A DNA stretch of 62,792 nucleotides, counting the filler. It is 6 parts of 6 records of this genome, joined end to end, with 100 filler letters (N's around TTAATTAATTAA, not from the genome) between each part and the next. Parts side by side here need not be neighbours in the genome. Positions count along the whole stretch, not along the records: positions 7,718 to 33,711 come from SRR31156797_6324; 5 more parts are not named here. One strand, written 5' to 3'. The notes under the pieces were generated by a model. It ran no database searches, was not told where the DNA came from, and saw only the letters and a program-made list of their open reading frames with translations. Shown piece after piece: positions 1 to 62,792 of the stretch. Both the position numbers and the translations under genes were made by a program. Each line of letters starts with the position of its first letter. The first letter of the stretch is position 1.

Positions 1-438
1 GATTCAGGATCCGTCAAATTCCTGTTTTCCCAATTTGTCAGCTATCATGAACAATTTGATGACGGATTTGTGAAAGTCAGAGAACATGCGGATCTGTTTG
101 CAGACTATATCGAATTGACCATTGGAGATGATGCATTCAATTGTTCGGTGGCGGAAGTTGAAAACAAGGTGATTGGATATTGTGTCTCAAAAATTGAGGT
201 AAAGCCCCCTGTTTATCCGAAGCCGAGTTACGGGTATATAGACAATCTGTGCATATCGGAAGGCCATCAAAGGCAGGGTATTGGATTGCGCCTTGTGGAC
301 GATGCAATGGCCTGGTTCAAAACAAAAAATATGTCTCGAATAGAGTGTTTTGCCGCGATCCAAAATCCCAAATCCACATCCTTTTGGAGAAAGGCGGGGT
401 TTCAGCCCTTGATGGAGCAGATGTATTATCAATTATAA
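1..438 (+). CDS. GNAT-family N-acetyltransferase (5'-truncated)
   Basis: Frame is open from base 1 (DSGSVKFLF...). Acetyl-CoA motif 'LCISEGHQRQGIGLRLV' and C-terminal 'FWRKAGF'. Confidence 0.85.
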   Translation, partial: DSGSVKFLFSQFVSYHEQFDDGFVKVREHADLFADYIELTIGDDAFNCSVAEVENKVIGYCVSKIEVKPPVYPKPSYGYIDNLCISEGHQRQGIGLRLVDDAMAWFKTKNMSRIECFAAIQNPKSTSFWRKAGFQPLMEQMYYQL

Positions 439-625
439 ACAAGTCTAATGATCGTTGCGCACAAATTCCGGGCCCCGGCATCTTCAGTCATAAATGACTA
501 TAAACGGGAAAGGCTGGGCAATGGATTATCTCTTTGTATAGCGGCTTTGGCCTATGGGCAAATACGAAAAAGTCTGAATTCCAAAACGATAATCCGGTGA
601 AAATATCCCAGACAGCATATGCCAT

Positions 626-1009
626 TTAACTGTTCAGACTTTTAATAAAAATCTTAATTTTTTCAAACGCATCATGGTCCATCCCATGTTCCATGCGGCA
701 TGCTATTTCATCCGCAATTTTTTCATCCAATTCTACATATTTGAAAAAAAAATGCTTGAGCAGATTGTGGCGGGCTGTAATATCCTTTGCAATTTTTTCC
801 CCCATGGGGGTAAGGGTCACAAATCCGTAAGGCTCATAATTGATCAACTCAAGAACGGCAAGTTTTTTGAGCATCCCGCTAACGGATCCGCGTTTGATAT
901 TTAGCCTTGACGCAATATCCCTTGACCGGGCAACGGTATTTAAGACCTGAAGTTCAAGTATGGCCTCAAGGTAGTCTTCATGGCTTTCGGAAAGCGCTAA
1001 TTCTTTCAT
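626..1009 (-). CDS. DtxR/MntR-family metal-dependent transcriptional regulator (short form, no FeoA domain)
   Basis: 'SESHEDYLEAI', HTH 'RSRDIASRLNIKRGSVSGMLKKL', 'ACRMEH' metal site. GGAGG RBS upstream. Confidence 0.9.
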   Translation of the reverse strand: MKELALSESHEDYLEAILELQVLNTVARSRDIASRLNIKRGSVSGMLKKLAVLELINYEPYGFVTLTPMGEKIAKDITARHNLLKHFFFKYVELDEKIADEIACRMEHGMDHDAFEKIKIFIKSLNS

Positions 1010-1210
1010 TATATCTAACCTCCAATATATACGGACAACAAAAACGGCCGGGCAACGCTGTTGTCATCAGCCTTCGGCCTTTTTGCAGAAAATAAGGAAA
1101 GACGGTTATAGCGAAGTTATTAATGAAATATCTACCCGAGTCCACCCGATTTTTACCCCGGGCCATCCGGATTAGCCAAATCGAATGTATCAGTTATCTA
1201 ATCACCCGGC

Positions 1211-2170
1211 TCAGCCCCTTATGAGCGCCAGATGCTTTTTTGGAAGAATATTGAAATGTTTTTTATAGGCACGGCTGAAATGGCTCACATTGGTGTATCC
1301 CACCGCAAATGCCGCCTGGCTGACGTTCATCCGGGTTTCATGGAAAAGCCGGTTCGCCTCATTCATCCGGTAGGACTGGAAATATTGATAAACAGAACTA
1401 CCGTAGTGCCGGTGAAAGCCCTGCTGGAGTTTGTTCATGTTCAAACCGGTTTCCCGTGCCAGCTGCCTCAGGCAGGGCGGAGAGGAAAGATCCCGGATCA
1501 AAAGGTCCCGGGCCTGGATCACCTGGTCCCTTTCATCCGGACAGAAGCCGGGCCTGGCATGGGGCAGGCGGTTGGCCCGGGCAATCTGGCCGGCCAGAAG
1601 CTCAAAGGCAATGGCCTGGTAAAAAAGCCGGGCCGGAGCGCCCTGTGCCGGTCCTGACACCAATCGTTCAAGAGCGGACCTCGCCTCAGCAGACATCCCG
1701 GCCCTGAATGCGTAAGTCTTGTTTGAAGACGCTTCCAGCAAGGACCTCAAGCCGTTGGGAAGGCTGTCCCGTTCCGGATAAAAAAGCCGGTAAAAGGCGG
1801 AAGGGGTCAGGTGAATGTGAAAAATCCGGAGCCGGGGCTGTGCAGGCATGACAAGCAGACCCTGCTGGCGTGGAATATACAGGATGCCGCTGCCCCCGGC
1901 GCTGTTGGTAAACGCATTGGCATATAGCCCTGGTATTGCCACATGGTTGGTGTAGTTCCCGGCCAGGAAAAAACCGAAATTAAACGTGGGTCCGTTCTTT
2001 TCATATTGAAAGGACAGGTCTGTGCAGGGCTCGATGTCCAGCATGCTCAGCCAGAACCCCTCATGGATACGGTATTTCCAGCGGGAAGCCGGAGACAGTA
2101 TTCCCTTGGGATCCCGGATCGGTATCGGGTTGTATTCGTCTCTTGTTTTATCAGCAGTTCGTCTGGTCAT
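1211..2170 (-). CDS. AraC-family regulator (PchR/YbtA-like)
   Basis: C-terminal double HTH 'LARETGLNMNKLQQGF...AAFAVGYTNVSHFSRAYKKHF'. The start is uncertain (ATG 2170 or TTG 2203). Confidence 0.88.
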   Translation of the reverse strand: MTRRTADKTRDEYNPIPIRDPKGILSPASRWKYRIHEGFWLSMLDIEPCTDLSFQYEKNGPTFNFGFFLAGNYTNHVAIPGLYANAFTNSAGGSGILYIPRQQGLLVMPAQPRLRIFHIHLTPSAFYRLFYPERDSLPNGLRSLLEASSNKTYAFRAGMSAEARSALERLVSGPAQGAPARLFYQAIAFELLAGQIARANRLPHARPGFCPDERDQVIQARDLLIRDLSSPPCLRQLARETGLNMNKLQQGFHRHYGSSVYQYFQSYRMNEANRLFHETRMNVSQAAFAVGYTNVSHFSRAYKKHFNILPKKHLALIRG

Positions 2171-2474
2171 ATCAGGCGTTGTCCCAAGGTAAACGGCAAA
2201 CAATGATGGCGCATCATCATATGCGAGAAATCACATTGGAAGTAGAATTAGGATAAAGCAGCGGTATTGTCAAGATATACACCCGTTCATAGTGACAGCA
2301 GCATCTTAAGGCCTTGGATTATATCTCCCGGACACCGAAATACGCCTTTCAGGGCAAAAAAAAAAGGGATTGGAGTAGAAAAAAGATCCGTCTCCAGGGT
2401 ATTTACCCGGAAAATGAACCACCGGCCCCATGACGATTCAGTCAGGTTTGCCCGGCACAAATAAAGGAGATAAT

Positions 2475-5400
2475 ATGTTATCATTTGGAATAGATATAGG
2501 ATATGCCGCCGTGAAAACTGCAGTGGCAAATGAAAACAACAGGATTATCCACACAGGCTATGCCTTGCACAAGGGAGATATCCGGACAAAATTGACTCAG
2601 CAACTGGACCAAATGGCAGCGGCCTTTGGTCCTGGGAATCTGACATTTGGTGCAGCCACAGGATCGGGCCGGCATATCCTGCCGGATTGGGTGCCGGCGG
2701 TCAACGAGGTCACAGCCCTTGCCGAAGCAGCCCGTGCGGCAGCCCCCCAGGCACGATCCGTGGTCGATATAGGTGCCCAGACCGCCAAATACATCACCGG
2801 CTTAATGGACGGTTCCGGCATAAGGATATCCATGAACGCCAATTGTGCCTCGGGCACGGGGGCATTCTTGGAAGAACAGGTATCCCGGCTCAATCTGAAC
2901 CTTGAAGATTATTCAGCCTATGCGGCCCGGGCCGGTTCTGTTCCCAGGATAGCAGGGCGGTGCAGTGTATTTGCCAAAACCGACATCACCCACCACCAAC
3001 AGGAAGGGGTGGGGGTCGAGGATATCCTCCTGGGCCTCGCCTTTGCCGTGGTTCGCAATTTCAGGGTCAGCGTCATGAAAAAACTTCCCCTTGAAAAGCC
3101 GGTCTTGTTTACCGGCGGCACCGCCCATAACCAGGGCATTATCAAGGCGTTCAAAAAAGTAATCGGCCTCGGGGATTCCGAGCTTATCATCCCGGAGCAT
3201 TTCAGCGCCATAAATGCGGCAGGCGCAGCCCTTATCGCCCAAAATCAGAAACTGAAAACCGGGATCACTGATCTTATAAACAAGGTCGGGGCATGGCGGG
3301 ACAAGGCAGATACCGTTTCCCATGACCTGTTCAGCCTGCCCCCCCTGGTCTCCTACGGCCGGGGGGACAGCGCGGGCAAACATGATATATCCACACCCCT
3401 TCCGCCGCAAAAGGCAGAAGACACAAAATCCTGCCCGGGATATTATCTAGGCATTGACGTGGGCTCCACCAGCACCAACCTGGTTCTTTGTGACAGGGAA
3501 AATCATGTGGTCAGCTACCAATACCTGAGGACCCACGGCGATCCGGCTGCAGCGGTCAACCAGGGGTTGGCAAAGCTCAAGGCGGACCTCGGAGAAAAGA
3601 TAAACATTCTGGGGACCGGCGTCACGGGATCTGGCAGGTACCTGATCGCCCGGATGTTAGGCACAGATATTGTCCGGGATGAAATCACAGCCCAGGCAAA
3701 GGCGGCCGCCACTCTTGATCCCGAAGTGGATACAGTGTTTGAGATCGGGGGCCAAGACTCAAAATTCATCTGTATCAGGGACGGCCGGGTCACCGACTTC
3801 CAGATGAACAAGGTTTGTGCAGCCGGAACCGGTTCGTTTATTGAAGAACAGGCCAAAAAATTCAATATCCCGGTGGAGCGGTTCGGGGAACTGGCCCTGG
3901 ACAGCGCCCATCCGGCAGACCTTGGAGAACGGTGCACCGTGTTCATCGAAACCGCACTGGCCGAACGCCTGTCCCGTGGTGCTTCCTTACCAGACCTGGC
4001 CGCAGGCCTCTGCTACTCCATTGTTAAAAATTATCTAAACCGGGTGGCGGGGCGGAAAAAAACCGGGAAAAAAATCGTTTTCCAGGGCGGACTGGCCCAT
4101 AACCAAGGCGTGGTCAATGCATTCAGAGCTGTTCTGGGGAAACAGATGGCAGTGCCCAGGTTTTTCAGTGTAACCGGGGCATTGGGTGCGGCCATCCTGG
4201 CCAGGGAAGCGTTGGATTCAGGCCAGTCCACAGCAGTGAAGCAAACCGCATCCCCATTACCAACCGGAGAGAGCCGGTTCACCAGTCATGTCCGGGATAT
4301 TATCTTCCAAGGGTATGACAACACCCTGGACACAGGGAAAAAGACCGTGGGTCTGCCCAGGGCTTTATTTACCTTCGGCATGTTCTCCATGTTTCACACC
4401 TTTTTCAAAACCCTGGGCTTTAATGTGGTCCTGTCCCGACCCAGTGATGAAAAAACAATTCGTCTGGCTCAGGAGCACGCCCTGGATGAAACCTGTTTCC
4501 CGGTCAAGCTGGTCAACGGCCATGTGGCACAGCTCGCCGCACAAAATGTGGATTATATCTTTTTCCCGGACCTATACACCATCAGCCACCCCGGATCCAA
4601 ATCCCGCCAGAATTACGGGTGTGCCTATATGCAGCTTGCCTTTAAAATCGTAAGCCAGGCCATTGACCTTTCCGCAAAGGGCATCACTCTGCTTTCGCCC
4701 ACCATTGCCTTTCATCTGGGACCTAAATTCATGAGCAAAAGCTTTGTCCGCCTGGGGCAACAGATCAACCGGGGAAAGGAAGAAACCCTAGGGGCACTCA
4801 AGGCGGGTATGGAGGCCTTTCACCAGTTTGAAGAACGCCTGGAACAAAGCAAAAAAAACGCCGTAAAAAGCCTGAAGCCGGATGAAAAGGCCTTTGTCCT
4901 GGTCTCTAAAATTTACGGGGTAGCCGACCCGATGCTCAACTTAGGCATCCCGGACCGGCTGGCCGAGATGGGATACAGGACCCTGCCGTTTTTCGACCTG
5001 CCTGAAGGAGACATCTTCCAGCAGCATCCCAACATGTACTGGCCTTTTGCTCAGCATATCCTGGACCCGGCCTACCTAGTCAAAGACCATCCAAACCTTT
5101 ACGCCATCCTGCTCACCCACCACGGGTGCGGCCCAGACTCCGTGGTGTCTCGTTATTTCGGCGAAATCATGTCGCCCAAGCCCTTCCTCAACATCGAGGT
5201 GGACGAGCATTCCTCCACCGTGGGAGTCATGACCCGGATCGAAGCCTTTGTCAACAGCATCTCAGGAATACCGTCCCGGAAAGCTCAAAGCATTGACACT
5301 TACCGGGCCGAAGCCGTTCATGAACCGGTCCGCATCTCCCAAAGCACCGAGGGCCTGCCCTCCGGCACCCTGCTTTTCCTGCCCGATCTGCCGCCCTATT

Positions 5401-6500
5401 CCGCCATCTTTAAAGAAATCATGCGCCGCCAGGGTATCAATACCCAAACCCTGCCCTCCACCACCCGTGCATCCATGGATCGGGGACGGCAGGAAACCGT
5501 CACCAGCGAATACGTTGCTCTAACCGCCCTGCTCGGTGACATCCTATCTGAAATGGACAGGAATGAGGTTCCTGAAATTAAACCGGACACACCGCCGGCA
5601 TTTTTCATCCCCCAAACCGAAGGGGCGGAGGTGGACGGTCAATACAGCCGGTTTATCCGGACCCGGCTGGACCAGGCCGGGTATAGTGAGAGTCCTTTGG
5701 TTTCCCCATTTATGGAGGATGCCCTGAACGGTGATCCGGACCAATTAAACCAAATTTTCTTTGGTCTGCTGGCCGGGGATCTTGTCATGTCGGCCCCGGC
5801 CTTGCATCGGAAGGCCCATCTTTCTTTTGTCACCAGCCAGATACGCAGGAACGGACCGAATCCGGCCATTCTGACCGATCTGGCCCGAACCGTTTACAAA
5901 GAACTTTCCCACACCCGGTTTGAAAACCGGTTTCTGGCGGTCGGCGACCCCCTGGTCATGTTCAACCAGGCCCTGAACCGCCATAGGTTCTCCAAGCTTG
6001 AAAAAATGGGGCACCAGGTATTGTATACCCCTTTAAGCGAGTACATGCGCATGTTCTGGCAGGATTACGCCAACCAGAACGGCCGGGAAAACAGAGCCCG
6101 GCTTCTGAGCCGCTTATCCACCCTTGACACCTGGTCCGGAATGCTGCACCGGATACTCAACCAAAAAGGGGCATTTGACCAGAACCCAGACCACCTTACA
6201 GCCATGGCCGACAATACCCTGGGGCTGTATGCCGGCAGCAACGGCCGGTATCGCCTAGCCAAATGTCTGGGAACGGACCTGCCCGTGGACGGAATCATTA
6301 CGGTATCATCCATGTACGAAAATACGGGCATTTCCCTAAACATCCTGCAACAACAAAACAAGATACCGGTGCTTAACCTCACCTTTGACGGGAACGACAA
6401 CCAGTCCGACACTACCCGCATCGAAGCCTTTCTTTTTTATGCGGGCCAAGGGCACAGACGGCACAGGGATGCGGCCCGCACCACATCCCATAAAGCTTGA
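2475..6500 (+). CDS. Multidomain CoA-substrate-specific enzyme activase (two BadF/BadG/BcrA/BcrD ASKHA ATPase domains plus dehydratase-like/DUF2229-type C-terminal region)
   Basis: Two copies of GID.G, 'MN..CA.GTG.F.E' and 'RC.VF' motifs. Later motifs 'ETCFPVK', 'HGCGPDS', 'EVDEH'. AAAGGAGA RBS before ATG 2475. Confidence 0.88.
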   Translation: MLSFGIDIGYAAVKTAVANENNRIIHTGYALHKGDIRTKLTQQLDQMAAAFGPGNLTFGAATGSGRHILPDWVPAVNEVTALAEAARAAAPQARSVVDIGAQTAKYITGLMDGSGIRISMNANCASGTGAFLEEQVSRLNLNLEDYSAYAARAGSVPRIAGRCSVFAKTDITHHQQEGVGVEDILLGLAFAVVRNFRVSVMKKLPLEKPVLFTGGTAHNQGIIKAFKKVIGLGDSELIIPEHFSAINAAGAALIAQNQKLKTGITDLINKVGAWRDKADTVSHDLFSLPPLVSYGRGDSAGKHDISTPLPPQKAEDTKSCPGYYLGIDVGSTSTNLVLCDRENHVVSYQYLRTHGDPAAAVNQGLAKLKADLGEKINILGTGVTGSGRYLIARMLGTDIVRDEITAQAKAAATLDPEVDTVFEIGGQDSKFICIRDGRVTDFQMNKVCAAGTGSFIEEQAKKFNIPVERFGELALDSAHPADLGERCTVFIETALAERLSRGASLPDLAAGLCYSIVKNYLNRVAGRKKTGKKIVFQGGLAHNQGVVNAFRAVLGKQMAVPRFFSVTGALGAAILAREALDSGQSTAVKQTASPLPTGESRFTSHVRDIIFQGYDNTLDTGKKTVGLPRALFTFGMFSMFHTFFKTLGFNVVLSRPSDEKTIRLAQEHALDETCFPVKLVNGHVAQLAAQNVDYIFFPDLYTISHPGSKSRQNYGCAYMQLAFKIVSQAIDLSAKGITLLSPTIAFHLGPKFMSKSFVRLGQQINRGKEETLGALKAGMEAFHQFEERLEQSKKNAVKSLKPDEKAFVLVSKIYGVADPMLNLGIPDRLAEMGYRTLPFFDLPEGDIFQQHPNMYWPFAQHILDPAYLVKDHPNLYAILLTHHGCGPDSVVSRYFGEIMSPKPFLNIEVDEHSSTVGVMTRIEAFVNSISGIPSRKAQSIDTYRAEAVHEPVRISQSTEGLPSGTLLFLPDLPPYSAIFKEIMRRQGINTQTLPSTTRASMDRGRQETVTSEYVALTALLGDILSEMDRNEVPEIKPDTPPAFFIPQTEGAEVDGQYSRFIRTRLDQAGYSESPLVSPFMEDALNGDPDQLNQIFFGLLAGDLVMSAPALHRKAHLSFVTSQIRRNGPNPAILTDLARTVYKELSHTRFENRFLAVGDPLVMFNQALNRHRFSKLEKMGHQVLYTPLSEYMRMFWQDYANQNGRENRARLLSRLSTLDTWSGMLHRILNQKGAFDQNPDHLTAMADNTLGLYAGSNGRYRLAKCLGTDLPVDGIITVSSMYENTGISLNILQQQNKIPVLNLTFDGNDNQSDTTRIEAFLFYAGQGHRRHRDAARTTSHKA

Positions 6501-6523
6501 TTCACGAGACAAAGGAGACCCAG

Positions 6524-6616
6524 ATGAAAACGAATATGGAAAAACTTTCGATCACCCCGGTGGGTTTTGTTCAAAATGCCATTTCAAAACCTTTCCTAAA
6601 AAAGGAAATATCATGA
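6524..6616 (+). pseudogene. 30-aa ORF resembling the N-terminus of a TsaA/TrmO-like methyltransferase (gene remnant)
   Basis: AAAGGAGA RBS, then MKTNMEKLSITPVGFVQNAISKPFLKKEIS*. The 'I.P(V/I)G.V.N.I..P' pattern is typical of TsaA N-termini. The stop overlaps the next ATG (ATGA). Confidence 0.45.
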
Positions 6617-7370
6617 ATAAAGACAGAATACAGAGGCTCAAGCAGAATCCCAGAAGGGAATTTATCCGGGCCATAAAAAAAAAGATGTTGCAGCCGGCCT
6701 GATAAAAACCGCCGAAATCCATGGACATTTCTGCCCAGGCAGCGCTTTTGGCGTCATGGCTACCCTCATGGGGCTGGAATTATTGAAAACGGTTCCGGTC
6801 GGACAAGGCCGGAACGTCCCCTCCCCAGAATCATCCTTTGGCATGGAAGACCTCATGGCCGTGGTGGAAATCAATGCCTGCTTTGCCGACGGTATCCAGG
6901 CCGTGTCAGGCTGCACCCTGGGCAACAACGCCCTGGTGTTCCGAGATCTAGGCAAAATGGCCGTGACGTTTGCTCTTCGCGGCCTTGGCAAAGGCATACG
7001 TATCCGTCTTAAAACCAATCTCAGAGAGCATGTAGACAAGGTCCAGCCGGACTTTTTTCCGCTAATGGAAAAAGTCGTCAGGGACAGGTCCGCCGCGGCA
7101 ACCGATATGGCCGCGTTCAGGGAGAAAGGCCGGGAAGCGGCATTTAACCTGATCCGGTTTCCGTTTGAAACCTACTTTGCCGCCCAGATAGTTGTGCCGG
7201 ATATTCCGCCCTGGGCACCCATGGTTCCGGGCCTTGTATGCCCGAGTTGCGGGGAGGTCGTGATGGCCACCAAAACCGCCGCCCCCAGTAACCGGGAGCG
7301 TATCTGCCTGACATGTGCAGGCAGCGGCATCCACCAGATAGACGGTCGGGGTATCAGGCTTTCGGAATAA
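6613..7370 (+). CDS. FmdE-family protein with C-terminal Zn finger, split by a frameshift at an A9 run (6675-6683)
   Basis: ATG 6613 with AAAGGA RBS reads MNKDR...AIKK. The -1 frame continues DVAAGLIKTAEIHGHFCPG...'CFADGIQAVSGCTLGN'...CPSCGE...CLTC. Confidence 0.82.
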
Positions 7371-7538
7371 TCAGGATCTGGGCCGAGAACCTGCCCCAAT
7401 AAGCCCACCGCCCCCTCAGTCCACAGGCGTTAAGGTCATGTTCTATTATTTTTTGGAAGGGAATTTTCATTGACATCCCCCTCTGCCAAAGCTCTCATAA
7501 CTGTCTTGGGGACAGATTATTGCAGAACTCTAAAATTT

Positions 7539-7575
7539 TCCGGCACAAAAACCAACACTTGGTTTTTGTGCCGGA
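7539..7575. repeat. Perfect 17-bp inverted repeat (hairpin or terminator-like)
   Basis: TCCGGCACAAAAACCAA-cac-TTGGTTTTTGTGCCGGA. Confidence 0.7.
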
Positions 7576-7617
7576 TGTTTGCGGATCAGATCAGGATGAT
7601 TTTTTCCTGGGGAAGCT

Positions 7618-7717
7618 NNNNNNNNNNNNNNNNNNNNNNNNNNNNNNNNNNNNNNNNNNNNTTAATTAATTAANNNNNNNNNNNNNNNNNNNNNNNNNNN
7701 NNNNNNNNNNNNNNNNN
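7618..7717. other. Artificial contig linker
   Basis: N44-TTAATTAATTAA-N44. Base composition changes across it. Confidence 0.98.
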
Positions 7718-7745
7718 AGTGCTCTGCCAACTGAGCTACACCCGT
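7718..7745 (-). tRNA. 5' fragment of a tRNA (probably tRNA-Trp; anticodon lost at the contig end)
   Basis: Minus strand ACGGGTG-TA-GCTC-AGTTGGCA-GAGC-ACT gives the acceptor 5' strand plus D-arm. Isotype is guessed from the ACGGGT start only. Confidence 0.75.
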
Positions 7746-7790
7746 GTGTTTTCGGCAACTCTACATGTTTGCCTTTTCAAAAGTCTTCGA

Positions 7791-7820
7791 CAAAAGTAGA
7801 ACATTTTTTCTTATCTGCAA
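7791..7820 (-). promoter_or_regulatory. Bacteroidota primary-sigma promoter for the tRNA
   Basis: -7 element TACTTTTG (TAnnTTTG) with TTGC about 20 nt upstream. Confidence 0.55.
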
Positions 7821-8001
7821 GTTCTTTGTAGAGCTAATTATTACATTTTATAATTGCTGATTTTCCCTTTGATTGCAGTAGGTTCAGGATGAGTGTTTTG
7901 TCAGGTTAAGATTTTTTATGCCAATTGTAAATATTTTCTGCATAAGTTTTAAAAATGTAGTAAATTATATGATATGCTTTTAATTTGAAAAATGCTTAGC
8001 T

Positions 8002-8445
8002 ATGAAGAATACCAAAAAAGAATATTCGAATGGAGAAGTTACGGTAGTTTACGACTCTGAATTGTGCATACATTCGGGTGCATGTTTTAAAGGATTGCCT
8101 CAGGTTTTTCAGCCAGGTACGCGACCATGGATTAAAATGAGTGGAGGAGAAAGCGAAGAAATTATGAAACAGGTTCAAAAGTGTCCTTCACGGGCTTTAT
8201 CTTTTTATATGAATTCTCCTGATACAGGAGAGATTGATAAAGGTCCCACAAAGGCTCTGGAAACAGGTAAAAAGGTGGAAGTATTAAAAGATGGTCCTCT
8301 TATGGTAGAAGGTCCAATGACCGTTATAGGAGCCGATGGAAAACGAAAGGCATTTGATGAGGCTTGTTATTTTTGTAGATGTGGATCCTCTAAAAACAAA
8401 CCATTTTGCGATGGTTCTCATCAGGAGATTGGATTTAAAGAATAA
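8002..8445 (+). CDS. Divergent 4Fe-4S mono-cluster (YjdI-like) plus CDGSH Fe-S domain protein
   Basis: 'CIHSGACFKGLPQVF...RPWI...CPSRAL' and 'CRCGSSKNKPFCDGSH'. Confidence 0.9.
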   Translation: MKNTKKEYSNGEVTVVYDSELCIHSGACFKGLPQVFQPGTRPWIKMSGGESEEIMKQVQKCPSRALSFYMNSPDTGEIDKGPTKALETGKKVEVLKDGPLMVEGPMTVIGADGKRKAFDEACYFCRCGSSKNKPFCDGSHQEIGFKE

Positions 8446-8476
8446 AAAGAAAGCACCTTTTAAGGTGCTTTCTTTT
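8445..8476. terminator. Bidirectional intrinsic terminator
   Basis: AAAAGAAAGCACCTT-tt-AAGGTGCTTTCTTTT between convergent genes. Confidence 0.8.
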
Positions 8477-8478
8477 TA

Positions 8479-9402
8479 TTATTCTGTTTTATGAATAACT
8501 GATGTTCGCGTTATGGAATAAACCGCAAAATAGCCAATTGCGTCATTTGTAATGTTGGATGTGATATTACCTGGAGGACCAGAAAACATGCTTTGTCCTT
8601 GATCCATTTCTTGCAATTGATTCACGAAATCATAATATCCTTCATCAATAGCATAGGTCTCTAATGTGATTTTATCCATATTTTGGAGAATCTCATCAGG
8701 TTTATATTGATTAAATTCACCTACATTACTACCTTTTGTTTTTTCTCCATTAAAGTAGGTATCCTCTTGTACCAAAACTTCTGTAATGGTATCATGTACC
8801 AATACATCATTTATTCTACAGGCAAATCCATAGTAATCTTCAGTTTCAATATTATCTTGCATATATAGTGATACCAACCAGAAAGCTCCTTCATCATCAT
8901 CATCACTTCCACGTTCCGATTCGTAATCCGGATCAAAATTCATTTCTATATAATCTACTTTATATGGCTGCTTCATAGTAGAATTCGCAACATACTCTTC
9001 CATGGTTCCATCTTTATTGATATCTACATTGGTAATAGATAATGAATAGGTTTTTCCCGGTTCTCCTGCAAATTCGATTTCACTTTCGTAGAATCCAGGT
9101 TTAGTTTCCTGGTAGTTATAGCTGGTACTTCCCTCATTTACACTAATTGTAGCATTTTTTACAGGGAGAGCATCCTGATTGTAAAATACATCACTCGATT
9201 CCTTAAGGATTACAAAGTGCTTTTTAAAATCGGAAGTTAGAGTTGCTTCTACTGACAATCTCGTTTCACCACTATCAACATCTACGCTAATTTCTTCTGT
9301 ACAACAAACTAGTAGTAAACTAACTGCTAATAGATATATTGGCTTTATATGCTTTCCAAAGAAGTTGAAAAATAAGATCATGTTCTTAAAATATATTTGC
9401 AT
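8479..9402 (-). CDS. DUF4249-family lipoprotein
   Basis: Lipobox-like 'LLLVCC'. C-terminal 'PGNITSNITNDAIGYF'. Lies directly after a TonB receptor. Start uncertain. Confidence 0.75.
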   Translation of the reverse strand: MQIYFKNMILFFNFFGKHIKPIYLLAVSLLLVCCTEEISVDVDSGETRLSVEATLTSDFKKHFVILKESSDVFYNQDALPVKNATISVNEGSTSYNYQETKPGFYESEIEFAGEPGKTYSLSITNVDINKDGTMEEYVANSTMKQPYKVDYIEMNFDPDYESERGSDDDDEGAFWLVSLYMQDNIETEDYYGFACRINDVLVHDTITEVLVQEDTYFNGEKTKGSNVGEFNQYKPDEILQNMDKITLETYAIDEGYYDFVNQLQEMDQGQSMFSGPPGNITSNITNDAIGYFAVYSITRTSVIHKTE

Positions 9403-9406
9403 GATT

Positions 9407-11989
9407 TTAGAATTTAAAGTTATAGGTAATAGATGGTACAAAGGTGAACAGATAGGTTTTCTCAGCTTTCATAACATTCGGATTGTCGTCATCTTGAGTA
9501 AAGCTAATGTACCATGGATTTTTTCTGCCATAAGCATTGTAAAGAGAGAAATTCCATTCTCCTTCCCACTTGCGACCAGGTTTCTTTTTACCTTTTAAAG
9601 TTAAAGCTAAATCCAGGCGGTGATTATCGGGCATCCGATATGAATTTCTATCAGAATAGATTTTTATTAAAGATCCCTGATATTCTGCACGTCCAACTGG
9701 ATAAGTTACAGGAGAACCTGTAGAATAAGTGAAGTTAGCTGATATTGTGGTTCTTTTTGTGAGCTTATAACTTAAAGCAGCTTTTATATTGTGCGGTACA
9801 TCATAAGGAGATCGATAAGATTTTCCATTATTAATACCTTCCATTGTTCTTTTTGTTCTTGACCAGGTATAGCCAATCCAACCCTGTAATCGGTTAAAAC
9901 TAAGATTTGTTGTGAATTCAAAACCATAGGCTTCTGCTGATCCTGTCCTCAATTCACCTTCTAAGTGCTTGTTTAATAATAGATCTGCAAAATCTTTAAA
10001 ATCAATGGCATCGTGCATCTTTTTATAATATCCCTCCAATGACATTTCAATGGTGTTGTCGCGGAAATTTCTAAAATAACCAACTGCAAACTGATCGGAT
10101 GTTTGAGGTTTTACATTTGGCGATGCAGGAAACCAAACATCTAAAGGCAAACCACCAGTAGAGTTTTGAGTCAATTGCATGTATTGAGTTGTTCTGGAAT
10201 AACTCATTTTAATCGATGAAGTTGGACCAACTGTATACTTTAATCCAAAACGTGGTTCCCAATTGGTATAGGTATTAAAAATATCTCCCTTTTTGTAGGT
10301 AGTAGAATCAACAACATTATAGTTTTCATCAAAATCATAAACAGTGCCCTTACCAACATTGTTGAACATGCTAAAGCGCAAACCGTATTTTAAGGTTAGG
10401 CGATCGCCAATTTTTTGTTCATTTGAAATGTACAATCCTTCTTCTAAAGCATTGGATTCGTTTACGCGATAGTCTGAAAATAAAGATTGTTCACCCAAAC
10501 CAAAGGCATGACCTGGTTCTAATTTGTGATAGGTAAATATCCCACCAAATTTGATGTTGTTATTGGCATTCAGAAAGTAGTTGAAATCCAGTTTAGCTGA
10601 ATAATCTTCCATATTCGATTGCCATTTGAAAGCATCAGCACCTAATCTGTTCGATAGTTCGTAATCGTATTTACTATATAGAAAGGTCGTATTGGAAAAT
10701 AATTTGTTTGAAAAAAGATGATTCCATCGTAGACTTACTGTTTTATTTCCATAGTTCAATTCATTTTCATTACTCTTGAATTTATCTTTCCCAAAATAAG
10801 TAGAAACAAAAAGTCTGTTTTTATCATTAAAACGATGATTGATTTTAGCATTAACATCGTAGAAGTAAACGGTATTGTCTTTTACATCTTCATCCGAAGA
10901 TAGCTTTAGGAAAAGATCGGCATAGCTTCTTCTACCTGATAGCATAAAAGAAGTTTTTTCATTCTTTCCGATAGGTCCTTCCAAAGTCAATCGTGAAGAT
11001 ACGGTTCCAATGCCACCATTACCACTAAATTTTTTACTGTTTCCATTTTTCATTCTGATGTCAAGAAAAGAGGATAGTCTACCACCAACACTGGCAGGAA
11101 TATCTCCCTTGTAAAGCTTCATATCGCTTAATGCATCGTTATTGAAAATAGAGAAAAAGCCAAGTAAGTGAGAAGCGTTGTAAACAGGAGCTTCGTCGAG
11201 AAGCAAAAGGTTTTGATCCGGATTTCCACCACGAACACTAAAGCCACTTGAGCCTTCGGCAGCAGGTTTAACACCGGGAAGCATTTGGACAGCCTTAATT
11301 AGGTCAACCTCACCCATTAAGGCTGGTAACTTTTTTATGGTTGAAGCAGGTATTTTAACCACACTCATTTCTGCTCTTTCCACATTACTTGCAGCTGCTT
11401 CACCTCGTACAACAACTTCCTGAATCTGTAAATTGTCAGCAGCCAATTCAATATTCATGCTTTTATTGTCGGTTATTTCCAGCATTTGAGTTTGTGTTTT
11501 TGTACCCAAAAAGGAATAACTAATCGTGTAATAACCAGCCGGAATACTTAAGGAGTAGAATCCATAAGGATTGGTGATGGTTCCTTTTTTCAGTTCCTTG
11601 ATGTAACAAGCAGCTCCAATAAGATCTTCTCCATTATTTGCATCTTTAATGTATCCGCTAATGGTGACAGTTTTAGGAGGTATTTTTTTAAAAGCGATTT
11701 GATTGCCAATAATCTTGTACTTAACTTGCAATTGTAAGCTAATTTTATCTAGAATTACACTAAGCTGATAGGATTTTTTACCCAGGTAAACTTTCTTTTT
11801 ACCTAAGTTATTATTCCCAGGATAACTCGCATTTAAACCCGTTTGTTTTTGTATCAATTTCATCAAATCTTCGAATGTGTAATTCTCCTGATTTGTTTTA
11901 ATGACATGTATGTCTTTAGATTGAGACATCACTGTATTCGCCCCAAATAGTAAGAATAGTATTGTAAGGGGAAGAAATATATTTTTCAT
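9407..11989 (-). CDS. TonB-dependent receptor with N-terminal STN-like and CarboxypepD_reg-like domains
   Basis: 'TISGYIKDANNGEDLIGA', plug 'VRGGNPDQNLLLLDEAPVYNASHLLGFFS', C-terminal 'YNFKF'. Confidence 0.92.
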   Translation of the reverse strand: MKNIFLPLTILFLLFGANTVMSQSKDIHVIKTNQENYTFEDLMKLIQKQTGLNASYPGNNNLGKKKVYLGKKSYQLSVILDKISLQLQVKYKIIGNQIAFKKIPPKTVTISGYIKDANNGEDLIGAACYIKELKKGTITNPYGFYSLSIPAGYYTISYSFLGTKTQTQMLEITDNKSMNIELAADNLQIQEVVVRGEAAASNVERAEMSVVKIPASTIKKLPALMGEVDLIKAVQMLPGVKPAAEGSSGFSVRGGNPDQNLLLLDEAPVYNASHLLGFFSIFNNDALSDMKLYKGDIPASVGGRLSSFLDIRMKNGNSKKFSGNGGIGTVSSRLTLEGPIGKNEKTSFMLSGRRSYADLFLKLSSDEDVKDNTVYFYDVNAKINHRFNDKNRLFVSTYFGKDKFKSNENELNYGNKTVSLRWNHLFSNKLFSNTTFLYSKYDYELSNRLGADAFKWQSNMEDYSAKLDFNYFLNANNNIKFGGIFTYHKLEPGHAFGLGEQSLFSDYRVNESNALEEGLYISNEQKIGDRLTLKYGLRFSMFNNVGKGTVYDFDENYNVVDSTTYKKGDIFNTYTNWEPRFGLKYTVGPTSSIKMSYSRTTQYMQLTQNSTGGLPLDVWFPASPNVKPQTSDQFAVGYFRNFRDNTIEMSLEGYYKKMHDAIDFKDFADLLLNKHLEGELRTGSAEAYGFEFTTNLSFNRLQGWIGYTWSRTKRTMEGINNGKSYRSPYDVPHNIKAALSYKLTKRTTISANFTYSTGSPVTYPVGRAEYQGSLIKIYSDRNSYRMPDNHRLDLALTLKGKKKPGRKWEGEWNFSLYNAYGRKNPWYISFTQDDDNPNVMKAEKTYLFTFVPSITYNFKF

Positions 11990-12094
11990 GTGATTATTAT
12001 TTCTTTTTATTTGCCACATGGAACTCCCGATGAATTGTACCTATTCCTTAGTATTAAATATGGAATGGTAAAATTCATGTTCGTTTCATGTAAA

Positions 12095-13042
12095 TTATTT
12101 TAGTAGGATATATTCTTTATTTTTTTCGATTTCAAGATCCAGTGAAAAGGAAATAGATTCAAGTATATGATCTAAATCCAGATCTTCGAATGTTGCAGTC
12201 ATTAATAGTTGTGGGATATGATTGCCTTGCATCCTGATATCAATATTATATAGCTCTTTTAAATCATTACAGATTAATTCTAATTTCTCATTTTGATACG
12301 ATAAGTGTTTTATTTTTAATTGGTGATTGCCTGATTGTTCGCCTTTTAATACTACTTTTTGCTTGGCAATATAATTTGCCATATCACCTTTCACCAGTCT
12401 AACTTTGTTCCCCGGATCATCAATTTGCATGAATTCCACAATACCCGATTCAACCGTAATAGAGGTTTTGCTACTATTTTCCGAAATTCGAAATGATGTA
12501 CCCAACACTTTTGTTTTAGTCAGACTGGTGGTGATAATAAAGGGTCTGCTTTTGTCTTTTGCTACATCGAAAAAAGCTTTTCCTGTTAATTTTATAGTTC
12601 TATTGTGTTCTGAAAAATTCTTTGGATAAGAGATAGTTCCACCCTGGGCCAGTAGGATTTTTGTTCCATCTTCTAAATTCAAAACCTTATCAAGATTTGT
12701 ATTGTTCTTCACCAAAATTTGGTTCGAATCTCCATTAAATACGAAAAAAGAAGTGATACTAGTTGCAATTATTATGGCAATAAGCGCAGCATATCGCATC
12801 AGTTTTCTAATGTGAAACTTTTTTGATGCTGCCTTCTTTTTCTGTAGTTCAAGCAAAGCTTTTTCCGAATCGAATACTATCTGTTTAGATTTTATTGATT
12901 TGCAATCCCAGTAAAATTGAAGCTCTTCGAAGTATGCTTTATTTTTGGGATCATTTTCTATCCATTTTTTTATCGCCTGTTTTGTTTGTTCATTACATGT
13001 TTCATTTAAATAATCAGTGAGTAATTCGGTATTAATTTTCAT
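12095..13042 (-). CDS. fecR: FecR-family anti-sigma factor
   Basis: 'LEDGTKILL...LTGKAFFDVAKDKSRPFII...VLGTSF' with a single TM segment. Confidence 0.88.
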   Translation of the reverse strand: MKINTELLTDYLNETCNEQTKQAIKKWIENDPKNKAYFEELQFYWDCKSIKSKQIVFDSEKALLELQKKKAASKKFHIRKLMRYAALIAIIIATSITSFFVFNGDSNQILVKNNTNLDKVLNLEDGTKILLAQGGTISYPKNFSEHNRTIKLTGKAFFDVAKDKSRPFIITTSLTKTKVLGTSFRISENSSKTSITVESGIVEFMQIDDPGNKVRLVKGDMANYIAKQKVVLKGEQSGNHQLKIKHLSYQNEKLELICNDLKELYNIDIRMQGNHIPQLLMTATFEDLDLDHILESISFSLDLEIEKNKEYILLK

Positions 13043-13140
13043 GACCCTGAATTTTAATTGCAATTTTTATAGAGTAAAACCATTTATTCTTTTGAAATAT
13101 AGATGGTGAAAGAATCCCGGTAAATCCTTACTCTATAGGT

Positions 13141-13167
13141 AAGACAGCCAAAATTCATTTACCCCTA
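13141..13167 (-). promoter_or_regulatory. Candidate ECF-sigma promoter for the fecR-TBDR operon
   Basis: Minus strand TAGGGGTA-N13-TGTCTT, between the ECF sigma gene and fecR. Confidence 0.4.
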
Positions 13168-13232
13168 TTCAAAATTTTTTTTTTTAGAATAAAAAATTGT
13201 AGTTGTGATGAACTTGTTGGTTATGAGGAGTG

Positions 13233-13778
13233 TTATTTCCTTCTTGAAAATAGAAAATAAATCAGTAAATCAGATTTATTCAATTGAGCTCTCAATTTTT
13301 TTAAGGCAGAGTTCATCTGATTTTCAATGGTTTTTTTTGAAATATTAAGAGATTCTGAAATTTCGTTGTAAGTCATTTTTAGGTTGCGTCGCATGATGAA
13401 CACTTCGCGACAACGTGGAGGTAGATTGTCTATTGCTTTTTCAACCTTAATTTTAATGGCAGATAGATTTTGTTCCCGGTTCAGTTCAAAAGATGTGTCG
13501 ATAGGATCTTCTATTTCCTCAATCGGAAGAATCGATTGTTGCATCTTTTTCTTTATCTCATTGATACTGGCATTTTTTACAGCACGATACAAATAGGAAG
13601 ATATCGAACTGTTGATATTGGGGTTCTTGTCCCAAATTTTAAGAAAGATTTCCTGAACCAAATCTTCACTCAAATCCTGATCAGAAAGTAAGGAATAGGC
13701 ATAATTACACAAAGGAGAGTAGTACTCTTTGAAGCAAGTTTCAAAATCAATGTCCTTAGTGGGGGTGGATATTTGCAT
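13233..13778 (-). CDS. ECF RNA polymerase sigma-70 factor
   Basis: 'EDLVQEIFLKIW', 'YLYRAVKN', 'LPPRCREVF', 'ISKKTIENQM'. Confidence 0.92.
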   Translation of the reverse strand: MQISTPTKDIDFETCFKEYYSPLCNYAYSLLSDQDLSEDLVQEIFLKIWDKNPNINSSISSYLYRAVKNASINEIKKKMQQSILPIEEIEDPIDTSFELNREQNLSAIKIKVEKAIDNLPPRCREVFIMRRNLKMTYNEISESLNISKKTIENQMNSALKKLRAQLNKSDLLIYFLFSRRK

Positions 13779-13883
13779 TTCTAATTCTCCTTTGAATTTT
13801 TCAAAAATAGAAATATTATCCAATTAATTGGTGAGAATAAATGTGAAGAAACGTTAATCTTTATTTTAGGAAAGAGTGGGCAT

Positions 13884-13912
13884 AAAAAAACCTCCGCGTT
13901 TTGCGGAGGTTT
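13884..13912 (-). terminator. Intrinsic terminator of hpf
   Basis: AAACCTCCGC-gtttt-GCGGAGGTTT with a U-tract on the minus strand. Confidence 0.8.
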
Positions 13913-13922
13913 CACCCAGAGA

Positions 13923-14213
13923 TTATCTCTTGTCTTTATATCTTAGAATTTGGCTTCTTAATGCTTCAGTTACCAAATCTGTTGCTTCTTCGAATGTCTT
14001 GCTTTTCTTTTTGGCGAACAATTCGTTACCTGGAACATTCATTTTCACCTCAACCACTTTATTCTCTTTGTTACTTGCCTTGTCAACATTTAAAATTACA
14101 TCGTATGTAGTAACCTTATTCTCCAACTTCTCAAGTTTCTTCAATTTTTGGTTAATGAATGCTTCTAACTTCTCATCTGCCTTAAAACCTACGGATTGCA
14201 TTTTCATGTTCAT
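13923..14213 (-). CDS. hpf: Ribosome hibernation promoting factor (short HPF/RaiA)
   Basis: 'MQSVGFKADEKLEAFI...VPGNELFAKKKSKTFEEATD'. AGGAGG lies 7 nt before ATG 14213. Confidence 0.9.
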   Translation of the reverse strand: MNMKMQSVGFKADEKLEAFINQKLKKLEKLENKVTTYDVILNVDKASNKENKVVEVKMNVPGNELFAKKKSKTFEEATDLVTEALRSQILRYKDKR

Positions 14214-14650
14214 CACAATTCCTCCTATATTTGATATACACACGGGTGTATAAGTTAATATTCTGATAAATATAAACCGGTTTCTTTTCTTGCGCGTATG
14301 TTCAGCTTCGTTAAGCCTTTTCGATTAATCTTTGTACTTTGAAAGTACGCAAAAATTCTAAGTTTAGGAAACCAAACAAGCGTTTTTATTGAAGTTTAAC
14401 AAATATTAATTTTCAAAGTATTCAAAATAAGCCTACTAAAATTTTAAGTTTTTTAAATGTTAAAACTGTTGAGGAATTTTAACACTTGGATATACTGTTT
14501 AATGCCTATGATTACTGCTAAAACAACTGATATTGAGCTATTTTGTTTTACAAAATGATCACTTAGATGCAGATTTCATGATAAATATCAGTTTTTGTTT
14601 GTTTCTGAATTGTTAAATTAAAACATTGTTAAATCTTAAAACAGAAGAAG

Positions 14651-15118
14651 ATGCAAAAAAATGTATTTGATTTGGTTTTAACAGCTGAAGAGCTAACTCA
14701 GATTGATGGAGCTCTTGAAACACTTAACAATGTTTTGCTGCCTAAATTGGAGGTGCTTACCGGGAGTAAGAGAGACCTGCTGATTATGGGCGACAAATCG
14801 ATTGGTTTTGTAGATAAGGCTCATGAAGTAGCCCACCAGGAAACCGATTTGTTAGGTAGTTTTATTGATTTGGAGGCATTCGAACACGATGTGCAGGCAA
14901 TCGACAGTCTTCGTTCTATCAAGTACAAATTGAGTCAGCTGAATTCTGCTGTTGAAGATTCGTTCGCTGTGGCAGGCAGCGAAGCTTACAATGCATCATT
15001 AATGGTGTATAGTTTGATGAAAAATGCTGCCAAAATGGGACATCCCGGAGCTAAGGATATGGTAAGTGAGTTATCTGCCCGATTCCCAGGTCGTCCTAAA
15101 AAACAAACAGACGAATAA
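14651..15118 (+). CDS. Hypothetical 155-aa predominantly alpha-helical protein next to the 21-bp array
   Basis: Clean ORF with A-rich Bacteroidota-type start context and its own terminator. Motifs 'MGDKSIGFVDKA' and 'AGSEAYNASLMVYSLMKNAAKMGHPGA...RFP'. Confidence 0.85.
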   Translation: MQKNVFDLVLTAEELTQIDGALETLNNVLLPKLEVLTGSKRDLLIMGDKSIGFVDKAHEVAHQETDLLGSFIDLEAFEHDVQAIDSLRSIKYKLSQLNSAVEDSFAVAGSEAYNASLMVYSLMKNAAKMGHPGAKDMVSELSARFPGRPKKQTDE

Positions 15119-15144
15119 TACTCGCCTGCTTGATCTCTGTTAAT

Positions 15145-15175
15145 GAAAAGGGTACCACTGCACGGTATCCTTTTC
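15145..15175 (+). terminator. Intrinsic terminator after the 155-aa gene
   Basis: GAAAAGGGTACC-actgcac-GGTATCCTTTTC. Confidence 0.7.
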
Positions 15176-15279
15176 TCTTGTTACAATATCAGTAAAAGCA
15201 GGTGTTTTTCCAAAGATTCTGCCTATTCTTCCATTAACACTACTTCTGTTTATATAAAAGGATAGTACTTTGCCTGATA

Positions 15280-15744
15280 CATTAAAATATTGCTATACTA
15301 ATTATTCTAATGTGCTTGCTAAAGTTCAGTTTGGTAATTGATGAATACTTACTTTCTCTCGCTGATATATATAATATAGACTCTCACTTCAATATTCCTG
15401 TGTCTCATATTAAACATACTATCGATCACCTGCAAATTGTATTGCCCGACTTCCAATTTCCTCTTGGGGATAGCAAATTTTTTATTCGCGATAGTAAAAA
15501 AGATATCAAGAATAGAAAAGTAGATGTCATTCCATACTAAGTTTTCTATTGCTGATAGCAAGTTTGTAGTGGGACAATAGCAAATTGCTATACCTCCACT
15601 GAAATTTTCCTGTCAATGACGACAAAATTGCTATGCCTGCATATCTATTTGCATGTGCCGGATAGGAACAATGTTATTTGGGATAGCAATTTTGTATACG
15701 AAAAGCAGAAAACCCTGATGGGCCAGACTTCGATTCTGATTTAG
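15280..15744. repeat. Degenerate tandem array of about 22 dyad-symmetric 21(22)-bp units
   Basis: Unit starts are 15280+21n to 15511, then 15533, 15554, 15575, 15597, 15618, 15640, 15661, 15682, 15703, 15724. Manual counts: A2 21/22, A8 18/22, T11 17/22, T17 20/22. Consensus near GATAGCAAATTTGCTATC. Confidence 0.8.
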
Positions 15745-15802
15745 CTATTTAATGAACTTTACTTCGCGGGCAATGTCGCTGGTGAGTCTTGCCTGATGTA
15801 AA

Positions 15803-15920
15803 TAATAAGCTAATAAGGTGGTGAATATCCATAATCTTATACTACTAAGTTTTAAACCAATGAGTAAACCTTAGTAGAAAATAGATGCTGATGTGGGTAG
15901 AAGCTTATTAGCTTTAATTA
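15803..15920 (+). other. Long imperfect hairpin (~110 nt), possibly structured RNA or ssDNA
   Basis: AAGCTAATAAG/CTTATTAGCTT (15807-17/15904-14), TATCCATA/TGTGGGTA (G.U pairs), ATCT/AGAT and CTACTAAG/CTTAGTAG are nested. Confidence 0.6.
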
Positions 15921-16574
15921 CTAACCAGCTATAACAGGAGAAAGGAAATGTTGACGATAGTGATCAACTTTAAAATCTTGTACAGGTGTGGAAGAATTTA
16001 TGTATTTGTTTTTTACAGCTAAATATGATTTGGATCTTACGATTCCGGTATTAGCAGTACCTGATGGAGAATACAAAGCTGTTAGTTTAATCGGTCTCCC
16101 AAATATTTCCGACTCCAAAGCAACACCTCTGTTTTGTTTTATTTCTTTGGTTATTCTTAAGCCAAGTATATCTTGATAGAACAATTTAAATGCATTGTTT
16201 TTACCAAATCCACTTGTAAATAAGATTTCATCTATTTGAGATTCTTTAATCAGGTTAATTAAGTTATGATTTAGTTTTAAAGGAATTAGGTCTTTATCTA
16301 AAGATGAGTTATTTGTTCTTTCGCATTCAATAATAGTATCCGAAATCGAGATTTTATTTTCTGATAAAGTCTTTAGAATTCCTTCAACAGAAACTGGAAA
16401 TCCAATGCTATTGTCAAAAACTTCATTTAAGATATTCCATAAGCTCAATTTGTTTCCGTAGAAGAATGGAATTATGAATCTTTCATGATGATGAGGATGA
16501 ATTGTTCCTACAATTAATTTTTTACTTTCCTTATTAATAGGATATTTTCGTAAGTATTGATGTTTTGTAATCAT
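15921..16574 (-). CDS. Uracil-DNA-glycosylase-like (G:T/U mismatch glycosylase-like) protein
   Basis: 'KLIVGTIHP', 'FFYGNKLSLWNIL', 'SSLDKDL', 'ILFTS', 'LYSPSG' match UDG-superfamily motif positions. Confidence 0.65.
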   Translation of the reverse strand: MITKHQYLRKYPINKESKKLIVGTIHPHHHERFIIPFFYGNKLSLWNILNEVFDNSIGFPVSVEGILKTLSENKISISDTIIECERTNNSSLDKDLIPLKLNHNLINLIKESQIDEILFTSGFGKNNAFKLFYQDILGLRITKEIKQNRGVALESEIFGRPIKLTALYSPSGTANTGIVRSKSYLAVKNKYINSSTPVQDFKVDHYRQHFLSPVIAG

Positions 16575-16585
16575 TGTTTTGAGTA

Positions 16586-17542
16586 TTAATTTATCCAAGC
16601 TTGAATTTTGTCAATTAATTGCTTTTTGAATTTGCCTAGATCAGAATAAATAATGTGTGGATAATGATTGGTATCAAAATGTGTTTGCTTAAAATAATCT
16701 TCATGACAAGTATAGATTACGGGTTTCTTTAGCCCGAGAGCATATCCTGCTTCAAAATAAACACCATGTTTTTGTTCCGTAAAATCACCAATTAAGAATT
16801 TACTCTTCTTTATATTACTGATGATAGCATCATTAATGGTAACATCACTATCAACATGAATTTCATCAATTAAAATTGGTTTGTATCCACATTCAATAAT
16901 TGCATCTTTAAGCGTACTTCTTATTGCCTTTACTTCTTCAGAATCATTAAATGACATGGCGATGAAACAGTTTTTGGATTGTGTGCTATTTTCTTGAAGA
17001 TTGATGATGTACTCTAATCCTTTAAATGTGATACAGATATTCATCGCATTTGGTCCAGACATATCAGTGATATCAGTATATGACACAAGGCTCATATTTT
17101 TTAATGTACTTAGATAAAACCAATATTCTTCGTGATTTTTAAGGTATAACTTGTTTAGTTTCAATTCCCATTCCTGAATTGAGTTAGTTTCTAAATTAAT
17201 AACCGCGCCTTCATATTCTTGTTCATTGTATAAATACAATAAAAGGTTATCTAACTTTTCTTTGGGAGTTTTTGGAACTTGGGCTTCACGGATAGCTTTT
17301 TCAAGAACCTTATTATCAAAATAGGACTTTTCGAATGGGAGTATACCGTTAGTAAGTAAGCCTTTTAAGATGTATCGGTTTTCTTCTACAAATTTAGAGT
17401 TTTGATGATCGTAATGACAAATAAATTGTAATCTCTTACCATTGATTACTATTTGATATTCAATAGCATCAGTAGGGCTAGAAATATTAAGTGTTGGTAA
17501 ACCAGTAATAAAACATTTTTCTGGAGCTGGTCTCATTCCCAT
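16586..17542 (-). CDS. Nucleoside 2-deoxyribosyltransferase-like (NDT/TIR-like) domain protein with N-terminal winged-helix-like region
   Basis: 'CFIAMSF...AIIECGYKPILID...INDAIISNIKKSKFLIGDFTEQKHGVYFEAGYALGLKKPVIYTC...HFDTNHY'. Confidence 0.75.
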   Translation of the reverse strand: MGMRPAPEKCFITGLPTLNISSPTDAIEYQIVINGKRLQFICHYDHQNSKFVEENRYILKGLLTNGILPFEKSYFDNKVLEKAIREAQVPKTPKEKLDNLLLYLYNEQEYEGAVINLETNSIQEWELKLNKLYLKNHEEYWFYLSTLKNMSLVSYTDITDMSGPNAMNICITFKGLEYIINLQENSTQSKNCFIAMSFNDSEEVKAIRSTLKDAIIECGYKPILIDEIHVDSDVTINDAIISNIKKSKFLIGDFTEQKHGVYFEAGYALGLKKPVIYTCHEDYFKQTHFDTNHYPHIIYSDLGKFKKQLIDKIQAWIN

Positions 17543-17692
17543 ATCTTTAAAATTTAAGGGTTAATAAATGTTGAGTAGATAAATTTAACAAAACTCACCG
17601 CTAATCATTGCAAAAAAGACAATTAATAGTTAACATTTTAATAAGATATTTCTTAAATTGAGGAATACTTATGAAAAGGAGGACTATTTGTT

Positions 17693-18940
17693 ATGGCAAA
17701 AAAGAAGAAAAAAGGCAAAAACAAGCAAGTTATACGTAAACCCTTAACTAGAAAGGAAGGTATTAAGGTGTTTGAAAAAAAGATGTATGAATTTTTAATT
17801 AACAAGTTTCCTCATAAATACGAGCTTCGTTTTACACAAAAAGAAATGAAGTACATGTATATTTATCGGATTGTGGTGCCAAATCCGGTCAAAACCGAAG
17901 GTCAGAATACGAGTACCAATGAACTGAATCGAATTGGGCATATTATTCAAAAGAAATTACGTGAGCCTATGTTGTACCATGATGGAGAATGGTATAGTAC
18001 TATTGAATTGGGATTGTTGTATTGCTATTTTAATAATATGAATAACAATAATACTACACCTCAAAGGCGTATGGAATTGTGGCAGTATATTGGGAGTGCC
18101 AGTAAAATTGAATTAAGTCCTGATCAAATAACTATGCATTATGTAGCTGCATTTAGAAAGACCGTTACAGCTATTTCGAGTGTTAGAAATATGATTTATA
18201 GCTTGGATTTGCGTGAAACATATTGTGATCCAAATAATCCTGCATTAGAATTTGGTCATCGGTTGGGCGTTGGATATGCAAGTAAAAAATCAATTGATAT
18301 TAATGGGAATTCCAGATTGGTTTATCGATTTGTTTTGCCACGCATACATAATGAGCCTTGGTATGGGCAAATGTATGCTTCTGACTTAAAAGAGGTGTAT
18401 AGCGGAAATAAGAAAATGCTGGATATATATATTCAATCTCATGCCCTGGAACGCTTAAGGGAAAGGTTAGACTTGTTGGATGAAGAAGCTATCAACTATG
18501 CCATATACGAAAATTTTGATGCACTTCAATTCACTATCTTAAGTAACGGTTACATCTTAATTACAATTAAATTGTTTCAATGCAAAGTAGGTTACTTTAT
18601 TGCCAATATTATTAAGGATGATTTTGTAATTCGAACCTTCCTGTTTATTACCCATGCTACCAGTCCGGAAGGAGATAAACTAAAAGAGATCTGTGGATTG
18701 GGAAGAAATGATGTGCCTTACTGGAAGATAGATCGATTGAGTACTTTTATGAATGTGGATGCAGAACAATACCCTAAATTATCTGCCATGTTCGAAGAGG
18801 CGGGTTGTGGCGATTTGTTCAAACTGCACAACGAAAAGTTCTCGGTAGAAGCTATGCAAACTGCCAATCTCGATGGGTTAAGAGACTACATCAAAAGTGG
18901 AAAGCAGGAGATGTCCGATGAGTTGCTGGAATCGAGTTGA
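17693..18940 (+). CDS. Hypothetical protein (415 aa, basic N-terminus)
   Basis: Long ORF with AAAGGAGG upstream. No recognisable domain. Confidence 0.75.
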   Translation: MAKKKKKGKNKQVIRKPLTRKEGIKVFEKKMYEFLINKFPHKYELRFTQKEMKYMYIYRIVVPNPVKTEGQNTSTNELNRIGHIIQKKLREPMLYHDGEWYSTIELGLLYCYFNNMNNNNTTPQRRMELWQYIGSASKIELSPDQITMHYVAAFRKTVTAISSVRNMIYSLDLRETYCDPNNPALEFGHRLGVGYASKKSIDINGNSRLVYRFVLPRIHNEPWYGQMYASDLKEVYSGNKKMLDIYIQSHALERLRERLDLLDEEAINYAIYENFDALQFTILSNGYILITIKLFQCKVGYFIANIIKDDFVIRTFLFITHATSPEGDKLKEICGLGRNDVPYWKIDRLSTFMNVDAEQYPKLSAMFEEAGCGDLFKLHNEKFSVEAMQTANLDGLRDYIKSGKQEMSDELLESS

Positions 18941-18966
18941 TTCTCAGCACCCATGGGAAAATAATC

Positions 18967-20304
18967 TTAGTACTTTTTAAGGATGTATTTGTATCGTATT
19001 TGGAAAAGAACCGAACAAACTAGCAATCCTACTGGAAATCCGAACCATATTCCCACTGCACCAAAATTCCATTTAAAAGCAGATAGATAACTGAATGGAA
19101 TAGAAATAAGAAAATAGGAGATAAATGTGATGATGGCAGGAATTCTAGCATCGGCAAAACCTCTTAAGGTTCCCGCAAGTATAATTTGAATTCCATCCAC
19201 CAGTTGGAAGATACTACAAACAATTAGCATTTGTGCAGCCAGGTTTATAACTGTAATATCTTTTGTAAATAGGAGAGGTAACAGATGGCGTGCACCTATA
19301 AATACAATAACAATAATAGCAGAATAGAGGTACATTAAATTCATCGCTGTCTTAGTAGCTCTAATAATCCCATCATTATTGTTTTCACCTTTATAGTGAC
19401 TAACACGGATGGTTGTACCAGCTCCTAAGCCCTGATAAATCATGAAACCAAGGGTAGAGAGGGTAATTGCGATTTGGTGTGCAGCCAGGTCGGCTTCGGT
19501 TAGCCAGCCCATCATAATAGCACATAAACCAAAAGCACTAGCTTCCATCACAATTTGTCCGCCCAAAGGAATTCCCAGTTTTATAATACCTACAAATCTG
19601 TCCCAACAGAAAACGCTTTGCTTGTGCAATTTCGCGAAGAGTTTGAATTTATTATTTCTATAAAAAAGAATGATAAAAGAGAGAGCCATAAATATTCGAG
19701 CCAATAAGGTTCCAATACCAGCACCAGTTAACCCCATTTCGGGAGCGCCAAATTTGCCATACATAAACACATAATTACCTACTGTGTTTATTACATTAGC
19801 CCAAAGCATAATTTTCATGGCTGTTTTTGTATCGCCCACACCTTCGGCAAATTGTTTGTAGCCATAAAATACCATCATTGGGATTACCGATGTCATTAAT
19901 ATTGCCAAATAATCCCGCGAAGGTTTCAGAATAGATTCGGGTTGTCCCATATAAGGAATCAATACATATAAAATCAGTAATAGTAAGGCTAAAGCTACGC
20001 CCATAAAGGCATTGGCGAGTATCCCATTTTTTATCCATGATCCAATTGAATCGTGATCTTTTTCGCCCCAGCTTTTGCCAATTAGCGGGGTTAAGGCAAA
20101 GGAATAACCCATTCCGAATATCAATACCAGACTGAATAAGGTGTTTGTGAATGATGCCGCGGCAAAAGGTATGGTACCCAATTGTCCAATCATTACATTG
20201 TCGATTAATCCGACGGTAATTTGTCCTGCCTGTGCGATAATCACAGGAATGCTTAGTGAAAGTGTTTTTTTGTATTCACCAGTTTCTTGCTTCCAAAATC
20301 TCAT
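18967..20304 (-). CDS. MATE-family efflux transporter (NorM-like)
   Basis: About 12 TM segments; 'IDNVMIGQLG', 'FGAPEMGLTGAGIGT', 'LAAHQIAI'. Confidence 0.92.
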   Translation of the reverse strand: MRFWKQETGEYKKTLSLSIPVIIAQAGQITVGLIDNVMIGQLGTIPFAAASFTNTLFSLVLIFGMGYSFALTPLIGKSWGEKDHDSIGSWIKNGILANAFMGVALALLLLILYVLIPYMGQPESILKPSRDYLAILMTSVIPMMVFYGYKQFAEGVGDTKTAMKIMLWANVINTVGNYVFMYGKFGAPEMGLTGAGIGTLLARIFMALSFIILFYRNNKFKLFAKLHKQSVFCWDRFVGIIKLGIPLGGQIVMEASAFGLCAIMMGWLTEADLAAHQIAITLSTLGFMIYQGLGAGTTIRVSHYKGENNNDGIIRATKTAMNLMYLYSAIIVIVFIGARHLLPLLFTKDITVINLAAQMLIVCSIFQLVDGIQIILAGTLRGFADARIPAIITFISYFLISIPFSYLSAFKWNFGAVGIWFGFPVGLLVCSVLFQIRYKYILKKY

Positions 20305-20574
20305 AATAAGCTTAAAATTGTTTTACATACTCAATTGGATATCTTAAATGCTTGGTGATATTTTTCACAAACAAATGAGATATTCCACAATTGAAATACG
20401 AATGTTGTTAATAAATGAAATGGGAATAAAACGAAAGCTTACCCTATAGTTTACCTCTTTTGTTTTGTACTCTTTTCGAAACTGGCGTTACGGATTTCAA
20501 GCTGTGAAATGTGGCAAAACAAATATCCGATGCAAACGAGTCGTTGTATTTCTATACCCTGTTTTTTCTGACTG

Positions 20575-20614
20575 CAAATATATTTTAGTCTAATAGCTTT
20601 TTGCTTTACATTTG
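20575..20614. promoter_or_regulatory. Divergent Bacteroidota -7 promoter elements (MATE on -, Crp-like gene on +)
   Basis: TATATTTG on the minus strand at 20575-20582 and TACATTTG on the plus strand at 20607-20614. Confidence 0.5.
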
Positions 20615-20640
20615 TTAAGTCTTAATCGAAAATTGTTTTT

Positions 20641-21216
20641 ATGAGGAATGTAATGTCTGCCATCGATAGGTATTATAAGTTGTCGAATCAAAGCAAAGAT
20701 CTTATCATTAGTGAGCTTGAACCTTTCCGTTTGAAGAAGGGCGATGTTTTGATACATGAACATAGGTCGTCACCTTTTTTATATTTTATCGAAAAAGGAG
20801 CTGTGAAGAATCATTATATCGATGATAAGGGCAACAAACAAGTGGTTTGGTTCGGTTTCGAAGGAGATATTTGTATTTCTCTAAATTCTTATATCAACAT
20901 GTTCTATATGCACGAAACCACTGAATTGATTGAAGATAGTTTGTTTTATAGAGTGAAAATAGTTCATGTGAAATCTCTGTTTCAGGATTATTTGGATTGG
21001 GCAAATTGGGGGCGATGCTTCATGGAAAATGTGTTTATACAAACTGTAAAGGAATTGGATGAGTATAAGGCATTAACAGCTAAAGAAAAATATCTCAGCT
21101 TAATTGGACAAAATCAGAATGTGAAGGAAAGAGTACCCTTAAAAGATATTGCATCCTATTTGGGGGTATCGGCTGTTACCATAAGTCGATTAAGAAAAGA
21201 ATTGGGCGGAATATGA
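20641..21216 (+). CDS. Crp/Fnr-family transcriptional regulator
   Basis: cNMP-binding 'LYFIEKGAVK' and HTH 'IASYLGVSAVTISRLR'. Confidence 0.9.
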   Translation: MRNVMSAIDRYYKLSNQSKDLIISELEPFRLKKGDVLIHEHRSSPFLYFIEKGAVKNHYIDDKGNKQVVWFGFEGDICISLNSYINMFYMHETTELIEDSLFYRVKIVHVKSLFQDYLDWANWGRCFMENVFIQTVKELDEYKALTAKEKYLSLIGQNQNVKERVPLKDIASYLGVSAVTISRLRKELGGI

Positions 21217-21495
21217 GAGGAAACAAAAGTTATTTTTGATGATTACATGATTTGTTTTATCACAGTAATTATGTGCTTGAGTATTTCAAGATTCAATTTT
21301 TTTTGTATTTACCTAAGTTACCACTTGTCCATAAGAAAACTATTCAAAAATGTGGCTTGTATTGGAGTGAAACTATTTACGGGAAGCTAATTAATTGGCA
21401 GGAATTAGGAATGATTTATTGTTTATTCCCGAAAAAAAGTTAGCTTGCAGTCCCCTGATTATGATTACACAATCTTCTTAAAGAGAATAACTGCC

Positions 21496-22338
21496 ATGAA
21501 AATTCTTGAATTACAAAATGCGAATCACGATCATTTGTCCTTTCAAATTGTAGATGTTAAGCATAATCCTATGTATGATTATAAGAAAAAGCATAGGCAT
21601 GATTACTTTGAATTTATTTTGTTTGAGAAAGGGGGAGAAGGTTCACAATTAATCGATTTTGTTGAATATCCAATAAGTGGTAAAACATTGGATATTGTGA
21701 TGCCCAATCAGGTTCATTTATTAAAGCTATTTAATGAAGATAATGGGATCATTCTTCAGTTTACAAAAGAGTTTTTACATTCCAGTCTTTTACTATCTCA
21801 TATCGATTTTACCTCATCTTTGCGAATGAATCCACATACGAAATTGACTTCTGAAAATTTCGATACCCTATTTGATAGCTTTAAAAAATTAAAGAGGTTG
21901 TACAATTCTGATAATAAATTTAAAACTCAGCAGCTACGACATTTGTTTGCCTATGTTTTTTATCAGGTGCTCGATGTTTTACCTAAAAAATCAGAAGCTA
22001 TGGTTCGTGATAATTTGATAAATCAATTTATCGATTTAGTTGAATGTAATTTTAAGGTAAATAGGACGGTGGCTTTTTATGCAAATAAGCTAAATGTATC
22101 GCTTAGTAAGCTGAATACCGAATTAAAAGAAAAAGTTGGAAAAACACCTTTGCAGGTCATTCATGGGTTATTAATTCTTGAAATTAAGAGATTGCTTATG
22201 ATCGAACAATTAACACACAAGGAAATTAGTTATCAACTTAATTTTGATAGTCAAAGTTCTTATAGTCGATTTGTCTTGAAAAATCTCGGTTGTAAACCGT
22301 CAGAATTAAAAGAACAACTTCAGAATATTCTACAATAA
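21496..22338 (+). CDS. AraC-family regulator with cupin N-terminus
   Basis: 'HRHDYFEFILF' and C-terminal 'KEISYQLNFDSQSSYSRF'. Confidence 0.88.
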   Translation: MKILELQNANHDHLSFQIVDVKHNPMYDYKKKHRHDYFEFILFEKGGEGSQLIDFVEYPISGKTLDIVMPNQVHLLKLFNEDNGIILQFTKEFLHSSLLLSHIDFTSSLRMNPHTKLTSENFDTLFDSFKKLKRLYNSDNKFKTQQLRHLFAYVFYQVLDVLPKKSEAMVRDNLINQFIDLVECNFKVNRTVAFYANKLNVSLSKLNTELKEKVGKTPLQVIHGLLILEIKRLLMIEQLTHKEISYQLNFDSQSSYSRFVLKNLGCKPSELKEQLQNILQ

Positions 22339-22440
22339 ATCAAGAGAACTATAAATGGCACAATTTTAAGTGAATTTTGCTAATGTCATCTGTTCTATTT
22401 CCTGCTTTCTTTGAATTTCTGAATAAAGGAGTTGTAAGGA

Positions 22441-23070
22441 ATGGAAATAGAATTGGTATTGTCTTTTTTAAGTGCATCCTTGATTTTATCAATTATGCCT
22501 GGTCCTGATAATATTTTTGTATTAACAGAAAGTGTTACGAAAGGGCACCAAAATGGTATTGCTATTTCGATAGGTTTATCTCTTGGCGTAATGATTCATA
22601 CATTGGCAGCAGCTTTAGGTTTGTCCTTAATTATTCAACAATCGGCATTGGTCTTTTCCGCAATTAAGTATTTAGGTGCTGCCTACTTACTTTATTTGGC
22701 AATTACCGCCTTAAGAGATAAATCGAAGAGTAATAAGGATGAGCAGATTCAGGAAAATGAGACAATGAGTTGGATGCAATTGATTCGTAAGGGATTCCTA
22801 ATGAATGTTCTGAATCCTAAAGTATCACTATTCTTTATTGCCTTCTTGCCACAATTTGTAAGTAATTCAGGTATCAACGTCAGTATTCAAATGATTGTGT
22901 TGGGATTTATTTTTATGATTCAATCATTAATAGTATTTAGTTTGATTGCGATTCTTTCAGGTCGATTGAATCAGTATTTGGACAGTCCGAAGTTTTGGGA
23001 CATTACCCGATGGAGTAAGTTTGGAGTTTTAACTGTTTTGGCAGGATTGTTATTGGTATCGGAAAAATAA
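22441..23070 (+). CDS. LysE/RhtB-family translocator
   Basis: 'PGPDNIFVL', 'GAAYLLYL', 'NVLNPKVSLFFIAFLPQF'. Confidence 0.92.
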   Translation: MEIELVLSFLSASLILSIMPGPDNIFVLTESVTKGHQNGIAISIGLSLGVMIHTLAAALGLSLIIQQSALVFSAIKYLGAAYLLYLAITALRDKSKSNKDEQIQENETMSWMQLIRKGFLMNVLNPKVSLFFIAFLPQFVSNSGINVSIQMIVLGFIFMIQSLIVFSLIAILSGRLNQYLDSPKFWDITRWSKFGVLTVLAGLLLVSEK

Positions 23071-23129
23071 AAAACTTGAGTATTAACCTACTAGTATAAA
23101 TTCAATGATCATAGGGGATCAGAATTGTG

Positions 23130-23154
23130 AAGTCACCTTTGGGTGACTTTTTTT
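23130..23154 (+). terminator. Intrinsic terminator after LysE
   Basis: AAGTCACC-tttg-GGTGACTT plus T-tract. Confidence 0.75.
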
Positions 23155-23332
23155 GTTCTTACAGTTAACAGTATATCGTTTTGCACAATTTTATATTGAT
23201 ATTGCTAAATGTTTCGAACTTAATTCTTTGTTACTTTATACTGTCAAATAAAAAAAACATTTGGTAAGTATAGGGGAAAGGTGCATTGTGGTTAATGGGA
23301 TTTTTCCCCTTTCTTAATTACAATGATTTAGT

Positions 23333-23366
23333 AAAAAAAATAGGTCGTCACGAATGACAACCTATT
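23333..23366 (-). terminator. Intrinsic terminator of the PUL
   Basis: AATAGGTCGTCA-cgaa-TGACAACCTATT, preceded by an A-run (U-tract on the minus strand). Confidence 0.7.
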
Positions 23367-23396
23367 GGTACAAAAAATCACATAATACTAACTAAA

Positions 23397-25669
23397 TTAT
23401 TGTATAAAACTAACTACTATTTTCTGAACTTCTTGAGAATTTGTTCCAACGTAAATGTTATAATCTCCACTCTCAAATAAAAACTCACCTTCAGGAGAAT
23501 AGTATCCTAAATCTTTTTGGTTCAATTCGAATGTGATTTTTCGTTCTTCATTGGCTGCTAGCTTAATTTTCTTAAATGCCTTTAATTCTTTAACAGGTCT
23601 GGCAAAAGATGCTGAAGGAGCCTGAATGTAGACCTGCACGACCTCTTCACCTTCAAATTCGCCTGTATTTGATAATAGAAGACTAAGTTTTATTGATTCG
23701 TTTAACTGATAAGATTCTTTATCGGTTTTAACCTGAGAATAGGTGAAATTTGTGTAGCTCAAACCATATCCGAAGGGAAATAAAGGAGTATTTGGAGCAT
23801 CGGTATAGTGTGACCAAAATACATTCCCCGATGGAGTAGGACGACCAGTTTTCATATGATTGTAATAAATTGGACATTGTCCAACATTGCGAGGAAAAGA
23901 CATGGTCAATTTCCCAGCTGGATTGTAATCACCAAAAAGAACATCAGCAATTGCATTGCCAGCTTCGCTACCTGCAAGCCAGGTTTCTAAAATGGCATCA
24001 GCTTTTTCAGCAAGTTCGGGAATGGCTATTGGTCGACCATTCATTAACACTACAACCACCTTTTTATTTACTTTACGTATTGCATGGAACAGTTCCATTT
24101 GCAAGCCTTTTAACTGTATATCAGTTTGACTTCTTGCTTCTCCTGTCTGCCAGCAATCCTCTCCAATTGTTAGCAATACAACCTCAGATTGTTTTGCAGC
24201 TTTAATGGCTTCTGAAAATTCAGATCTGTCATTATCGTTGTAGGAGAGTTCTTGCAAGAAACTTCTTTCCCCAACAGTTAAATCACAACCTTTAGCGTAA
24301 TTTATTTTTGTATTGGGCGATACTGCTGCCTTAACACCTTCAAGTAATGATACAGCAGAGTTGGTAATTGCTTTTGCTCGCCAACTTCCTAAGGGAACAT
24401 CTTTATCATTGGCTAGTGGACCAATCACAGCTAGTGATTTGATCTCTTTTGAAAGAGGAAGGATTTGTCTTTCATTTTTAAGTAAGACCATCGATCGTTT
24501 GGCAACTTTTCTTGCAGCAGATCTATTTTCTTCATTGTAAATCCGTTCTTTTTCTCTCTCCGGATTTGAATATTTGTAAGGATCCTTGAATAGTCCAAGT
24601 TTGTATTTTATTTTTAAAATACGACGGACTGCATCATCAATTAAGTTTTCATCAACTTTTCCTTCTTCTACCAATTCTTTTAAATAGGGCAGATAAGCAT
24701 CCGATTCCATATCCATATCCGAACCTGCATTAAGACACCTTTCTGCAGCTTTTTTTAAATCTTTTGCTGCACCATGATAAGCTATTTCCTCAATGCTTCC
24801 CCAATCGGATACCACAAATCCTTCATAGTTCCATTGGCCTTTCAGTAAATCTCGTTGCAGATATTTATTTGCTGTTGCCGGTGTACCATTAATAATATTA
24901 AAGGAGTTCATAAATGTGGCAACTCCCGAATTGGCAACTGCTTTAAACGGAGGAAGAACAATATTGTGTAGTGTATAGCTTCCAATATCAACTGTATTGT
25001 AATCTCTACCTGATTCTGAAAATCCATAAGCTGCGAAATGCTTGGCACAAGCAGCAATCGTATAATCATTGGAAAGATCATCGCCTTGAAAACCTTGGAC
25101 GCGGGCAAGGGAAAAGATGCTAGCCAAATAAGGATCTTCTCCACAGCCTTCCATTACGCGTCCCCAGCGAGCATCTCTGCCAACATCCATCATAGGTGCG
25201 AATGTCCAGTGCAAACCTGCTGCTGCTGCTTCTTTTGCCGCAACCTGTGCGGATAGTTTTGCCATTTCCGGTTCCCAGGAAGATGCTTCTGCCAGTGGGA
25301 TAGGAAACATGGTTTTGTAACCATGAATTACATCGTAAGCAAACATCACTGGAATGCCCAGTCGGCTATTTTCTACAGCCAGTTTTTGTGCTTCGTAGGT
25401 TTCAGAGGCTCCATTTACATTAAGCATAGAGCCAACTTTTCCATTCTTAATATTATCAAGTTGATTTTGAATATTGTCATTTTTGGGAGCTGGACCTGTC
25501 ATTTCCCATCTGCTGGTACATTGGTTCAACTGACCAATCTTTTCCTGTAAAGTCATTTTAGTCAGTAAGCCATCTACGAACTTATCCGCTTTACTTGTAC
25601 TTATGTCTTGTTTGGTACAAGACATAAGTACAAGAGACAAATAATTCCAAAATTTATGTGTTTCTTCAT
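23397..25669 (-). CDS. bglX: GH3 beta-glucosidase BglX-like; apparent 1-nt deletion in the lipoprotein signal
   Basis: 'DVIHGY', 'RDARWGRVMEG', 'KHFAAY', 'VSDW', Fn3-like C-terminus. The natural ATG 25669 is out of frame with the body of the gene. Confidence 0.88.
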
Positions 25670-27853
25670 CTATTCTACTTCAATTTTAATCGTGGTAATG
25701 ATATTTTTAGAAGATGTACCAAGCATTAACTTAAACTGTCCAGCTTCTACCTTCCAATCCATTTTTTTATCATCAAAAAAGGCTAAATCTTTTATCGGAA
25801 TATCAATTTGAACGGATTTACTTTCACCTGAGTTTAATGACACTTTTTTGAAACCTTTTAATTCTTTTAGAGGTCTTAATACAGAGGCTTTCACATCATT
25901 TACATAAACTTGAATTAATTCCTTACCATTTTGCTTTCCAGTATTTTTTATCTCACAGGAAAGGGAAATAATATCTTTCTTTTGATACTTCTTTTTATCA
26001 GTTTTTACATTGGTGATTTCAAAATTAGTATATGAAAGTCCATAGCCAAATGCGAATAAAGGTTTAATTTTCTTCGTGTCGTGCCAACGATAACCCACCA
26101 AAATATCTTCTTTGTATTCCTGGTTTATTCCATCGCCAGGATAGGATATTTCTCCAAAGGAATGAGCGGCATTATCTTCCAGTTTTACTGGAAAAGTAAA
26201 TGGTAGTTTACCTGATGGATTTACATCTCCCGAAAGGATATCAGCGATGGTATGTCCGGCTTCACTTCCTAAATACCATACTTGAGCAATTGCCTTTACT
26301 TCCGATATCCAAGGCATTTCAACGGCATTTCCACTAACGAGAACTACCGCTGTATTTTGATTTACTTTTAATATTTCAGCAAGCAGTTCATCTTGTCTAA
26401 AAGGAAGAGAAAATTGTAAACGATCATCACCTTCACAATCCTGATGATGATTTTTGTTTAATCCTCCTACGAATAGAACCATATCAGCTTGCTTGGCAAT
26501 TTTAATGGCTTCCGATTGAAGAGAATCTGCATTTAGCCTGGAAGGGATTACTCTTCCGTATGCCGAAGGACCTGACGAATATCCCATTGCATGCAAAATC
26601 TTTGCTCTTGTAAATCGTTTCTGTATTCCTTCCAAAGGAGATATTTCATGAATGGTTTTCAATTCCGAAGATCCACCACCAATAGTCATCATACGAGTAG
26701 CATTTTCGCCTATTATTGCTATCGTTTTTGTTGTTTCAGGATCGATAGGGAAGAAATTATCCTCATTTTTCAATAATACAATACCTTCCTGAGCAATTTC
26801 GCGGGCAACATCAAAATGTTCCTGACTATTCATACTTCCAAAAGGTCTGGAATTGTCCATATTGGTTCTGAACATCAATCGAAGAATGCGTCTAACTTTT
26901 TCGTCAACTACACTTTCATCAATCTCTCCATTTTCAATCATTTTTCTTAAAGGATTTGCCAGATAATAGTTGTCGTAGGCATTTTTAGAAGAGCTTGTAA
27001 GTCCATCAGTTCCGGTTCCCATTTCAATATCTAAACCATAAAGTGCAGCTTGTTTGGTGTCGTGAGTTGCTCCCCAATCGGTAACCAAAACACCATCAAA
27101 TTCCCAATCTCCCTTCAGAATTTTATTTACTAATAATTCGTTGTGACAACAATATTGACCTCTGTATTGATTGTATGCTCCCATAATAGACCATACATTT
27201 CCTTCTTGCACCGCTGCTTTAAAAGCAGGTAAATAGATTTCATACAAAGCTCTGTCACTTAATTCCACATTGATATGATCTCTCCAATGTTCCTGATTGT
27301 TGAGTACATAATGCTTAACACAAGCAGCAACACCATTTTCTTGCACCCCATGAATGTAAGGAACTACCATTTTTGAAGCCAAGTATGGATCTTCTCCCAT
27401 GTATTCAAAATTTCTTCCATTTAGAGGTGTACGGTATATGTTAACGCCAGGTCCTAAAAGAATATCTTTCTTTCGATATCTTGCTTCTTCTCCTATGGCT
27501 TTTCCATACTTATAAGCTAGTTCAGGATTGAATGTTGCAGCCAAACAGGTAAGTGCAGGGAAGGCGGTGCAAGAGTCGTTTGTCCAATTGGCATGACTCC
27601 AATCATCCCAGGCAATTTCAGCACGAACACCATGCGGACCATCCGACATCCATATTTCGGGAATCCCCAGCCTTGGTACACCCTTGGAACTAAACTTAGA
27701 CTGAGCGTGGCACATGTCAAGTTTTTCCTTTAGGGTAAGCTGCTTTACTATCTCTTCTATTTTTGTATCCATTGCGTCAGAACTTTTTTGTGCAAATAAT
27801 GGAATTGTAATAATCAGAGTCGAAAGAAGTGCGGTGAAGAATATTTTTTTCAT
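25670..27853 (-). CDS. GH3 beta-glucosidase
   Basis: 'SDGPHGVR', 'GRNFEYMGEDP', 'CVKHY', 'VTDWG', signal peptide. Confidence 0.92.
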   Translation of the reverse strand: MKKIFFTALLSTLIITIPLFAQKSSDAMDTKIEEIVKQLTLKEKLDMCHAQSKFSSKGVPRLGIPEIWMSDGPHGVRAEIAWDDWSHANWTNDSCTAFPALTCLAATFNPELAYKYGKAIGEEARYRKKDILLGPGVNIYRTPLNGRNFEYMGEDPYLASKMVVPYIHGVQENGVAACVKHYVLNNQEHWRDHINVELSDRALYEIYLPAFKAAVQEGNVWSIMGAYNQYRGQYCCHNELLVNKILKGDWEFDGVLVTDWGATHDTKQAALYGLDIEMGTGTDGLTSSSKNAYDNYYLANPLRKMIENGEIDESVVDEKVRRILRLMFRTNMDNSRPFGSMNSQEHFDVAREIAQEGIVLLKNEDNFFPIDPETTKTIAIIGENATRMMTIGGGSSELKTIHEISPLEGIQKRFTRAKILHAMGYSSGPSAYGRVIPSRLNADSLQSEAIKIAKQADMVLFVGGLNKNHHQDCEGDDRLQFSLPFRQDELLAEILKVNQNTAVVLVSGNAVEMPWISEVKAIAQVWYLGSEAGHTIADILSGDVNPSGKLPFTFPVKLEDNAAHSFGEISYPGDGINQEYKEDILVGYRWHDTKKIKPLFAFGYGLSYTNFEITNVKTDKKKYQKKDIISLSCEIKNTGKQNGKELIQVYVNDVKASVLRPLKELKGFKKVSLNSGESKSVQIDIPIKDLAFFDDKKMDWKVEAGQFKLMLGTSSKNIITTIKIEVE

Positions 27854-27907
27854 GTCGGTTGAGTTTTGGTTAATCGATATATTAAAATTGCAGCCTGTAA
27901 AGTTGAT

Positions 27908-29368
27908 TTAATAAATAATGGTTTGTATTGCTCTTGCAGGTATTTCAATTTGCGCAGCAATATTAGCTCCAACATAAAGCTTATAATTCATTTTTTCATC
28001 GGAACCATTCATTACAACAGTAATTATTTTTCCATCTTTGTTAATAAACGAAGTACTTTCTAAAAAGCTAATGCTCGAAACTGTGCTTACTCTTTTAGCT
28101 CCCGGGCGAATGTATTTTGAAAAATGACCTAAATAGTAATAAGATGGTGTATAGATCAGACTATCGGTTCTGGTATCAGCATGAATAGGGGCGAAACACA
28201 AATTATTTACATGATTTGGTCCACCGGTTTCATCTAAAAGTATATTCCAATCGGTCCAACCAACAGTTCCTCTGTTAAAATCATTAATGATAGAGTGACC
28301 ATATCTTTCGGCATTAGGCCAATGTTGATATTTTTCAGGATCGAAGCTTTCGTTACATCCTTCTGTAAATAATAATTTTTTATCAGGATAGGCTTCCTGA
28401 ATTTTTTGAAGGTTTTCGAACATTGGTTCACCTTTTCTCCAGGTTTCGTACCAGTGGAATCCAGTTCCCCAAGCATATTTGGAAGCTTCAGGATCATCGA
28501 AAATCGTATTTGCTCTGTGTGTTATTAAATCACGATTGTGATCCCAAACAACAATATTTTTATCTCTTAATCCTTCTTTTTCCAATACAGGACCAAGGTG
28601 ATTTTTAAGAAAGTCGCGTTCTTCTTCAGCAGTATAAATACACGATTCCCAACGCTGAACTGCCATCGGTTCATTCTGAATCGTAATTCCCCATACTGGA
28701 ATTCCTTCTTTCTCGTACGCCTTTATGAATTTTGCGTAGTATCTAGCCCATGAATCATAGTATTCAGGTAGTAATTTTCCTCCTTGCAGCATGTTTCTAT
28801 TGTCCTTCATAAATGCGGGAGGACTCCACGGACTGGCGTAAAATAGCATAGACCCACCGGCTTTTTCAATGGCTCTTTTAATCATTGGCAGGCGATACTC
28901 TTTATCAATATCAATGGAAAATGTTTTTAATTCTTTATCTCCTTCATCTATATAAGTAAAGTTCCCTTTGCTAAAATCACACGAATGAATTGAAGTACGC
29001 ATTAAACTGTAATCGATACCATTTTTACCATAGTATGCATTTAACAATTCTTCCTGTTTTTCTTTTGAAAGTTTAGCAAAAACTTCTGCGGAGGCATCCG
29101 TTATAGCTCCTCCAATTCCAATAAAGCTTTGAAAAGTATTGTTAGGATTCACAAAAATTGAGTTCTCGGTTTCCTTGGCTTGTTCTGATTTCGAAAATAA
29201 AACTTCACCGGTATTACTCAATCTCAAGTTTGTATCTTTTGCAGTGGTGATTACTCTTGCTGTTTTGCCTTCTGTAGTATACGGAAGAACAGATTGCTTG
29301 TGAATTTTAGTGGATGGTTGAGAACAGGCAGATAGTAAAATGGCTAAAACTGTAATGTATTTTGTCAT
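27908..29368 (-). CDS. GH30 glycoside hydrolase lipoprotein (glucosylceramidase-like)
   Basis: 'ASPWSPPAFMK', 'TIQNEP', 'LFTEGC', 'TDWNILLD'; lipobox LSAC. Confidence 0.9.
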   Translation of the reverse strand: MTKYITVLAILLSACSQPSTKIHKQSVLPYTTEGKTARVITTAKDTNLRLSNTGEVLFSKSEQAKETENSIFVNPNNTFQSFIGIGGAITDASAEVFAKLSKEKQEELLNAYYGKNGIDYSLMRTSIHSCDFSKGNFTYIDEGDKELKTFSIDIDKEYRLPMIKRAIEKAGGSMLFYASPWSPPAFMKDNRNMLQGGKLLPEYYDSWARYYAKFIKAYEKEGIPVWGITIQNEPMAVQRWESCIYTAEEERDFLKNHLGPVLEKEGLRDKNIVVWDHNRDLITHRANTIFDDPEASKYAWGTGFHWYETWRKGEPMFENLQKIQEAYPDKKLLFTEGCNESFDPEKYQHWPNAERYGHSIINDFNRGTVGWTDWNILLDETGGPNHVNNLCFAPIHADTRTDSLIYTPSYYYLGHFSKYIRPGAKRVSTVSSISFLESTSFINKDGKIITVVMNGSDEKMNYKLYVGANIAAQIEIPARAIQTIIY

Positions 29369-29400
29369 GGTAAATGATTCTTAATCTGGAAAAATAGGGA

Positions 29401-29430
29401 AAGACTACCTCGCTTGGAGGCAGTCTTTTT
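29401..29430 (-). terminator. Intra-operon stem-loop between susD and GH30
   Basis: AAAGACTACCTC-gcttg-GAGGCAGTCTTT. Confidence 0.55.
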
Positions 29431-29450
29431 ATAATTGTATGTAGTTGGTT

Positions 29451-30986
29451 TTAATATCCAGGGTTTTGATCGGAATCGCTAATAGCATTGTTAGCAATAA
29501 TTTCATCCTGAGGAATAGGGAACAATTCGTGCTTGTTAGATTGGTAACCTAAACTACCCAATTCTTGAGTTGCCAGATTCCAACGAACCAAATCCCAGTA
29601 TCTGCTTCCTTCAAATGCTAATTCTAATTGTCTTTCTGTAACAATAGCCTGAAACATATCATCAGAAGCAGTAATGTCGGATAATCCTGCACGAGAACGA
29701 ACTTTGTTCATTTCAATTAATGCTTGTTCATCTTGACTTGAGAAATGATAAGCCTCAGCAGCCATTAGAAGAACATCTGCAAATCGCATTAAGCGCCAAT
29801 TTGTTGTATAGTTCAATTCAGGAACGCCACTTTCGCTGGTTTCTGAAGCTCTGGTTACATATTTCATTCGCATATAGCCTTCGTAATCATGAGCGTTAGG
29901 ATCTTCGATAACACCACCTGTTGCTTCAAAATCAGCAGCAGACATTACAGTTACGTTTCCACGCTCAGTATCACCAGCATCAACAAAAGCCTGACCTATT
30001 TTAGCAGATGGCATGTTGAATCCCCAACCATTAACAATATCCAAAGATGAACCAGATAAGTTGAATAAATTGCCACGTGGACCTTGTAGCTGAACCTCGA
30101 TGTTATTCTCGTTTCCACCGCCCCATGGGAAATTACCCCAATCGTATGATTCTTGTGCGGTATATGAAATTTCGAATAACGATTCTTGTCCAAACTCAGT
30201 TTCTTTTGTCCAAACATCAGCAAAATTAGGTTCTAAATCGTATTCAGCACTACTGATAACAGCTGCTAGTTGAGTTGCAGCTTCAGCATATTTTTTCTGA
30301 TACAAAAGAACTTTGCCATAGTATGCCTGAGCGGTTCCTTTTGACATTCTATAACGATCAGCAGCACTATATTCACTCTTTAGTGGTAGATCAGGAATTG
30401 CTTCCGAAAAATCTTTCTCAATTTGAGCATAAACCTCAGCAGCACTTGATCTTGGCAAATGATACTCTTCAGAACTAACAGGATTAACTGTCATAAGTGG
30501 TACTCCGCCATAAAGTGTTACTAATTCGAAATAGCAATATGCGCGAAGAGCTTTTGCTTCTGCAATCAATTCTTTTTTACCATCGGTATCTGGTTCTACC
30601 AAGTTAATAATGGTATTTGTTGAACTGATAGTTTTGTAAAAGTTAGACCAGATTAATTTTATTTTATCATTATCTGTTTGAGTAGCAAAATCATCAATAT
30701 TCTGATAACCACTTTGATCACCAGGAGAAGAACCTGCTAAGCAATCATCAGCTGGTAAATTTTTAACAAAGTATACGCTAGCCCAACTTCCACTCGAGAA
30801 ATTGTTTTGCATGGCATTGTAAACACCAACAATTGCAAGTTTAACTTCATCTTCAGTATTTAGAAAATTATCACTGGTAACAAGTCCAGTAGGATCGATC
30901 TCTAGAAAATTGTCTTCGTTACAGGAGGTACTAGAAATAGCTATTGCAACTCCCAATATATATTTGAATATTTTTAAATATTTCAT
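29451..30986 (-). CDS. susD: RagB/SusD-family glycan-binding lipoprotein
   Basis: 'EAKALRAYCYFELVTLYGGVP', 'RFADVLLMAAEA', 'ERQLELAFEGSRYWDLVRW', 'QNPGY'. Confidence 0.93.
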   Translation of the reverse strand: MKYLKIFKYILGVAIAISSTSCNEDNFLEIDPTGLVTSDNFLNTEDEVKLAIVGVYNAMQNNFSSGSWASVYFVKNLPADDCLAGSSPGDQSGYQNIDDFATQTDNDKIKLIWSNFYKTISSTNTIINLVEPDTDGKKELIAEAKALRAYCYFELVTLYGGVPLMTVNPVSSEEYHLPRSSAAEVYAQIEKDFSEAIPDLPLKSEYSAADRYRMSKGTAQAYYGKVLLYQKKYAEAATQLAAVISSAEYDLEPNFADVWTKETEFGQESLFEISYTAQESYDWGNFPWGGGNENNIEVQLQGPRGNLFNLSGSSLDIVNGWGFNMPSAKIGQAFVDAGDTERGNVTVMSAADFEATGGVIEDPNAHDYEGYMRMKYVTRASETSESGVPELNYTTNWRLMRFADVLLMAAEAYHFSSQDEQALIEMNKVRSRAGLSDITASDDMFQAIVTERQLELAFEGSRYWDLVRWNLATQELGSLGYQSNKHELFPIPQDEIIANNAISDSDQNPGY

Positions 30987-31032
30987 TTTTTTAGAATTTT
31001 TAGTTTGTTATTACAGATAAACTAAATATTGC

Positions 31033-33711
31033 TTAGAAATTAACAGATACACCGAAAATTACTTTACCAGCGATAGGGTAGATACCACGATCAACACCTT
31101 GTCTTGTAACTGTTGAACTACCAGCTTCAGGATCTAATCCTTCATAATCAGTGAATGTGAAAAAGTCATCAAGAGAAACAAAAACTCTTGTACGGTCGAT
31201 TCCTGCTTTTTGAGTAAATGACTTAGGAAGTGTATATCCTAATTGAATTTGCTTAATGCGCATGTAAGATCCATCTGATACCATTAAATCACTTCGGTAT
31301 ACATAGTCTGAGGTATTGTCAGCTGCAGGTCTGCTTGCACTGGTATTACTTGGTGTCCATCTGTTATCATACATGAACTTAGGTTTGTTTGAGAATGGAC
31401 GATCAGAACGGAACCAACCCATGAATACATCATTCCCTTTTGAACCTTGTAAGAACAAGTTAAAGTCAAAACCTTTATACTGAGCATTAAATGTTGCACC
31501 ATACAACAAGTCTGGATGAGGATCTCCAATGTATGTTTGATCAGCTGCTGTAATTTCGCCATCGTCGTTTGTGTCAACAACTACTGGAGCACCCGTTGTT
31601 GGGTCGATTCCATCAGTTTTATAACCTTTGAAATACCACATTGGTAAATCTTTCTCGAACCATGTTAGATTGTACCCACGAAGGTTGTCACCTGCAATTG
31701 GAGAACCAGCTTGTTTTGTTACTTTGTTATCTAAGGTAGAAAGGTTTAAGTTAATGCTATACTTGAATTCGTTATCATTGTTTCTGTAACCCAATTCAAA
31801 ATCAAAACCTTTATTCTCAACTTCTCCAGCATTAAAATTTGGAAATTCATTTCCAACTGATAAAGGGCCATAAAGTGTAAAAATTAAATCTTTGGTTTTC
31901 TTGTTGTAGTAATCCATCGAGAAAGTAAGCTTCCCGTTCATTGATCTTAAATCTAAACCTAAGTTGAGTTGTTCTGTAGTTTCCCAAACCAAATCAGGGT
32001 TAATTAATTTGTCAATTTCAGCACCTGGTTGATATGCATCGTCAGCACCAGGATATTGTATGCCTGCAAATGTCCAGAATTCACGATCTTCATTACCTGG
32101 TAAGTTAGCTCTACTACCATTCTGTCCCCAACTTCCTCTTAATTTTAGGTAATCAATTCCTTTAATGTTGAAAAAATCTTCTTCAGAAATGATCCAGCCA
32201 AGTGAAGCTGCTGAGAACACTGCTGATTTATCATTAGTAGGGAATGCATCCGCTGCATCACGACGAATAGAGAATTCAGCCATGTATCTGTTTTGATAGT
32301 TATAAGATAAGCGACTGAAATAAGAAGTCATGGTATGATTTACGTAACCTCCACCAGTTCTATCAAATTCATCAGAAGTTGTATACTCTTGATATGCATA
32401 TTGGTCACCTTCAGCGATCATTGGACCTGAGTGCATTGTCCAATTTGGTTCCTGATTTTCTTCAGCAGAGTAACCTGCTAAAATGGTAAATTCATGATCA
32501 CCAATTTTAGTATTGTAAGTAGCAAAGTTTTCCCACAACCAGGTGTACCACTTGTTAATGTTATCGGTAACTGAAGTTGCAGAGTTTTGATTCTCACTTG
32601 AGAAATAATAAGTTGGAGCCCAAGCATGCTCAGTCTGGTATGTTAAATCAAGACCAATACGAGAAGTGATTGATAAACCTTTAATTGGCTTAACAGTAGC
32701 ATAAGCCATACCTAATAATTTATCTTGCTTAATTGTATTGTGATAGGTTTGTAATAAGGCTACAGGATTAGCGGTTTCACCAGTTACATACTGAGCTAAT
32801 CCGTAGTATCTTCCATTACGATCTTGTAAGATTGGATTGCCTGCATCTAATAAACTTTGAACGTTACTTGGCGTTCCATCATAAGTAATAGGAGTAAGAG
32901 GATCAATAAGTAAAGCATTATTTACAACACTTCTGTATTCATCATCTTCACCAATATATTTTTGTTTTGAATGAGAAAAACTAAAATTGTTTCCTACCTC
33001 TAACCATTCTTTAACTTTACTTTTTGCATTTATACGTGCAGTAAATCTCTCATACTTCGCTTTGTCGTCGCCAACAACACCATTTTGAGAGAAATAAGAA
33101 CCAGAAATCATATAACTTGATTTCTCTGATCCACCTGTATAGCTTAAGTGATGTTTTTGCATTGGAGCAACTTCAAAAACTTCATCTAACCAATCAGTAT
33201 CTGTTCCATTTAAATCAACAGTACCAGCACCCGATTCTGCCATCCATGTTTTGTACTCTTCAGCATTCATAAGTTCCAAATCGCTTCTTGAACTTTGAAG
33301 ACCATATTGGAAATCGTAGCTGATTTTTCCTTCACCAGATTTACCTGATTTGGTTGTAATAATGATTACACCATTCGCACCTTCGGTACCATAAATTGCT
33401 GCAGAAGCGGCATCTTTCAGTACTTCAAAAGATTCAATATCACCTGGGTCGATGTTGTTGATGTCACCAGTTTTCATTCCATCAACAATAAATAAAGGAT
33501 TAGAATTTCCATTCGAGTTTACTCCACGAATACGAATTTGAGTTCCAGCACCTGGAGAACCAGAAGTTGCTAGCACAGATACACCTGCAGTGCGTCCTTG
33601 AATAGCCTGATCTGCTCTTGAAGCAGGAGTGTTTTGAAGATCTTCTCCTTTTACGCTTGAAATAGATCCGGTATTCAAAGCTTTTTTCTGAACACCATAA
33701 CCAATAACAAC
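31033..33711 (-). CDS. susC: SusC/RagA TonB-linked outer membrane transporter (5'-truncated)
   Basis: 'VVIGYG' at the contig edge, 'LKDAASAAIYG..GANGVIIITTK', 'NPDLVWE'. Confidence 0.94.
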   Translation of the reverse strand, partial: VVIGYGVQKKALNTGSISSVKGEDLQNTPASRADQAIQGRTAGVSVLATSGSPGAGTQIRIRGVNSNGNSNPLFIVDGMKTGDINNIDPGDIESFEVLKDAASAAIYGTEGANGVIIITTKSGKSGEGKISYDFQYGLQSSRSDLELMNAEEYKTWMAESGAGTVDLNGTDTDWLDEVFEVAPMQKHHLSYTGGSEKSSYMISGSYFSQNGVVGDDKAKYERFTARINAKSKVKEWLEVGNNFSFSHSKQKYIGEDDEYRSVVNNALLIDPLTPITYDGTPSNVQSLLDAGNPILQDRNGRYYGLAQYVTGETANPVALLQTYHNTIKQDKLLGMAYATVKPIKGLSITSRIGLDLTYQTEHAWAPTYYFSSENQNSATSVTDNINKWYTWLWENFATYNTKIGDHEFTILAGYSAEENQEPNWTMHSGPMIAEGDQYAYQEYTTSDEFDRTGGGYVNHTMTSYFSRLSYNYQNRYMAEFSIRRDAADAFPTNDKSAVFSAASLGWIISEEDFFNIKGIDYLKLRGSWGQNGSRANLPGNEDREFWTFAGIQYPGADDAYQPGAEIDKLINPDLVWETTEQLNLGLDLRSMNGKLTFSMDYYNKKTKDLIFTLYGPLSVGNEFPNFNAGEVENKGFDFELGYRNNDNEFKYSINLNLSTLDNKVTKQAGSPIAGDNLRGYNLTWFEKDLPMWYFKGYKTDGIDPTTGAPVVVDTNDDGEITAADQTYIGDPHPDLLYGATFNAQYKGFDFNLFLQGSKGNDVFMGWFRSDRPFSNKPKFMYDNRWTPSNTSASRPAADNTSDYVYRSDLMVSDGSYMRIKQIQLGYTLPKSFTQKAGIDRTRVFVSLDDFFTFTDYEGLDPEAGSSTVTRQGVDRGIYPIAGKVIFGVSVNF

Positions 33712-33811
33712 NNNNNNNNNNNNNNNNNNNNNNNNNNNNNNNNNNNNNNNNNNNNTTAATTAATTAANNNNNNNNNNNNNNNNNNNNNNNNNNNNNNNNN
33801 NNNNNNNNNNN
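33712..33811. other. Artificial contig linker
   Basis: N44-TTAATTAATTAA-N44. Confidence 0.98.
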
Positions 33812-34842
33812 AACGGCAGGCTCACCCTAAAATAGCCTCCGTTTTTCGAAATCACCATTTCTTTTCCGGTAAGGTATTCGTATCGTCCGGCCAGGTTTTT
33901 TAAGCCCGTTCCGCTTTTTGTTTCCAGTTGTTTTTTCGGATGAAGGTTATTTTCAACGATCAATTCATAATCATCGGAAATTGCAACCACAATCTTTAAC
34001 GGATTAGCTTTCGAAATTTCGTTGTGTTTAATGGCATTTTCTATTAGCGCTTGCAACGATAAAGGAATTACTTTCCCTTCTACCTTTTCGTTGGCAATAA
34101 TATCTACTTGCAAAGCTTCTCCAAACCTGATTTGTTGCAGATAGATGTATTTTTCCACAAAATCGATTTCCTCTTTTAACGAAATAATATCGAGGTCTTT
34201 AAAATGAAGTACATCGCGGTAAAATCTCGATAACTCATTATTAAATTGTTTGGCTTTATTTACATCAATATCCATTAAACTGCCCAAAATATTTAAACTA
34301 TTAAATAAAAAATGAGGATTGATTTGATCTTGTAAAACCTTGTATTGCAACGACAATGATTCGCGTTTCACTTCTTCTTTTTGACGTAACTCTTCGCGCC
34401 AGGCTTTAAAAAAAGAAATGGCATAAATAATTGAGGCTATAATTACAAAAATGATGTACTCCGAAATGATAATTCCCCGGTTGTATTGCCAAAAAGCTGC
34501 CCACTCGCGATCCATAATATGAATAAACCAAAACCAGTTAACGGTCCAGATTACAAGGCTTGAATAAACAAGGTGCATAGAAAGAGCAAAACTTATACTT
34601 CTAAGCGGGCGATTGATCCAATCGATTAGTCGTTTGTCGAGTTTATTAAAAAGATAACCATTGGCAAACAAGGGGAGACCTAAACTCAGCGAATATCCGG
34701 CATTCCATAAATATTGTAAAAACGGCATTTTTAACGAACCCCCCATTAATACGGTGGTTACTAGTCCGATAAGAACGGAAACAACTATGGCAGTTATCCA
34801 GTTTTTAATGGTTCTTTTCATACAAATCTTTTCGATGGTCAT
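33812..34842 (-). CDS. LytS/AlgZ-type sensor histidine kinase (3'-truncated)
   Basis: 'QINPHFLFNSLN', 'LQALIENAIKHN', 'GTGLKNL', N-terminal TM segments. Confidence 0.9.
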
Positions 34843-34905
34843 TATTTCGGATTTTGAAGATAATTAAAAAACAGAATCAGGAAGGAATTTCTTAATGTTG
34901 ATTGC

Positions 34906-34942
34906 AAAAAATGGAAGCCTGGCTTAACTTGCAGGCTTCCAT
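34906..34942 (-). terminator. Intrinsic terminator
   Basis: ATGGAAGCCTG...CAGGCTTCCAT with an A-run on the left. Confidence 0.65.
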
Positions 34943-34966
34943 CTAACCTTTTCATCTCTTTTCCAT

Positions 34967-35596
34967 CTACTCCTTACATTTATCCAGTAATTCCTGATTA
35001 TGGTAAGCTCCCCAGCTTGGCATTAATGCATTTTGAGGTTTGTTTGTCTCAAACATTTTGGCTGCTTTTGCTAACAACGGCTGGGCTTTTTTTGCCCCTC
35101 CGCCAAAGAATTTAGGCGTGTGAAAGATGTTACTTCCCCGCAGGTAATACACCCTGGGATTCTCCGGATTTAGTTTCTCTGCCACGTCGATTATTTCAGC
35201 AGCTTTTCTCGAATATTTGGCTCCTTTGCTCATGTCGGTAATCCGAAGCTGGTAAACCAAAGCTTGTAAACAGTATAATTCCGATTCATCTTCAACTTTT
35301 TTCTGAAGTTGATCGATAATGCTTTGCGCTTTATCTAATTGTTTGTGAATATCATCGGCTTCCATTTCATCAAAAAAGGTTGATCGAATAAAACTGTAAG
35401 CAGAATAATAGGCGGGCAACCATTCGTTTTGTTCGGCCTGGGCAATACGTTCAAACTGATTGGCTATTACCTGAAGTTCGGCCGAGCTGGTTAATTGATA
35501 CATCTTATCAATGTTTGTTTTCATGGCTTCTTCATATTTTGAAGAAAAAACTGTGGTTGAAATTGCAACGAGTAAAAATGTAATAATTGTTTTCAT
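34967..35596 (-). CDS. Exported TPR-like hypothetical protein
   Basis: Signal peptide; 'NPENPRVYYL', 'TPKFFGGG', 'PSWG'. Confidence 0.75.
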   Translation of the reverse strand: MKTIITFLLVAISTTVFSSKYEEAMKTNIDKMYQLTSSAELQVIANQFERIAQAEQNEWLPAYYSAYSFIRSTFFDEMEADDIHKQLDKAQSIIDQLQKKVEDESELYCLQALVYQLRITDMSKGAKYSRKAAEIIDVAEKLNPENPRVYYLRGSNIFHTPKFFGGGAKKAQPLLAKAAKMFETNKPQNALMPSWGAYHNQELLDKCKE

Positions 35597-35730
35597 TTTA
35601 GTATTATTTTTAATTGTTATTGGAATTCGGTATAACTTGCCTTTTGGCTTTGTTTTATCATTCTGTTTGTTTGATTTAATTTCCGATTCAAAATTCGTTT
35701 GATCGATGTTGTTTTAAAATTGTTCTTTTC

Positions 35731-35761
35731 TGAATTGTTGATTTGTTATGATGAATTGTAG
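35731..35761 (-). promoter_or_regulatory. LytTR-type direct-repeat site
   Basis: ACAATTCA twice on the minus strand with a 21-bp period. Confidence 0.6.
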
Positions 35762-35861
35762 TTTTTCCTATTCTTTCGAATAAGCTACTGTTAAAATATC
35801 GATTAGATAACTTACCGGATCGACAGGTTAATGATTACTCACGAAACAAGAATTGTTGTTC

Positions 35862-38003
35862 TTAAAAGTTTAAAAACAAACCAATAAACACAAATCGTTT
35901 ATAATTGCGTTTCACTGGAACCATCGAGTCATTTTCGTCTGTGCCGGTAATGCCGGTTGGGCGGTAACTTAGTATGTTGTTGTTACCAAGTACGTTGTTT
36001 ACCGAGCAGTATAGTACCGAATATTGGTTGCCAATGTAAAAAAGGTGGCTAAGGTTAAGACTAAGGTCTGAATACATTTCGGTTTTTTCGCCATTAAAAG
36101 CCGATGATTCGGGATTGTTGTACGGTTTGCCGCTGGTAGCTGTAAAAGAAGCTCCAAACTGGGTGTTAATCTTGTTAACCCAGTATTTCCCTACCACCGA
36201 AAAAGTATGATCGGAAATGAATTCGGGCGTAGCTCTTTCAGGATAATATTTGTATTTACGCTTGGTGTCGATGTATGAATAAGTTACCCAATAATCGAAT
36301 CCTTTTATACTTTTTTGATCGCGCCAGAACAGGTCAAAACCCGAAGCATATCCGCTTCCCTCGTTCTGAAGATTCTCTGGTAATTCATAATCTCCCACTT
36401 CGTATGTAATTAATTTATTGTACGTTTTGTAATAAGCTTCAGCCCTGAATAATCTTTCCGAAACTTCGCCAAACTGATAACTTAAAATATAATGAGAGGC
36501 TTTTTCGTAATCGAGGTCGGTATTGTATTTCAGGTAATCGGCCTGAGGTGTTTGGTGGTACATCCCCCATGCTCCCGAGAGTTGAGCTTTTTCTCCGGTT
36601 TTCCAGGCCAGGGCAAAACGCGGAGCAATGTTCCATTTGTTTATAACCGATGAATATTCGCTCCGAAGACCAGGGCGTAAAGCAAAGTTTTTTGAGCATT
36701 TAATTTCCGGTTCAATAAAAACTCCAATCAGGTGATCATCAAATTCACTGGTATATGTTTCCCCTTCATTGGCAATATAGTTCTGGTTGTATTTATTGAA
36801 AGTTTCATTAGCCCCCCAGGTTACTTTTACCCCTTCCGAAATATCGTGAACAACAGCAAACCGGGTTTCAATGTTTAGTTCGCGGGTGTTAACATCATCT
36901 GTGTCTAAACCAATTTTATTGTCTTGCCAGGTAGAAGAAACTCCTATTCGATAGCACGAATTTTCAGAAAAACAATCGCGGTACGAAAAATTGGAATAAA
37001 CAGTGGTTCCGTTATTTGAAATATGCATTAACGCTTCATCGATGCCGGAGGGGACATTGTAAGCCAGGTCGCCATAATCAGCAGTAAGATAAGCTTTAAA
37101 AGTTCCGGTAGAATTAGGTTTATATCGAAAAACTGCTGTGCCATTTACCGATTCCGCCGGATTCTCCCAATCGATACTACTGTTAAAGATCTTATTGTAA
37201 GCACCAAGGTTCGTATATCCTCCCGAAAGCATTAAGGAACTTTTGTCCCAGCGTTTGGTATGGTTGGCCTCTGTACCAATACTCATTAAAGAAACTCCGG
37301 TTACATCATTCTCTGCCAAGTCGGTAGAATTTAATACCAACACCGAAGAAAGTGCCTGTCCATACTCGGCTGAATAGCCTCCGGTATTAAATTGTACACC
37401 ATTAAATAACGATGGGGCAAAACGCCCACGTGTTGCTACATCGGGGGTTTTCGAATAATACGGTTTAGAAGCAATAAGTCCATCAATATAAGTCGCTGTT
37501 TCATAGGTGTCTCCACCTCGTACCAGTAACCGACCATCATCGACCGATGCCTGAGTGCCGGGCATTGTGCGGATGGCTGCCATTACATCGCCATTGGCAC
37601 TGGGAGTTGTGTAAACATCCAAAGGTTTCATAATCGAAGCACGCGATTCATCGTCGGCTGTAAAACTTCCGGCAGTAATGGTAACGGCATCAAGTGTATT
37701 TACACTTTCGTGAAGAATAATTTCAACTTCAACAGCAGAAGAAAGATCAATTTCCTTGGTCCATGTTTTATAACCAATAAATGAAGCAACCAGGTTTTTA
37801 TTTCCTGTTTCGAAACTTTTAAAAACGAAATTCCCATCGGCATCAGAACTGGCTCCATCATAAGTATTTTCAATAAAAATATTCACACCCGGAATTGGTT
37901 CACCGTTTTTTGCTGTCACCCTTCCGCTAATGGTTTGCTGACCAAAAACGAAAGAGGTGATAAGTGCAATGGTAATTGTAAAAATAGTTTTCATGATTTT
38001 CAT
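35862..38003 (-). CDS. TonB-dependent receptor
   Basis: CarboxypepD_reg-like N-terminus, plug 'LLVRGG', 'GGYSAEYGQALSSVL', C-terminal F. Confidence 0.9.
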   Translation of the reverse strand: MKIMKTIFTITIALITSFVFGQQTISGRVTAKNGEPIPGVNIFIENTYDGASSDADGNFVFKSFETGNKNLVASFIGYKTWTKEIDLSSAVEVEIILHESVNTLDAVTITAGSFTADDESRASIMKPLDVYTTPSANGDVMAAIRTMPGTQASVDDGRLLVRGGDTYETATYIDGLIASKPYYSKTPDVATRGRFAPSLFNGVQFNTGGYSAEYGQALSSVLVLNSTDLAENDVTGVSLMSIGTEANHTKRWDKSSLMLSGGYTNLGAYNKIFNSSIDWENPAESVNGTAVFRYKPNSTGTFKAYLTADYGDLAYNVPSGIDEALMHISNNGTTVYSNFSYRDCFSENSCYRIGVSSTWQDNKIGLDTDDVNTRELNIETRFAVVHDISEGVKVTWGANETFNKYNQNYIANEGETYTSEFDDHLIGVFIEPEIKCSKNFALRPGLRSEYSSVINKWNIAPRFALAWKTGEKAQLSGAWGMYHQTPQADYLKYNTDLDYEKASHYILSYQFGEVSERLFRAEAYYKTYNKLITYEVGDYELPENLQNEGSGYASGFDLFWRDQKSIKGFDYWVTYSYIDTKRKYKYYPERATPEFISDHTFSVVGKYWVNKINTQFGASFTATSGKPYNNPESSAFNGEKTEMYSDLSLNLSHLFYIGNQYSVLYCSVNNVLGNNNILSYRPTGITGTDENDSMVPVKRNYKRFVFIGLFLNF

Positions 38004-38109
38004 AGCTTGTTTTTGTTTGTAAATATTGCTTACTGTTTTTATGTTGAATTGTCCTTTTTTACTGATTCAAAAATCCAACGAAAACTGTAGCTATGAAAAA
38101 TGATATTAC

Positions 38110-38140
38110 CGAAATGTAGATTGTTGGGGATGAATTGTAG
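38110..38140 (-). promoter_or_regulatory. LytTR-type direct-repeat site
   Basis: CTACAATTCA / CTACATTTCG on the minus strand with a 21-bp period. Same offset to the promoter as at 35731. Confidence 0.6.
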
Positions 38141-38177
38141 AACTGGCAGAATGTTTAGAGAAAATATCTTTTACCAT

Positions 38178-38210
38178 AAAAAAGGCTGTTCGGTATTTTC
38201 GAACAGCCTG
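38178..38210 (-). terminator. Intrinsic terminator of the DUF4382 gene
   Basis: AGGCTGTTCG-gtatttt-CGAACAGCCT plus an A-run. Confidence 0.65.
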
Positions 38211-38274
38211 ACATTAAATATGGGAATTGTCATACCTTGATGATTGACATGATGGTGATCCGGGATAAACTTTG

Positions 38275-39024
38275 TTAATCGTTTTTTGCCAACTCAAAGT
38301 CAGCAATGGTCGATTTTGCTTCGCTTACTTTTACGTTTTGTATTGTGTCAGGAAGATAACCTTCTAAATTTGCAATGAGATGGTAAGTGCCAGCTTTTAA
38401 TCCGACAACTTTGTAATTTCCATCCTCGTTAGAGAAAGCGGTGGTATGTAAACTGTCAATTATTGTATCTTGTTGAGGTATCCAAACTTCAATAGAGGCA
38501 TTTTCAAGGGCCAGTCCGGCAGTGTCTATTACCATTCCCTCAATTCTTCCGGCTCGTTCCATTAGAATTCCGTGCACAACAGGTTTAAAGTTGAATCCAT
38601 TAATTCTACCCTGTTTCCAGTTACCTTTTGCGGCAAAAGATTTGCTTACGTCAAAGTCAAGGAGTACATCAGTAGTCTGACCATCATTTATTTCAATAGA
38701 TGGTTCTATCTTTACTTTTAATCCACTGGAGTTACTGCTGGGAATTTTTAGTTGAAATTCTGTATTGTCGTTTAACACCACTTTTGCATCTGTAACATGT
38801 AGCCGAATCATGTCATAAGATCCCGTTTCAAGGTTAACCGAAGCCAAAGAATGGGTAACACCATTAGAGAGTGTGAGTAAATCTATTATCGTTGTATCTT
38901 CAGAAAGAACAATAAAATCGGTACCTGATGAATCGGATTCCTGTCTTCTTACTTCAATTTTGTTAATTGTTACAAAGGTTTCGGAGACCAAATCAATTGG
39001 GAAAGGAGCATCTGTGAGGTAGAT
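38275..39024 (-). CDS. DUF4382 domain protein with carboxypeptidase-regulatory-like domain (5'-truncated)
   Basis: 'LTDAP' at the contig edge, 'LKIPS...SGLKV', 'LLDFDVSKS', 'FKPV'. Confidence 0.8.
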   Translation of the reverse strand: MYLTDAPFPIDLVSETFVTINKIEVRRQESDSSGTDFIVLSEDTTIIDLLTLSNGVTHSLASVNLETGSYDMIRLHVTDAKVVLNDNTEFQLKIPSSNSSGLKVKIEPSIEINDGQTTDVLLDFDVSKSFAAKGNWKQGRINGFNFKPVVHGILMERAGRIEGMVIDTAGLALENASIEVWIPQQDTIIDSLHTTAFSNEDGNYKVVGLKAGTYHLIANLEGYLPDTIQNVKVSEAKSTIADFELAKND

Positions 39025-39124
39025 NNNNNNNNNNNNNNNNNNNNNNNNNNNNNNNNNNNNNNNNNNNNTTAATTAATTAANNNNNNNNNNNNNNNNNNNN
39101 NNNNNNNNNNNNNNNNNNNNNNNN
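39025..39124. other. Artificial contig linker
   Basis: N44-TTAATTAATTAA-N44. Confidence 0.98.
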
Positions 39125-39125
39125 T

Positions 39126-39221
39126 AGAGTGAAAACAAGAATCAAGTTTACACATACACCATGCTACGTAAGAACTATCGTTGAACCATCGACAATTTTA
39201 CTTGATGGTGTAAAGATTTAA
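39126..39221 (+). CDS. 3' end of an unidentified CDS
   Basis: Open frame from the contig edge: RVKTRIKFTHTPCYVRTIVEPSTILLDGVKI*. Confidence 0.35.
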   Translation, partial: RVKTRIKFTHTPCYVRTIVEPSTILLDGVKI

Positions 39222-39306
39222 ACAGTTAACTATATTTAATATATTACCAAAATTTTTCTTGCTACTCTCATGCATGATAGAGATTGATGTTTTGGTCTAA
39301 GCATAT

Positions 39307-40497
39307 TTGGAGGATATTATATTGGTAAAAAAAATTAATGATGAAAATTTTAATATAGTAAATATATTGATTGTTGATGATTCAGTTGATAATGTTTTAT
39401 CTGTTGAATCAATTTTAGAAGATATAAATGATATAAATATACTGAAAGCTTATTCAGGAGAGGAAGCTTTAAAAATAACTCTAACAGAACATATTGATAT
39501 TCTACTAACTGATGTTAGAATGCCTGGAATATCAGGTTTTGAAGTTGCTGAACTTTTGAGAGGCAGAAAATTAACAAAGGATATTCCTATTATATTTATT
39601 TCCGGAGAAGGTATTGACCAGAATCATGTCTTTAAAGGTTATGAAATCGGCGCAGTTGATTATATCTTAAAACCATTTGAACCTATTGTTTTAAAATCCA
39701 AAGTTCAGGTTTTTGTTAATTTTCAAAAACAGCATAAAAGAATTAATCAATTAATTGAATCACAAAGTGAAATCAATTTAGAGATCTCTAACAAAAATAA
39801 AATCCTAAATGAAGAGATTAATAAAAGAGATCTATTTTACTCAATTGTTGCTCATGATATCAGAAGTCCTTTGGCCGGCATAATTGGTTTAATCACTAAT
39901 CTAATTGATGAAAAAGAGAGCGATGTTTCTGAAATCTTTTATGGTTTAGAATTAATTCAGAAATCAACTAAAAGCCTTGAGGAGATGCTGGAAAATCTCT
40001 TAATGTGGTCAAAATCCCAGTCTTCCTATTTGCAACCATGCTGTGAAACTATTTTAGTTTCTGATGTTATGAAACGAATATTTGATGATCTGAAAGTTCA
40101 TACAAATAAAAAGAGAATTGAACTGAATTATGATTTCAGCTTTAATCCAAAAATAAAATTTGATAAAAATATGTTTACTGTTGTAATGCGAAATTTAATA
40201 GGAAATGCTATAAAATTTTCCGGAATGAACAGTCACATTGATATATCGGTTACGCAAAATAAAATTAATACAATAATAGCCATTCAAGACTATGGTATCG
40301 GCATGAATCACTTAGAAAAGAAAAATATTTTTGATATAGAAAAAAGACATAAAAAAGTTGGAACGACAGGTGAAAAGGGAAGTGGACTTGGTTTATTAGT
40401 TTGTAAAGAATTTATTGAAAAAAATAACGGAACCATTTCACTTGAAAGTGAAGAAAAAATTGGAACAACTTTTTTTATTACATTATTAAACAACTAA
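39307..40497 (+). CDS. Hybrid response regulator / histidine kinase (REC-HisKA-HATPase)
   Basis: 'ILIVDD', 'LTDVRMPG', 'AHDIRSPL', 'NLIGNAIKFS', 'GSGLGL'. Confidence 0.92.
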   Translation: MEDIILVKKINDENFNIVNILIVDDSVDNVLSVESILEDINDINILKAYSGEEALKITLTEHIDILLTDVRMPGISGFEVAELLRGRKLTKDIPIIFISGEGIDQNHVFKGYEIGAVDYILKPFEPIVLKSKVQVFVNFQKQHKRINQLIESQSEINLEISNKNKILNEEINKRDLFYSIVAHDIRSPLAGIIGLITNLIDEKESDVSEIFYGLELIQKSTKSLEEMLENLLMWSKSQSSYLQPCCETILVSDVMKRIFDDLKVHTNKKRIELNYDFSFNPKIKFDKNMFTVVMRNLIGNAIKFSGMNSHIDISVTQNKINTIIAIQDYGIGMNHLEKKNIFDIEKRHKKVGTTGEKGSGLGLLVCKEFIEKNNGTISLESEEKIGTTFFITLLNN

Positions 40498-40512
40498 ACG
40501 GTTTTATTTTAC

Positions 40513-40544
40513 GCGGACTAAAAGAATAATAGTCCGCTTTTTTT
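40513..40544 (+). terminator. Intrinsic terminator
   Basis: GCGGACTA...TAGTCCGC plus T7. Confidence 0.75.
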
Positions 40545-40700
40545 GTGCTCTTTTGCAACTATTTTAGTTAATTTCATTCAAGTCTGAATTTTTCCACACA
40601 TCTCTTATGTAAAAAGAAGGAAATCTTTATTTTTTTAGTATAGAAACTTGAAGTGTACGACTATATCAGGTATACTAGTATAATTGGGAGGTAAAAAATT

Positions 40701-41381
40701 ATGAAATTAAAAAATATAGGAATCATCGTATTAATAGTTGTTTTTATAGTTATTCTAAAACTCAGTGGAGCTTTCAAATATATTAGTATGGAAAATCTAC
40801 TTAATCTCAAAAAATGGATTGAAAGTTTCGGAATACTTGGTCCGCTTGTATATATAGTTCTATATATTATCTCAACTCTCTTTTTCCTGCCCGGTACACC
40901 TGTAACTGTTCTGGGAGGAATTGTATTTGGCCCGGTTAAAGGTCTGCTATATACAATTATAGGAGCAGGTATAGGGCTTTCTCTTGCTTTCTTAACTGCC
41001 AGATATGCACTTAGAGGCAGTATTGAAGAGAAGTTTGCTAATTCATCTGTTTTCAAAAAACTTGACGAAGGAGTTAAAAATGAAGGGTGGAGAATTCTCA
41101 TAACTACAAGGCTTGTTCCAATTTTTCCATTCAACGTTCAAAACTATGTTTATGGTTTAACAAACATTAGCTTCATCCAATATTCAGTTTTATCAACTAT
41201 ATTTATAATTCCGGGGACAACAGCACTAGTTTTTTCTGCCGGGGCTATAGCCAGCGGAGAGGGATTTAGTACTAAAAACTTAATGTTTATTGCTATTGGT
41301 GCTTTACTATTTGTACTAGTTAGTTTGATACCTAAATTCTTAAAAGTAAAAGAAAATGATAGTGAAAATAAAGAAAACTAA
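40701..41381 (+). CDS. TVP38/TMEM64 (DedA/VTT, YdjX/Z-like) membrane protein
   Basis: 'FLPGTPVTVLGGIVFG', 'RLVPIFPFNVQNY..GLT'. Confidence 0.9.
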   Translation: MKLKNIGIIVLIVVFIVILKLSGAFKYISMENLLNLKKWIESFGILGPLVYIVLYIISTLFFLPGTPVTVLGGIVFGPVKGLLYTIIGAGIGLSLAFLTARYALRGSIEEKFANSSVFKKLDEGVKNEGWRILITTRLVPIFPFNVQNYVYGLTNISFIQYSVLSTIFIIPGTTALVFSAGAIASGEGFSTKNLMFIAIGALLFVLVSLIPKFLKVKENDSENKEN

Positions 41382-41430
41382 ATTAATAGTAAACTGATTT
41401 TAATAAGAGTTTACACAAGGAGGGGTTAAA

Positions 41431-42651
41431 TTGAGAATCAAATTACTACTACTAACAATATTATCAGCTGTATTCCTATCTTGTACAAAGGAAAAAGCTA
41501 GTGACATCATGGTTAATTCAAGTTGGGAAGATATTCAAAAATCGGCAAATGAACAAACAGTTAATTTTTATGCTTGGGGTGGAAGTGATGCAATTAATAC
41601 ATACTTAGATACGTCTATCGCTGAAGAACTGAAAAAACAGGGCGTAACGCTTAACAGAGTTCCTGTAACTGATATTAAAACTATAATAAATAAACTTTTA
41701 ACGGAAAAAATTGCGAAAAAAGAGGAAGGATCAATTGATCTTCTCTGGATTAACGGAGAAAATTTCAAATTCTCAAAAGACAATGAATTACTATGGGGGG
41801 CATTTGCAGAAAATCTCCCTAATGTTAAAAATTATGTTGATCCTAAAACAACTCAATATGATTTTGGTGAGCCAATTAATTCACTAGAATCACCATGGGG
41901 AACGGCACAATTTGTTTTCGTTAGAAACAGTAACAGTGCTAAAACATCTCCTTCAACTTACGATGATTTAACAACTATCTTAAAAAATAATCCGGGTAAA
42001 TTTACGTATCCGCAATCAAGTGACTTCATAGGAAGTGCATTTTTACGACAAATATTTAATCAGGTTAATCCACAAGGTTATGAAGCTGTTTTAGCACAGA
42101 AATTATCAGATGAAGAGGTTAAAGCGGAATTATTTCCTGTCTGGGAATATTTAAACTCTATTAAACCATATCTATGGAGAAATGGAGAAACTTATCCTGA
42201 AAGTAGTGCTAAGATGCATGAGTTATACAGTAGAGGGGAGATCATTATAACAATGGACTACACACCTCTATTAGCAGAAAGTAAAGTTAAAGATGGCAGC
42301 TTCCCAAAAAGCTCAAGAACTTTTGTATTTGATAGAGGTTCACTGTTTAACAATCATTATGTAGCTATACCATTTAATGCCCCGAATAAAGCTGCTGCAA
42401 TGGTTCTCGCTAATATATTAGCTTCTCCTAAAGCTCAGGGACTGAAAATCGATCCAAAAAACTGGGGTGACGGAACTGTTCTTGATATAAGTAAATTATC
42501 CAGTGAAGACAAAAAAATCTTTGATAATGTAGAATTAAGTGAAGTTAGTTTAACATTTGAAGAGCTTGGTAAAAGAAGAATTCCTGAATTGCCAGCTAAA
42601 TATGTTGATATTATCGAAGAGGAATGGATAAAAAATGTTGCAAAAAATTAA
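41431..42651 (+). CDS. ABC substrate-binding lipoprotein, YnjB-like
   Basis: 'VNFYAWGGS', 'DLLWINGENF', 'ESPWGTAQF', 'HYVAIPFNA'. Confidence 0.85.
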   Translation: MRIKLLLLTILSAVFLSCTKEKASDIMVNSSWEDIQKSANEQTVNFYAWGGSDAINTYLDTSIAEELKKQGVTLNRVPVTDIKTIINKLLTEKIAKKEEGSIDLLWINGENFKFSKDNELLWGAFAENLPNVKNYVDPKTTQYDFGEPINSLESPWGTAQFVFVRNSNSAKTSPSTYDDLTTILKNNPGKFTYPQSSDFIGSAFLRQIFNQVNPQGYEAVLAQKLSDEEVKAELFPVWEYLNSIKPYLWRNGETYPESSAKMHELYSRGEIIITMDYTPLLAESKVKDGSFPKSSRTFVFDRGSLFNNHYVAIPFNAPNKAAAMVLANILASPKAQGLKIDPKNWGDGTVLDISKLSSEDKKIFDNVELSEVSLTFEELGKRRIPELPAKYVDIIEEEWIKNVAKN

Positions 42652-43522
42652 ACCATATCTTATGGTTTTACCAGCTGTCTCTGTAATTACTCTATTATTT
42701 TGGCAGGGAATTTTTCAAGGATTACTAGAGAGTTTTGGTCTTAAGCCTTTAGTAGGTGATTCAAAATTTACTTTGAATATTTATAAAGAAGTTTTTGCAA
42801 GTGATTATTTTGTAGATTCATTTTTTATGACAATAAAAATTACTATTCTCAGTACTATTTTAGCCGGAATATTGGCTTTAGTTATACTGTATTTAATTTT
42901 TATTACTTCCGGTGTTTTTAATCGCAAATATGCTGATATACTGCAAAAACTACTAATTTCTCCAATGTTAGTTCCCTACTTAATTGGAGCTTATATAATC
43001 TCAACACTATTGATGCAGAGCGGATTTTTATCCGCCCTGCTTTATTCATTAGGAATTATATCTGAAATAAGTGAGTTCCCTATATTGACAAATGAAGCAA
43101 AAGGTTATAGTATCATAATAACTTATATTTGGAAAACAACGCCATTTATTATCTTAATGATATACCCTGTTTTTCAAAGAATTCAAAACAATTGGAAAGA
43201 TGTCGCACAAATATATGGAGCAGATAAAAGAAAATTTTTTCTGGAAATTATCATCCCGTTAATCACTCCTTCTTTTATCACATCTCTATTTATTATATTT
43301 GCATTTGTTTTTTCTGCATTTGAGGTACCGTATTTACTTGGAGTAACTTATCCTAAAATGCTCTCTGTACTTTCATTTGATATGTATTCAAAAGGTTTTA
43401 TTGAACAAAGACCACAATTAATGGCTGTAAATATAATAATTACATTGGTAACAATTATATTAGGTATACTGTTATACTATTTTAACTGCAAATTTATAGT
43501 AAAAGGACGAAGTAAATGGTAA
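42635..43522 (+). CDS. ABC permease (YnjC N-half-like)
   Basis: TM protein with EAA-like loop; 'FSAFEVPYLLG'. Confidence 0.85.
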   Translation: MLQKIKPYLMVLPAVSVITLLFWQGIFQGLLESFGLKPLVGDSKFTLNIYKEVFASDYFVDSFFMTIKITILSTILAGILALVILYLIFITSGVFNRKYADILQKLLISPMLVPYLIGAYIISTLLMQSGFLSALLYSLGIISEISEFPILTNEAKGYSIIITYIWKTTPFIILMIYPVFQRIQNNWKDVAQIYGADKRKFFLEIIIPLITPSFITSLFIIFAFVFSAFEVPYLLGVTYPKMLSVLSFDMYSKGFIEQRPQLMAVNIIITLVTIILGILLYYFNCKFIVKGRSKW

Positions 43523-44316
43523 AGAAGAGTTTATTTATAGTAATCTGCATAATTTTAGTTTTAATCATTTTACTTCCATTTATTCCCTTGTTTTTATATT
43601 CATTTTCTAACCAATGGGTTTTTCCTGACATATTTCCAAGAGGAATAAGTTTAAAATGGTGGAAACATGTGTTGATGGGTAGCAGAACATGGAAGGCAAT
43701 GGGAATAAGTTTCTTTATAGCTATAAGTGTAGTTATCATTAATCTTGTCCTATGTATTCCAGCAGCAAATGCTATCGGACGAAGACAATTTAAGGGAAAA
43801 TTACTATTTGAGGCTATGCTGTTTGCTCCAATAATCGTTCCGGGTTTTATATCGACTATGGGAATTCATTTTACTTTTATAAAAATAGGTTTAACAGAAA
43901 ATCTATTAGGAGTTATATTTGTACATATCATTCCTACTTTGCCATATATGATGCGTGCTTTAATTGTAAGTTTTAGTACTTTAAGTGATGATTATGAAAA
44001 TCTCGGCACTGTTTTTGGTGCAAATACAATTCAAAAATATAGATATATTATTATCCCACATATTCTTCCTGCAATTATTAGTGGTTCAAGCCTGACATTA
44101 CTTATATCATTTAGTAATTATGTGCTAACTTTAATAATTGGTGGCGGGCAGGTATTAACCGTACCTATTTTAATGTTTCCATTTATTAGCGGAGGTAATA
44201 GAGCTATAGGATCAGTATATGTTATTTTGTTTATTTTAATTAATATTTTAGCTCTTCTCTTGATGGAAAAAACTTTAAGAAAAATATATAAACGACCTGT
44301 AGATTTAATCGAATAA
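43516..44316 (+). CDS. ABC permease (YnjC C-half / PotC-like)
   Basis: 'WVFPDIFP', 'HIIPTLPY', EAA-like 'YENLGTVFGAN'. Confidence 0.85.
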   Translation: MVKKSLFIVICIILVLIILLPFIPLFLYSFSNQWVFPDIFPRGISLKWWKHVLMGSRTWKAMGISFFIAISVVIINLVLCIPAANAIGRRQFKGKLLFEAMLFAPIIVPGFISTMGIHFTFIKIGLTENLLGVIFVHIIPTLPYMMRALIVSFSTLSDDYENLGTVFGANTIQKYRYIIIPHILPAIISGSSLTLLISFSNYVLTLIIGGGQVLTVPILMFPFISGGNRAIGSVYVILFILINILALLLMEKTLRKIYKRPVDLIE

Positions 44317-44333
44317 ATAAAGCGAGGAATACA

Positions 44334-45371
44334 ATGCTTAGACTAGAAAATATTACAAAAAATTTCAATAATTTTAATATCACAAATTTTAATCTTAATG
44401 TTGAAAAAGGTGAATTTTTAACATTACTTGGAAGTTCCGGAAGTGGAAAGTCAACTATACTAAAATTAATTGCCGGACTTGATAAAGATTATTCAGGTGA
44501 TATTATTCTAAATAATAAAAATTATTTAAAAACTAAACTTATAGACCGAAAAATTAGTATGGTATTTCAGGACTCTTTACTATTCCCTCATATGAATGTT
44601 GAGGAAAATACTGCATTCGGGCTTAAAATGACAGGTGTTAATAAAAAAGAAAGACTAAAAAAGGCTAATGAGATCTTAGCAGATGTCGGTTTAAGGGATT
44701 TTGGAAAAAGATCAATTCATGAGCTAAGTGGAGGTCAAAAACAAAGAGTTGCAATTGCAAGGGCACTCGTGGTAAACCCTGAGATCATTCTAATGGATGA
44801 GCCATTTTCTGCTCTTGATAGAAACTTAAGATTGAATATGCAGGAATTAATAAAAAAACTTCATAAAGAAAGAGATATTACAATAATATTCGTTACACAT
44901 GATCAGGAGGAAGCATTCTATCTATCATCACATATTGTAATCATAAACGAAGGAAGCATAATTCAAAAGGGAATCGCTCAAGATATATTTAGAAATCCAA
45001 GTGGTGAATTTGTTGCAAACTTTTTAGGAATTAAAAATATAATCCATGGAAAAATTAAAAACCACTTATTTAAAACAGAGGATTTTCAGATCAAAATTGA
45101 TATCGAAAGCTGTAAAAACGCAATACTTTTCATTCGTGAAACTGATATAGAGATTACTGCTACAAAATCAGATCTGGAGGGCATAGTCCAAGATACTGTA
45201 TTCAAAAACGGCTTCAACTATATAAAAGTTAAAGTAAACTCACAAACTTTTAACATTATACAAAACGGAAATTATGTCGATAAGTTAAAAGAAGGTGATA
45301 TTGTTCAACTAAAATTTGACATAAATAAGATAAATGTTATGAATAATTGTGAAAATAATCAAAATATATAG
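44334..45371 (+). CDS. ABC ATP-binding protein (PotA/YnjD-like, TOBE C-terminus)
   Basis: Walker A GSSGSGKS, LSGGQ signature, 'MDEPFSALD'. Confidence 0.93.
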   Translation: MLRLENITKNFNNFNITNFNLNVEKGEFLTLLGSSGSGKSTILKLIAGLDKDYSGDIILNNKNYLKTKLIDRKISMVFQDSLLFPHMNVEENTAFGLKMTGVNKKERLKKANEILADVGLRDFGKRSIHELSGGQKQRVAIARALVVNPEIILMDEPFSALDRNLRLNMQELIKKLHKERDITIIFVTHDQEEAFYLSSHIVIINEGSIIQKGIAQDIFRNPSGEFVANFLGIKNIIHGKIKNHLFKTEDFQIKIDIESCKNAILFIRETDIEITATKSDLEGIVQDTVFKNGFNYIKVKVNSQTFNIIQNGNYVDKLKEGDIVQLKFDINKINVMNNCENNQNI

Positions 45372-45475
45372 ATTAATTTAATCAAAAAAGAGGAAATTTC
45401 AAATATTTGCATAAATATATTGAAAAGATTAATAAAACAAAATATTTATAATGATTGCATTATAGGAGGAATAAA

Positions 45476-46060
45476 ATGCTAGATACTCACGCTCGAAAAT
45501 ATGTGCAACCAATTATTAAATTAGTTGCTAAATTATTTATAAAATTTGGTTTTACTGCAAATCAAGTAACATTTATTGCCTTTATTCTAGGAATAATAGC
45601 TGCTTTAACTTACTTAGCAGGCTTTACTATTCCTGCGTTGATCATTTTATGGATATCAGGCTTACTTGATGCAGTTGATGGTACTATCGCCAGAGAAACA
45701 CAGAGCTCATCTCCATTTGGTACAGTTATGGATGTTACACTGGATAGAGTTGTAGAAATTGCATTAATGATTGTTCTTGCGTTAAAATATCCGAATTCTC
45801 ATTTTGCTCTTATGATACTAGCATGCAGTATCATAATAAATATGACGGTCTTTTTAACTGTTGGTGCTGCTGCCAAAAACGAAACAGTTAAGTCATTTCA
45901 CTATCAAACAGGTGTAGCCGAACGGACAGAAGGATTTATATTCTTTAGTTTAATGATGATTTTTACTAAACATATTATTTTAGTAGCAGTTTTATTTACT
46001 TTCGTAGTCCTATTCACATCTGGGCAAAGGTTTCGTGAAGCAAGTCAAATATTAAAATAA
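45476..46060 (+). CDS. CDP-alcohol phosphatidyltransferase family protein (YnjF-like)
   Basis: 'ANQVT', 'DAVDGTIAR...FGTVMDVTLDR', 'AERTE'. Confidence 0.88.
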   Translation: MLDTHARKYVQPIIKLVAKLFIKFGFTANQVTFIAFILGIIAALTYLAGFTIPALIILWISGLLDAVDGTIARETQSSSPFGTVMDVTLDRVVEIALMIVLALKYPNSHFALMILACSIIINMTVFLTVGAAAKNETVKSFHYQTGVAERTEGFIFFSLMMIFTKHIILVAVLFTFVVLFTSGQRFREASQILK

Positions 46061-46084
46061 AACGAAAGAGTTCAAATATAGAAG

Positions 46085-46354
46085 GTGGTGTTAGAAATGT
46101 GTAATATGAATGTTTGTTGTAATGATTTCAAGAAACTACTTAAATTAATTGATGCTATGCCAATGACGAAAAACTCTAAAGAATCTTATGAAAAGAAGTT
46201 AAAGAGTGTTATCCAGGAAGAAGCTGATATTAAAATTGATGAACACAAACACGCACTTGAAATAATTCAAAAATCAATCTCTGATGGTTTAAGCCTGAAT
46301 ACAATCTCGACTATAACAGGTTTAAGCATAGAGAAATTGGAAACAATTAAATAA
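46085..46354 (+). CDS. Small hypothetical protein with an Rpn-like C-terminal helical motif
   Basis: C-terminus 'ALEIIQKSISDGLSLNTISTITGLSIEKLETIK'. Confidence 0.55.
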   Translation: MVLEMCNMNVCCNDFKKLLKLIDAMPMTKNSKESYEKKLKSVIQEEADIKIDEHKHALEIIQKSISDGLSLNTISTITGLSIEKLETIK

Positions 46355-46381
46355 GCTGAAAACTAAAATAGTTTTCATATT

Positions 46382-46412
46382 AAAAAAATCTGCAGATTAT
46401 GCAGATTTTTTT
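46382..46412 (+). terminator. Intrinsic terminator
   Basis: AAAAAAATCTGC-agattat-GCAGATTTTTTT. Confidence 0.75.
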
Positions 46413-46426
46413 ATTTTTTACAAACT

Positions 46427-46458
46427 TTTTTCACATCCTCATCCACACATTTTTCACA
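46427..46458 (+). promoter_or_regulatory. Three co-oriented DnaA-box-like 9-mers
   Basis: TTTTTCACA (46427), TCATCCACA (46439), TTTTTCACA (46450) versus consensus TTWTNCACA. Confidence 0.35.
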
Positions 46459-46563
46459 TATTTTGTCTCCTCTAAAAAACAACACTTGTATTTTTAAGTT
46501 CATTATATAAGATACATTTTTATATTATAATGTTATTTTAAAATTTAAGAGTCATTTTTTCAC

Positions 46564-46592
46564 TTGACTTTCGGTTTTATTCTTCGTAAAAT
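46564..46592 (+). promoter_or_regulatory. Sigma70-type promoter of the lipoprotein pair
   Basis: TTGACT-N17-TAAAAT. Confidence 0.55.
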
Positions 46593-46634
46593 ATCAGTAT
46601 TATAATACAATATTAATACATTTTGGGAGGGTTT

Positions 46635-47123
46635 ATGAAAAAATTACTAAAAGGGTCATTACTATTATTTGCAAGTTTATTACTGATTTCATGTGAAGAA
46701 GAAGAAAGTAGCTCATCAAAAACAATTGTATCAACTACTACTACAGTTACAGATATTTATGCAGGAAATATTTCAGTTATCGATATGAAACTTTATACTG
46801 ATGATGAGTGTACTAATGAATTGGTCGGAGCCGCTGATAATTCAACCCTTATTCAAGCTCAGGCTACTATTAAACATGACTCAGGAAAAACAGGCCCAGT
46901 AACACTAGATGATATTTTCACAATAGGAATCTATGTTGATACAACTTTAGTTGAATCATTAAGTTTTGCAACGAATACTACAACAACTTATGAGTTCACT
47001 GTTGCCCCAACTGATTACGGCAATGGAGAGCATACAATAAAAATAGATCTAGATACTGGTGATAAATATAGTGAGACTGATGAAACTGATAATAGTGCAA
47101 CTGTTTCTTATACATTGAATTAG
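46635..47123 (+). CDS. Lipoprotein with Ig-like/CARDB-like domain (paralog 1)
   Basis: GGAGG RBS, lipobox LLISC, C-terminal 'GEHTIKIDLD...SETDETDN'. Confidence 0.75.
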   Translation: MKKLLKGSLLLFASLLLISCEEEESSSSKTIVSTTTTVTDIYAGNISVIDMKLYTDDECTNELVGAADNSTLIQAQATIKHDSGKTGPVTLDDIFTIGIYVDTTLVESLSFATNTTTTYEFTVAPTDYGNGEHTIKIDLDTGDKYSETDETDNSATVSYTLN

Positions 47124-47199
47124 GTGAACCAATAATATTTGCTAAAACTAATTAAAATATCACTATTCTAATACTAAATCAATACATTCAGGAGGGTTT

Positions 47200-47709
47200 A
47201 TGAAAAAAATACTAAAAGGGTCGTTATTATTATCAGCTAGTTTATTATTAATTTCATGCGAGGATATAGAAGAAAAATACACAGAAACTGATATGACTGC
47301 TGGAACTACAACTACTCTCGTAACTAAACAGTATGTCGGAAATATTTCATTAATTGCTAGCAATACCTATTCATTTATTGGAGCAACTTGGGAAGCTCCA
47401 ATATTGTTAAGTGAAAATCCAAGCAAAGGTGATGAAATTTATCTAGGTGCATATGTACACCAAGAAGAAGCTGAAATCGAAAATGGTTTATACTCAACAT
47501 TTAGATATAAAATTACATGTGACGGAACAGAGATTGAGTCAAGGTCTCTTCTAACATCTATACAGGAACCATTAATTTCAGCTAAATTAGATACTTCATC
47601 ATTAGACACAGGTATTCATACAGTTAAATTTATCGTTGATCCCGATGATGAGCTTTCAGAAACAAATGAAAATGATAATGAAATCACACTAACCTTTACT
47701 TTAGATTAA
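47200..47709 (+). CDS. Lipoprotein with Ig-like/CARDB-like domain (paralog 2)
   Basis: Nearly the same RBS and signal peptide; 'GIHTVKFIVDPDDELSETNENDN'. Confidence 0.75.
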   Translation: MKKILKGSLLLSASLLLISCEDIEEKYTETDMTAGTTTTLVTKQYVGNISLIASNTYSFIGATWEAPILLSENPSKGDEIYLGAYVHQEEAEIENGLYSTFRYKITCDGTEIESRSLLTSIQEPLISAKLDTSSLDTGIHTVKFIVDPDDELSETNENDNEITLTFTLD

Positions 47710-47726
47710 GCTTCGTATTTTAAATA

Positions 47727-47760
47727 AAGAAATCCGCGATTGCTCATCGCGGATTTTTTT
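47727..47760. terminator. Bidirectional terminator
   Basis: AAATCCGCGAT-tgctc-ATCGCGGATTT between convergent genes. Confidence 0.8.
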
Positions 47761-47774
47761 ATACTCTTTTATTC

Positions 47775-48806
47775 TTATATTCTTTTAACTGATTCTCTTC
47801 CTACTAATTCAGGATTAATCTTAATCAACTCATTTTTATTCGTACCATCTTTGTGCATCATATCCATTAATTTCTCAACAGCTAATTTTGCCATTTTATC
47901 AATTGGCTGCCTAACTGTTGTCAGATAAGGATGAAAATACTGCCCCAGCTCCAGATCATCATATCCCATAATTGATATATCTTCCGGCACTCTATACCCC
48001 AGCTCATTTAGAGCTTTTAGTGCACCAATCGCCATAATATCACTGTGAAAAAATATTGCACTTACTTTTGTTAACAACTCTTTATTTTGCATAATAGCAG
48101 CATATGTTCCGTGAAAAGTAACTTCACTATCTATTATTAAGTTTTTATCTAGGGGAATATTGTTTTCTTGCAGTGCTTTAAAATAGCCTTCTGATCTCTC
48201 TCTAAATTCGTGTAGATTAGTCTCCATAGATTGAACAAGCATAACTTTTTTATGCCCACATCTAATTAAATAATCCACAGCTTCAAATCCACCTTTTACA
48301 TGATCACAATAAACGGTTGTAGATTCTATCTCTACATATTGAGGTCTGTTATGTAAAAATACATGTGGAATATTATGTTTTAGAATATACTCATAATCTG
48401 AACTTGTAATGAAAGGTGCGGATAAAATCAGCCCGTCTACCTTTTTCCTATCTATTATTCGCTGGATATTACTTTTTTTATTAAATCTATTTTCCGGAAA
48501 TTCAATAATAGTATCATAATTATATCTTTCTATATTGAACTGTACTTTCTTCATCATAATATTAAGAAATAATCCTGCAACTGCTTCATCGAAGTTCTCC
48601 GGAAAGATAACTCCGATTGTTTCTGTTTTGTTAGATGAGCTTAATCCCCTCGCATTTGAATTAAACTCAAATCCCATTTCTTTAGCTATTTTCTTTATTC
48701 TCTCTTTTGTAGCATCAGATACACCAGGTTTGTCGTTTAGGCTCCTTGACACTGTTGAATGGTTAACTCCTGCTATCTTTGCTATGTCCTTTATTGTTAT
48801 ACCCAT
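47775..48806 (-). CDS. LacI-family transcriptional regulator
   Basis: 'TIKDIAKIAGVNHSTVSRSLN', 'VPEDISIMGYDD', 'LTTVRQP'. Confidence 0.95.
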   Translation of the reverse strand: MGITIKDIAKIAGVNHSTVSRSLNDKPGVSDATKERIKKIAKEMGFEFNSNARGLSSSNKTETIGVIFPENFDEAVAGLFLNIMMKKVQFNIERYNYDTIIEFPENRFNKKSNIQRIIDRKKVDGLILSAPFITSSDYEYILKHNIPHVFLHNRPQYVEIESTTVYCDHVKGGFEAVDYLIRCGHKKVMLVQSMETNLHEFRERSEGYFKALQENNIPLDKNLIIDSEVTFHGTYAAIMQNKELLTKVSAIFFHSDIMAIGALKALNELGYRVPEDISIMGYDDLELGQYFHPYLTTVRQPIDKMAKLAVEKLMDMMHKDGTNKNELIKINPELVGRESVKRI

Positions 48807-48821
48807 GACTTCCTTCCTTTC

Positions 48822-48871
48822 CGCACACTTGTGCGTAATCTAATTCTATTATATTTGTTCGGAAAAGTCAA
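48822..48871 (-). promoter_or_regulatory. lacI-family promoter with operator
   Basis: TTGACT-N17-TAGAAT on the minus strand. Palindrome CGCACA-CT-TGTGCG at 48822-48835. Confidence 0.65.
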
Positions 48872-48934
48872 TTTTTTTTTATCTCTCGAACACCCTTATT
48901 TTACTGGGTTTTGTAATTTATTGAAAATAAAGTG

Positions 48935-48994
48935 TTGACATTTGTTTTATAATAGAGTATAAATATATCACAAGGATATGCGCAAACGCGTGCG
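48935..48994 (+). promoter_or_regulatory. Sugar-ABC promoter with LacI-type operator
   Basis: TTGACA-N17-TATAAA, then CGCAAA-CG-CGTGCG at 48981-48994. Confidence 0.65.
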
Positions 48995-49168
48995 TTGACA
49001 TGGACAGTGAATGAAGAATTTGATGTCCGGATTTGGTCATTTTGCATTAATTCTGTTCTTATTAAGTTTAAATATAACTATGATCAATCCTATTTAGTCA
49101 AAAACTGTAATTTATTTGTCCAATTTAAATTTTAATAGTTTATTTTAATTTTGAAGGAGGATTTTTTT

Positions 49169-50251
49169 ATGAAATTTTCAAAGAAAATTTTATTGTCAGT
49201 ATTAATGGTGGTTTTAGCAGCAACATCTTTTGCAAAAACAAAGTTAAATTTATTTATGTACAAGCAGGAAATTGTTAGTCAATTCAAAGAGATAATCGAT
49301 GAATTCGAAAAAGACTATCCTGATATTGAAATCGACGTAGAAATTGCACCAAACGATTCAATGACAGTATTAAAGACAAAATTAGTTGGTGGACAAGCAC
49401 CTGACATTATTCAATTAGCGGCATACGCAAACGTGTTCGAGTTTGCAAAAGCTGGATGGTTAGAAGATATCTCAAGAGAACCTGTTATTAAAAAATTAAA
49501 TGATGGAACTCTTAACTCAGTTACTTATAACAACAGAGTATACTCGCTTCCAATGGATGTTGCTGGAATCGGTATCATTTATAACAAAAAAATCTTTAAA
49601 GAGTATGGATTAACTCCACCAAAAACATATAAAGAACTAAGACAAGTTTCAAAAGTTCTTAAAAGAAACGGTGTAACTCCATTTGCAGGATTATTCAAAG
49701 CTAACTGGTCATTAGGACACTTCTTATCAATGGTTCACTCAACTTTAGCTGGTGAAGATTTATTAGAATGGATCGAAGCTATGAATGAAGGAGAAGCTTC
49801 ATTTGGAGATCCGGTTGACTCTGATGAATTATTCGCACTACTTGATTTCTACAGAGATAACGTAGATCAAAAAGCGGCTGAAATGGACTGGAATGAACAA
49901 CAAGCTTCATTTGCAAGTGAAGAAGCTGCAATGATGGTTCAAGGTTTATGGTCTTATGGAGCTGCAATTGGAACTAACCCTAACTTAGACTGTGGATTCG
50001 TTCCATTCCCAGTTAATAACAACGAAGAAGATACTAAAATGTTCGCAGACGTAGATTCAACATTTGCAATTGCTAAAAACATTCCTAGAAGAAATAAAAA
50101 AGCAGCAAAAACATTCTTAAACTGGTTATCTACTGATAAAGCTGTTAAATTATGGGTTGAAAAAGCTAAACTTGTTCCTACATTTAAAGGTGCAGACGTT
50201 TCAAGCATGAAGCAACCATTCCAAGACTTAATGTCATATGTTCAATCTGGA
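49169..50251 (+). CDS. Sugar ABC transporter substrate-binding protein (MsmE/raffinose-like, 3'-truncated)
   Basis: Signal peptide; 'APDIIQL', 'GIIYNKKIFKEYGLTPPKTY', 'AAMMVQGLW'. Confidence 0.88.
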
Positions 50252-50351
50252 NNNNNNNNNNNNNNNNNNNNNNNNNNNNNNNNNNNNNNNNNNNNTTAAT
50301 TAATTAANNNNNNNNNNNNNNNNNNNNNNNNNNNNNNNNNNNNNNNNNNNN
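50252..50351. other. Artificial contig linker
   Basis: N44-TTAATTAATTAA-N44. Confidence 0.98.
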
Positions 50352-50989
50352 TATATGCCATAGCCCTCGAGCCACTGCCTGTAGGCATTGTCCTCGGAGG
50401 CCGTTCTGAGCAGGGAGATCATCAGGGTCTTCATTTCATCCGCCGAGACGGGAGGCTCCTCGGAGGGCGAGCTCCTGTAGACGGATTTCATAAGATCAGG
50501 CAGAACCGGAGGGAGGGGGAGGGCGCTGTACCCTTCGTCTGTGGAGAACCAGGACGAAGCGTCCCTGTGAACGCTCTTCAGGGAATCCTTTGTGACGCTG
50601 CTTGCCAGCTCAATATGCATGTCCCTGTTGCGCTTGAAAAAGAGGGTTCCGAACACGCGGCCCCTTACCTTTATCTCTTCGCTCCACAGCGCAGTGTACG
50701 GGGTTTTCAGGCTGATGGTCCGATTTCCGCGGGGGACGAAATAGCGGCCGGGAGTGGCTCCCAGGCGGATATCGTCGGCATAGACGGAGGCTCCGGGAGG
50801 GCTGGAGCTAAAGCTGTACCATGTCCCGTTATTCATCAGGCCCGGAAGGAAAAAGACAAGGAAGAACAGCGTCAGGGCAAGTGCGAGGTAAATCCCCTTT
50901 ATATAATGCTCCGGCTTGATTCCGAATAAGGGTTTGAGGGTTACTTTGAGGTCGTTGAGTTCTTCTTCCGTGAGCGCCGTTTTCTTCAT
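50352..50989 (-). CDS. Membrane-anchored protein with PEGA-like domain (3'-truncated)
   Basis: One TM, then 'FSSSPPGASVYADDIRLGATP'. Confidence 0.65.
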
Positions 50990-51079
50990 AGCAGGATTAT
51001 AGGAAAGTCTATATAGACTTGTCAACGCAGAAGCTTCCGTGGTAATTTTTCAAAAGCAGTATGTAAACGCAGGCGGAGC

Positions 51080-52060
51080 ATGGATAATCTTTCACAGAAA
51101 CTTATCGTATTCACAGAAAAAATATTGACAGCCAGAAAGGTCAGAAACTATAGAAAGAAAAAGAGGCAGGAGGCGAAGAATCCGGTTCTGGACTGGGTCG
51201 AAGCCTTCCTCTGGGCCGCCATGGTGGTCCTGCTGATCAATCAGTATCTTTTCCAGGCCTATCAGATCCCTTCCGGTTCTATGAAGGATACCCTCCTTAT
51301 AAAGGACCGTATCTTCGTCAATAAGATCATCTACGGACCGGAACTCCTTCCGGGTATGTTCAAGGTGCCCGGCGTAAAGATTCCCCAGCGGGGCGAGGTC
51401 ATCATCTTCGAGAATCCCGAATACCTTTCCCGCGGCCCCGTGTTCGATATCACCCAGAGGATACTCTATATGCTGACCCTCTCCATGGTGGACATCGACA
51501 AGGACGAGAACGGGAATCCCAAAGCCCACTTCCTGATCAAGCGTCAGGTGTTGCAGGACGGCGATATTTACCGCCAGGACAAGGGGAATCTGGAGATCAA
51601 GGCCCGGGGGGAGTCCGATTTTATCGCCGAGGAAGAGTTCAAGGCCCTGTCCGGCCTCAGCTACGGGAACAAAAGGATGGCCGACGAAGAGGACTATCCG
51701 GTCTTCCGGGCTTACGGCGAGGCCTTGGCTCTTAAGCAGGAGAACCTGCCCATCCCCGCGTCCCTGGGGAGAACCGCATCCGCCGTGGACGGCGTCAGAT
51801 ACAAGGATCCTCTGGAGATGGATATGTGGCGGCAGATGAAGCGCTATCAGATCCAGCCCGACAATATGAGCGCCTACGCCAGATGGAAGAAGGCCTCTGA
51901 CACGGGGTATTACATTCCCATCGCTTCGGTCCTTCCCATGGGGGACAACCGGGACAACTCCAATGACGGCCGATACTTCGGTCACGTCGCCAAAGACAAG
52001 ATCCTGGGGAAGGCCATGTTCAAATACTGGCCCGTCGCCAGAGTGGGAATGATCCGCTAG
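51080..52060 (+). CDS. lepB: Signal peptidase I
   Basis: 'IPSGSM..TL', 'LIKR', 'GDNRDNSNDGRYFG'. Confidence 0.92.
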   Translation: MDNLSQKLIVFTEKILTARKVRNYRKKKRQEAKNPVLDWVEAFLWAAMVVLLINQYLFQAYQIPSGSMKDTLLIKDRIFVNKIIYGPELLPGMFKVPGVKIPQRGEVIIFENPEYLSRGPVFDITQRILYMLTLSMVDIDKDENGNPKAHFLIKRQVLQDGDIYRQDKGNLEIKARGESDFIAEEEFKALSGLSYGNKRMADEEDYPVFRAYGEALALKQENLPIPASLGRTASAVDGVRYKDPLEMDMWRQMKRYQIQPDNMSAYARWKKASDTGYYIPIASVLPMGDNRDNSNDGRYFGHVAKDKILGKAMFKYWPVARVGMIR

Positions 52061-52800
52061 TGCTGGGAAACACAGGCCGGAGAGGGCGCTCTTACAAGGA
52101 ACGGAAACAGATCACCGCCCGCCGGGCCAGAAGGGTCGTGCTCTCTCTGCTGCTCTTCACCCTCTATCTCGTGTTCTCCCATTCCGTCTCCACCCCTCTG
52201 AAGGTGACAGGTTCGTCCATGGCCCCGTCCCTTGCGCCGGGAGAGCGCATTCTCTATTCCCAGCTCCTTCTGGAAGCCCAGAGCCGGTTCAGCAGCTGGG
52301 GAAACTTCGGTATCGGGAGAGGGGATCTCCTGGTGCTCTCTCCGCCCTATTACAGAGACGAACAGCCCATTCTGGACTTTCTGAACCCCTTTGTCCGCTT
52401 TTTCACGCTTCAGAAGCTTCAGTTCAGTTCCTACTCCCGCCCTCTGTGGGAGAAGAACCTTCTGATCAAACGCGTCATAGCCCTGCCGGGTGACACGGTG
52501 AAGATCATGAATCATCGGGCCTACGTCAAAACCCCGGATTCGGATCTCTTTGTTCCGGAGGAGAGTTTCAATGCCGATTACTCTCTGAATAAGCTTGATC
52601 TTCCCTCTCTGTGGCTGCCGGGAGATCCCATGGACGGCAGTTATGAAGAGCTGACCCTGGGGGATGACGAGTACTTCGTTCTGGGTGATTCCAGAGGGCA
52701 GGGAAGCGATTCCTATCTCTGGGGGCCCTTGAAGCGGGACCGCATACTGGGGAAGGTCTTTTTCCGGTACTGGCCCTTCACAGCCTTTTCCTTTCTGTAG
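52060..52800 (+). CDS. lepB: Signal peptidase I (second copy)
   Basis: 'GSSMAPSL', 'IKRVIALPGD', 'YFVLGDSR..GSDS..WGP'. Confidence 0.88.
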   Translation: MLGNTGRRGRSYKERKQITARRARRVVLSLLLFTLYLVFSHSVSTPLKVTGSSMAPSLAPGERILYSQLLLEAQSRFSSWGNFGIGRGDLLVLSPPYYRDEQPILDFLNPFVRFFTLQKLQFSSYSRPLWEKNLLIKRVIALPGDTVKIMNHRAYVKTPDSDLFVPEESFNADYSLNKLDLPSLWLPGDPMDGSYEELTLGDDEYFVLGDSRGQGSDSYLWGPLKRDRILGKVFFRYWPFTAFSFL

Positions 52801-52812
52801 AGTCCCTTCGTC

Positions 52813-53997
52813 ATGTCCGGCACTCAGGCAGCCCTTTACCTTCACTTTCCCTTCTGCAAGGTGAAATGCGATTACTGCGATTTTTACTCCGTATGCGATC
52901 TCTCCCTTCAGAAAGAGTATTTTCATTCCCTCTCCCGTCAGATCGCCTCTCTTAAATCCGAGTACCGAATAGAATCATACGAAACCCTATATGTCGGCGG
53001 CGGAACCCCCGGCCTGGCCGATCCGGAATTGCTGGAAATCCTTTTTGAGGAAATAGCCTGTCAGAACGGAGGCTCCCTGCCGGAGGAGGTGACCCTGGAG
53101 TGTAATCCCCGCAATGTCAGCCGGGAGAGCCTGAGGGCCTGGAGGGATAGGGGGGTAAACCGCCTCAGTCTGGGAGTACAGACCTTTCGGGATGCCTTTC
53201 TGGCGAAGGCGGGGCGCAGGAGCAGCAGGAAGGGGATACTGTCGGCCCTGGAGCAGATCAGGGAAGACGGGGGATTCAGGCTCAATATCGATCTGATCCA
53301 GGGACTGCCGGGAATGGACGGGAAGGATCAGCTGGCCGATCTGAACGAGGCCCTCTCGTACTCTCCCGATCATATATCCTGGTACGGGCTGATCCTCGAA
53401 GAGGGGACGCCCCTTGCGGAAGAGTGGGAAACGCGCCGCACGGGAGTGGAGGATGAGGACGAGTCAGTCTGGGAAGCGGGTTGCCGTCTTCTGGAGGAAA
53501 AGGGCCTGATGCGCTATGAGATTTCCAATTTCTGTCGGCCGGGCTGTGAGAGCCGCCATAACAGCATGTACTGGATGATGAAGCCCTACCTGGGCTGCGG
53601 TCCCGCCGCCGTCTCCATGCTGCCCCGGTCCGGGGAAGGTCCCGTTCGTTTCAGGACGAAAGAGGATCTGCCGGCCTATGCCGCCGGCGAATGGTCGTAT
53701 ACGGAGAACGAAGTCCTCGCTCCCGCTGATTTTCTCAAAGACTTTCTGCTGATGGGGCTGCGTCTGGCAGGGGGTATCGATCGATCCCGCTTCAAGGGGA
53801 TCTTCGGCATAGACTGGGGGGCGCTTTTCCCCCGGGCCCTGGAACGCTGGTGCGCCGCGGGCCTCCTCGTTCAGGACGATGCCGGGCTGCGGGCGAGCGC
53901 GGCGGGAATGGATCTTCTGAATACCCTCCTCGTCTCCCTGTTCGCTGAGCTGGAAGAGAAGGATCTGTCCGGCCTGTCCTGCCGTTTCCCCTCCTGA
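52813..53997 (+). CDS. hemW: Radical SAM heme chaperone HemW (HemN-like)
   Basis: 'LYLHFPFCKVKCDYCDF', 'GGGTP', 'YEISNF', 'HNSMYW'. Confidence 0.88.
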   Translation: MSGTQAALYLHFPFCKVKCDYCDFYSVCDLSLQKEYFHSLSRQIASLKSEYRIESYETLYVGGGTPGLADPELLEILFEEIACQNGGSLPEEVTLECNPRNVSRESLRAWRDRGVNRLSLGVQTFRDAFLAKAGRRSSRKGILSALEQIREDGGFRLNIDLIQGLPGMDGKDQLADLNEALSYSPDHISWYGLILEEGTPLAEEWETRRTGVEDEDESVWEAGCRLLEEKGLMRYEISNFCRPGCESRHNSMYWMMKPYLGCGPAAVSMLPRSGEGPVRFRTKEDLPAYAAGEWSYTENEVLAPADFLKDFLLMGLRLAGGIDRSRFKGIFGIDWGALFPRALERWCAAGLLVQDDAGLRASAAGMDLLNTLLVSLFAELEEKDLSGLSCRFPS

Positions 53998-54055
53998 TTA
54001 TATGATTTCGCAGAAAGACGGCGAGAAGGGCCTGTGGGAAGGGCCGGGTGGATTC

Positions 54056-54085
54056 TTGACAGTCTATTTTTGACTGTGATAATCT
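54056..54085 (+). promoter_or_regulatory. Sigma70 promoter of yebC-ruvCAB-queA with an overlapping inverted repeat
   Basis: TTGACA (54056) ... TGTGATAAT. ACAGTC-N7-GACTGT at 54059-54077. Confidence 0.6.
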
Positions 54086-54106
54086 TTGCTGGATTTACTG
54101 GAGACT

Positions 54107-54187
54107 AAGGCTTTACCCTGTAAAGGCTTTGACAGCACTGGAAGCCCCGGGAGGCTCTGCTTTCAAACCACCGAAGGTGGTTGGTGC
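54107..54187 (+). ncRNA. Candidate structured 5' leader of yebC
   Basis: CTTTAC/GTAAAG hairpin. GCACT/GGTGC closes AGCC/GGCT and AACCACC-GAA-GGTGGTT hairpins. Confidence 0.35.
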
Positions 54188-54236
54188 ATCTTAACTCATA
54201 ATGAAATCAATAACGTAAAAGTTTTAAGGAGATACA

Positions 54237-54977
54237 ATGTCAGGTCATAGTAAATGGCATACCATTAAGCATAAGAAGGGCGCTGCCGATGCCAAAAGAG
54301 GAAAACTCTTTACCAAGATTATCAAGGAGATCACCGTATGCGCCCGTATGGGCGGAGGCGATCTGGAGTCCAACGCCGCCCTGAGAACCGTGGTTCTCAA
54401 GGCCAAAGCGGCCAACATGCCCAAGGACAACATTGAGAAGGCGATCAAGAAGGGAACCGGAGATCTTGACGGTGTGGACTACATCGAGCTCCAGTACGAA
54501 GCCTACGCTCCCGGCGGAGTCGGTCTTCTGATATCCACCCTGACAGACAACAAGAACAGAACCGCCGCGGACGTCCGTTCCATCCTGAACAAGGGCGGGG
54601 GATCCCTGGCCGCCACCGGAGCCGTATCCTACCAGTTCAACAGAAAGGGAGTCATCGCCTACAGCTCTGAGAATGTTGATTTCGACAGCCTCTTCGAGTC
54701 TGCACTGGAAGCGGGAGCCGAGGATGTGACCGAAGAGGACGGCGCCATCGAGGTCATCACCGAGCCCGGCGATTTCGAGGCCGTTCTGACCGCCCTTCAG
54801 GAAGCGGGGTTTGAGCAGATCAGCGCCGACGTAACCATGGTTCCCGACAACCAGGTTACCCTGGAAAACGAGGCCACCGGAAAGGTCCTCAGACTGATCG
54901 AAAGACTGGAAGACAACGACGACGTGCAGGATGTGGCGAGCAACCTGGACGTTCCCGCTGACTTCGAAATGGAATAA
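54237..54977 (+). CDS. yebC: YebC/PmpR family protein
   Basis: 'MSGHSKWHTIKHKK', 'NMPKDNIEKAI', 'LEDNDDVQDV'. Confidence 0.97.
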   Translation: MSGHSKWHTIKHKKGAADAKRGKLFTKIIKEITVCARMGGGDLESNAALRTVVLKAKAANMPKDNIEKAIKKGTGDLDGVDYIELQYEAYAPGGVGLLISTLTDNKNRTAADVRSILNKGGGSLAATGAVSYQFNRKGVIAYSSENVDFDSLFESALEAGAEDVTEEDGAIEVITEPGDFEAVLTALQEAGFEQISADVTMVPDNQVTLENEATGKVLRLIERLEDNDDVQDVASNLDVPADFEME

Positions 54978-55456
54978 TGTCTCCCATTCTGGGAATAGAC
55001 CCCGGCCTGGCCCACGCCGGCTGGGGAGTTATTACTCACGACGGGATAAGAAGCCGGTATATTGCCCACGGTGTGATCAAGACTGATCCCAGAGCACCCA
55101 TGGCAGACCGGCTTCTTTGTCTTTACGAGGGTTTAAGCAAAGTCATAGAAGAGTACAGGCCCGGCTCCGCCGGCATCGAAACCCTCTATTTCGCCAAAAA
55201 CGTCAGCTCCGCCATGCCTGTGGCAGAGGCCCGGGGGGCTTTGATGCTTTGCATGGCCAAACATGGTATTGTTATCGGAGAGTATACCCCCATACAGATC
55301 AAACAGTCTGTTGTGGGGAACGGCCGGGCCGAGAAGCAACAGGTGCAGATGATGGTGGCCCTCCTTCTGAAACTGAGGGAAGCGCCAAGGCCCGACCATG
55401 CGGCGGACGCCCTGGCCGCGGCCCTCTGTCACGCCCATACGGGAGGTTTGAGTTGA
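54977..55456 (+). CDS. ruvC: Holliday junction resolvase RuvC
   Basis: 'ILGIDPG', 'EYTPIQIKQSVVGNGRAEKQQV', 'PDHAADALA'. Confidence 0.96.
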   Translation: MSPILGIDPGLAHAGWGVITHDGIRSRYIAHGVIKTDPRAPMADRLLCLYEGLSKVIEEYRPGSAGIETLYFAKNVSSAMPVAEARGALMLCMAKHGIVIGEYTPIQIKQSVVGNGRAEKQQVQMMVALLLKLREAPRPDHAADALAAALCHAHTGGLS

Positions 55457-56052
55457 TCAACAGCATACGCGGTATCGTAACGGAGAAGGGAGAGTCCTGG
55501 GTCTGTGTGGAAAACCAGGGCATGGAGTGGCAGCTCATCGCTTCCGGAGTCACCATCTCTTCCCTGCCCGCCGTGGGAGGCGAGGCCCGGGTCTTCACCT
55601 GGCTGTACCATAAGGAGGATATGATGGCTCTCTACGGCTTCTCCTCCGCAAGGGAACGGGCCCTTTTTCTGGATCTGATCTCCGTAAGCGGCGTGGGCCC
55701 CAAGGGCGCCGTGAAGATCCTCTCGGCCGTCCGCGCGGATCAGCTCATTCTCTATCTGGAGGAAGAGAACCTGGACGGTCTGGCTTCCCTGCCGGGACTG
55801 GGAAAGAAAACGGCGCAGAAGATCCTGCTTCAGCTGCGGGGCAAGCTGAGCTGGGACGAGGGGCCCGGCGCCGCCGGGGCGGCCGGTCCCGATGCGGAGT
55901 GGATCGAATCCCTTACGGCCATGGGCTTTGAGAAACGAAAGGTCCAGTCCGTGGTGAAGGCTCTTCTGAAGGATGATGCCGTCGCCTCTCTTCCCGCCGA
56001 CCGAAAGGAGCAGGAGATCCTGCGCCGCGCCATTGTGGAACTCAGTTCTTAA
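55453..56052 (+). CDS. ruvA: Holliday junction branch migration protein RuvA
   Basis: TTG start after GGAGG. 'MINSIRG', 'LYGF', 'VSGVGPKGA', 'PGLGKKTAQKI'. Confidence 0.95.
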   Translation: MINSIRGIVTEKGESWVCVENQGMEWQLIASGVTISSLPAVGGEARVFTWLYHKEDMMALYGFSSARERALFLDLISVSGVGPKGAVKILSAVRADQLILYLEEENLDGLASLPGLGKKTAQKILLQLRGKLSWDEGPGAAGAAGPDAEWIESLTAMGFEKRKVQSVVKALLKDDAVASLPADRKEQEILRRAIVELSS

Positions 56053-56067
56053 ATGAGGGATTGATCT

Positions 56068-57093
56068 ATGTCTGATGAAAGCCTGCTTTCGGGCATCCCC
56101 TTTCAGGGGGAGGAGCCCTCGGAAAACCCTATCCGCCCCAAGCTTCTGGGTGAGTTTCTGGGACAGGAGGACGTGAAGAACAACCTCCGGGTCTTTATAG
56201 AAGCCGCCAGGGGGCGTCAGGAGCCCTTAGACCATGTCTTCCTGTCAGGCCCTCCGGGGCTGGGAAAGACCACCCTGGCCGGCATTATGGCCAACGAGCT
56301 GGGCGTGGAGACCAAGGTCACTTCGGCTCCCGCCCTGGACAAGCCAAAGGACCTTGCCGGGCTGCTTACGACCATCACGGAAAGAACGGTGTTCTTCATC
56401 GACGAGATACACCGCCTTAAGCCCGCCATCGAGGAGATGCTCTACATCGCCATGGAGGATTACGAGCTGGACTGGATCATCGGCCAGGGGCCATCGGCCC
56501 GGACCATCCGCATCCCCGTCCCTCCCTTTACCCTGGTGGGGGCAACCACCAAGCCCGGGCGGGTTTCCAGCCCCCTTTATACCCGGTTCGGCATCAATGT
56601 CCGGATGAACTTCTACAATCTGGAGGAGCTTCAGATGATCGTCCGCCGCAGCGCGGGCATCCTGAACATCACCATCACCTCCGACGCCGCCCACATACTG
56701 GCCGGTTCCAGCCGGGGGACCCCCCGTGTGGCCAACAGGCTGCTCAGAAGGATGAGGGATTTCGCCCAGGTGGAGGGCGAGGGGATCATCACCTCCGAGA
56801 TCGTCCACGACGGGCTCAAGCGTCTGCAGGTGGACGAGCGGGGCCTGGAACGAATGGACCGGGATATCTTGAAGGCTCTGATCACCAAATACGGCGGAGG
56901 CCCCGTGGGGGCCGAAACACTGGCCATCTCGGTGGGGGAGAGCATGGACTCTCTGGAAGACTTCTACGAACCCTTCATGATTCAGCAGGGGTTCCTGAAG
57001 CGTACCCCCCGGGGGCGCGTGGCCACGCCGCTGGCCTACAAACACTTAGGAATGGATATTGCAAACGATGAAAATCAGGGACTTCTCTTTTAA
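56068..57093 (+). CDS. ruvB: Holliday junction DNA helicase RuvB
   Basis: '[11 protein letters not shown]', 'FIDEIHR', '[14 protein letters not shown]', 'RTPRGR'. Confidence 0.97.
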
Positions 57094-57523
57094 TCTGCCC
57101 CCCGAACAGGTGGCCCAGCATCCCCCCGAGGTTCGGGGTACCGCGAAACTGATGGTTATGGACCGCAAAACAGGTGCGGTGGAGCATAAGAATATGCAGG
57201 ACTTTCCCGACCTGGTGGAGCCGGGCACCCTTGTGGTTTTCAACAATTCACGGGTGCGCAAGGCCCGCGTCTTCGGCCTGTCCAAGCACGGCGGCAAGGT
57301 GGAGTTCTTCTTCCTCAAGATACTTGAGAAGGACCTGTGGCTCTGCATGGTCTCCAAGGCCAAGAAGCAGAAGGTCGGTAAGGTCTTCGACTTCCCCGGC
57401 GGTCTGAAAGGGACGATCGAGGAGGAGGTGAGCTCCAATCACAGAAAGGTGCGCTTCTCCACTCCCGTGGACGATGACTATCTGGATGTTCACGGCCATA
57501 TCCCCCTGCCTCCCTATATCAAG
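57068..57523 (+). CDS. queA: tRNA preQ1(34) SAM ribosyltransferase-isomerase QueA (3'-truncated)
   Basis: '[15 protein letters not shown]', 'LVVFNNSRV', 'GHIPLPPYI'. Confidence 0.93.
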
Positions 57524-57623
57524 NNNNNNNNNNNNNNNNNNNNNNNNNNNNNNNNNNNNNNNNNNNNTTAATTAATTAANNNNNNNNNNNNNNNNNNNNN
57601 NNNNNNNNNNNNNNNNNNNNNNN
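57524..57623. other. Artificial contig linker
   Basis: N44-TTAATTAATTAA-N44. Confidence 0.98.
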
Positions 57624-58099
57624 ACGCCACCATCGAGGCGGCCCGGGCCGGGGCCGAGGGAAAAGGGTTCGCCGTGGTGGCTGGGGAGATCAAAAGCCTG
57701 GCCCAGCAGACCGCCGGGGCCACCCAGGAGATCAAGCAAACGATCATGAACATCCAGGACGCCACCCGGGAAACGGTTTCCGAAATCGAGGAGATCACCG
57801 GAGCCATCACCCATGTAAACGAAATGATCGATCATGTTGCCGCCTCGGTTGAAGAACAGTCCGCCACCACCGCGGAGATCGCCAGCAACGTGGGCCAGGC
57901 GGCCGACGGCATCCGGGAGGTCACCGGCAACATCACCCGCGGTTCGGACGCCGCCGCCCGCATCGCAACGGATATGGCGGACGTCAACCAGGCCTCCCAC
58001 CGTATGTCGGACAATGGATCAAAAATCAACGACAGTGCCGAAGAACTGAACCAATTGTCCCAACGGCTGAAACAAAAGGTGGATCAGTTCAAGGTTTAA
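57624..58099 (+). CDS. Methyl-accepting chemotaxis protein, C-terminal signalling domain (5'-truncated)
   Basis: '[26 protein letters not shown]', '[11 protein letters not shown]'. Confidence 0.93.
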
Positions 58100-58115
58100 C
58101 CCATGAGGAGCAATC

Positions 58116-58949
58116 ATGAAAACAACAAGGATACCCAACACCATCCAGGACCATATCGCAGAAACCCTTTTCATCCCGCTGTTGATGAAACGCAATGAGA
58201 CCCATCGGGAAAACCCGTTTTTCACCGATTCCTTTGCCTGTGAAATGGTGGACAGGATCGACTACGACTTTTCAAGATTTGAAGGGGCCGTTAAAAGTTC
58301 CGTGGGCGTCGCCATCCGTTCAAAATACTATGACCAGGTCACCCGGGAGTTCATTGACAGCCATGACGCCCCTGTGGTCGTCAATGTGGGCTGCGGCCTG
58401 GACGCCCGGTTCCAACGCCTGGGAAAGGCGGTGACCGCGAGGGCGGTATTCTATGAGATGGATCTTCCCGAAACCATGGACCTGAGGGAAAAGCTGCTTG
58501 AACCCTCTGAAAATGACATTTACCTGAAGGCCTCCATGTTTGAGACCGGCTGGATGGATACATTGAAAGCGAAACATCCCCGGTCCAGCTTCCTTTTTAT
58601 CGTGGAAGGGGTGTTCATGTACTTTGAAAAGGAACAGATGAAACAGGTGTTTGTCCACCTGGCCCAAAGATTTGCCCAAAGCCGCATCCTCTTTGATGTC
58701 ACCAGCAGCTGGATGTGCAAAAATTCCCACCGCCATGACACCGTCAAGAACACCAACGCCCCGTTCAAGCTGGCACTGGATGACAACCGGGAGATCGAAT
58801 CCTGGGCCGACAACCTGACCCTGGAATCGGTGCGCCACTACGGGGACTTCAAGGACTGGAAACAAAGCGGGCTCATGGTCACCTGGATGATGAAGCTGGT
58901 CCCGTTCTTGAAAAACGCAAGCCGGATGCTCTGCTACCGTATCGGCTGA
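58116..58949 (+). CDS. Class I SAM-dependent methyltransferase (LCM/TcmP-like)
   Basis: 'ETLFIPL', 'VVNVGCGLDARF', 'EMDLPE', 'EGVFMYF'. Confidence 0.88.
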   Translation: MKTTRIPNTIQDHIAETLFIPLLMKRNETHRENPFFTDSFACEMVDRIDYDFSRFEGAVKSSVGVAIRSKYYDQVTREFIDSHDAPVVVNVGCGLDARFQRLGKAVTARAVFYEMDLPETMDLREKLLEPSENDIYLKASMFETGWMDTLKAKHPRSSFLFIVEGVFMYFEKEQMKQVFVHLAQRFAQSRILFDVTSSWMCKNSHRHDTVKNTNAPFKLALDDNREIESWADNLTLESVRHYGDFKDWKQSGLMVTWMMKLVPFLKNASRMLCYRIG

Positions 58950-58977
58950 CACCCACAGCAACACAAGGAGACATAAA

Positions 58978-59997
58978 ATGAAGCCCCTTCCAAAAATGGA
59001 TGTTGACCTTGGATTTCTCTTTGAGACCATCGGCGGCCGGATAAAATCACGGCTGCTCCTGGCGGCCATTGAGCTTAAACTGTTCGATCATCTCACATCA
59101 GAACAATCCCTTGGGGAGATCGCCCGCGCCCTTGGCAGCCATCCCGGGAACACCGGTTTTTTTCTGGACAGCCTGGTGGCATCCGGGTTTATCGAAAAAA
59201 AGAACGGCCTCTATCAGAACAACGATGCCGCGGCAGCAGCCCTGGTGACCACCAGCCCGGCCTATATCGGAGAGATGATTCAACTGATGAATTCCATGAG
59301 CGTGGGAGACAGCTCGGAGCTTCGATCCCTTGTGCTGAACGGGCCACCCCCGACGCGGCCCAATTCCGGAAGCCCGGAGACCTGGGCCGCCTATGCCCGG
59401 TCCATGGCCAACTACCAGCGGGGAGGAATCGCCCTAAAAATGGCTGAGATCGTTTCCCGGACCAAAGGGTTTTCCTCCTTTGGCAAAATGCTGGATCTCG
59501 GCGGCGGCCCGGGCCTCTACTGCCTGGCCATGGTGGCGGAACACCCCTCCATGACCGGCGTTGTCTTTGACCAGCCGCCCGTTGCAAAGGTGGCCGGGGA
59601 GTTTATCCGGGCCTATGGAATGGAAGAGCGGGTCACGGTGATGGACGGTGATTTTGCAAAGGATTCCATTGGCGAGGGGTATGACCTGATCTGGGCCAGT
59701 GCGACCCTTAATTTCGTTCGCAGGGACCTCAACGCCATGGTGAAAAAGATCTACGATGCCCTTGCCCCCGGCGGGGTTTTCATGAGCTTTGCCGACGGGC
59801 TCACCCATGAACGCACCCAGCCGTCCATCTACGTGCTGACAAACCTGATAAACGTGCTCAAGGGCGAGGATCTCATGTTTGAAAAGGGCGAAATCGCCCG
59901 CGCCATGGAAACGGCGGGTTTCCGGGAGATCGAAAGCACCACGGTGGAAACACCCATGATGCCCATGGAACTGGACATTGCCAGGAAACCCCGGTGA
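58978..59997 (+). CDS. O-methyltransferase family 2 with dimerisation domain
   Basis: 'AAIELKLFDHL', 'LDLGGGPG', 'VFDQP', 'GDF', 'LAPGG'. Confidence 0.88.
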   Translation: MKPLPKMDVDLGFLFETIGGRIKSRLLLAAIELKLFDHLTSEQSLGEIARALGSHPGNTGFFLDSLVASGFIEKKNGLYQNNDAAAAALVTTSPAYIGEMIQLMNSMSVGDSSELRSLVLNGPPPTRPNSGSPETWAAYARSMANYQRGGIALKMAEIVSRTKGFSSFGKMLDLGGGPGLYCLAMVAEHPSMTGVVFDQPPVAKVAGEFIRAYGMEERVTVMDGDFAKDSIGEGYDLIWASATLNFVRRDLNAMVKKIYDALAPGGVFMSFADGLTHERTQPSIYVLTNLINVLKGEDLMFEKGEIARAMETAGFREIESTTVETPMMPMELDIARKPR

Positions 59998-60019
59998 TAA
60001 CCGGCAAAGGAGTCGACCC

Positions 60020-61039
60020 ATGGAGACAGCCCGGACACTGAACCGCCTGCGGGTCAAAATGAACCTGCTGGACAGCCCCGCTGCCGGCACCAGCGGCTTT
60101 GACACCCGCCCCCGCTACTTTGAACCGGTTCTCTCCTGGAACGACCGCCTGTTGTCCCGGGCCTTCAGCGAGATCCGGCTGGGCCCGGGCCTGAAGCTGC
60201 ACCTCTACAGTTTGACCCCCCAGACCACCCTCACCGTGGCGTTTGAGGTGGGTCATTCCCCCCTGGAGTTCACCTTCTACGAATCGGGCAGGCTGGAGTA
60301 CACCATCATCGACAGGAACCGCCAGACCATCAGCTCCTGTTCCCGGCCGGGCTTGAGCACCCTTTCCTACGTTCCCTCGGCCAGGGGCACCATGGCGTTC
60401 CGGCCGGAAGCCCCGATAAAGGCGCTGTCCATCCGGGCGGACCCAAGGTTTGTGAGCCACCACCTGGGCCCCCTCTCCCCCGACCTTCCCCAGGCCTTCA
60501 GGCAGGTGCTCTGCAACAGCAACAGCAGCAGCAAAAACTTCTACTCCGAGGCCCCCATGACCCCGGCCATGGAGATCGCGGTGCAGCAGATCCTGAATTG
60601 TCCCTGCCAGGACGCCATGAAACCGGTCTACCTGGCAGGCAAGGCCCTTGAGCTCATTGCCCTGCGGGTCTCCCAGCTCATCCGGACACCGGACAGGCCA
60701 AAAATCCAGGAACAGGACCTGGCGCCCATCCGGCAGTGCCGGGAGCTGCTGCTCCGGAATATCCAGGCGCCTCCCTCCCTCCGGGACCTGGCCAAGGCGG
60801 TCGGCCTGCCCCACACAAAACTCAACCGGGAATTCCGTAAACGCTACGGCACCACGGTATTTGCCTACCTTCGCCAGCAGCGGCTCAACCAGGGCCTGGC
60901 CCTCCTCCAGGCCGGCACCATGAATGTCACCCAGATCGCCTATGAGACCGGGTTCAGCAGTCCCAGTCATTTCTCCAGGGCCTTTTTCCAACGGTACGGA
61001 CTTCAGCCAAGTTCCCTGTTGAAATCAACGGAATCCTGA
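60020..61039 (+). CDS. AraC-family regulator (PchR/YbtA-like)
   Basis: AAAGGAG RBS; 'PPSLRDLAKAVGL..TKLNREF', 'IAYETGFSSPSHFSRAF'. Confidence 0.9.
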   Translation: METARTLNRLRVKMNLLDSPAAGTSGFDTRPRYFEPVLSWNDRLLSRAFSEIRLGPGLKLHLYSLTPQTTLTVAFEVGHSPLEFTFYESGRLEYTIIDRNRQTISSCSRPGLSTLSYVPSARGTMAFRPEAPIKALSIRADPRFVSHHLGPLSPDLPQAFRQVLCNSNSSSKNFYSEAPMTPAMEIAVQQILNCPCQDAMKPVYLAGKALELIALRVSQLIRTPDRPKIQEQDLAPIRQCRELLLRNIQAPPSLRDLAKAVGLPHTKLNREFRKRYGTTVFAYLRQQRLNQGLALLQAGTMNVTQIAYETGFSSPSHFSRAFFQRYGLQPSSLLKSTES

Positions 61040-61123
61040 CCCTCGAAGGCCTCCCCCTGTTCTTTAAATATCCAACCGAATTCCGCATGTGTTAGCCCGC
61101 CACCCCCAAAAGCGCTATACTGC

Positions 61124-61153
61124 AAACTTATTTTGGACAGCTAAACTTATTTT
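61124..61153 (+). promoter_or_regulatory. Direct repeat upstream of the TonB receptor (candidate regulator site)
   Basis: AAACTTATTTT at 61124 and 61143, flanking TTTGG-ACAG-CTAAA. Confidence 0.4.
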
Positions 61154-61187
61154 ACCCATCACCATCGGCACCCCAAAGGAGCATCAG

Positions 61188-62792
61188 ATGAAGCAGAACA
61201 GAGTGATTTCAGGATTAACGGGCTGGATTCCCATTTCCCTATTTTTGTTATCCTTTTTCCCGGCATTGACCGCCCATGCCGGGGAATCGAAAGACAAGGA
61301 TATCCAGCTGGACGCAGTCACGGTGACGGCCCAGAAGGTGACCGCGGATGCCCAGGATGTTCCCATGAGCATCTCGGTGTTTGACGGGCTCGAGCTCGAG
61401 GACCATGGCATCGGCAACATGGAACAACTCACCGGCCTGGTTCCCAACCTCGGCTACAACAAGATCGACGCCCACACCACCCAACTCAACTTCCGGGGCA
61501 TCGGCGGCATGACCAACATGAACAAGGTGTGGAACGTCAACATCGACGGGGTCACCATCCCCTATGCGGCCCTGGACACCTTCTTTGACGTGGACCGGGT
61601 GGAGATCCTCAGGGGATCCCAGGGCGCCCTTTACGGCCGCAACACCCATGCCGGCCTTGTCAAAATCCTGACCCGTGATCCCGAGCCCGATTTCACCGCC
61701 GACGCCACCCTCAACTTTGGCAGCCACAACACCTGGTCGGCGGGCGGGGCCCTGGGCGGCCCCATCTCCGACACCCTGGGGTTCAGGGCGGCGGTCAAGT
61801 TCCACGAGTCCGACGGATTCCATCACAATGATTACCTGGACAAAGACGACACCAACAAGGAGGATCAGGTTTCCGCAAGATTCAAGCTCCAGTTCACCCC
61901 CATGGACGACCTGCGCATGACCCTCTCCTTTCTGGGCGACCGGTATGACGCCGGATTCGACGCCTTTGCCCCCCTCTCCGAAGGGGCCAGCCACGACACC
62001 ACGAACAACGAACCGGGCAACAACTCAGGGAACCTGATCTCTCCGACCCTGAACCTGGAAAAGCGGTTTGACACCGTCACCCTCACCTCCATCACCAACT
62101 ACACCAACGCCGCCTATGAGTTCCTACTGGACCAGGATTTCTCACAGTTTGACATGATGGTCTTCAACTACGATGATGAGATCACCTCCCTGACCCAGGA
62201 GTTCCGCCTGGCCTCCAACGATGAGGATGCGGATTTCAAGTGGCTGGCAGGACTGTTTTTCATGGTTGAACAGATCGATAGCAACTCCAGGTTTGACCTT
62301 GGCAATGATGCTCCGATGATGGGAAATCCGGCCATGGTCGCCGGCATGTACCAGGAGGCGAGCGCCACGGTGGACACCACCGGCATGGCGGGATTTGGAC
62401 GGTTCACCTGGAAGTTTCTGCCGAAATTCGAACTCGCGGGCGGCCTGCGGCTCGATTATGAAAAAAAGAAGCTTGACTGGCAGGGCGGCGCCGGCATGGG
62501 CAGCTTTGCCATGCCAGCCGTCAACTATGACCGGGACGACGACTGGCTGGCCCTTTTGCCCTCCGCCAGCATTTCCTATGAGCTGAAGCCGGGCCAGACC
62601 ATCTACACCTCGATCTCCCGGGGCTACCATAGCGGCGACTATGCCGCCAACCAGCTCTCCCTGGATGTTGTCAGCATTCCAGTGGATCCGGAGTACACAT
62701 TAACCTATGAAGCGGGTTACAAGGGAGAGCTTCTGAACCGGCGGCTCAGGTTCAATGCCGCGGCCTTTTACATCGACTGGACCGACATGCAG
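61188..62792 (+). CDS. TonB-dependent siderophore receptor, FyuA/Psn-like (3'-truncated; absent from the ORF track)
   Basis: AAAGGAG RBS. MKQNRV...'LDAVTVTAQK', 'VPMSISVF', 'RVEILRGSQGALYGRN'. Appears open to the window end. Confidence 0.9.
   Translation, partial: MKQNRVISGLTGWIPISLFLLSFFPALTAHAGESKDKDIQLDAVTVTAQKVTADAQDVPMSISVFDGLELEDHGIGNMEQLTGLVPNLGYNKIDAHTTQLNFRGIGGMTNMNKVWNVNIDGVTIPYAALDTFFDVDRVEILRGSQGALYGRNTHAGLVKILTRDPEPDFTADATLNFGSHNTWSAGGALGGPISDTLGFRAAVKFHESDGFHHNDYLDKDDTNKEDQVSARFKLQFTPMDDLRMTLSFLGDRYDAGFDAFAPLSEGASHDTTNNEPGNNSGNLISPTLNLEKRFDTVTLTSITNYTNAAYEFLLDQDFSQFDMMVFNYDDEITSLTQEFRLASNDEDADFKWLAGLFFMVEQIDSNSRFDLGNDAPMMGNPAMVAGMYQEASATVDTTGMAGFGRFTWKFLPKFELAGGLRLDYEKKKLDWQGGAGMGSFAMPAVNYDRDDDWLALLPSASISYELKPGQTIYTSISRGYHSGDYAANQLSLDVVSIPVDPEYTLTYEAGYKGELLNRRLRFNAAAFYIDWTDMQ

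What the first reader, a model, noticed from the sequence alone, without database searches (positions are those of the whole stretch)
14651..15744. Stand-alone 155-aa helical protein as the likely cognate partner of the array (candidate new protein + array system)
Seen: a monocistronic gene with its own terminator (15145-15175) sits about 160 nt before the array. It has no signal peptide or enzyme motif, long amphipathic helices, conserved-looking blocks (MGDKSIGFVDKA; AGSEAYNASLMVYSLMKNAAK..HPGA...L.ARFP) and a basic tail (GRPKK). My unverified recollection is that similar hypothetical proteins are widespread in Bacteroidota and other phyla and have no assigned function. Inference: the gene and array form one module, for example a DNA-coating, silencing or nucleoid filament, a decoy or titration array, or an RNA-array-binding effector. 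It is inserted between hpf and a defence-like gene pair.
Basis: partly seen in the sequence, partly recalled or inferred. Interest (0 to 1): 0.8.

Follow-up and report, generated by a model that had tools for sequence, protein, structure and literature searches.

The report
Protein gene with cognate repeat array
A small, widespread, unnamed bacterial protein is almost always encoded next to its own private array of about sixteen 21-base repeats, which points to an undescribed protein–DNA module whose cellular role is still unknown.

Summary
Window 14651-15118 (+) is a real, expressed 155-aa all-helical gene. It ends at a terminator (15145-15175) and is followed by a roughly 410-bp array of degenerate 21-bp units (about 15287-15700).

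In 80 metagenome loci of the family, 58 of 63 testable downstream flanks carry a 21/42-bp periodic array, against 3 of 69 upstream flanks. In a Bacteroidota genome sample the figures are 19 of 28 against 2 of 28. One clade has the array upstream instead.

Each paralog, even within one genome, has its own partly palindromic motif. Orthologs share motif and unit order, with no indel across genera. Arrays are typically 336 bp, about 16 units.

The family is large (1325 clusters at 50% identity). It has no match in Pfam, NCBIfam, PHROGs, PADLOC, PDB or by fold. A symmetric homodimer is predicted (0.70 against 0.00 for controls).

My best reading (about 0.5) is that the dimer binds its own phased array on double-stranded DNA and builds a large nucleoprotein complex, often at the edge of variable or defence islands. 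DNA binding itself is not shown. Rival readings are a repeat RNA, a purely structural cis element, and a landing site for mobile DNA. I found no description of this module.

The parts
14651..15118 (+). 155-aa all-helical protein of a large uncharacterised family. It is acidic (pI 5.0) with a basic C-terminal tail and is predicted to form a symmetric homodimer.
   Evidence: The ORF is. It is the only family member in the window (hmmsearch E 2e-58). The family has 1325 representatives at E<=1e-3. The model has pLDDT 94.7. pI is. The dimer scores 0.70 against 0.00 for the best control. Metatranscriptome contigs of relatives cover 14642-15150.
15145..15175 (+). Intrinsic-terminator-like hairpin that closes the gene
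   Evidence: 12 pairs, 7-nt loop, T-rich tail. It is nearly invariant in three other genera. Across the family, 31 of 69 loci have such a hairpin within 130 nt of the stop, against 5 of 62 control windows.
15179..15243 (.). Conserved non-coding block between terminator and array. Its role is unknown.
   Evidence: Alignment A2 columns 61-125 are 66% identical between the window and Marinifilum or Ancylomarina. The next spacer is 35-47% identical.
15287..15700 (.). Array of about 14 degenerate 21-bp units with core motif GATAGCAA followed by T-rich bases, which makes a partial dyad. The distal 265 bp (15429-15693) align unit for unit across genera without any indel.
   Evidence: Over 263 gap-free columns, 159 are identical to Marinifilum. 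For comparison, 27 of 51 four-fold degenerate sites in the gene are identical.
15577..15591 (.). Perfect 15-bp palindrome: two core motifs head to head inside the array
   Evidence: Read directly. It also appears as arms of inverted repeats I2, I10 and I19.
15711..15724 (-). Terminator-like hairpin on the minus strand at the far edge of the array. The array therefore lies between two convergent terminators.
15747..15791 (-). 45-nt remnant of the 3' end of a PDC-M62B-like (Septu-like HNH) defence gene. That gene follows the array intact in related genomes.
   Evidence: tblastn gives 13 of 15 residues identical to the C-terminus of the 301-aa protein of L001. That protein hits PADLOC PDC-M62B at E 2.7e-65.

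Best explanation
The 155-aa gene and the array are two halves of one conserved module.

I propose that the protein is an obligate two-fold symmetric dimer. It would recognise the partly palindromic core of each 21-bp unit of its own array on double-stranded DNA. Because the units repeat every two helical turns, about 16 dimers would sit on one face of some 336 bp. Together they would form a large cooperative nucleoprotein complex, comparable in architecture to a plasmid centromere or iteron complex.

The array is shielded from transcription by terminators. Each paralog carries its own motif, so several such complexes can coexist in one cell without cross-talk.

What is shown:
- the coupling of gene and array;
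- the 21/42-bp phase and the constraint on it;
- paralog-specific motifs;
- presence of the gene in RNA libraries;
- a predicted dimer.

What is inferred:
- that this protein is the binder;
- that the target is DNA and not RNA;
- what the complex does.

My guess for the role is a fixed protein-DNA landmark (boundary, roadblock, silencing nucleus or anchor) at the edge of variable, horizontally acquired DNA.
For: Coupling of gene and array.
- 58 of 63 downstream against 3 of 69 upstream flanks in metagenome loci.
- 19 of 28 against 2 of 28 in a phylum sample.
- 10 of 12 paralog loci in five genomes; 5 of these 12 repeat earlier loci, and 6 of the 7 new ones have an array.
- In one clade the array is instead 100-220 nt upstream of the start codon. 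Adjacency is therefore conserved, not a 3'-UTR or promoter position.
- No other gene is conserved next to the array beyond close relatives.

Specificity.
- Motifs differ between paralogs of one genome. For 14 within-genome pairs PWM similarity is 0.16-0.62.
- Motifs are shared by orthologs (0.73-0.94).

Constraint on the array.
- No indel in 263 aligned columns across genera. Identity is 0.55-0.75, against 0.27-0.55 in the flanks.
- Array length is narrowly distributed: median 336 bp, IQR 287-380, n=46.

DNA rather than RNA.
- Dyad mismatches are mostly non-wobble: 350 Watson-Crick, 69 other, 25 G-T, 18 A-C.
- Both strands fold equally well as RNA (z -3.1 and -3.9).
- Base composition is nearly strand-symmetric: purine fraction above 0.5 in 34 of 61 non-redundant arrays.
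- Terminator-like hairpins flank the array on both strands.
- RNA contigs of relatives from two studies end at the gene's 3' end (a weak hint only).

Dimer.
- Score 0.70 against a best control of 0.00. The mark was reached by 21 of 30 proteins solved as pairs of one chain and by 0 of 23 solved as single chains.
- The three runs agree in at least 90% of contacts, and partner pLDDT is at least 81.
- The interface is symmetric and antiparallel along the long helix. The model supports binding; it does not show it.

Basic patches.
- Net positive charge at residues 31-50 and 121-130, and a conserved RF-(P)-x-x-K/R-K tail.
Against: - No experiment or model shows that the protein touches DNA.
- The family is acidic (median pI 5.5; the window protein has pI 5.0 and net charge -8).
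- It has no recognisable DNA-binding fold or motif. Foldseek found nothing at E<=0.001 in PDB or BFVD. VIA-align's best Z is 5.2, and those matches are long helices only.
- Dyad symmetry within units is modest: only 2-5 pair columns per array reach 60% Watson-Crick.
- Motif differences between paralogs could arise from independent tandem duplication without any co-evolving reader.
- Motif sharing by orthologs could be plain vertical inheritance.
- The most variable protein segment (profile 85-105) lies in the predicted dimer interface rather than on an obvious reading surface.
- One RNA-library contig contains a 39-nt piece of a relative's array, so transcription is not excluded.
Confidence: 0.5

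Rival explanations
1. The array is transcribed, by read-through or from its own promoter, into a repeat RNA that binds or is processed by the protein. This would be a protein plus repeat-RNA pair, analogous to type III toxin-antitoxin systems (ToxIN) or to protein-sponging RNAs such as CsrB.
For: The general layout matches: a tandem repeat array beside a gene of about 160 aa, a terminator between them, repeats specific to each protein, and frequent neighbourhood of defence genes. One poly-A RNA-library contig contains a 39-nt piece of a relative's array, at a depth (4.4) similar to the gene contig of that run (3.5). An acidic protein is no better suited to DNA than to RNA.
Against: - The array lies after the gene's terminator in most loci (58 of 63).
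- High-depth RNA contigs of relatives from two studies stop at the gene's 3' end.
- There is no excess of G-U over A-C mismatches (25 against 18).
- There is no strand bias in folding energy or composition.
- A minus-strand terminator-like hairpin abuts the array.
- No Rfam family reaches threshold.
- No ToxN-like or other nuclease family is detected.
- Units are 21 nt in about 16 copies, not 34-45 nt in 2-6 copies (the latter figures are recalled).
Confidence: 0.15
2. The array is a structural cis element: phased, curved or stiff DNA made by local tandem duplication. It would be read by a general host factor or by none. It could act as an insulator, a supercoil or replication barrier, or a regulator of the adjacent gene. 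The protein would have a different job and would not recognise the motif.
For: - Every lineage has a different motif but the same 21/42-bp period and a similar total length. This is what selection on phase rather than on sequence would give.
- A/T tracts occur at about 0.67 per unit.
- The protein is acidic and has no known DNA-binding fold.
- Some arrays are nearly identical repeats, with up to 0.99 autocorrelation, as expected from recent duplication.
Against: - This does not explain why such arrays are found almost only beside this one gene family, on either side of it, and nowhere else in the 62.8-kb window.
- In old, degenerate arrays the same core positions stay conserved in unit after unit and across genera, which points to sequence readout.
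- A high-GC member (68% GC) has an array without A/T tracts.
Confidence: 0.2
3. The array belongs to something else nearby. It could be an attachment or landing site for mobile or defence islands, the end of a mobile element, or the binding site of the 415-aa basic protein (17693-18940) that lies beyond the defence pair.
For: - The array side borders R-M, defence or mobile genes more often than the other side: 11 of 45 against 4 of 49 neighbours by my own reading of Pfam hits (Fisher p 0.047).
- Examples include an integrase directly after an array (L135), an IS3-like ORF (L029, read by eye), PDC-M62 pairs, SIR2-HerA and Cas4.
- In the window a defence gene was replaced next to the array.
- Homologs of the 415-aa protein abut the array in L006, L007 and L009.
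Against: - Most arrays have ordinary housekeeping neighbours.
- The 415-aa family is adjacent only in one orthologous group, 6 loci.
- No recombinase is conserved nearby.
- Gene and array are the resident, vertically inherited part in Marinifilaceae.
- Proximity to islands is compatible with the main explanation.
Confidence: 0.08
4. The array encodes a heptad-repeat peptide, since 21 nt corresponds to 7 codons.
For: Open frames with regular heptads run through some arrays, for example a 97-aa ORF in L058 and a 134-aa ORF in L049, and a 76-aa ORF at window 15310-15540.
Against: - The window ORF is interrupted by a stop codon in the closest relative L001 (sequence read).
- Unit spacings of 20, 22, 41 and 43 bp are common and break any frame.
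- Frames differ between orthologs.
- Exact 21-bp repeats are expected to stay open in some frame by chance.
Confidence: 0.02

Closest known systems
Plasmid centromere modules: a small centromere-binding protein with adjacent tandem repeats (SopB-sopC of F, ParR-parC of R1 and pSK41, omega, TubR-tubC). Details are recalled, not from a call.
   Same: A small dimeric protein is encoded directly beside an array of phased direct repeats that contain short inverted repeats. The array can lie upstream or downstream of the gene. Repeat periods are multiples of the DNA helical turn; sopC has 43-bp units (recalled), and many arrays here have a 42/43-bp super-period. Each system has its own specificity.
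   Different: - No partition NTPase is found next to any of the loci examined.
- The loci are chromosomal, with up to 6 per genome.
- tblastn finds no hit in 72,556 plasmid records.
- The protein has no RHH, HTH or winged-helix signature.
- Arrays are longer, at about 16 units.
Iteron origins with their Rep initiator (pSC101, R6K, RK2, P1; recalled)
   Same: Direct repeats of about 20 bp spaced two helical turns apart, next to the gene of the protein that reads them. Each replicon has its own iteron sequence.
   Different: The protein is 155 aa and shows no Rep family hit. There are 13-30 units instead of a handful. The loci sit at vertically inherited chromosomal positions. No DnaA-box cluster was looked for.
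Type III toxin-antitoxin systems (ToxIN, CptIN, TenpIN; recalled)
   Same: A tandem repeat array and a gene of about 170 aa are separated by a terminator. The repeats are cognate to the protein. The systems are often found among defence genes.
   Different: - There the repeats are upstream, co-transcribed and act as RNA. Here they are mostly downstream of the terminator, and the data lean against RNA.
- The protein is helical rather than a ToxN-type fold, and PADLOC gives no hit.
H-NS-like nucleoid and silencing proteins (recalled)
   Same: A small, acidic, largely helical protein that oligomerises through long helices and carries a short basic C-terminal DNA-contacting segment. A subset of this family has a GRP core that resembles an AT-hook. 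It is often located beside horizontally acquired genes.
   Different: There is no sequence or fold match to H-NS, Lsr2, MvaT or Rok. H-NS has no private array of specific sites next to its gene. The basic tail is not universally AT-hook-like, and one array is GC-rich.

Membership tests
Plasmid partition locus (centromere plus centromere-binding protein plus NTPase) | A ParA-, ParM- or TubZ-type NTPase gene in the same operon or locus | tested here: not met
   No gene family recurs next to the module beyond close relatives. Pfam scans of 45+45 downstream and 49 upstream neighbours show no partition NTPase.
Plasmid partition locus (centromere plus centromere-binding protein plus NTPase) | Array of phased tandem repeats adjacent to the gene of the binding protein | tested here: met
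   58 of 63 downstream flanks, 19 of 28, and the window array.
Plasmid partition locus (centromere plus centromere-binding protein plus NTPase) | The binding protein has an RHH, HTH (ParB) or winged-helix fold | tested here: inconclusive
   No Pfam hit. No Foldseek match at E<=0.001. VIA-align's best Z is 5.2, and the matches are long helices only. A missing match does not exclude a fold.
Iteron-Rep replication origin | An initiator protein of a Rep family with winged-helix domains | tested here: not met
   The protein is 155 aa and all-helical, with no Pfam or NCBIfam family.
Iteron-Rep replication origin | AT-rich unwinding element and DnaA boxes beside the iterons | not tested
   Not searched for.
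Type III toxin-antitoxin (ToxIN-like) | ToxN/AbiQ-type endoribonuclease toxin | tested here: not met
   No Pfam or PADLOC hit for the window protein or for 4 other members. The model is all-helical.
Type III toxin-antitoxin (ToxIN-like) | Repeat array upstream of and co-transcribed with the protein gene, acting as RNA | tested here: not met
   The array is downstream of the terminator in 58 of 63 loci. No strand or G-U signal is seen. Expression of the array itself could not be settled.
CRISPR array | Identical repeats separated by unique spacers of similar length | tested here: not met
   Units abut one another with a 21-bp period and there are no unique spacers.
H-NS / Lsr2 / MvaT / Rok silencers | Sequence or fold membership in one of these families | tested here: inconclusive
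   No Pfam hit, no PDB sequence hit better than E 0.2, and no such chain among the fold-search rows. Absence from these lists does not exclude distant kinship.
Known RNA family (Rfam 15) | A match reaching the family's gathering score | tested here: not met
   In 14200-16000 there are only two sub-threshold matches: 25.6 bits against a gathering score of 115, and 20.4 bits against 270.

The most novel reading that the evidence does not exclude
This is a new class of chromosomal 'private array' modules. An orthogonal family of dimeric helical proteins would each polymerise on its own array of about 16 units to build a fixed nucleoprotein landmark. The landmark would insulate, silence or anchor the adjoining variable DNA, so that defence and mobile islands accumulate behind it. 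This would be a Bacteroidota-centred counterpart of xenogeneic silencing or of chromatin boundary elements, with programmable specificity.
Probability: 0.2. Interest if true: 0.92.

Novelty: categorically new. Interest (0 to 1): 0.85.

Why it matters
If the reading is right, a family with more than a thousand 50%-identity clusters has so far been annotated only as 'hypothetical'. It would define a widespread way of building large, sequence-addressed protein-DNA complexes on bacterial chromosomes.

- It offers dozens of natural, mutually orthogonal protein/operator-array pairs. These could serve as tools for DNA labelling, roadblocks or scaffolds.
- It may explain how phyla that lack H-NS-type silencers mark or tame the borders of horizontally acquired and defence DNA.
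- Even if the array acts as RNA or as bare DNA structure, a gene-array coupling of about 92% is a strong handle on an unknown function. It is directly testable in culturable marine Bacteroidota.

Tried and rejected
Family and fold searches with no usable result for the 155-aa protein:
- Pfam, NCBIfam, PHROGs and PADLOC.
- Pfam on all 62 aligned members: three families, each hit by 1 member at E 0.003-0.009.
- Pfam on 8 longer members, which showed no fused domain.
- PDB by profile, best E 0.2.
- Foldseek against PDB and BFVD, and VIA-align wide.
- ESM Atlas, which returned only unnamed Bacteroidota clusters and no named ones.

Other searches with no hit:
- tblastn against plasmid and phage collections.
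- A viral-contig scan with member P0061.
- The 62-row alignment could not be used for a collection scan. An 11-row subset was used instead.

Tools not available:
- No whole genome is held for the window.
- A locus cannot serve as the centre of a genome search.

Literature:
- Five full-text searches gave nothing on such a module. I saw only the listings and opened no paper. Supplements were not consulted.

RNA runs:
- Contigs leave most of the array uncovered. Contigs cannot show absence of transcription.

Analyses that did not discriminate or were rejected:
- The coding reading was rejected: a stop codon in L001 and frame-breaking spacings.
- The RNA-hairpin reading was not supported.
- A/T periodicity showed only the harmonics of 21 bp, with no special 10.5-bp signal.
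- A sigma-70-type promoter scan found no more sites than in shuffles, 5 against 7.1. Bacteroidota promoters are not covered by that scan.
Full report
**What is in the window.**
- The ORF at 14651-15118 (+) encodes 155 aa. It is the only member of its family in the window (hmmsearch of the six-frame translation, E 2e-58).
- It follows hpf at 13923-14243 (-) (PF02482, E 3.8e-17). It ends at a terminator-like hairpin at 15145-15175.
- Downstream there is no gene on either strand until 15921.
- In a sliding autocorrelation scan of all 62.8 kb, 15311-15721 is the only stretch with sustained 21/43-bp periodicity. One other hit, at 57401-58051, is caused by N runs.
- A unit finder returns 14 units with spacings of 21, 22, 42 or 64 bp.
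- The core GATAGCAA (up to 1 mismatch) is not enriched in the window as a whole (53 found, 56.8 expected). However, 10 of the 53 lie within 15290-15689. Two cores form a perfect 15-bp palindrome at 15577-15591.
- A second terminator-like hairpin, on the minus strand, sits at 15711-15724. The array therefore lies between convergent terminators.

**The protein.**
- It has no match in Pfam, NCBIfam, PHROGs or PADLOC.
- phmmer against 1.84 billion cluster representatives finds 1325 proteins at E<=0.001 and 326 at E<=1e-10. Nearly all are 150-170 aa.
- None of the 62 members has a credible Pfam hit. A profile search of PDB sequences gives nothing better than E 0.2.
- The AlphaFold2 model is confident (pLDDT 94.7, pTM 0.76) and all-helical, with one 55-residue helix.
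- Foldseek finds no match at E<=0.001 in PDB or BFVD. VIA-align's best Z is 5.2, on single long helices only.
- The family is acidic (median pI 5.5; window protein 4.98, net charge -8). It has basic patches at residues 31-50 and 121-130 and in the tail.
- A homodimer is predicted with score 0.70 against 0.00 for the best of three controls.
  - The mark was reached by 21 of 30 proteins solved as pairs of one chain and by 0 of 23 solved as single chains.
  - Runs agree in at least 90% of contacts, and partner pLDDT is at least 81.
  - The interface is large, two-fold symmetric and antiparallel along the long helix.
  - This supports dimerisation but does not show it.
- Contigs from RNA libraries of four runs cover the gene. 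Two high-depth contigs of relatives span 14642-15150 and 14642-15118 and stop at the gene's 3' end. Contigs cannot rank expression or prove ends, so this is only a weak hint of a monocistronic message.

**The decisive comparison.**
- The closest relatives are in Marinilabiliales. The best locus is a Labilibaculum MAG at 95% identity.
- In Labilibaculum, Marinifilum and Ancylomarina the same gene is followed by the same hairpin and an array with the same core motif. In Carboxylicivirga, Labilibacter and Saccharicrinis orthologs (56-60% identity) the array has the same 21-bp period but a different motif, CCAGAAnnTTCTGG.
- Five of these genomes hold 1-6 paralogs each. Of 12 paralog loci, 10 have a 21/42-bp array on the 3' side. 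Five of the 12 repeat earlier loci; of the 7 new ones, 6 have an array. Each has its own motif.
- In a sample of 301 genomes of the phylum, 25 carry the family. In 28 loci from them, 19 have the array downstream and 2 have it upstream.
- A scan of metagenome contigs with an 11-member sub-alignment gave 80 loci with G+C from 0.30 to 0.68. Of 63 with at least 400 nt downstream, 58 have the array. Of 69 with at least 400 nt upstream, 3 do (Fisher p about 1e-27).
- In one clade (genome G172) the array lies 100-220 nt upstream of the start codon instead. It has up to 17 or more near-identical units.
- No other gene is conserved beside the module outside close relatives.
- The module is therefore gene plus array, on either side, and nothing else.

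**Properties of the arrays.**
- Length is narrowly distributed: median 336 bp (16 units), IQR 287-380, n=46. Arrays start a median of 49 nt after the stop codon.
- A terminator-like hairpin lies within 130 nt of the stop in 31 of 69 loci, against 5 of 62 control windows.
- Many arrays alternate two unit variants, giving a 42/43-bp super-period.
- Units contain short inverted repeats, but the dyad is partial: 2-5 pair columns per array reach 60% Watson-Crick.
- Between the window and Marinifilum or Ancylomarina, the distal 263 columns of the array align without a single indel.
  - Identity there is 0.55-0.60 between the window and these genera, and 0.75 between those two genera.
  - Four-fold degenerate sites of the gene are at 0.53-0.61, or 0.75 between those two genera.
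  - The adjoining non-coding flanks are at 0.27-0.55.
  - The invariant positions recur with the unit period.
- Phase and core positions are thus under constraint.
- PWM similarity is 0.57-0.94 for the 8 pairs with at least 78% protein identity. The median is 0.32-0.37 for the 245 pairs below 60%.
- Fourteen within-genome paralog pairs score 0.16-0.62.

**DNA or RNA?**
- Mismatches in dyad columns are mostly of the non-wobble kind: 350 Watson-Crick, 69 other, 25 G-T, 18 A-C.
- The window array folds equally well as RNA on both strands (z -3.1 and -3.9).
- Composition is almost strand-symmetric: purine fraction above 0.5 in 34 of 61 non-redundant arrays.
- Rfam has no family at threshold.
- Frame-breaking spacings and a stop codon in the closest relative argue against a repeat peptide.
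- Together with the flanking terminators, this favours a double-stranded-DNA element.
- Transcription is not excluded. One RNA-library contig holds a 39-nt piece of a relative's array.

**Surroundings.**
- In the window the array is followed by three features.
  - A 45-nt remnant of a PDC-M62B-like gene at 15747-15791 (-): 13 of 15 residues match.
  - A convergent pair at 15921-17542 (-): one gene is weakly like DNA-deoxyinosine glycosylase, the other is TIR or nucleoside-deoxyribosyltransferase-like.
  - A 415-aa protein with a basic N-terminus and no known family.
- In L001, L002, L004 and L005 an intact PDC-M62 pair (Septu-like ATPase plus HNH) follows the array.
- Across the metagenome loci I classed 11 of 45 array-side neighbours as restriction-modification, defence or mobile. 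They include C5 and type III methylases, TIR, a reverse transcriptase, an integrase and RHS. On the other side I classed 4 of 49 that way (p 0.047). The classification is my own reading of the Pfam names.
- In G172 two convergent family genes bracket a methylase cassette.
- The gene and array are therefore the resident part, and the DNA beyond the array is often variable.

**Interpretation.**
- The simplest account of three facts is that the protein reads its own array. The facts are a protein family coupled at about 92% to a private, phase-constrained, partly palindromic array; paralog-specific motifs; and a predicted symmetric dimer.
- Units two helical turns apart would put all dimers on one face of the DNA, giving a complex of about 16 dimers over about 336 bp.
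- The nearest known architectures are plasmid centromeres and iteron origins (recalled). Their defining partners, an NTPase or a Rep initiator, are absent.
- The ToxIN-type layout fails on protein fold and on array position. CRISPR fails on the lack of spacers.
- I put 0.5 on direct, specific DNA binding by this protein, and about 0.9 on gene and array being one functional unit.
- What the complex does is a guess: boundary, roadblock, silencing nucleus or anchor. It rests only on the neighbourhood statistics.
- Against my reading:
  - the protein is acidic;
  - it has no known DNA-binding fold;
  - its most variable segment (profile 85-105) lies in the predicted dimer interface;
  - motif diversity could arise by independent tandem duplication without a co-evolving reader.

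**Novelty.**
- Five full-text searches returned nothing on such a module. I saw listings only.
- No curated library holds the family.
- I cannot exclude a description in papers outside the searched library.

Noticed in passing
window 15747-15791 (-): A 45-nt remnant of the 3' end of a PDC-M62B-like (Septu-like HNH) gene. The gene is intact after the array in L001, L002, L004 and L005. This indicates that one defence system was replaced by another at this spot.
   Followed up: yes
window 15921-17542 (-): A convergent two-gene pair. The 225-aa protein is weakly like DNA-deoxyinosine glycosylase (TIGR04274, E 2.7e-4, below cut-off). The 318-aa protein has a TIR or nucleoside 2-deoxyribosyltransferase-like C-terminal domain (PADLOC TIR effector E 1e-8; phrog_16139 E 5e-29). 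This may be an undescribed defence pair.
   Followed up: partly
window 17693-18940 (+): A 415-aa protein with a lysine-rich N-terminus and no Pfam, NCBIfam, PHROG or PADLOC hit. Its homologs lie directly beside the array in L006, L007 (two copies) and L009, but not beside arrays of other paralogs.
   Followed up: partly
window about 57520-57620: Two runs of N around a TTAATTAATTAA linker, followed by much more G+C-rich sequence that reads like a methyl-accepting chemotaxis protein. The window is a concatenation of contigs, possibly from different organisms.
   Followed up: no
L054:2150-5450: Between two convergent family genes of genome G172 lies a tandem satellite of about 378 bp in about 8.5 copies. 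It has no long ORF and contains G-rich tracts.
   Followed up: no
L055:1536-7202: Two convergent family genes bracket a 4.7-kb cassette with a C5 DNA methyltransferase-like gene and three further ORFs of 708, 204 and 206 aa. Only the first gene has an array, and it is upstream.
   Followed up: partly
L026, L028 (distal edge of array); L098, L084 (proximal edge): In several unrelated arrays the edge units are replaced by G-run variants of the type GGGGG-TA(T)ACC/TTC-GGAGGTGGG, repeated in phase. This may be a shared cap element or a G-quadruplex-prone segment.
   Followed up: no
L002:4960-5040 and L005 (two copies after the array): A shared element of about 75 nt with inverted repeats follows the array in two Marinifilum genomes and is duplicated in one of them. 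It may be a small mobile or structured element.
   Followed up: no
L013 and G005:C67:64609-64922: In Saccharicrinis the ortholog of the window gene survives only as fragments with stop codons, yet a 21-bp periodic stretch is still detectable beside it.
   Followed up: no

Follow-up and report, generated by a model that had tools for sequence, protein, structure and literature searches.

The locus and its 21-bp array

The window analysed here, a stretch of 62,792 nucleotides joined from parts of six records of one genome, carries a degenerate tandem array of dyad-symmetric units next to the gene that we call p155. The locus has a chromosomal setting, with TonB receptor, ECF sigma/anti-sigma, hpf, MatE and PUL genes. 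The features of the locus are as follows.

14651..15118, plus strand: p155, a gene that travels with the array; its product of 155 aa is all-helical and acidic and belongs to an unnamed family
15145..15175, no strand assigned: terminator-like 12-pair hairpin with T-rich tails on both strands, between p155 and the array
15281..15745, no strand assigned: degenerate array of 22 units of 20-22 bp, each a dyad of ~16 bp (ATAGCAA-N2-TTGCTAT type) plus a linker of ~5 bp
15428..15703, no strand assigned: array core of 13 units, the best-kept part, aligning unit for unit and without gaps with the closest relative (locus L001)
15745..15790, minus strand: 3'-terminal remnant of an HNH gene in convergent orientation; the gene is PDC-M62B / PtuB-like in relatives
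15921..17542, minus strand: pair of variable island genes that separate the array from p415, encoding proteins of 225 and 318 aa
17693..18940, plus strand: p415, encoding a conserved 415-aa basic protein that flanks this orthologous locus

The p155 gene stands unaccompanied between hpf and the array. The terminator-like hairpin behind it recurs in the related loci L001-L005, and the segment 15119-15180 is 92% identical between the window and L001. At the other end of the array there is a weak terminator-like hairpin on the minus strand (15711-15724), followed by the HNH remnant, which is 80% identical to L001 over 15751-15790 before homology stops near 15790. The HNH gene is intact in L004 (5250-6155), as it is in L002 and L005. 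The right edge of the array is a junction at which the PDC-M62-like ATPase and HNH pair found in L002, L004 and L005 has been replaced by other genes, leaving the 45-bp remnant, and the module in the window borders a swappable defence-gene island. The 225-aa island protein has a weak deoxyinosine/uracil-glycosylase-like match (TIGR04274, E=2.7e-4, below the family cutoff), and the 318-aa protein carries a TIR / nucleoside-deoxyribosyltransferase-like domain (PADLOC TIR effector, E=1e-8; phrog_16139, E=5e-29). By tblastn, p415 is present in L001, L002, L004 and L006-L010, with one or two matches per genome, and is not found within ~8 kb of 11 paralogue loci. It has no Pfam match, and its AF2 model (pLDDT 81) has no Foldseek match at E<=0.001. 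An iteron-binding Rep was considered for p415, one relative being labelled 'Initiator Rep protein domain' in UniRef; neither Pfam nor Foldseek supports the label and the protein is absent near 11 paralogous modules, and the idea was rejected.

How regular is the array? Judging from the letters alone, the first-pass annotation had described about 22 palindromic 21-nt units, no two of them identical, and both the period and the units were recovered here. In 15280-15744 the autocorrelation is highest at lag 21 (z=6.22 relative to 500 dinucleotide shuffles, in which the best lag has a 95th percentile of 3.19), with harmonics at lag 42/43 (3.6) and lag 63/64 (3.5/3.1) and an anticorrelation at lag 10 (z=-3.7); the lag-21 score is 6.4 for 15200-15800 and 5.95 for 15440-15710. 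Similarly, EM/Viterbi segmentation into units of 20-22 nt scores 209.9 bits, as compared with a mean of 56.3 bits (sd 10.2, maximum 84.2) in 100 shuffles, while segmentation at periods of 18, 19, 20, 22, 23 or 24 reaches just 29.7-58.8 bits. The 21-bp period of the window array is real and is specifically 21. Since 21 bp is two turns of B-DNA, sites spaced in this way all face the same side of the duplex.

The 22 units start between 15281 and 15725, all differ, and have an average pairwise identity of 0.42. Their consensus is ATAgCAAaaTTGtTAT followed by a 5-nt linker rich in G+C. Four positions are nearly fixed: A1 in 22, A7 in 18, T10 in 16 and T16 in 20 of the 22 units. Our numbering begins one base later than the cut of the first-pass annotation, which had counted the same dyad partners as A2 (21/22), A8 (18/22), T11 (17/22) and T17 (20/22). 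Likewise, the +1 slips that it placed at 15532, 15596 and 15639 correspond to 22-nt units beginning at 15512, 15576 and 15619; the segmentation finds an extra 20/22-nt pair at 15281/15301. The clearest units fall within 15428-15703, and the left third of the array (15281-15427) is far weaker. Tandem Repeats Finder called no repeat in 14500-16500, because the units are too diverged.

The array is not a repeat within a protein, as had been argued from its slips. Identity by phase modulo 3 is 77/92, 71/92 and 69/92, with no codon pattern of the kind expected of a coding heptad repeat; the longest stop-free stretch covers 87 of 155 codons, three +1 slips interrupt the frame, three sister arrays have a period of 22 bp, and substitutions relative to L001 track the dyad and not codon position. 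Open frames do occur in 14 of 33 array cores, as expected of a period divisible by 3.

Compared with L001, the core is 86% identical over the dyad arms and 73% over their centre, falling to 61% over the linker. At the eight most informative phases 97 of 106 bases are identical, versus 120 of 170 elsewhere (p=2e-5), and for A/T bases alone the counts are 85/88 versus 63/91. The conserved bases are specific A/T positions; the inner G-C positions of the dyad vary without compensation. Linker identity is close to the 56% (14/25) at fourfold-degenerate sites of the neighbouring hpf, and the fourfold sites of p155 are 84% identical (48/57) versus 80% for the array core, about as conserved as the array itself, so that the neutral baseline is uncertain. 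The left third of the array has changed at an approximately neutral rate with indels (62% identity, 35 gap columns). Phase-dependent conservation was replicated in two of five further pairs, L002/L003 (p=7e-5, from a partly circular alignment with 100 gap columns) and L030/L033 (p=0.012), and was absent in L007/L009, L004/L005 and L007/L008.

The p155 family and its arrays

The first-pass annotation had suggested looking for 21-bp arrays beside homologs of the 14651-15118 protein, and such arrays are there. A periodic array (20-23 bp) lies within 900 bp of 33 of 57 non-redundant p155-family genes, at a threshold passed by 0.66% of 8,783 background windows at any lag of 14-30. The period is 21 bp in 30 of the linked arrays and 22 bp in three; the array lies 3' of the gene in 27 cases, 5' in five (one subfamily has it there) and on both sides in one. 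Where the array is 3' of the gene (28 loci), a terminator hairpin lies between the two in at least 18. No array is detectable at 21 of the 57 genes, and three more have flanks too short to judge; conversely, at least two arrays have no adjoining family member (L067, L071). The family is carried by 29 of 401 genomes in the phylum sample, Bacteroidota genomes contain up to six diverged gene-and-array modules each, and the linkage holds for paralogues inside one genome as well as over the phylum sample. Full-text searches of main articles found no description of this pairing.

Unit sequence varies by lineage, and the paralogous arrays of one genome differ in theirs; the architecture, a short dyad plus filler to 21 bp, is constant. 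Lag identity spans 0.92-0.97 in L054 and L065, where the whole unit is almost invariant, down to 0.42-0.45 in the window, L003 and L004. One unit is shared by three arrays in genome G172, two of them with duplicated flanking genes, and by two arrays in G178. From Marinifilum/Labilibaculum to Carboxylicivirga, where protein identity is 55-58%, the array is kept beside orthologues with the related dyad xAGmAA..TTkCTx.

Within 4.5 kb of modules, restriction-modification or candidate defence genes are found in L065, L068, L028 and L033, and PADLOC defence-family matches in these four and in L002, L004 and L005, the last three being one orthologous locus. The majority of the 125 module neighbours scanned with PADLOC had no match, and the 'mad3/mad8' matches among them are generic ABC ATPases. 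A general claim of linkage to defence islands was dropped, the independent cases being too few.

What kind of protein is p155? The family comprises 3,573 representative clusters (50% identity) at E<=1e-3, with no relative among 72,556 plasmid and 50,697 phage records, and its ESM Atlas matches are solely unnamed Bacteroidota clusters. The window protein has no match in Pfam, PHROG, PADLOC or NCBIfam, and profile searches against the PDB returned nothing under E 0.46. Its AF2 model (pLDDT 90.8) includes a 55-residue helix and finds no matching fold: the best Foldseek hit has E 1.2, and the best Z in VIA wide is 5.9, to generic helical hairpins. Three matches to fused forms were uninformative. 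The protein is acidic (pI 4.98; 16 K+R versus 24 D+E) with a short basic tail, RFPGRPKK. We predict that p155 forms a symmetric dimer: ipSAE for the modelled homodimer is 0.69 versus 0.00 for the best of three controls, a mark reached by 21 of 30 proteins solved as one-chain pairs and by none of the 23 solved as single chains. The dimer runs agree in at least 94% of contacts, with partner pLDDT of at least 81; 21:21, 80:112 and 91:101 are among the predicted two-fold contacts, and the interface takes in residues 5-10.

In our own reading, the N-terminal pattern NxFxLxLTxEE (NRISIEIPxxxL in relatives) resembles the strand-helix of ribbon-helix-helix (RHH) proteins; the outward-facing residues of the putative strand would be V, D and V in the window protein. 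RHH profiles matched none of 12 N-terminal 50-aa pieces of the family at E<=10, and the RHH fold is absent from the fold searches. The acidity of p155, and the lack of any relative in Pfam, NCBIfam or the PDB and of any matching fold, we count against it as the binder of the array.

Comparison with known arrays

Which described elements does the module resemble? Like CRISPR, TIGR and other guide-RNA arrays, it has a periodic non-coding array adjoining the gene of a specific protein. The first-pass annotation had nonetheless excluded a CRISPR array, and rightly so: there is no constant direct repeat alternating with unique spacers, the units abut, and their mean identity is 0.42. No Cas family was found among the scanned neighbours in the window, and a Cas13b-like match lies near one paralogous module only (L033). 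Guide-RNA arrays in general differ in combining a constant repeat with variable spacers; here the whole unit is near-invariant in L054 and L065 and RNA signals are missing. In the portion of a survey of guide-RNA arrays, TIGR and VIPR included, that we drew on (bioRxiv 10.64898/2026.10.21.760802), the periods are 60-79, 18 and 5 nt, and not 21.

There are likenesses to protein-bound DNA arrays too, each with differences. Plasmid centromeres (parC/ParR of pSK41 and R1, the heptad arrays of omega protein, sopC/SopB of F) consist of short tandem repeats at integral helical spacing; the repeats are ~20 bp in pSK41 parC, and the 43-bp units of sopC each contain a 16-bp inverted repeat. Such an array adjoins the gene of a small dimeric binding protein, which polymerises cooperatively on one face of the DNA. 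The window-type array likewise adjoins the gene of a small predicted dimer. Unlike plasmid centromeres, the modules are chromosomal, number up to six per genome and have far more degenerate units; no ParM, ParA or TubZ NTPase gene occurs among the p155 neighbours, and p155 has no detectable RHH, HTH or ParB domain.

Theta-plasmid iterons (R6K, RK2, F, pPS10) have units of 17-22 bp at ~22-bp spacing, two helical turns, beside the gene of their binding protein, and the window array, with its 21-bp period beside a small protein gene, is similar. Iterons are direct repeats, well conserved within an origin; the units here are dyad-symmetric and degenerate, the context does not look like a replicon, and neither p155 nor p415 matches a Rep initiator family. 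The 21-bp operators of the Arc/Mnt type are bound by two ribbon-helix-helix dimers on one face and have TAG/CTA-type half-sites about one turn apart. The window units, too, are 21-bp dyads with half-sites of this type. Arc/Mnt operators are single and lie in promoters, as opposed to arrays of 10-25 units, and no search here supports RHH membership of p155. DnaA boxes and AT-hook sites were considered by eye and dropped, since the motif changes between genera and the high-GC array of L042 has no A/T-rich centre.

Finally, Bacteroidota have a precedent for spacer-less intergenic repeats in the BrickBuilt minisatellite MITE of Porphyromonas gingivalis. As described in the parts of the report used here (PMC4596501), it has 23-nt units in 1 to ~23 imperfect copies, flanked by a leader and a tail, at 19 intergenic places, and frequent stops exclude coding; one unit sequence serves all 19 loci, and Table 1 gives no associated gene family. 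On that description BrickBuilt and the present arrays share their phylum, their intergenic location and imperfect abutting units of about two helical turns. They differ in that each of our arrays has its own unit and a tie to a p155-family gene, in the period (21-22 instead of 23), and in that the window-type motif has no dispersed copies in related genomes.

Candidate roles for the array

We tentatively propose, with somewhat less than even confidence, that the array serves a dimeric protein, probably p155, as a phased platform made up of operator-like sites. According to this proposal, ~13-22 operator-like sites would stand in a row at the DNA level, each a 16-bp palindrome (ATAGCAA-N2-TTGCTAT type) with a 5-bp linker. 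A symmetric dimeric protein, most likely the product of the adjacent gene, would bind each dyad and polymerise along the array into a nucleoprotein filament or wrapped complex, while the terminator-like hairpins on both sides would exclude RNA polymerase. Gene and array would be co-inherited as a module, each copy with its own unit sequence, and the complex may organise or insulate the chromosome, in the manner of a centromere or a boundary. We count in favour of the platform the specific 21-bp period, the linkage of gene and array, the architecture that outlasts changes of unit sequence and the position-specific conservation relative to L001, and also that ATAGMAANNTTKCTRT is no commoner than a reversed control outside the array in two relatives: counts of this type of motif versus control are 28+24 versus 28+25 in G001 and 19+18 versus 24+27 in G003, with clusters in the array only. 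The first-pass annotation had offered a platform for a polymerising dimeric DNA-binding protein as one of two readings; the dyad symmetry, the missing RNA-type signals and the predicted dimer favour it over the other. The p155 protein is itself acidic and has no recognised DNA-binding domain. Family genes without arrays (21/57), orphan arrays, and phase-dependent conservation replicated in just two of five pairs are counted against the platform reading.

Could the array act as RNA instead? Every unit is able to form a short hairpin, and a transcript with ~20 of them might be a scaffold or a sponge for RNA-binding proteins, p155 or another, or might be processed into short RNAs, the second reading of the first-pass annotation. 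We consider this improbable, and nothing seen here supports processing into ~21-nt RNAs. Within-unit complementarity is not above that of column-shuffled controls in 14 arrays (z -2.1 to +1.2) or in 13 more (mean z -0.1), so that covariation is absent from all 27; G·T-type and A·C-type mismatches are about equally frequent (72 versus 65); and A/T composition is not skewed with respect to the gene strand (13 of 28 arrays positive, p=0.65). In favour of RNA, the units of L052 have G·T wobbles on the gene strand only. The absence of hairpin covariation, G·U asymmetry and strand skew favours a DNA-level site over RNA. In the same direction point the conservation of specific A/T positions and not of pairs, an asymmetric sub-element inverted between units of L042, and cores such as TTAAAGCTTTAA that would give very weak RNA stems. 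Rfam searches of 14000-17000 at E<=10 gave chance-level matches only, none at gathering score (the best, GibS, scores 25.6 bits where 115 are required, and is the terminator hairpin), and none was found in L066 at gathering thresholds; the RNA fold of the region past the L002 array is not significant (z=-1.3). The terminator hairpin that parts gene from array in most 3' loci argues against co-transcription there, which would be allowed in L038, L043 and L046, where a terminator-like GGGGTACTTCnGAAGT... hairpin follows the array and none precedes it. The GGGGTACTTCnGAAGT... motif, a shared tail of these three arrays, is also found at the distal end of the array in L071 and in part in L072, and is not a dispersed repeat. 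Contigs of relatives from four RNA libraries all cover part of p155 (X15 covers 14642-15150). One of them, X14, includes a 554-nt contig with array-like units that matches 15577-15615 only and may reflect DNA carry-over; X12, X15 and X17 have no array contig. Such contigs reveal neither starts, ends, strand nor level, and an uncovered part is uninformative, so that the libraries weigh on neither side. The Bacteroidetes -7 promoter motif is TAnnTTTG. It is absent from both strands of 14300-16000, even upstream of p155, which makes the promoter test uninformative, and a sigma-70 scan is at chance level (5 found versus 6.4 expected).

Two further explanations take p155 out of the role of binder. 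The array may be a phased platform for another factor (a host transcription factor, nucleoid protein or recombinase) or act by DNA structure alone, as a boundary, insulator or recombination-prone edge of the variable island, with p155 a linked passenger or itself regulated by the array. All DNA-level evidence applies to this, as do the acidity of p155 and its want of a known DNA-binding domain, the orphan arrays, the 5' arrays of one subfamily, which resemble an upstream regulatory region, the ATPase and HNH exchange junction with its 45-bp remnant, and the restriction-modification or candidate defence genes near L065, L068, L028 and L033. We nevertheless think it unlikely: a general host factor needs one conserved motif, yet paralogous arrays of one genome differ; two related genomes show no enrichment of the window-type motif elsewhere; a small HTH gene stands upstream of p155 in two loci only (L007, L029); and linkage of 33 of 57 genes to arrays is hard to explain if the protein is irrelevant. 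A similarly low probability attaches to the array being a functionless, degenerating minisatellite, born through slippage where convergent terminators enclose a transcription-free gap, and carried along with p155, possibly within a mobile or duplicating cassette resembling BrickBuilt, which is the Bacteroidota precedent in the parts of PMC4596501 cited above. The range from near-perfect arrays (L054, L065) to barely periodic ones recalls young and old satellites, and the near-neutral left third of the window array with its indels, the units common to several arrays in G172 and G178, and three of six orthologue pairs without phase-dependent constraint are all in keeping with it. However, slippage alone does not predict a period of 21-22 bp held in 33 arrays with unrelated units, an array with a related dyad persists from Marinifilum/Labilibaculum to Carboxylicivirga, dyad positions in the closest pair are 92% conserved versus 71% for the rest, and the units, unlike those of BrickBuilt, vary from locus to locus within a genome and go with a single gene family. 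Even with arrays as inert satellites, so tight a linkage to one gene family needs explaining.

To return to the platform of operator-like sites bound by a dimer, a wider and more doubtful proposal is that such modules form a new class in Bacteroidota chromosomes: the gene of a p155-family dimer plus a private array of 10-25 dyad sites at two-turn spacing, the protein polymerising on the array into a nucleoprotein body. This would be a chromosomal analogue of plasmid centromere complexes without a dedicated NTPase, and such a body might serve as anchor, insulator or boundary, for instance along the border of a swappable defence island, as in the window. If this is true, a large unannotated protein family (3,573 clusters) gains a partner and a testable activity, and Bacteroidota chromosomes would hold several self-contained modules of protein and DNA array, a type so far familiar mainly from the centromeres and origins of plasmids. 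The position of the locus at a junction where defence systems were exchanged means that the module may mark or help shape variable islands, and the strictness with which unrelated unit sequences keep to a period of 21-22 bp suggests a geometric constraint.

Dyad units beyond the p155 gene

What kind of element is the array at positions 15281-15745, beside the gene for the 155-residue protein p155? By sequence the window resembles a Marinifilaceae chromosome: p155 is 95% identical to a protein from a Labilibaculum MAG and 81-83% identical to proteins of Marinifilum fragile and Ancylomarina longa, and p415, a 415-residue protein encoded farther along, has 99% identity to a protein from Marinifilum sp. 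Minus-strand genes for a TonB-dependent receptor, a FecR-type anti-sigma factor and an ECF sigma factor come before hpf, and a MatE transporter gene follows p415. The features between are as follows.

13923-14243, minus strand: hpf
14651-15118, plus strand: p155
15145-15175: 12-pair hairpin with T-rich tails on both strands, between p155 and the array
15281-15745: array of 22 degenerate dyad units
15745-15790: 45-bp remnant of a convergent HNH gene (3' end), after the array
15921-17542, minus strand: two unrelated island genes
17693-18940, plus strand: p415

A second terminator-like hairpin (13 pairs, then TTTTTT; 15104-15132, minus strand) overlaps the last codons of p155, and leftward transcription would therefore meet two terminators.

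The first-pass annotation had divided this region into about 22 palindromic 21-bp units with four nearly fixed dyad positions and three +1 slips. The periodicity is confirmed. Over 15280-15744 the lag-21 autocorrelation reaches z=6.2 against 500 dinucleotide shuffles, whose best-lag 95th percentile is 3.2, with harmonics at lags 42/43 and 63/64 and anticorrelation at lag 10. Segmentation into units of 20-22 nt yields 209.9 bits, compared with 56.3±10.2 (maximum 84.2) in 100 shuffles, and the rival periods 18-20 and 22-24 yield just 30-59 bits. Re-segmentation recovered the three slips and closely reproduced the 22 units and their near-fixed positions (22/22, 18/22, 16/22 and 20/22). In consensus a unit reads ATAgCAAaaTTGtTAT, then a G+C-rich linker of 5 nt, and most of the periodic signal is carried by the right-hand 13 units (15428-15703). 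Conserved bases at unit positions 1, 6-7, 10-11 and 16 form two half-sites about 9 bp apart, a spacing that would fit a dimer touching successive major grooves.

The array is non-coding, and the earlier argument against a protein repeat is upheld. The longest stop-free run covers 87 of 155 codons, reading frames are broken because of the +1 slips, identity to the closest relative is flat by phase mod 3 (77/92, 71/92 and 69/92), and the 22-bp period of three sister arrays also counts against coding. Three short ORFs within the array match no family above threshold, the sole match being Spectrin_2 at E=0.023, under the cutoff. One open frame is present in 14 of 33 array cores; since any 21-nt period gives an open frame by construction, these cores are no evidence for coding.

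Linkage of arrays to the p155 family

The first-pass annotation had suggested looking for 21-bp periodicity beside p155 homologues. An array of 20-23-bp period, defined by an autocorrelation of at least 0.42 in a 250-nt window, lies within 900 bp of 33 of the 57 non-redundant family gene copies, against 0.66% of 8,783 background windows, counting any lag between 14 and 30. By the same criterion 21 copies lack an array, and another 3 have flanks too short to judge. The array is 3' of the gene in 27 cases, 5' in 5 and on both sides in 1; its period is 21 in 30 cases and 22 in 3, and it comprises about 6-24 units (median 12). Around close p155 relatives (13 loci of about 8 kb; L numbers denote loci in related genomes), the strongest lag-21 window falls just 3' of the gene in nine, where the contrast scores are 4.8 or higher. 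The post-gene window is weaker (3.3-4.0) at L006, L011 and L013, and the contig of L012 stops 275 bp past the p155 relative. Arrays of 21- or 22-bp period lie 3' of the gene even in paralogues as distant as E=1e-16 to 1e-50, and five related genomes hold 4, 6, 5, 1 and 1 family members.

The family was found in 29 of 401 sampled Bacteroidota genomes and comprises 3,573 representative clusters at E<=1e-3. It is unnamed: none of 45 sampled members matches Pfam above cutoff, searches of NCBIfam, PHROG and PADLOC gave no match, and the plasmid and phage collections searched contain no relatives. Near-perfect arrays in the phylum sample include L040, L042 (67% G+C), L052 (22 bp) and L054. Across these lineages the design is constant and the unit sequence lineage-specific, a short dyad being padded to 21 or 22 bp.

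Unit dyads by lineage
Marinifilaceae: ATAGCAA..TTGCTAT
Carboxylicivirga: CCAGAAnnTTCTGG
Further lineage examples: TTGACTnCAGTC; TGAACCAGTTCA; AGATnCATCT; TTAAAGCTTTAA; GTAssTTCsGAAssTAC

The exception is L040, where the dyad is not obvious. Of the 28 loci whose array is 3' of the gene, at least 18 have a terminator-like hairpin separating it from the stop codon, and by eye the hairpin is placed alike in the window, L007 and L009. The far end is closed by a related G-rich hairpin motif around GGGGTACTTCnGAAGT at L038 (~2695-2740), L043 (~1366-1400), L046 (~2295-2345) and L071 (~1150-1200), and partly at L072; the arrays that share it have unrelated unit sequences. Tested as a dispersed repeat, the motif proved not to be one. 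At L028 its perfect palindromic form, with a T-run, directly follows the gene like an intrinsic terminator.

Two arrays have no adjacent family gene (L067, 5050-5550, genome G172; L071, 1100-1400, genome G178), and their units match a unit of a gene-linked array elsewhere in their own genome. The distant paralogues at L032, L035 and L029, with no detectable array, each come last behind genes for ABC exporters of the C39-peptidase type, recognised from N-terminal sequences, with two further genes intervening at L032 and L035; their context differs from that of the array-linked copies.

Recognition of the array and its candidate binder

Are the units under selection, or is the array an inert minisatellite co-inherited with the gene, as we consider unlikely? 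The window and its closest relative, L001, align unit for unit and gap-free over 15427-15705. There 97/106 positions match at the eight most informative phases and 120/170 at the remaining ones (p=2e-5); for A/T bases alone the matches are 85/88 versus 63/91 (p=7e-7). The unit arms agree at 86% of positions, the centre at 73% and the linker at 61%. The neutral baseline for these identities is uncertain, since hpf matches at 56% of its 4-fold sites (14/25) and p155 at 84% (48/57). Identity drops to 62% in the left third of the array, where the alignment has 35 gap columns. Five other pairs gave a mixed outcome: the phase effect is seen in L002/L003 (p=7e-5, in a gapped alignment partly guided by the shared motif) and L030/L033 (p=0.012), with no difference in L007/L009, L004/L005 and L007/L008. 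We read the dyad positions as being under real but uneven constraint.

The first-pass annotation had offered two interpretations, a phased platform for a polymerising dimeric DNA-binding protein and a transcribed array processed into short RNAs. Dyad-partner complementarity within units never exceeds column consensus in 14 arrays (z -2.1 to +1.2), and averages z -0.1 in 13 further arrays, where mismatches of the G·T and A·C types are in balance (72 to 65); in the earlier 14-array set they stand at 197 to 139, with the shuffles skewed too. Taken along the gene strand, the arrays show no A/T skew (13/28 positive, p=0.65) and a marginal G/C skew (18/28, p=0.046). At L042 an asymmetric 11-bp sub-element occurs in both orientations inside one array. 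Because complementarity is not in excess, mismatches are balanced, A/T skew is absent, the L042 element is inverted and the half-sites are spaced as they are, sequence comparison favours recognition as double-stranded DNA. The DNA-level platform is to that extent supported over the RNA option, and function as RNA appears improbable to us; that p155 is the binder we infer mainly from genetic linkage.

We propose, tentatively, that p155 dimers would bind the array as a phased DNA platform. The AF2 model of p155 is all-helical (pLDDT 90.8), with a 55-residue helix at residues 74-128, and no fold or sequence relatives were found among solved structures. A homodimer is predicted with an ipSAE of 0.69, versus 0.00 for the best of three controls; among proteins of solved structure, 21 of 30 same-chain pairs attain this mark, as against 0 of 23 single chains. 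Dimer runs show at least 94% contact agreement and partner pLDDT of at least 81, and the modelled contacts 21:21, 80:112 and 91:101 imply antiparallel, intertwined chains related by a two-fold axis, a symmetry that would suit dyad sites. Residues 5-10 lie inside the predicted interface. Family N-termini (NRISIEIPxxxL in relatives, NVFDLVLTAEEL in the window) remind us of the strand-helix start of ribbon-helix-helix proteins, a likeness with no HMM support, and p155 is an acidic protein, of pI 5.0, that has just a short basic tail. That the platform serves another factor, or is structural, seems to us a doubtful alternative.

Plasmid centromere arrays (parC/ParR, the omega heptads, sopC/SopB) and iterons likewise consist of short repeats, spaced by whole helical turns and next to the gene of their binder. 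The array and p155 share this design, with a candidate binder gene beside the repeats, but lack the partner NTPase, Rep initiator and replicon context of the plasmid systems. The array may be a variant of such phased protein-binding arrays, and there is a fair chance that the p155 module is a distinct chromosomal system. Among published Bacteroidota arrays the nearest that we found is the BrickBuilt minisatellite MITE, which has 23-nt units, one unit genome-wide and no linked gene (PMC4596501); the p155 module differs by its linked gene and locus-specific units. The matches listed from a 2026 survey of periodic intergenic arrays give periods of 60-79, 18, 5 and 10 nt, with 96.1% of clusters at 60-79, 18 and 5 nt, and among them mention no 21-nt class (bioRxiv 10.64898/2026.10.21.760802). 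A literature search of article full texts found no description of the gene-array pairing.

Genes at the array edge

At L002, L004 and L005 a convergent ATPase-HNH pair follows the array, with p415 beyond it; PADLOC matches the pair to the candidate system PDC-M62, with a weaker match to PtuA/PtuB. The same position in the window holds a TIR/nucleoside-deoxyribosyltransferase-like gene and a weakly deoxyinosine-glycosylase-like gene, and the 45 bp from the end of the PDC-M62B/PtuB-like HNH gene are all that is left of the pair. At this edge of the array one defence-type system seems to have given way to another. In Carboxylicivirga the array directly abuts p415, of which L007 has two tandem copies.

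The p415 protein, specific to the window-type orthologous locus, is conserved and basic (pI 8.9), with a Lys-rich N-terminus, an AF2 model at pLDDT 81 and invariant residues Q248, H250, R254, R258 and D260. It has no Pfam family or fold assignment; a sub-domain weakly resembles RelE/ParE/YoeB-type folds (probability 0.5-0.7, TM ~0.5 on target). The UniRef label 'Initiator Rep protein domain' on one relative was not reproduced.

Other family loci have their own neighbours. In G172 a 401-bp tandem repeat (eight copies, 98% identity; L066, 4631-7850) fills the 3.6 kb between two convergent p155-family genes, near a 14-bp repeat of 8.8 copies at 9686-9808. At L068 of the same genome (3936-9602), genes for a cytosine methyltransferase and a putative restriction enzyme, together with two small genes, lie between two convergent family genes, with the 21-bp array outside the first p155 gene. 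At L033 (2507-5845, genome G003) a gene about 2 kb from a p155-paralogue array encodes a protein of 1,112 residues, the N-terminal 240 of which match Cas13b models (E=7e-17).
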